Positions 1 to 17,356 of a DNA stretch of 17,356 nt are shown in pieces (positions within the stretch are counted from its first letter, which is position 1; every line of letters begins with the position of its first letter). A program made the translations under genes and the position numbers. The stretch lies in contig JANKJI020000004.1 in assembly GCA_024626585.2 (NCBI GenBank), positions 122,178,132 through 122,195,487 on the forward strand, read 5' to 3'. The notes beneath the pieces were generated by a model. That model had not been told where the DNA came from. It worked only from the letters and a program-made list of their open reading frames with translations, and did not search any database. This DNA comes from Ginkgo biloba. Taxonomy: Eukaryota > Plantae > Ginkgophyta.

Positions 1-1803
1 CTAGCAATGCTTTCAGAATTGTGAACGGATGCCGTGGTCTCTGAAATTTATCCAAGGTTGATTGTTGGTCTTTCTAAAACTTAATCGTATCCAATAAACA
101 GGTATGTCAAGCCAATAGGGTATCTTGTAAGGTCTACAAAATTGAAAATTATCATCTTGATTTGTTCCTCATCTTTGTTCGTCAAATCTTAATCATATTT
201 CAGAACAAAGCCAAATAATCTACCAGATCTCCAAATCCAGCATAGATGATTAGTCCAAATCAATTATCGACACTCATTACAGTGGATTATTCAACAGCTG
301 TGCGTATGTCATCAGACTACCTAACAATGATTGACTATTCATCTTTATTGTGCCCACACTTCAATAACTTGAATAATGGGCTCTGTTGAACACTATTTGG
401 TGGTATTTTTATAGCAATATCACTTTCTGACCAATACCTTCCAATTGCTCCTCACTTCCCACGCCTTGATGCCTGAAAATCAACCATAACAGCCCGAAAA
501 ACAACTTTTGCCTCAACTTGATGCACCAAGCTTTCTTCCAACACTAGTTCCGTCCAAACTCAATAGTTGTACTCCAAGAATTTGCTCGTATATCTCTTGC
601 ACCTTATTCCTAATATTTGGGCAGAGTAGCAGTNNNNNNNNNNNNNNNNNNNNNNNNNNNNNNNNNNNNNNNCATTGGTTTTTCATTTCTTTGATCCCAT
701 TTTCCACCACTGCAAAATTTTGATCTACCTTTTCAGAACTTTTATTTGATTCTTTTATGGTGTCACTCCTCACAGGATAAGGGAGTAGATTTTCACTCTT
801 TTGCTGACATTAAGAACGCCCCTGACTTCATGATATTTAGCAAGCCATCAAAACAGCAACCAGGATCACAATATATAGANNNNNNNNNNNNNNNNNNNNN
901 NNNNNNNNNNNNNNNNNNNNNNNNNNNNNNNNNNNNNNNNNNAACTGCACTGTTAAAACCTCCAATCCAATTGCAGACTAATGCAGTCCAATTGCAACCA
1001 GTGTGATCTTCCCTAACAGATGAAATCTTGGTAATTACCAGGGATCACCATAGTAGTTACCAACAGATAGTTATCAGGTAATCATGGCTGTTACAATGCA
1101 ATTTGTCCTTTCAACATTTCTTGCAATTCACTTCCAAAAGTCTGAACATAAACATCTAGCCATCGGTTGCTTACCACGTGATATGTGATCTTAGCATCAA
1201 TAGGCAACTTTCATTCTGTTCATCTTTGGACAGGGTTCATCAAAAATATCTACAGCAAATTGCCTGCCAGTCGAACATAGTTAGATCATTATCCCTCTTC
1301 AGTTTGTGACTGCAGAATCCTTGGAGGCAACAAAACCAATGTTAGCAATTTTCTGCCTTAATGGAAGTTAACTATCATGTATGTACCAAGTCTTGCCACC
1401 TATGATCAATGCCATCTATATGTACAATCCAGTACTCAGTCACACCCTCATCAATAAATCAATCATTACACATAAATACAATAAAGTACACAATTGAGAC
1501 GAGAAGATTCCATTATATTTATCACAAATATAAAAATTCAAACTATCTCACTGAATATGAATACTCCAACAGCTCTCACATAATACCATAGTATGACAAG
1601 TTACTTAACTAAAGTAATTAGACAGTTAGGACATATCATCAAACTTTTACAATTACATCTCAATAAACTTGTTATTAACACATCAAATGACTAACCACTA
1701 TCAGCTAGTTAATGATTACTTTAATGATCACTAACACAAACATAAGCAAGAACAATGGATAAGATAAATAATGCTGTAAGCATGCTTCCTACAATTGGAT
1801 CTT

Positions 1804-1945
1804 CAAATGATTATAAATACAAATGGATAGTTTTTGTTCAGCATGACGATGGATAGATTATGTATGATGTCATCAAATCATTCTAGAATTATGCATGGAT
1901 AATTTATGTTCAGCATTAGATGGCTAATTCATGTTTGTATGCAAT
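1804..1945. repeat. Degenerate ~70-bp tandem duplication
   Basis: ATGGATAGTTTTTGTTCAGCATGACGATGGATA at 1823 versus ATGGATAATTTATGTTCAGCATTAGATGGCTA at 1895. Each is preceded by CAAAT(G/C)ATT. Confidence 0.7.
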
Positions 1946-2165
1946 GGTGATGAGACTCCAGATCAAAAAGTCATGAACATCGGCGAGCAGCAGTCTTATC
2001 NNNNNNNNNNACCGAAAATAGATTTCGCAAAGTAACAAAAAAGAATTTGCAAAGTAACGAAAAACTATAATAGAGATAAGAAAAATGAATTGCTATCAAC
2101 AACGAATAATAAGGTTCAAAAATAAAAGTCGATAAGAATCAATAAAAGTTTACAACATATCTTGA

Positions 2166-2230
2166 TCTCTCAACATCCGAAAGCATTTCGCTCTTTATGA
2201 GCTCATCAGTGGACAAACTTGCTTGAGAGA
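2166..2230 (-). ncRNA. Hammerhead ribozyme motif, type I topology with minimal helix III (possibly degenerate)
   Basis: Minus strand reads UCUCUCAAGCAAGUUUGUCCA-CUGAUGA-GCUC-AUAAA-GAGC-GAAA-UGCU-UU-CGGAUGUUGAGAGA. Both catalytic core boxes are exact and flank a perfect 4-bp helix II. Helix I is formed by UCC/GGA, CA/UG and a perfect 8-bp UCUCUCAA/UUGAGAGA, with a bulge on the 5' strand. Confidence 0.75.
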
Positions 2231-2250
2231 GAAAATGAGAATGTGAAACC

Positions 2251-2258
2251 TTTATATA
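2251..2258 (-). promoter_or_regulatory. TATA box of the LTR-like unit
   Basis: GTATATAAAGG followed by pyrimidine-rich CACATTCTCATTTTCTCTCTC, a typical plant LTR core-promoter layout. Confidence 0.5.
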
Positions 2259-4199
2259 CAAGTTAAAAAGCATCAAAGTGCATTTGTAAAGAAGGTCGGT
2301 TGCGAGAGAGCTCACAAATTCCTTTGCAAAAGTTAAGGGAACAGTTTTAAGCTTAGCAACTTAAGGATTTAAGAAGTTGTTTTCTCCCAAAGGGCTTTTG
2401 GATGGCCGAAACACCCTATCTTTTGGATGTGGCATTATTTTTCCTTTTCTTTTCACTATTTGANNNNNNNNNNNNNNNNNNNNNNNNNNNNNNNNNNNNN
2501 NNNNNNNNNNNNNNNNNNNNNNNNNNNNNNNNNNNNNNNNNNNNNNNNNNNNNNNNNNNNNNNTTGTCGATGTGCATGTTAAGAATTTTAACTATTGGAT
2601 GACATTCTTCATCGAATTTTCTATTGAATGTTCTCCTTTATCATTTTACTGTTGGAATTTTTTCTCTTGTTCTCATTTTCAAGGCTTCGCTTATGGATTT
2701 TAGTCTATTGAGCTTGTGCATGAAGTTTTTTTTTTACTATTGGACTTTGTTCTTGAATTCACTATTGGGCATTTTTTTGGTCACATGCACTTGGTGGTCC
2801 TTTGAATCTCTCTATTGGAGAAAATCTTGTGGCTAGGTTGAGGTAACTTCTTGTGATTGATTCCCAAACGTCTTTTGTAGATTCCTTGAAGTCGGATCCA
2901 TTTAAAGACCATTTGATGGCCATAGGTTGTGAAGGATTCTGTTATATTATGCAACTATATGAATTTCTTGTATTAATGCAATTGATATTGCATGTTCAAC
3001 ATATCCCTCATCGAAGAGGGAGATGGCTCCAAATCTTCTTATGTGTTGCAAAGATGTGTTGGTTCGGTCTTATGGAGTGCCAGAAATTATTAGAAGCTCA
3101 TAAGATGATAGAGAAGACAACACTGGAGTATTCCAAGCAAGCACCATGCATTAGTCTGTTCATATAGCATTGGTGGCATCGAGCTTCTCTCTAGTGCTTG
3201 TTTGGCTCTTCGATAGAGGTTCATTAGTTCTTCTTCTCTTGCTCCATGACGGACGAGATTTTTTGTTTGAGGTTTTCTAGTGAGGTTATTCCTTTTCTTC
3301 CATAAATACTCTACTGTGGGCACTAGTTGGTCTCAGCCTAACGAACCTACACATAGCCGATCCGATGCAAATTTTGTCGATGCCCTGTGACTCTAGTGTT
3401 GCACGCGCCACTGTGGTGGTTTTCGTGGCGATTCAACCATCCATTCTGGCCAAATGGAGACCATTGTTGTGTATCAATTGAAGCAGCCCTCTGAAATTGC
3501 TCATTTATCGAGTTGTGTGACTCCTAGTGCCGCCAATCCACGCTATCCGTTAAAGTCGGTGCCCATCGAGCCCGCCATTCACTAAAACGAGTTGCAAATC
3601 CGCCATCATTCACCGAAGGTGCCGTGCAGGTTGCGCGAGTTGATTCAACCTGTTTCATTCAAACAAATTTTCAAAATGTTTTTTTTTTNNNNNNNNNNNN
3701 NNNNNNNNNNNNNNNNNNNNNNNNNNNNNNNNNNNNNNNNNNNNNNNNNNNNNNNNNNNNNNNNNNNNNNNNNNNNNNNNNNNNNNNNTGTCATTATTCA
3801 TCATCCTTAATGGGACTACTACTTACAAATCATCCCTATGAAAATTCAGAGAGCATATGAATGGTGTAAATTTAGATCTGTCTCAAGAAAAAGAATAAAC
3901 ACAGTTTCCTTTTAAAGGATCAAAACCATACAGTGGTTGTAATTAGGAAACTCTGTAGTTGCAAGACTAGCTTCTAACAAATTATAGAGAACCAAATAAC
4001 TGCAGTTAAGCATAATCTCCAAAATGAAGAAAAGAAAATATACTAAATTGAAAATTGCTATAAGCACAAATTGAATTCAGAGATACATCTTCATAACTCT
4101 CCATCAGCAGAAAATCAATAATAGAACAAACCCAATGCTCAATAATATAACAAAGGAAGACAAGGAAACAATGGAGAAGACACTCAGATGGGGACAAAC

Positions 4200-4268
4200 C
4201 TTGCCACGACAGACAGCAAAGAAGACAGCACCAGAGGAACTAGCATCATTCAATTTAGCCAGGAAGTC
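4200..4268 (-). CDS. RTEL1: RTEL1 exon, start of helicase motif V
   Basis: TTTTCCAG acceptor. Encodes [23 protein letters not shown]. Donor AAG|GTTTGT. 69 nt. Confidence 0.95.
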
Positions 4269-7200
4269 CTGGAAAACAACTTTTTAAGTTGAGTTGGATT
4301 GTGCAAAGGCACAAAATAATGCTTCAGATATTTAAAAATATATGTATACAAAAAAAATGTTAGAACTGAATTAATGCCAAGATTAACATCAGAAGATACA
4401 TAAAAGCCAACCTCATTGGCATAATTGAAGAGAGAAGATTGCTTGGGTTCCACAACTGGTTGCTTGTGCTTGCAAATCCTTTCCCAAATTGTCCCTGACT
4501 CTGAGATATAACCATGTACATAATAGATTAATGCTTCCATGAAGGAAGTTCAAGTTCAAAATAGAATTCTTTAATTTAAGAGCAACAATTAAGTTAACAA
4601 ATATTTACTCACCACAGTTTGCCAACATTCAACACACTGATTCAATAGGTAGTAAGATGGGAAGAAAACAAGGAGCCCATCTGGGACAATGCGAGCGAAA
4701 TTCACTGTAAAAAAAAGTCAGATTANNNNNNNNNNNNNNNNNNNNNNNNNNNNNNNNNNAAGCCAACAAGCAAACCTCTATACCCCCTGGTGGGGATGAA
4801 AGAGTTGCTCCTAAAAGTCCCAATCAATTCCACTGTAAGGTTACCGAATTACCAATTGTATTGCCAAGCTCTTGTTTGTACTCCACAGAATCACGTGTCC
4901 GATAAGATGAATTCAACGGACGGCCAGATGGCCCACAAGGAACAACTCCAACCCAGATTTGATTTGAGTGTATCACATGGGGATTCTCCAAGCGTACATC
5001 AAAAGGCCTGTTGGATAACAAGCATGCACATTTTCAAACTACAATATCGAGCAATACAAGGCTAATAAGTGTATTCAATCAGCCGGATTATATAAATATC
5101 AATGGATGAATAAATGCAAAATGGGCTTTCTAAAGAGCAATGTAATCACATACAAATTTAACTCCAAAGCAAATGATTCGAGAGGAGCTAAAGTGCCAGA
5201 TGTCAAAATGATAGACCGTACACCCAATCGGGCAAATTCTTCCATAGCGATTCCCGGGTTAAAGCACCACCAGCTCAGCATCCTTGACCCTTTCCCTAGT
5301 CATGAGTTACAATAAAATAGGAATGTAAATAGAAATCACACACTACTGCTCTCAAACTAGAAATATTTTCCCTTCTTTCATTTCAATGCAAAGTGTACAT
5401 GAAATACTAGACTCTAAAATGCAGGGCAAAAAGCTACTAACCTCAATCATGCTACTATATTTGCACTAAACACATTTTACCTAGCCTCAAAAGGCAGAAA
5501 TTGGGTATTGAAATATCTACAATGATACATTCAATATGAATCCAAAAAACTGTCTCAACATTTGTGTGTGACCTTGATTTGAAGAAAAACGATTTTTTTA
5601 GTAATTATTAAGCTCTCTGAATAAGATTCAAATACAGCATGTAAAAAATGATGGCAAAGGGACTCATAAAAAGCTTCTTCAAAGTGTTAATTCTTGGAGG
5701 CCAATGCGGTTACAATCACCATGCTTGGTTATCGGAAACCTAGTGCTTGTGCTAATACTAAACNNNNNNNNNNAAGAATGCATCCTATCCTGTCATAGGA
5801 TCAACCAACAGTGTGACTTCTAAGAAGTATGGCCATATCATGCAATAGTCAAAGGGACTTGTATGTTTCGTGGTCTGCCAACATCCAACCACATACAATT
5901 ACAAAATGATGTCACCCTCATATCATCTATTAAGGATACCACCCCCAACATAAAAGTATCATCCCTTAGTGGACCTTCAAAGATCAATCTTCCCCACCCT
6001 ATAAAATCAATCCTCTCCACCCATTGATCCACAAAACCAAACCTCCCATTGAACCATAGAGCATGGAGCAACTGAAGCCCATCCTTGACCTAATAATATA
6101 GTCCAACAATCCCCATGACTTTATTTTCATTCTTCTAGCTTGTCANNNNNNNNNNNNNNNNNNNNNNNNNNNNNNNNNNNNNNNNNNNNNNNNNNNNNNN
6201 NNNNNNNNNNNNNNNNNNNNNNNNNNNNNNNNNNNNNNNNNNNNNNNNNNNNNNNNNNNNNNNNNNNNNNNNNNNNNNNNNNNNNNNNNNNNNNNNNNNN
6301 NNNNNNNNNNNNNNNNNNNNNNNNNNNNNNNNNNNNNNNNNNNNNNNNNNNNNNNNNNNNNNNNNNNNNNNNNNNNNNNNNNNNNNNNNNNNNNNNNNNN
6401 NNNNNNNNNNNNNNNNNNNNNNNNTAAAACAAGTCAGCTGAGCTTAGGCTTGAAGAGTATGCGACCAATGGGTGAGGCATTCTATAAAGATAACTAAATT
6501 TCTAGAATCCTTTGCGCTCGACAAACTCCAAAACAACAAGGTGACCTTCCAGAGGAATAGAATTTCCAAGTCACAGTTCTCAAGCATGTCTCCAACATAG
6601 GACCAAAGTAAATTTCAAAGTTCTCTAGCAAGCATAAACTATTTCAAAAATCTCCAATCAACTTCAACATCCTCAAAATGCCAAATCATGGTTGTTTTCT
6701 AACCTCCTAGAGGCAAGGCAAAATAGTAGAAAACCCCAAAAATGCAAGACAAAGTGGTCTACAATAGGAAGAATTCCATTAGAGACCCAAAAATGCAAGT
6801 CTTTGACCTTAGAGGTCTCCAAATAATAGGGTGAAGTTGAAAATCATCTCCCAAGTTGATTCGCAATTGAAGATGGGTGACCCAAATCATTAGATTTATG
6901 AAGATGATATTTGGAGGTGAAAGTAGATGAAGAAAACATTCATCCCCTTCTAATGAGGCTCTCTGCTCCTCTTACGTACATTATGTGCCCATTCTCCTCA
7001 AGTTGAACTTGATTTTAGGCCTCCTAGCCATCTTGTGGATATAGAAAGGTGTTCCTTAGCTGCTAAGTAGGCCCCACCCCAATTTCTAAGGCCTTGGGTC
7101 CTCTTAAAGCCATCCCCTTAGCGTTGTGGCCAATTTACAAGACTTCCTTAGGGGATAGAAGCTTTTTCAACTAACTTCCAAGCTAACTGCTACCTTATCG

Positions 7201-10200
7201 TGGGTGTTATTTGTCTCTTGGCCACCTAGTAAGCTTCTTCCGAGGCAAATATCACTCATTAGTATCCTAGGAGTCAAATTTGATAGTTGTCTAGGTTTAT
7301 GACCGCACATTTTAAAGTGTTTGATTAGAGATATGCTTTTGTCTTCATTTAGTCATCAAATTGTGTTGTTTGCTAATTAAAACATCTTCATTGTCCTCTT
7401 CAAAAGAATTTTCATTAATTGATTGATTGATTGATTGATTAAGAGTGTAGAAAATAGGGCTTGAACTCCTCGACATTGTATCTTTAGCATTTCTGGCCTT
7501 CTACAACACAATGAACTTTATTTCAAGGTTTTTGGCCNNNNNNNNNNNNNNNNNNNNNNNNNNNNNNNNNNNNNNNNNNNNNNNNNNNNNNNNNNNNNNN
7601 NNNNNNNNNNNNNNNNNNNNNNNNNNNNNNNNNNNNNNNNNNNNNNNNNNNNNNNNNNNNNNTGTTGAGTTGGCTTAGAATGCTTAGATTGTTGCTTGTA
7701 ATACCATCCTAGAATCCTTGCAACAAGACAAACCTAATTATGGTTGGTCAAAAACTGGCCTCCTAGAACATGTGGAAGTACTCTTAGGTCCAAAATAGCA
7801 AACCCTAGATGTTGAAAAGAGCTTCTCGAATGGAGCAAATTGGAAGATGACCCTATAATTACAAGATGAAGTGCAAAAGAAAGAAGCAAATGCATGTCCT
7901 TGGCCTTTAAAGACCTCCTAGCAATAGAGAAAAAAGCCAAAAGATGCCTCCCATGACAAGTCATAGATGATGATAATGTCCATGAGTTGTTGTACCTTTA
8001 AAGATAATATTCATCGGGTGAATAATAATAGTAGTTTGAAGACGGATGCTCCAAATAAGGTGTTTCTCACCAATGCCTATGTTGTAGTCGCTTAAGTAGG
8101 CCCTAGGGAAACCACCTAAGGCAACTTTGGAGCATGTGTTAACCCTAATTATGTTTAAGTCTTAGAAAGTCAATGTTAGGGTCACAATTGCCTCCTTCGC
8201 CTACTTATGGACCTCGTGGCAATCCCATTAGATTCTTAAGTCGTCTCAAGGCTTCCCAAGCTTCCTTAGTTTATTATTGTACTCGTTCTTAGCCTGAGAT
8301 AGGCTTCTTACAAGCTCCCTATGTTGTCTCTATAGGACCTACATCACATTCAACAAATAAATGATTAGCAAAACCAAAAATGACTAAAAGATCCACACAT
8401 TGCTCCAAATTCCAATAACTTAAAGGAACCCAAGGGGGTTGATGTGCTAGATGATCCAACAACATCTAGCCAAGAACATCGTTAAAGTGCTTTGGTGTCT
8501 TCCTTATATCAACTATTTGGGATTACACCCACTACACACAAGAGCCCTTCTCGTAGCATCATACAAGATCCACCAACATTGCTCATAGCATCAAAAAACA
8601 TCCACCCATGGTATTGTAGCTTCTCAAGAGATCTACCTATGTTATTTGAGATCATGGGAATCCATACCCCACACTACGCATCTAGCCCTTAATAAAGCAT
8701 CCAAGTCATGGCATCTAGCCATGCGTGGGTCCTGTAAGCATTAATAGTCCACCATAACGTAATACTCAAAGGTCTATTAGGTCTCTATACAAAGGCATCA
8801 AACCTCTAAGCAACAAGTTATCCAATCAAGCATGTTTCCGTATCTAATGGATTAATTTATATTAATTAATGATCGAATACTATTACAATAGAAAAATTAN
8901 NNNNNNNNNNNNNNNNNNNNNNNNNNNNNNNNNNNNNNNNNNNNNNNNNNNNNNNNNNNNNNNNNNNNNNNNNNNNNNNNNNNNNNNNNNNNNNNNNNNA
9001 AACCCTAGGAGTGAGCCTAGCTCCATGTGCGAGATCATCTTCCGCTCTTCAATATTTAAGAAGGATTTATGAGGATAAAACCCTACGCATCATTTGACAT
9101 GATTATCTCGACTTTGCTTTAAGGGAGTTTTTAGTCTATGAGTTTGTTTCTACATTCTGCTTTTCTTTATGCTCTAATAGAAGTTGTTGTTATTAGGCCT
9201 TTGTTGTTTTCTACGTATTCATGGAATTTTTTTCTACATTTATGGTGGTTTTTTGAGGGTTTTCTTGGAGAGAAAATACCCTAAGAACTTCTATATTGGA
9301 AGGCGTCACTTGTGTAAGGGTCACGAGGGTTCACAGAACATTTGGAAGGCTTGGCGAAGCTAGAGAAGGAAGTCGTAGCTTTTCTGGAGCTGTAAGGTTG
9401 TTTTTGTACTATGCATGTATGCGACTGCACATTAAGCATGTATACAGATTGCAACTATGCCTATTTTTGTACTTCTATTGTGTCTGGACTTTGTATGAAG
9501 GGCATTGCTTTCTAGGGCTTAAAACAATGACATTTTTGCATGAGGGGGCTTCTCCAACCTCAAGAGAGCTCAGATCAATAAGGTAAGCACCCTTTTAAGG
9601 TATGTAGTATTCAACATTACTTTATATTTACTACTTTATGCAATGTTGTATATTTCTCAGTAGACTAAATTTGTATGCATGTTCTTGCATACACTTATGT
9701 GGATCCGTAAGCCCTAGATTTTTAGATGTAGACTTTCTCGAGTGAGGTGCCCTTAATCAAGGGGCTTGTTCATGCAATTTATGATTGTAAATTGACTTAT
9801 TAAGCTATTAACGGGCTCATGGGATCCATAACCCTTAAGAGCCTGCAACTTTACAAGAGCCAAAAACAACTTTTAGGCTTTCTAGGGTTGAGGGGACCCA
9901 ACTCTTCGCTTGCCTCCATGTGAGCTTATGACAGCTCATTTCGATGTTGTTGAGAAGGGCTATGCTTCTAGACACTTTTCTCCATCAATCTATCAAATAA
10001 CAACGTTTGTTGTCACTTAAGGTCGCCATAAGCTCTAAAGCCTTCAAAAATAAATTTGATTTGGTTGGGAAATGGAGTATGGTAGAGAAAGAACGTACTT
10101 CAATTTAGTGTGATATGATCGGGCTGTAAAAAGACCTGTAACCACTATTTTCTAAAGACCTTGATTAGGGCTATGCTTCTATCTACTTTTATCCATCAAA

Positions 10201-13200
10201 TTACATTGTTTGCTGATATTAATTCCTTGAACAAGCTTCATTGTCTTTTCAGAGTTGTTGTCTTAGATTGGCAGAGTGACAAATGGCTATCTTGCAAAAG
10301 GGTTAAGTGTTAATGACCCTTCTCTCTGTACTGAACTGCTATGCATCTCCCTTACTAGCTCTAAAGACTGGTGTATGGAAAGGATTCCTTGATACAGAAA
10401 GAAGTCCCAAAAAGGGACATTTCTCTTCAGGTAGGTAGTGTTTTTAGGCCCACTGAATACGGATCTCTAGGATAAAATAATTGGACCTTCATCAGAAATC
10501 TGCAGTATTTAAGTTGGCTTTAGAGACCCATTCTATCTGTAAGCCAGTAGGGCATCTGTTGTTTTCAAATATAGGAAGAACCCAACAATGTGGATAATTT
10601 GTGAGGAAAGCCCATTAGGGTCTTCACCGTTGACCTAGTCCATAATTTTGCCTTATATATTTGGCACTTATTTGAACTTGAAGCACATCACANNNNNNNN
10701 NNNNNNNNNNNNNNNNNNNNNNNNNNNNNNNNNNNNNNNNNNNNNNNNNNNNNNNNNNNNNNNNNNNNNNNNNNNNNNNNNNNNNNNNNNNNACAATTAG
10801 AAAACCATGGTCTATAAACATATTTAACAATATAGATTTGATTTCCAAGCACATCACAACTAGAGAAAACATGGTCTATAAACATATTAAGCAAATAAAT
10901 ATCATGGTTTCCTAACACTCTCTACTTCCACTAAATGGATCTAGATATTGCACAGTGCTAAAATCTTTTTCTTTTACTTATAAACAGACTGAACATTTCA
11001 GGATGTACCTGTGCAATAGGAAAACAGCTGGCATACCTTTGCTGGAACCATTTTCACTATTTTTGGTGTAGGGTTCATGTATGTGAACCTGCATCACAAA
11101 ATAAACAGCAAACAAAATGTCAAATGGCAACACCTCTTATCATATCATATTCACATTCAAAACATTCCACTGAGGAGTTTCCCCACTTACACGATAAGAG
11201 GCAGCATGAGAAGAATCACCCCCTCTAAAGATGATCTTAAAAGCATCTCTCAATGTTTGCAGTCTGCATGTAGTGCCCTTTGCCTTTGGTTGTATTGGTA
11301 CAGAGCTCAAGTTTACTTCTAAACACATTGAAGTTAATTGCAGTGAGGCTTTTAGAGCCTTTGTAAAGAGCTCTCATCTATTAAACAGAAGACTTATGAA
11401 TAACAAACTGTATATCTCAGATGAAATAAAACACTCTTTACATTCAAGCAAATCAAAATGTTTTAGAAATTCCACAAGGTTTTCTCTGTTCCGATCTACA
11501 AACGCTTTAAAGACTAAAAACGTGTTTGGTAACTGAGGGCCAAAAATTTAATGTCCATACTGCAACACAACAAATTGAAATAGAAATAAATTAGAGCTAA
11601 TGCATACTGCACAAATGTGCAATTATCTAAGAAGAGAAACGCCATCAAGATGGGGAAGTATCTTCCACTAGAATGTTATTTAAACTCACCATCTTCAAGA
11701 AGACTTGCTGCATGATCAATTGTATCAATAAGCATGCTTGCAGTTTCAGTTGTGATATTAAGATCAGAAAAAAATTCAAAAATATAAGGTCCAGGCCGAG
11801 TGAAACCCAACTCTTCTGACTGAATCGGCACTTCATTGATTCGCTTTTCTAGCTTGAGTAAAAGTGCTGCAAATATTTTCAAGATAGATCAGATACAAAT
11901 AAGCTCCACGTTATTAAACTAACCAACAATGTTCAGTATAGTTATATTTTCTACAAAGCTAGTTCTTCAGCTCTGTTAAAGAGAGAAGAACCAGGCTCNN
12001 NNNNNNNNNNNNNNNNNNNNNNNNNNNNNNNNNNNNNNNNNNNNNNNNNNNNNNNNNNNNNNNNNNNNNNNNNNNNNNNNNNNNNNNNNNNNNNNNNNNN
12101 NNNNNNNNNNNNNNNNNNNNNNNNNNNNNNNNNNNNNNNNNNNNNNNNNNNNNNNNNNNNNNNNNNNNNNNNNNNNNNNNNNNNNNNNNNNNNNNNNNNN
12201 NNNNNNNNNNNNNNNNNNNNNNNNNNNNNNNNNNNNNNNNNNNNNNNNNNNNNNNNNNNNNNNNNNNNNNNNNNNNNNNNNNNNNNNNNNNNNNNNNNNN
12301 NNNNNNNNNNNNNNNNNNNNNNNNNNNNNNNNNNNNNNNNNNNNNNNNNNNNNNNNNNNNNNNNNNNNNNNNNNNNNNNNNNNNNNNNNNNNNNNNNNNN
12401 NNNNNNNNNNNNNNNNNNNNNNNNNNNNNNNNNNNNNNNNNNNNNNNNNNNNNNNNNNNNNNNNNNNNNNNNNNNNNNNNNNNNNNNNNNNNNNNNNNNN
12501 NNNNNNNNNNNNNNNNNNNNNNNNNNNNNNNNNNNNNNNNNNNNNNNNNNNNNNNNNNNNNNNNNNNNNNNNNNNNNNNNNNNNNNNNNNNNNNNNNNNN
12601 NNNNNNNNNNNNNNNNNNNNNNNNNNNNNNNNNNNNNNNNNNNNNNNNNACACCTGCAACATTAATAAGTTATTGGCATATAAAAACCATGATATCCTAA
12701 AAAGAATATTCTTGAGCTTTCATTTGCTAGATTTTATTCAGTTTCAGAAGGCCAACCACCCTATGGAGTTACCAAAGTCTAGGTAACTGCCAAAAAAGAT
12801 ATGCGTTAGAATACATACGGGCCTTGGGTCCTGCCAATGCTGACCAAATCTTCAATATCAAAGGGCTCATCTCCAAGTTCTGGATGGCCCTTGAGATAAT
12901 CTAAAAAAGAAAAAATAGAGATAGGTCAACTGAAATGCCCTAGAAGGACAGCTTAATTTCAGTTTAATAGCAGTCCAAATGAAAGTCAAACCAATGTTTC
13001 AAGTTTGAGAATGAATTCTTAAGTTTTTCATTTCGATTCAAAAGAGCTGTTTCCCCCTGCATACTATTCTTTAAAATCCAAGTTATGAATGATACACAGA
13101 GACAGGCATTGAATGCACTAAATGCACTAACCACAAAAGGTAATCAATCTAGGTTTCTAGATGAGGTCTGAGCCTGTGCCTGTATCTCAAGGAAACAGCA

Positions 13201-13850
13201 ATAGTTACCACAAGAACTAGCCTCACACCCAAATTCAACTTTTTTTCCCCTTGAGGAGGTAAGCATCAGTCACTGGTCAGTAACCAACATTTGAACAATA
13301 ATTTTCAGGATACAGAGCTTCCACTCGTATTTCATGGGAAGTTCTAATGTGTAACAGTTGTATATATTTATCTCTATCTGGATCAGATAAGCATATGAAA
13401 ATCAAATAAAAAACATTAAATCAGAATCTGAATCCTCAAGCCATAAATGAGAACTGAATGCAGGTATAACAAACATAAAACCACACACATGCTTACAAAT
13501 GATGTAATTTGAACCAAATGAAACCAATATCGCTAAAAGGACAAGTATGCCAATATACTTAAACCTTAGTTCAGCATAAACCTTTGACAAAAGACAAACT
13601 GCATGAAAGTCATTCTGGCAACTGTATAGGAGTATATTTTTATTTAGCATATCATACATCATTGTTTTATAAGCATGTCGGACTCATAAGCTTTCAGAAA
13701 TCTGAAAAAAAATAAAAGGGAAATGACCATACCAGTAACACGATTTTGATGATAGCAAGAACGTGACCTGCAAAGTGAACGGCATGCATTATTTTGGGCT
13801 CTCCCGCGCATGGTTCTTACGTCACTGTGAATACACATTTGTTCTCGCGA
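4200..13850 (-). CDS. RTEL1: Regulator of telomere elongation helicase 1 (RTEL1), multi-exon, partial (both ends outside the window or hidden in gaps)
   Basis: Exons spliced by hand at GT-AG sites give SREQMCIH...[19 protein letters not shown] / [20 protein letters not shown] / GPC / LLLKLEKRI...[11 protein letters not shown] / LSWWCFNPG...[11 protein letters not shown] / RLENPHVI / [12 protein letters not shown] / [16 protein letters not shown] / [11 protein letters not shown]. These are collinear with plant RTEL1 as I recall it (Arabidopsis [48 protein letters not shown]). Splice phases agree at all visible junctions except 4613/4500. Confidence 0.95.
4412..4500 (-). CDS. RTEL1: RTEL1 exon (5' boundary ambiguous; see frameshift finding)
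   Basis: Encodes [29 protein letters not shown] (4498-4412). Donor GAG|GTTGGC. The obvious CTCAG acceptor at 4501 is out of phase with the upstream GTGAGT donor. Confidence 0.88.
4613..4704 (-). CDS. RTEL1: RTEL1 exon containing helicase motif IV (FFPSY)
   Basis: TTTTTTTTACAG acceptor. Encodes (V)[30 protein letters not shown]. Donor GTG|GTGAGT. 92 nt. Confidence 0.95.
4853..5007 (-). CDS. RTEL1: RTEL1 exon
   Basis: CAACAG acceptor. Encodes [51 protein letters not shown]. Donor G|GTAATT. 155 nt. Confidence 0.96.
5154..5295 (-). CDS. RTEL1: RTEL1 exon containing helicase motif III (TSGTL)
   Basis: TAG acceptor at 5296-5298. Encodes (G)[46 protein letters not shown](L). Donor TT|GTATGT. 142 nt. 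Confidence 0.96.
7418..7440. repeat. (ATTG)5 microsatellite
   Basis: ATTGATTGATTGATTGATTGATT read directly. Confidence 0.9.
9956..10199 (+). repeat. 33-bp direct repeat (29/33 identical)
   Basis: AGGGCTATGCTTCTAGACACTTTTCTCCATCAA (9956-9988) versus AGGGCTATGCTTCTATCTACTTTTATCCATCAA (10167-10199). Confidence 0.85.
10681..10912. repeat. ~64-bp tandem repeat (minisatellite) spanning a 100-N gap
   Basis: CATGGTCTATAAACATATT at 10806 and 10870. AAGCACATCACA at 10681 and 10847. Confidence 0.85.
11037..11088 (-). CDS. RTEL1: RTEL1 small exon
   Basis: TGCAG acceptor. Encodes [17 protein letters not shown]+G. Donor AAG|GTATGC. 52 nt. Continues YR|VH as in homologs and is phase-matched to the exon at 5295. 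Confidence 0.9.
11191..11318 (-). CDS. RTEL1: RTEL1 exon
   Basis: GTTTAG acceptor. Encodes (E)[42 protein letters not shown]. Donor CGT|GTAAGT. 128 nt. Confidence 0.92.
11690..11866 (-). CDS. RTEL1: RTEL1 exon (arch-domain region)
   Basis: TTTGCAG acceptor. Encodes (A)[58 protein letters not shown]. Donor G|GTGAGT. 177 nt, within ORF 11676..11882. Confidence 0.95.
11999..12653 (-). CDS. RTEL1: RTEL1 exon(s) almost entirely hidden in a 651-N gap (expected CPYY...FAPYNY...DEAH region)
   Basis: TTGCAG|GTGT at 12653-12650 completes CC+G (Pro) then TGT (Cys, the fourth Fe-S ligand) just before the Ns. About 100 conserved residues are missing between this point and the 11866 exon, which fits the gap. 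Internal boundaries cannot be seen. Confidence 0.7.
12819..12900 (-). CDS. RTEL1: RTEL1 exon
   Basis: Pyrimidine tract and TAG acceptor at 12901-12903. Encodes (D)[26 protein letters not shown](P). Donor CC|GTATGT. 82 nt, phase 1 to 2. Confidence 0.95.
13733..13850 (-). CDS. RTEL1: RTEL1 exon (5' end hidden in gap 13851-13930), Fe-S domain
   Basis: Translates [39 protein letters not shown]+G. Donor G|GTATGG at 13732. Contains three of the four predicted Fe-S ligand cysteines. Not in the ORF track. Confidence 0.93.
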
Positions 13851-14052
13851 NNNNNNNNNNNNNNNNNNNNNNNNNNNNNNNNNNNNNNNNNNNNNNNNNN
13901 NNNNNNNNNNNNNNNNNNNNNNNNNNNNNNAACAAAAAACGGTCTAGAAAACACTGAGACTCACAGAAGCACTTGACTGTAATTCTACAAGAGCAAACAA
14001 ACTTACTGGCAATTGAAACAGGGGGGTTATTAGATTGCATTATAATGCAAAA

Positions 14053-14099
14053 ACATACATACATACATATATATATTATATATATATATATATATATAT
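14053..14099. repeat. Compound (ACAT)4-(AT)n microsatellite
   Basis: ACATACATACATACAT followed by an interrupted AT run. Confidence 0.95.
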
Positions 14100-16409
14100 G
14101 CTTGCTCAAGTAAGGACCTGGTTTTATTTCCACTTTCTGCAAAAGCAAAATAGAAAAAATGTAAATTTCCATATACTGCAGGCACATTATACAAAACACT
14201 GAATGGAACAAAATGTGGCAAGCCACTCAGTTTGAGAAGGCAACCTCCCAACAGGTAATGAATCTTCAACTTCAAATAACATGAGCATGTAAGGGTTCAC
14301 TGGACAAAGTCTCAATGCTTGAAAGTGGGGATTATGACAAAAGGGAAGGCATAGTTTCAGCTCCTGGCATGAACTCACAAAACTCCATCAAAGTATATTA
14401 GAAAAGATGGGGCTGTGCTAGGTACCAACGTGATTTTGACATGATACACATTGTTATGTTCCGTGTTGATAAAACCCTTTATATTCTTAGATATAAAGTG
14501 CAATAGGTCTAAAAAGGTGATACTCTATATTTGCATTAGTATACTTGCTTTTATTTAATAAAAGATTGACATGTTGACATTCAATATACTTTTGAATTGA
14601 ATGGAACAAGATGAAACTCATGTTTCGTTATCACACAAGGGAGAAAATCAGTTATCAAGAAAGACAGAGGTGTTTCCATATGTTTACAAAATTTATGGTG
14701 CTGAAAGATTGAGCAGCTGATGTCAGCTAAGCTCTGTTAAAATTGTTGGGATGAATGGTCTTGTTGTGAAATCATATATGGAATTTTATACTATGAAATA
14801 TATAATGACCTTTGATAAGAGGTGCTATTACACCTCAATCATGATATCCAAACACCACGATTGAGTTGATCATATCTTNNNNNNNNNNNNNNNNNNNNNN
14901 NNNNNNNNNNNNNNNNNNNNNNNNNNNNNNNNNNNNNNNNNNNNNNNNNNNNNNNNNNNNNNNNNNNNNNNNNNNNNNTATTCTTAGGATTTATATGAAA
15001 TATTATAGTTGTATTAACAACTATAAAGTATTACATTAAAAAAGCTAATAGAAGAATTTTTGAGGGGATTTAAAAGATCACATCTTACACTCTTAAAAGA
15101 ATCAATTAAGACCTCAAATCAACTAAAGCCTAGATTTTATATTATCTATAGTTTTTCCTAAGCCTTATAAATATTGTAATCTAACCCTCCTATGGAGATA
15201 ACAATTTTGCAAATCATGTGTGTTGGGCCTTAGATGCCTATGCAGTTAACTTCCGTCATGGAAATGCTCTTTTGAAGGATATGCTGCTTAATGGACTTTA
15301 AGTAGACAGAAGGTGTGCTGATCAGGATGATATTTTAACTAGACTGGCTATTGTATAAGAGATATCCTGACTGTCCAGGCCAATGCTCCCAAGCCAGAGT
15401 GACTTCATGGAAATCCATAGGCAGCCTGATGGCCTGCACACCCAGTCGATGCCCATATGTTGTGCTTATAGCCCTGGCAAGCATTCAGGGAGAACCATCA
15501 AGAACCAAGAGCTGAATTCCCTGGAAAATCTCCGTTGGTCGTGTTTTGAAGACCAAGTTGGTGATTGAGAAGTGAGAAGCAAGTTTGTATGCGGTTGCAA
15601 TGATTGCACTTGTGACTTCTGTTATACATTTGGATTATGTATATGTAGCATTTTCCAGCTGCAGCGGTTTAATCTTCTTTGAGAGGGTGGCCAGTGGGGT
15701 CAAAAGACTAGAGCAATGGTTGGAAGGCTAATCCATTGTGATTTTCCCTACTTGAAAGATAAAGAAATCAGATGAATTTTCACCTCCATTACCTTGTGGT
15801 GGCAGTATCAAGAGAACATGACTACTGTGGTGATACACTCTGTATATTGCAGATCTTGTTTGATAGCAAGACCTAAGAACTCTTGGTGTCAGTGAAGAAT
15901 AGTGGCAGTGACATTTTGTCAAACATTTCATAGGAAGCTTTCCACTGTGCCAAAAATGCCAAGGGGATCAGTGCAGACAGCAATTGAAGGCTGGTGTCCA
16001 AAGCTAGACACAGCAGTGGATGCATTTCCTAAAATGGTTGGTAGGAAGCACACCACCTGAACAAAGTCCTCAATTCAGAAGATCGGTATCAAACCCATTT
16101 TCATACCCCTCAATTTACTAGAGATTGAAACATCAAGTTTGACTCTATTCATAAAAACTATTGTCAATTGCTTTTTCTTGAATATGCTTGTAGTTCTTTC
16201 AAAGGATAACCAGTGCTTAAACATACATGTTGAAATTTGCAACTGAATACCTTAAAATTACATAAAATTCATATGTCAAAATGGGTTCAAAATGGTCTAT
16301 ATGGAAGCTGCTCTGAATCTCATTTGTGAATCTTTAAATGATTCTGAAATCCGAATTCATAGAAGAAAGTTATGCCCATTTTACTGTGTTGCGTCTTCAA
16401 TGAAGATCG

Positions 16410-16650
16410 AGTAGTTTGGTGCCGAATCCCTCCTATATGTTTTCTTAGAAAGATTAAGTAGTTTGGTGTTGAATCACTCCTATATGTTTATAAGGAAGTT
16501 GCAGCAGGTCAGTGCCGAACCCCTTCCCAATTACAGATAATACCCATGAAGGAAAACTTTACCCAATCCACATTGAATCCCCTCCCATAGTTGGGCAACA
16601 AATCCATGTTGCTAGGTTGGCGCCAAATATCTCCTCCTAATTCGGCACCA
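16410..16650 (+). repeat. ~47-bp degenerate tandem repeat (3 clear copies plus weaker ones) with an inverted core copy
   Basis: AGTAGTTTGGTGCCGAATCCCTCCTATATGTTT at 16410, AGTAGTTTGGTGTTGAATCACTCCTATATGTTT at 16457, AGCAGGTCAGTGCCGAACCCCTTCCC at 16503. ATTCGGCACCA at 16640-16650 is the reverse complement of 16417-16427. Confidence 0.8.
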
Positions 16651-16692
16651 CATTGGANNNNNNNNNNNNNNNNNNNNNNNNNNNNNNNNNNN

Positions 16693-17356
16693 CTGGGATA
16701 TCATTATATTATTTGGTTGTTTAACTCTGATGTAATTTGTTTTGTAAGCCCTCTTGTACTAAGCTAGATCAAGCATTTTTTGGGCCTGAAAATTTGGGGA
16801 TGTTATAATTGGTACAAGAGTTTCAATTCATCTTTGAGGACAGAATAGCATCACGGGAAAAAAAAAATCAAAGGAACCCAAGGTCAGAATGGAACATCAA
16901 AAGTGCTATTTAGCTTGTCTAAGCAAGTGGAAAGTTTGGTCCAAACCAATAATTTGTTGATGGATGAGAATGTCCAAATAATGCAACAATTGCAAGGTAG
17001 AAAAAGGCCCTGAGACCAGTGGCCATTCTAATTTAGAAATTAGAGGTGTTAGCCAGATCAAATTTCAAGTATTTAGGGAATACTTATTGAGGAGCATCAT
17101 GGCAATCAACCCAGTACTAGGCTAAAAGGTTCTGGAAGGGAGGTTAGAGGTGGATCTACAGAGCAATATAAAAGATCCAAAGAATGATAGTGGAAGAAGC
17201 ACAATCAGACCTTATATGAGTAATGCCATGCGAGCATAATCAAACAAAGAAAGAGCTCCCACTTTTGATATTGAATCTAATATTCTCTAGTAAGATCATC
17301 AACTATCTAGTTCATAAAAGGGGTCCCACGGTCACTTACTAATTCATGAGGTACAC
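16693..17356 (+). mobile_element. Degenerate Ty3/Gypsy-like LTR retrotransposon: end of 5' LTR, PBS and gag relic
   Basis: GGGGATGTTATA (ending 16807, a decayed ...TGTTACA LTR end) is followed by AT and TGGTACAAGAG (16810-16820, 9/11 to the tRNA-iMet PBS TGGTATCAGAG). Downstream purine-rich sequence with many stops includes AMRA*SNKERAPTFD (17225-17269), resembling the gag PPTFDG motif. Confidence 0.65.

Follow-up and report, generated by a model that had tools for sequence, protein, structure and literature searches.

A TATA-box and type I hammerhead module in a high-copy interspersed repeat downstream of an RTEL1 exon of Ginkgo biloba

The window, meaning the whole stretch of 17,356 nt of Ginkgo biloba DNA that was analysed, carries a repeat copy in DNA that resembles an intron and follows an RTEL1 exon, on the same strand as RTEL1 (sense). 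A motif search of positions 1-4300 revealed no downstream RTEL1 exons. A conflict in the RTEL1 reading frame results from 19 exon bases that are missing from the assembly. The repeat copy and the neighbouring DNA comprise the following features:

2001-2010, no strand: assembly gap of 10 N, closed by a contig, true size about 4 bases
2011-2165, minus strand: AT-rich repeat tail, less than 80% likeness to other copies
2166-2230, minus strand: putative type I hammerhead motif, decayed copy, assigned by sequence motif and family majority letters
2186-2181, minus strand: helix III remnant, AUGCUU in the window, ACGCGU (a 6-nt palindrome) in about 90% of the family depth
2251-2258, minus strand: TATA box TATATAAA, distance to distal helix I 28 nt and to CUGAUGA 49 nt
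2259-2407, minus strand: upstream part of the repeat, defined from the contig depth tables
2408-2434, minus strand: 27-nt stretch specific to this copy and two to three low-copy paralogues, defined by contig depth
2435-2830, minus strand: irregular array of at least eight A-rich units that all open with CAATAG, with the gap at 2464-2563 inside it
2464-2563, no strand: assembly gap of 100 N, unbridged among the contigs listed
2860-3688, no strand: low-copy DNA outside the high-copy repeat, depth 12-15 as in the flanks

The abundance of the repeat was estimated using contigs from public runs of the same organism, with contig depths summed at 80% likeness and about half of the contigs of run X1 read. 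Over 2168-2258 the contigs pile up about 500-1000-fold, and the family depth rises to about 8350 at 2182 and 2185 compared to 5-15 in the single-copy flanks. The small runs contain the repeated part alone. From the 5' array (250-720; the CAATAG array is thus itself repeated in the genome) the depth increases to about 900 over 2318-2407 and to 4000-8000 over the ribozyme, the core of which is the most abundant and best-conserved part of the family. The block 2318-2407 has a depth of about 850-990, and the stretch 2282-2315 differs between copies. The depth of hundreds to thousands over 2168-2830, against 12-15 over 3001-3688 as in unique flanks, agrees with the repeated, retroelement-like family that had been proposed in the first-pass annotation. 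Judged by these depths, about 2011-2830 on the minus strand represents one old, solitary and mutated copy of an interspersed repeat with copies in the order of a thousand, a figure that gives the order of magnitude only because of the summing at 80% likeness and the partial reading of X1.

At its upstream side, the sequence preceding 2407 is conserved and common to other copies, and the contigs show loose ends behind 2405-2407. The following 27 nt are covered at a depth of only 17-28 at 2408-2421, and TCCAAAAG is duplicated locally at 2427-2420 and 2402-2395 (minus strand). One contig enters the gap 2464-2563 for 38 nt from 2463, and continuity across this gap is plausible, since the same irregular CAATAG array lies on both sides of it; none of the conclusions relies on a reading frame that crosses it. 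The low-copy DNA of 2860-3688 has one paralogue with 86-88% identity, and the paralogue of 2798-3511 likewise abuts the high-copy repeat at 2798. More than 1.1 kb upstream of the ribozyme had been described as free of recognisable retroelement genes; in fact Pfam gave no domain for the ORFs of 2142-3582, and a Pfam and tblastn search of the window gave no remnant of a reverse transcriptase (RT) or GIY-YIG endonuclease, but about 2860-3688 of that DNA is low-copy and lies outside the repeat. A paralogue search by words of the 73-aa ORF across the ribozyme yielded no candidate.

At its downstream side, the T-rich tail was confirmed to contain a tandem duplication, which measures 22 nt and is located at 2015-2064. 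The tail had also been thought to run into the gap at 2010. This gap is closed by a contig of 359 nt from an RNA run, which spans 1788-2152 with no differences and six fewer letters, so that the true gap comprises about 4 bases and hides nothing. A look-alike of the 3' half of a hammerhead is present in the tail at 2028-2012 (minus strand). The copy ends about 165 nt past the predicted cut site, in a tail that is too diverged to place the 3' end of the family. Letters carried by other copies beyond 2163 were absent in a search of the window, neither a second copy of 2011-2463 nor a tandem unit was found elsewhere in it, and no head-to-tail or backward joints over the ribozyme unit were present among the joints listed.

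The hammerhead core consists of CUGAUGA (2209-2203) and GAAA (2189-2186) on the minus strand and is the sole such motif in the window. Helix II is formed by GCUC (2202-2199) and GAGC (2193-2190), i.e. 4 bp closed by G10.1-C11.1, with the loop AUAAA (2198-2194). Helix I is open and formed by the 5' and 3' flanks, with an internal loop followed by an extension. Its distal part pairs UCUCUCAA (2230-2223) with UUGAGAGA (2173-2166), and its proximal part corresponds to 2216-2211/2178-2173, of which 2215-2211 pairs with 2178-2174 in the window (five pairs, two of them G.U), while position 1.1-2.1 is a C.A mismatch. The cut is predicted after U2180, where the triplet reads UUU in the window and GUU in the family majority (both NUH).

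Family letters were taken as the per-position majority of the contig alignment with the window copy as reference. On the plus strand the majority differs from the window by A>C at 2182 (7486 of a depth of 8355) and A>G at 2185 (7544 of 8343), which turns AUGCUU into ACGCGU. A palindromic mini helix III of this kind is characteristic of the type I hammerheads that act as dimers in Penelope-like elements (PLEs). Between two family copies ACGCGU can form helix III, whereas the window letters are not palindromic and would leave two U.U mismatches in a dimer. The majority letters further replace a G.U by an A-U pair at 2214/2175 and a U.U by a U-A pair at 2216/2173, so that with the letters at 2214 and 2173 helix I has six consecutive pairs. 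Since the majority reads ACGCGU and two majority letters restore pairs of helix I, the window copy appears to be a decayed member of the family. The family hammerhead itself is, by its predicted structure, of the minimal, dimer-type type I, as had been proposed. With the palindrome of the majority as its whole helix III, it would be able to cut only as a dimer of two copies. The predicted ribozyme of the window copy is probably inert, since both positions of the palindrome and two positions of helix I are mutated and a partner copy is lacking.

That CUGAUGA...GAAA matches by chance in AT-rich repeat DNA and represents no ribozyme is extremely unlikely. Rfam gave no match at the gathering threshold, the best score being 21.2 bits versus a threshold of 48.5 for the type III model, and the minimum-free-energy fold is not a hammerhead, with a stability no better than that of shuffled sequences (z = 0.27, which is uninformative). 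However, an RT-linked metagenomic hammerhead used as a control, which lies between tandem RT ORFs and belongs to a class with covariation in helix I, scores equally low (21.6 bits versus 52 in Rfam). Against chance also stand the expectation of the core motif, 0.014 per shuffled window, its conservation in a high-copy family of which it is the best-kept part, and majority letters that complete both the palindrome and helix I. On this family-level evidence the hammerhead is considered real. The type III reading that results from the Rfam match was rejected, as it leaves a helix I of 2 bp with a 2-nt loop and a helix III that is broken by the majority letters.

The strings quoted in the first-pass annotation were all located on the minus strand where it had placed them, among them the TATA box TATATAAA at 2258-2251 and helix I, which begins with UCUCUCAA 28 nt later at 2230. 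The TATA box is situated inside the conserved block of high depth; there, at a depth of about 3900, the majority shows no listed difference from the window over 2246-2258. Its position would put the transcription start at helix I, in line with the earlier proposal. As far as can be judged from the letters of the family, the conserved functional core of the repeat consists of a predicted TATA-box promoter with a type I hammerhead behind it. With the TATA box at a fixed position, transcription may start at or inside helix I, and an upstream ribozyme may be transcribed at the very edge of the RNA or truncated. If this is true, the downstream ribozyme would be complete, resulting in directional processing of the element RNA.

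Metagenomes were scanned with a core pattern taken from the window, which yielded 102 loci. None of them is similar to the window beyond the core of 26-33 nt, and the CGCG variant of the palindrome was found in none of the 102. In unrelated metagenome contigs, a TATA-then-hammerhead module is located between tandem ORF pairs with an RT. A TATA box was detected in 18 of 21 metagenomic hammerhead loci, 34-37 nt upstream, and these hammerheads have the same helix II, GAAA followed by a 4-nt palindrome and UU, covariation in helix I and the triplet GUU. The nearest Atlas clusters of the metagenomic RT are of the DUF8422/HTH_animal/RVT_1 type from rotifers, chordates and arthropods; its assignment to PLEs is based on a weak RVT_1 match and language-model similarity, and a PDB sequence search with it gave no match. 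A covariance model built from the metagenomic hammerheads was scored on the window and rejected as circular, because the loci had been selected by a window-derived pattern.

The occurrence of the TATA-hammerhead module between tandem RT ORFs elsewhere supports a PLE pseudo-LTR or a PLE-derived fragment, which the first-pass annotation had named as its main alternative and which is favoured here. The repeat would be a further member of the known PLE-type hammerhead class and is very probably not an LTR retrozyme. With slightly more confidence than doubt, we regard the copy as the end of a PLE insertion that had been truncated at its 5' side, with 3' non-coding DNA and the last pseudo-LTR remaining. 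The rise in depth towards the ribozyme is what would be expected from 5' truncation. Ribozymes of this kind are known from PLE pseudo-LTRs (PMC4209133, PMC8557442), and a minimal, palindromic type I hammerhead in a terminal repeat agrees with the description in PMC4209133. In a studied PLE, reverse transcription begins about 110 nt into the ORF starting at the ribozyme (PMC11167929), a distance that the end of the copy, about 165 nt after the cut site, would fit. Following the literature on PLE hammerheads, transcription of intact tandem units would begin from the promoter at helix I of the upstream ribozyme and continue through the downstream ribozyme, after which the two ribozymes would pair via the palindrome, cut after GUU and trim the element RNA. 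Several observations stand against a PLE. An attached telomerase-like RT/GIY-YIG ORF was not found at this copy (Pfam and tblastn, window only), and the partial tandem arrangement of pseudo-LTRs is absent, the window holding a single copy. The non-coding repeat sequence that precedes the TATA box amounts to about 570 nt, compared to about 190 nt from RT stop to TATA box in the metagenomic elements, and the distance from TATA box to core is 49 nt versus 34-37 nt there. Among seed plants, moreover, endonuclease-bearing (EN+) PLEs have been reported from conifers only (PMC8557442).

The first-pass annotation had instead described a non-autonomous LTR element of the retrozyme type, with a 3' LTR of about 410 bp at 2011-2413, an internal region at 2414-3688 and the 5' LTR in the gap 3689-3788, which is improbable. 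In its favour, a purine run does abut a TG at 2414/2413, where AAAAGATAGGG (2424-2414) meets TGTTTCGG (2413-2406) on the minus strand, and in other copies a tract of 18 nt, all of them purines, lies a few bases before the shared block. Two to three low-depth contigs cross 2408-2421 and, together with the paralogue of 2798-3511 that meets the high-copy repeat at 2798, would allow a composite unit of two to three copies; the gap 3689-3788 is still unclosed. However, the family does not start at 2413, and the supposed junction of polypurine tract (PPT) and TG falls inside the 27 nt that other copies lack, TGTTTCGG being missing from those copies that extend past 2407. The long internal region, which had been taken as part of an undescribed element, shows single-copy depth at 2860-3688. 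No TG...CA ends were found, the unit ending in ...TTTTCGGT rather than CA, and 2011-2463 has no similarity to the rest of the window that could represent a second LTR. A tRNA-Met primer binding site (PBS) was not found near the element, the sole match in the window (17007, two mismatches) being within chance. The proposed combination of LTRs with a type I hammerhead is further at odds with plant retrozymes, which have two direct LTRs of 300-400 bp with a type III hammerhead in each (PMC4918200), whereas the ribozyme described here is of type I with a PLE-style palindrome.

A possible but unlikely explanation is a non-autonomous short element that was derived from PLE pseudo-LTRs. In a plant it would correspond to the animal non-LTR retrozymes, spreading without an RT of its own and possibly giving rise to small circular RNAs after double self-cleavage. 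It would account for the lack of a coding remnant in or near the copy and for a ribozyme block that is far commoner than its flanks, and animal retrozymes have recently been derived from PLE pseudo-LTRs (bioRxiv 10.64898/2026.07.22.740005). In addition, the 6-nt TTTCGG at 2411-2406 and 2017-2012 flanks a unit of about 387 nt (2405-2018, boundaries unfixed) like a target duplication; TTTCGG also occurs at the ribozyme cut site. The missing head-to-tail joints among those listed argue against such an element, as do the RNA data: 14 raw RNA reads on 6 kb (run X22) show no pile-up of ends, and in the RNA contigs of run X16 the ribozyme block is under-represented compared to DNA when scaled to intron depth. 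The conserved sequence upstream of 2407 also means that at least some copies have a unit of more than 387 nt. Another reading, that an intronic hammerhead has been domesticated and acts on the RTEL1 pre-mRNA in the manner of HH9 and HH10 of amniote introns, would be consistent with the shared strand and with a helix II and loop 2 near the HH9 consensus. It is highly unlikely, as the copy is one among about a thousand and more decayed than the family majority, has no dimer partner and shows no accumulation of RNA ends at the site.

For the RTEL1 locus the result is an ordinary one, a probably dead repeat copy in intron-like DNA. At the level of the family, plant genomic hammerheads have been described almost wholly as type III ribozymes of LTR retrozymes, and type I is called rare. 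It is conceivable, though doubtful, that a seed plant harbours a PLE-type promoter and hammerhead family of about a thousand copies that is perhaps largely uncoupled from RT, or else a PLE lineage outside the conifer Dryads. If uncoupled from an RT ORF, the family would be the first equivalent in plants of the animal non-LTR retrozymes. An abundant and conserved type I hammerhead of PLE style, accompanied by its own TATA box, is a further data point for the spread of PLE ribozyme modules, and it is a warning for genome annotation, as such modules score below the Rfam thresholds and can mimic LTR features.

Compared to known systems, the repeat shares with plant LTR retrozymes (PMC4918200) the character of a non-coding, hammerhead-bearing, retroelement-like plant repeat with promoter and ribozyme in one block of about 400 bp. 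Those elements possess two LTRs with monomer-active type III ribozymes, a tRNA-Met PBS, a PPT and Gypsy-like end boxes, for which no counterpart was found here, as well as target duplications of 4 bp, compared to the flanking 6-nt TTTCGG with its unfixed boundaries here. Animal non-LTR retrozymes (PMC7229834; bioRxiv 10.64898/2026.07.22.740005) are likewise non-coding, of type I and related to PLE pseudo-LTRs, but occur as head-to-tail monomers of 170-400 nt with abundant circular RNA, whereas in the window neither a tandem unit nor an RNA signal was observed. With canonical type I hammerheads (Schistosoma Sm-alpha and amniote HH9; RF02275) it has in common helix II GCUC/GAGC, an A-rich loop 2 and a helix I that is broken by an internal loop and then extended; in these ribozymes helix III is a stable hairpin and the Rfam thresholds are exceeded, in contrast to the bare palindrome and about 21 bits here.

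The metagenomic ERZ10343xx elements (L008, L059, L064, L093 and others) carry the same letters in the core and helix II, a likeness imposed by the search pattern. Beyond this pattern they agree in GAAA followed by a 4-nt palindrome and UU, in a helix I made from the flanks and in a TATA box just upstream. They differ in the palindrome (CUAG or CAUG versus CGCG here), in the position of the TATA box (34-37 nt before CACUGAUGA versus 47 nt here, or 49 nt to the C of CUGAUGA) and in the lack of similarity to the window outside the core of 26-33 nt. The hammerheads of PLE pseudo-LTRs (PMC4209133, PMC8557442) differ from the window copy in host, which is a plant here, in the visible RT/endonuclease ORF and tandem partner that the copy lacks, and in its long upstream non-coding stretch with the CAATAG array. 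They resemble it in the type I topology with a 4-bp helix II closed by G10.1-C11.1, in a helix III cut down to a short palindrome, from which a dimeric mode of action follows, in high copy number with variable sequence, and in a location near the 3' end of the unit with the promoter within the same repeat.

All sequence strings quoted by the first-pass annotation for the interval 2011-3688 were found on the minus strand, and the sequence check placed them as follows.

2424-2414 and 2413-2406, minus strand: AAAAGATAGGG adjoining TGTTTCGG
2258-2251, minus strand: TATATAAA, the TATA box
2230-2223 and 2173-2166, minus strand: UCUCUCAA paired with UUGAGAGA, distal helix I
2209-2203, minus strand: hammerhead core CUGAUGA
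2189-2186, minus strand: GAAA, with GCUC/GAGC as helix II

The tandem duplication in the tail, estimated at about 20 bp, is 22 nt long and spans 2015-2064. The reported lack of a recognisable gag, RT or IN upstream was borne out by 0 Pfam matches for any ORF of 2142-3582.

The window alone makes a weak case for the hammerhead. The Rfam search of the window at the gathering threshold gave 0 matches; the best sub-threshold score was 21.2 bits vs 48.5, with a type III model that leaves almost no helix I, and the minimum free-energy fold of the region is not a hammerhead. Core plus helix II are expected 0.014 times per shuffled window. The decisive support came from other copies, for which Logan contigs of the DNA run X1, the RNA run X16 and the small DNA run X20 were aligned to 1-6000 at 80% likeness. 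The summed contig depth was 5-15 in unique parts, around 8350 at 2182/2185, 4288 at 2214, 3929 at 2245 and 2876 at 2173. At 2185 and 2182, about 90% of this depth carries a letter other than that of the window; at 2173, 2214 and 2245, about 80-90% does.

The family letters used are per-position majorities only. On the minus strand they replace AUGCUU (2186-2181) by ACGCGU, which is fully palindromic over its 6 nt and lies immediately 3' of GAAA. In helix I, the G.U at 2214/2175 becomes A-U and the U.U at 2216/2173 becomes U-A, so that six consecutive pairs adjoin the core. The same letters break helix III of the Rfam type III reading, which was rejected. Since they complete the palindrome and helix I, the family hammerhead is assigned from sequence to type I. 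It has a helix II of 4 bp, an internal bulge and a distal extension in helix I, a putative helix III consisting of the palindrome only, the cleavage triplet GUU and a predicted cut after U2180. The minimal, dimer-type type I ribozyme proposed earlier is thereby supported. Such an architecture was described for type I hammerheads of metazoans and for those of PLEs, believed to work as dimers (PMC4209133). In the window copy, both palindrome letters and two pairs of helix I are gone, which makes it a decayed family member.

Summed depth of X1 contigs along the repeat
2114: 205
2168-2258: thousands
2282-2315: 18-73
2342-2396: 850-990
2408-2421: 17-28
2614-2803: 250-720
2835: 60
2856: 26
3001-3688: 12-15

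The depth valleys are, at least partly, alignment failures; the letters of other copies beyond 2258 and before 2168 align, with indels, to the adjacent sequence of the window itself. The repeat thus spans about 2011-2830. Its most abundant and best conserved part is the TATA box plus ribozyme; the high-depth block includes the TATA box, and 2246-2258 has no listed majority difference. The copy number is around 10^3, as an order of magnitude only, due to the summing of contig depths from about half of the X1 contigs. At least one paralogue of 2798-3511 (86-88% identity) occurs in DNA and RNA runs, and its contig breaks at 2798, the same point as the window-identical contig. Together with the few contigs crossing 2408-2421, this paralogue suggests a segmental duplication or a composite unit of 2-3 copies.

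The interval had been interpreted as a retrozyme-like LTR element with a polypurine tract abutting the LTR start and 1.1 kb of internal region. Where contigs of other copies continue beyond 2405-2407, they have, in place of TGTTTCGG, a purine-rich tract with the end ...GAAGAAGACTACTA, which aligns to window 2435-2456, so that 2408-2434 represents 27 extra bases in the window. This stretch, common to only 2-3 low-depth contigs, contains both the PPT|TG junction and TCCAAAAG in a local duplication; the proposed LTR start therefore lies in bases that other copies do not have. The supposed internal region is low-copy (depth 12-15 over 3001-3688), the unit has no terminal CA, no tRNA-Met primer site was found near the element, and nothing else in the window resembles 2011-2463. 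Taken together with the type I ribozyme, these sequence features do not support an assignment to plant LTR retrozymes in the sense of PMC4918200. An LTR element whose 5' LTR lies entirely inside the 3689-3788 gap is formally possible, and no contig among those listed bridges this gap. The T-rich tail had been described as running into the gap at 2010. This 10-N gap (2001-2010) was closed by a 359-nt contig matching 1788-2152 with 0 differences and 6 letters fewer than the window, so the gap is really about 4 bases and hides nothing. No listed contig bridges 2464-2563, which one contig enters by 38 nt; continuity across it is plausible because the irregular array of A-rich units beginning with CAATAG is the same on both sides.

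The minus strand of 2011-2463 (453 nt) has three occurrences of TTTCGG, vs about 0.09 expected.

2406-2411, minus strand: TTTCGG at the earlier LTR start
2177-2182, minus strand: TTTCGG at the ribozyme cut site
2012-2017, minus strand: TTTCGG as last letters before the 2001-2010 gap

The outer copies form both ends of a unit of about 387 nt, and the 3'-most lies within a look-alike of the ribozyme 3' half (2028-2012). Possible explanations for it are a target duplication of 6 nt flanking this unit, part of a second ribozyme, or the signature of a PLE "tail".

The surrounding scaffold (15 N runs, about 35% G+C) carries RTEL1, identified by an ARCH domain match and a spliced X16 RNA contig.

4198-11888, minus strand: RTEL1 gene
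11679-11888, minus strand: ARCH_RTEL1 domain exon (64.8 bits)
5297-5153, 5006-4853, 4704-4613, 4492-4411 and 4267-4198, minus strand: RTEL1 exons joined in the spliced X16 contig

The introns between the joined exons have GT..AG ends and are about 120-150 nt long. The interval 2011-3688 lies downstream of these exons on the same strand. Since the mRNA contig continues 3' of the last exon with about 423 nt that found no placement in 1-4197, this interval would be either intron-like DNA of a long RTEL1 intron or mis-scaffolded pieces. At 4493-4500 (within 4492-4613) the window has 8 letters vs 27 in the spliced contig, so the assembly is without 19 nt of an RTEL1 exon; with these restored, the frame reads through the junction (22 protein letters), and the frame conflict at 4492-4613 is probably an assembly error or an indel allele. 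Elsewhere, the 63-N gap at 880-942 is spanned by a DNA contig with 89 letters there, a second high-copy repeat runs from about 5865 to past 5944 (summed depth 250-700, many loose ends at 5865 and 5944), and 16403-16535 holds three tandem copies of a unit of about 47 nt (100%, 88% and 60% identity).

In X16, the summed depth of the ribozyme block is about 575; the RTEL1 mRNA contig has 26 and intron pieces have 3-5. Relative to intron depth, the block is several-fold below its DNA level. From the roughly 2% of the raw RNA run X22 that was covered, 14 reads aligned over 6 kb, most of them less than 90% alike, with no pile-up of read starts or ends. In these thin data, neither the 14 X22 reads nor X16 showed a sign of abundant ribozyme-processed or circular RNA.

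Metagenome contigs were scanned with the hammerhead core pattern, resulting in 102 loci, none of them like the window outside the core. Three properties were not imposed by the pattern: in a large subset, GAAA is succeeded by a palindrome of 4 nt (CUAG or CAUG) and then UU; this subset has a flank-built helix I with clear covariation between subfamilies; and 18 of 21 distinct loci have a TATA box 34-37 nt upstream of CACUGAUGA. The ribozymes sit in spacers of about 500 nt between tandem ORF pairs, in the order (CT)n or C/T-rich DNA, TATA box and, 34-37 nt later, type I hammerhead.

Tandem two-ORF loci (ERZ10343xx metagenome contigs): L008, L016, L024, L032, L042-L044, L059, L064, L093, L098, L101

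ORF 1 (722-850 aa) is of unknown family, and ORF 2 (612-620 aa) has a weak RVT_1 match and a YIDD motif. If transcripts of these loci start about 30 nt downstream of the TATA box, their first nucleotide would fall within the 5' strand of helix I. Among Atlas clusters, those nearest to the RT ORF (DUF8422/HTH_animal/RVT_1; rotifers, chordates, arthropods; score 0.98) give a lead and no proof, but they fit PLEs, as do the tandem layout and the ribozyme. One metagenomic ribozyme scored 21.6 bits vs 52 in Rfam, so the sub-threshold score of the window is normal for the class. The TATA-then-hammerhead arrangement of the first-pass annotation thus recurs as a module of RT-linked tandem elements.

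In the Ginkgo repeat, helix I is preceded at 28 nt by a conserved TATA box of promoter-like character, the hammerhead core is conserved and a palindrome takes the place of helix III; the window copy is decayed. In tandem or pseudo-LTR-flanked units, transcription would start at the upstream ribozyme (PMC4209133, PMC8557442, PMC11167929). Following the PLE literature, two ribozymes within one transcript would then pair via the palindrome and cut, trimming the RNA copied by the RT of the element, and solitary terminal fragments like the window copy would be leftovers of 5'-truncated insertions. The window copy ends about 165 nt beyond the cut site; for the anole PLE that has been studied, the start of reverse transcription lies about 110 nt into the ORF starting at the ribozyme (PMC11167929).

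The defining features of plant LTR retrozymes fail in 2011-3688, and those of animal non-LTR retrozymes fail at this locus. Plant genomic hammerheads are described as mostly of type III, with few of type I (PMC4918200), and endonuclease-bearing (EN+) PLEs in seed plants were reported from conifers only (PMC8557442). By analogy, the stretch appears to work in the manner of a pseudo-LTR ribozyme module of PLEs; a PLE family is its candidate assignment, no RT being attached at this copy. Compared with the RT-linked metagenomic elements, the distance from the TATA box to CACUGAUGA is somewhat longer in the window copy (47 nt vs 34-37 nt).

Follow-up and report, generated by a model that had tools for sequence, protein, structure and literature searches.

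A probable type I hammerhead motif, decayed in the copy at hand, near the 3' end of a high-copy repeat in an RTEL1 intron of Ginkgo biloba

The question raised by this locus is whether 65 nucleotides on the minus strand, within what looks like an intron of a protein-coding gene, are the remains of a ribozyme or only a string of letters that resembles one. The window, by which we mean the whole 17,356-nucleotide stretch of Ginkgo biloba DNA that was analysed, had been read in a first-pass annotation as containing a hammerhead ribozyme with the boxes CUGAUGA and GAAA on either side of a hairpin GCUC-AUAAA-GAGC, and these letters were present on the minus strand with the spacing described. The two core boxes, CUGANGA and GAAA, are parted by the helix II hairpin as they are in hammerheads, and helix II consists of the pairs G-C, C-G, U-A and C-G, giving the minimum of 4 bp with the G10.1-C11.1 closure expected. 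After GAAA the strand of the window copy reads UGCU, U2181 and U2180, and A2186 can pair with U2181 as A15.1-U16.1, so placing U2180 as H17 at the cleavage site and leaving a helix III of a single A-U pair closed by the loop UGCU. The letters that follow T2180 on the minus strand, from 2179 to 2166, are CGGATGTTGAGAGA; in RNA reading, CGGAUGUUGAGAGA, they make up the 3' strand of helix I.

When helix I was checked pair by pair, all eight distal pairs between 2230-2223 and 2173-2166 were Watson-Crick, the UCC/GGA stretch of the proximal helix formed, and positions 2210 and 2179 made an A·C mismatch in the window copy; each of these three features had been claimed beforehand. The annotation had also drawn a bulge followed by CA/UG pairs, and here its pairs were real while its register was not the best one. 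A simpler register pairs 2210-2215 with 2179-2174, of which five of six pairs form in the window; beyond these the 5' strand bulges by 7 nt (2222-2216) before the eight distal pairs begin. The classical type I layout comprises a helix I of 6 bp, a helix II of 4 bp and a helix III of 1-2 bp with a palindromic loop of 2-4 nt (PMC4209133). The motif has the open end at helix I, the 6-bp proximal stem (5/6 in the window and 6/6 with the letters of the majority of copies, described below), the internal loop and the distal stem of that layout, in agreement with the type I topology and minimal helix III proposed in the first pass. The palindromic loop is absent from the window copy, in which the loop on the one-pair helix III is UGCU. 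The coordinates of all features are collected in Table 1.

Table 1. Features of the motif, of the repeat that carries it and of the adjoining RTEL1 exon, in window coordinates
Feature	Position	Strand	Basis
Whole hammerhead-like motif; type I topology, open at helix I	2166..2230	-	Letters, pair check, weak Rfam clan match
Helix I, distal 5' strand, UCUCUCAA; partner 2166-2173	2223..2230	-	8/8 Watson-Crick pairs
7-nt bulge in helix I 5' strand; candidate partner of loop II (inferred only)	2216..2222	-	Pairing register; layout as classical type I in PMC4209133
Helix I, proximal 5' strand; 2210 A (majority G), 2214 G (majority A)	2210..2215	-	Pair check and read contigs
Core box CUGAUGA	2203..2209	-	Letters; no majority-level difference among those listed
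Helix II hairpin, GCUC, loop AUAAA, GAGC; 4 bp	2190..2202	-	Letters, pair check
Core box GAAA; A2186 is A15.1	2186..2189	-	Letters
Helix III loop UGCU (2185-2182) and U16.1 (2181)	2181..2185	-	Letters, read contigs, self-duplex energies
Predicted scissile bond, U17 (2180) / C1.1 (2179)	2179..2180	-	Hammerhead numbering
Helix I, proximal 3' strand, CGGAUG	2174..2179	-	Pair check
Helix I, distal 3' strand, UUGAGAGA	2166..2173	-	Pair check
Window A, majority G; A·C becomes G-C	2210	-	Majority letter in 63% of X1 (2936/4682), 92% of X16 (248/269), 100% of X20 (29.7/29.7)
Window U, majority C; loop III becomes CGCG	2185	-	Majority letter in 92-100% of depth (X1 7485/8164)
Window U, majority G; loop III becomes CGCG	2182	-	Majority letter in 91-97% of depth (X1 7411/8164)
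Window G, majority A; G·U becomes A-U	2214	-	Majority letter in 85-100% of depth (X1 3703/4139)
High-copy repeat block; motif near its minus-strand 3' end; assembly gap of ~100 N inside	2161..2797	-	Read-contig depth
Candidate TATA-like octamer ~20 nt upstream of helix I; a subfamily also has a TATA-like string	2251..2258	-	Letters; loose-end consensus at 2265
Purine-rich tract inside the repeat	2436..2452	-	Letters; without LTR pair or PBS
Last RTEL1 exon in the window; GT donor 4199-4198 opens the motif-bearing intron	4200..4267	-	tblastn, splice joints, exon/intron depth

How readily such an arrangement arises by chance depends strongly on how much of it is counted. For the bare pattern CTGATGA-N6-30-GAAA, chance alone would supply 0.5 occurrences per window. 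Random sequence of matched composition (40 Mb) yielded 0.075 matches per Mb per strand to a descriptor comprising the core, helix II and a one-pair helix III, and none of these matches had at least five of the six helix I pairs as well. Extrapolation gave, for a motif of the grade found in the window, about 6e-5 per window and about 16 across a scan of ~4 Gb, values that the distal 8-bp helix lowers further. For a motif with all six proximal pairs and a palindromic loop, the grade of the majority of copies, the expectation was ~0.09 per ~4 Gb and far smaller with the distal 8 bp. Taken alone, the window copy is only modestly beyond chance and is weak evidence for a ribozyme. The check with Rfam models suggested in the first pass, when run on the window, did not identify a hammerhead: the best alignment, to Hammerhead_3, scored 21.2 bits against a gathering threshold of 48.5. 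At gathering thresholds there was no match anywhere in the window; the alignment arose in permissive mode (E 0.024 on 221 nt), where a lower-scoring match from the same clan was suppressed, and it was the decayed window copy that was scored. The other permissive matches (SNORD89, Z199 and sR39/42; E 0.66-9.5) we regard as chance snoRNA-like hits. The hammerhead fold of the window copy, at -15.6 kcal/mol, is not its minimum-energy fold (-17.7 kcal/mol), and the region gave no signal of thermodynamic stability (z = +0.26).

More was learned from other copies of the same sequence. Contigs from three runs belonging to three separate studies (X1, X16 and X20), together with raw RNA reads, were mapped to positions 1-6000 of the window. 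Within the 65-nt motif four differences between the window copy and the majority of copies were listed, at 2210, 2185, 2182 and 2214 (Table 1), and none of these majority-level differences fell in CUGAUGA, helix II or GAAA, although the list may hide minority variants and such conservation of the core may reflect the youth of the family rather than selection. Three of the four (2210, 2185 and 2182) are the structural defects of the window copy itself, and at each of them the majority letter repairs the defect; by a rough count, the odds that three of four random differences would fall on some six defect positions with the right letters are ~2e-4. The majority letters in loop III are CGCG, which with the flanking A15.1 and U16.1 make the palindrome ACGCGU, with a self-duplex energy of -7.5 kcal/mol compared with -1.7 kcal/mol for AUGCUU of the window. 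The palindromic loop on a one-pair helix III was thus a property of the majority copies, accounting for more than 90% of the depth in all three runs.

Two of the three lesions, G>A at 2210 and C>U at 2185, are CpG transitions, and the third, at 2182, is G>U. CpG transition is the usual direction of decay in methylated repeats. The first-pass annotation had taken the window copy to be slightly decayed, and the restoration of both the first helix I pair and the loop III palindrome by the majority letters bears this out; its suggestion that a CG>CA deamination lay behind the A-C pair likewise held, most copies reading G at 2210 in a CpG. Its proposal for the ancestral loop was right in expecting a palindrome and wrong as to which one, the majority loop being neither UGCA nor AGCU, each of them one change from UGCU, but CGCG, two changes away. 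The cleavage triplet UUU that it named is that of the window copy, the majority triplet being GUU. The NUH rule permits U at position 17, yet natural hammerheads with this letter are rare and slow. Judged by its letters, the majority motif is a complete classical type I hammerhead, in which every core nucleotide is present, helix II has 4 bp and helix I runs through 6 bp, a bulge and a further 8 bp.

The motif lies in a repeat block whose copies are numerous. Summed contig depth in X1 was 8164 at 2182, 4682 at 2210, 3832 at 2245 and 971 at 2392, then ~550-660 over 2614-2800 and 13 at 2954, whereas single-copy contigs had depths of 5-11; at least 33 distinct X1 contigs covered the motif with the majority letters at 2182 and 2185. 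These depths imply that the Ginkgo biloba genome has on the order of 10^3 copies of the motif. Depth summed over contigs is only a rough measure, and the gradient is broken by a diverged stretch at 2259-2310; even so, the rise in depth toward the motif end suggests a family anchored at its 3' end and composed of 5'-truncated copies. The family looks young and uniform, and is nearly uniform within the motif. Contigs broke at 2798 and at 2152-2168, with loose ends at 2168. These loose ends showed that the window copy follows the family sequence only as far as ~2161, while other copies run at least 18 nt beyond this point, which indicates that truncation or divergence has also affected the 3' end of the window copy. 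Neither a second motif nor another copy of the repeat block was present in the 17-kb window, and the joints listed in the read contigs included no back-joint from the motif end; no tandem partner was seen.

Several other observations concern this block and its surroundings. Within the block, 2570-2800 contains sub-repeats spaced ~136-145 nt apart and sharing the motif ...CCAATAGT..., and other copies have back-joints and inserted letters in this stretch, so that the number of sub-repeats varies from copy to copy. Over 2011-2460, X10-X15 and X18, from two other studies of the same organism, held 33-57% of the sampled words as compared with 93% in X1-X7; this shortfall may reflect allelic divergence or an indel at the insertion in other accessions. 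In a search for an empty site, the sequence of a loose end at 2163 was found nowhere else in the window. A pattern scan for paralogues in metagenomes returned four matches, all GC-rich and apparently coding DNA, which we rejected as chance matches and not hammerheads; the same scan of genome contigs and of viral contigs gave 0 matches, as did the protein-word route and an exact-protein look-up. A coding exon across the motif was considered and rejected, the 58-aa open reading frame there having neither a Pfam match nor relatives, and a tRNA-derived SINE head was rejected in the same way, there being no tRNA-like sequence in the window. The open reading frames flanking the block contained no reverse transcriptase, GIY-YIG remnant or other Pfam domain.

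The block had been presumed to lie in an RTEL1 intron, and this placement was confirmed from several directions. By tblastn, RTEL1-like exons run along the minus strand from 13850 down to 4185, with 65-81% identity to angiosperm RTEL1 from Liquidambar, Quercus, Citrus and Rubroshorea, and no later RTEL1 exon was found by the same method within 1-4185. A 2179-nt mRNA contig from X16 joins exons at 4267/4411, 4704/4853 and 5006/5153, and this spliced contig extends for ~425 nt that are not contained in the window. RNA depth in X16 was 26 on exons and fell to 0-1.4 in the bins just past the exon that ends near 4200. Because a GT donor follows that exon, RNA depth drops there and the mRNA continues beyond, we conclude that the motif lies in the sense orientation ~2 kb into a long RTEL1 intron that is spliced out. 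There was no pile of read ends at 2179/2180 among the few raw RNA reads mapped (8), and in X16 RNA the repeat was no richer than its intron flanks relative to its DNA copy number. The window copy, which is solitary and degraded, is probably inactive and most likely an inert passenger in the RTEL1 intron; its practical meaning for the locus is modest, that of a degraded passenger in a gene that is spliced normally.

Some details of the assembly and of the neighbouring sequence also came to light. The run of N at 4493-4612 inside RTEL1 stands for 27 real letters, as the X16 RNA contig bridges 4492 to 4613, and exon 4411-4704 is continuous and in frame across it (82 + 27 + 92 = 201 nt). The 10-N gap at 2001-2010 is really ~4 nt, a single-copy X16 contig over 1788-2152 having 6 fewer letters. 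The stretch 2798-3511 is low-copy and not unique, with contigs ~86-87% identical to it (X16 over 2798-3186 and X1 over 3164-3511); no protein domain was found on either of its strands, and it points to a paralogue or a divergent haplotype. At 2938-3051 on the minus strand there is a non-significant similarity (E 2.4) to RTEL1 residues ~670-708, in the right orientation, which is probably due to chance. A second, unrelated multi-copy repeat occupies 5801-6000, with an X1 depth of 133 and many loose ends at 5865 and 5961, and 16403-16535 consists of three tandem copies of a ~47-nt unit, the second and third 88% and 60% identical to the first.

The explanation that we favour, with a probability of about 0.72, is that the window holds a decayed solitary copy of a type I hammerhead that a short non-coding repeat carries close to its 3' end, the repeat being present in about a thousand copies, most of them with a complete motif. 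For the narrower statement that the family carries a genuine hammerhead motif of which the window copy is a decayed member, we consider the case likely to about the same degree. From these features we infer dimeric cleavage, a role in the life cycle of the element and the inactivity of the window copy, as follows. In a monomer the helix III of the majority copies, one A-U pair with the loop CGCG, would be too weak to maintain the active fold. A double hammerhead could form instead, by pairing of ACGCGU with ACGCGU between two copies carried on a single multimeric transcript or on separate ones. Cleavage of such a dimer would fall after the U equivalent to 2180 and would give a 5'-OH and a 2',3'-cyclic phosphate, which is the mode of action of the amphibian satellite, axolotl HHR_Amex1 and Penelope-type motifs. 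The likely role of this cleavage would be the processing of retroelement RNA to unit length. We propose that the mode of insertion was 3'-anchored and 5'-truncated, as for a non-LTR or Penelope-like element, which would fit the rise in copy depth toward the motif end. The window copy, having lost the first pair of helix I and the palindrome and having no partner within 17 kb, would be inactive, in keeping with its being tolerated on the sense strand of a gene that is expressed.

Three other explanations were weighed against this one. The string could be a chance look-alike, that is, an ordinary plant repeat such as a SINE, a MITE or an LTR fragment that contains hammerhead-like letters, was never a ribozyme and is uniform only because it is young. 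The number of window-grade motifs expected in a scan of ~4 Gb allows this, as do the subthreshold Rfam score, a hammerhead fold that is not the minimum-energy one and RNA reads with no pile of ends. Against it, the majority sequence has every sequence feature of the class at once, a coincidence expected well under once per scan, the departures of the window from that majority fall on its structural defects, and the combination of a palindromic tetraloop with a helix I of 6 bp, bulge and 8 bp is specific to a known subclass. We therefore consider a chance resemblance unlikely. A plant LTR retrozyme, in which the block would be an LTR with a polypurine tract and a TATA box and the hammerhead would be of type III or of an unusual kind, appears to us less probable again. 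The known hammerheads of dicots reside in retrozymes, the best Rfam alignment was to Hammerhead_3, and the block has both a purine-rich tract (2452-2436) and a TATA-like box (2258-2251). That alignment, however, places A·A at 15.1-16.1 and leaves helix I with just 2 bp, and two of its five helix III pairs are lost with the majority letters, for which reasons the type III reading was rejected; in addition, neither a second LTR nor a direct repeat was present in the window, the surroundings of the block contained no tRNA-Met PBS, and depth climbs steadily toward the motif end, whereas it should be flat over an LTR.

The remaining alternative is that the window copy is still active, or has been co-opted, and cleaves the RTEL1 pre-mRNA within the intron in the manner of the intronic type I hammerheads of amniotes. 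It lies in the sense orientation in an intron of a gene that is expressed and spliced, and its core boxes are intact. Nevertheless, the first pair of its helix I is A·C, its loop III is not palindromic and gives a self-duplex of just -1.7 kcal/mol, there is no partner copy in the window, the repeat to which it belongs has about a thousand copies and is no conserved single-copy element, and the spliced mRNA continues past the intron that bears it. We regard continued activity or co-option of this copy as very improbable, and the least probable of the explanations considered.

On the favoured reading, a decayed type I hammerhead in a high-copy repeat, the closest relatives in architecture are found among animals. 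The amphibian satellite-2 hammerhead and the axolotl HHR_Amex1 have a one-pair helix III with a palindromic tetraloop and need two copies for efficient cleavage (PMC7229834, PMC6155905). Like them, the present motif is of type I, its helix II measuring 4 bp and the 6 bp of its helix I leading into an internal loop and a distal stem, and the majority copies share the one-pair helix III with a palindromic tetraloop, in a context of low GC. Unlike them, it resides in a plant, with no tandem array seen in the window, its loop II (AUAAA) and its bulge have no obvious match to the conserved nucleotides of the tertiary contact, and its position 17 is U. The repeat block, at more than 600 nt, also differs from the units of animal non-LTR retrozymes, which are 170-400 nt long. 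With the hammerheads of Penelope-like element (PLE) pseudo-LTRs, which are min-HHRs or, in Selaginella PLEs, canonical type I motifs, it has in common a weak or palindromic helix III near the 3' end; PLEs are often 5'-truncated, and the depth gradient of the repeat fits such truncation. In contrast to PLE pseudo-LTRs, no reverse transcriptase or GIY-YIG remnant adjoins the block, and in contrast to animal min-HHRs, in which helix II usually has 7-8 bp and helix I is shorter, the motif here has a 4-bp helix II and a longer helix I.

Two further groups share the setting of the motif rather than its architecture as a whole. Like the LTR retrozymes of plants, the repeat is non-coding, multi-copy, embedded in a plant genome and provided with a hammerhead that has a TATA-like box upstream; it departs from them in having a motif of type I rather than type III, no LTR pair, no PBS and a low GC content. 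Like the hammerheads in introns of the amniote genes RECK, CTCL and DTNB, the motif is of type I and in the sense orientation within an intron of a protein-coding gene; those hammerheads, however, are single-copy and ultraconserved, whereas the present motif has degraded and belongs to a family of about a thousand repeats. The helix II string of the motif had no match among the papers searched. The ribozyme class and its architecture are known, and what appear to be new are the host lineage and the repeat family.

In reviews up to 2024-2026, classical hammerheads of type I, whose helix III is weak and palindromic, belong to animals, where they occur in satellites, non-LTR retrozymes and PLEs, and type III hammerheads belong to the LTR retrozymes of flowering plants; PLEs have been described as absent from angiosperms (PMC8557442). 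A motif of the animal type in about a thousand copies, in a plant whose RTEL1 is angiosperm-like, is at odds with this picture. One bolder possibility is that a plant, which would be a flowering plant by the similarity of its RTEL1 and by a roughly estimated genome size of ~0.5 Gb, derived from single-copy depth, hosts a living system of the animal kind, in which a non-autonomous type I repeat that acts as a dimer, either a non-LTR retrozyme or a PLE pseudo-LTR, is mobilised by Penelope-like reverse transcriptases. We entertain this only tentatively and would expect it to prove wrong rather than right. The origin of such a system might lie in horizontal transfer, the route by which conifers obtained their Dryad elements. 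If this possibility were true, it would break the rule that type I hammerheads belong to animals and type III to plants, and would also contradict reports that angiosperms lack PLEs. If the copies of this repeat do cleave, then retroelements bearing ribozymes of this kind would be either older and more widespread in the green lineage than the present picture allows, or one of them would have crossed between kingdoms.
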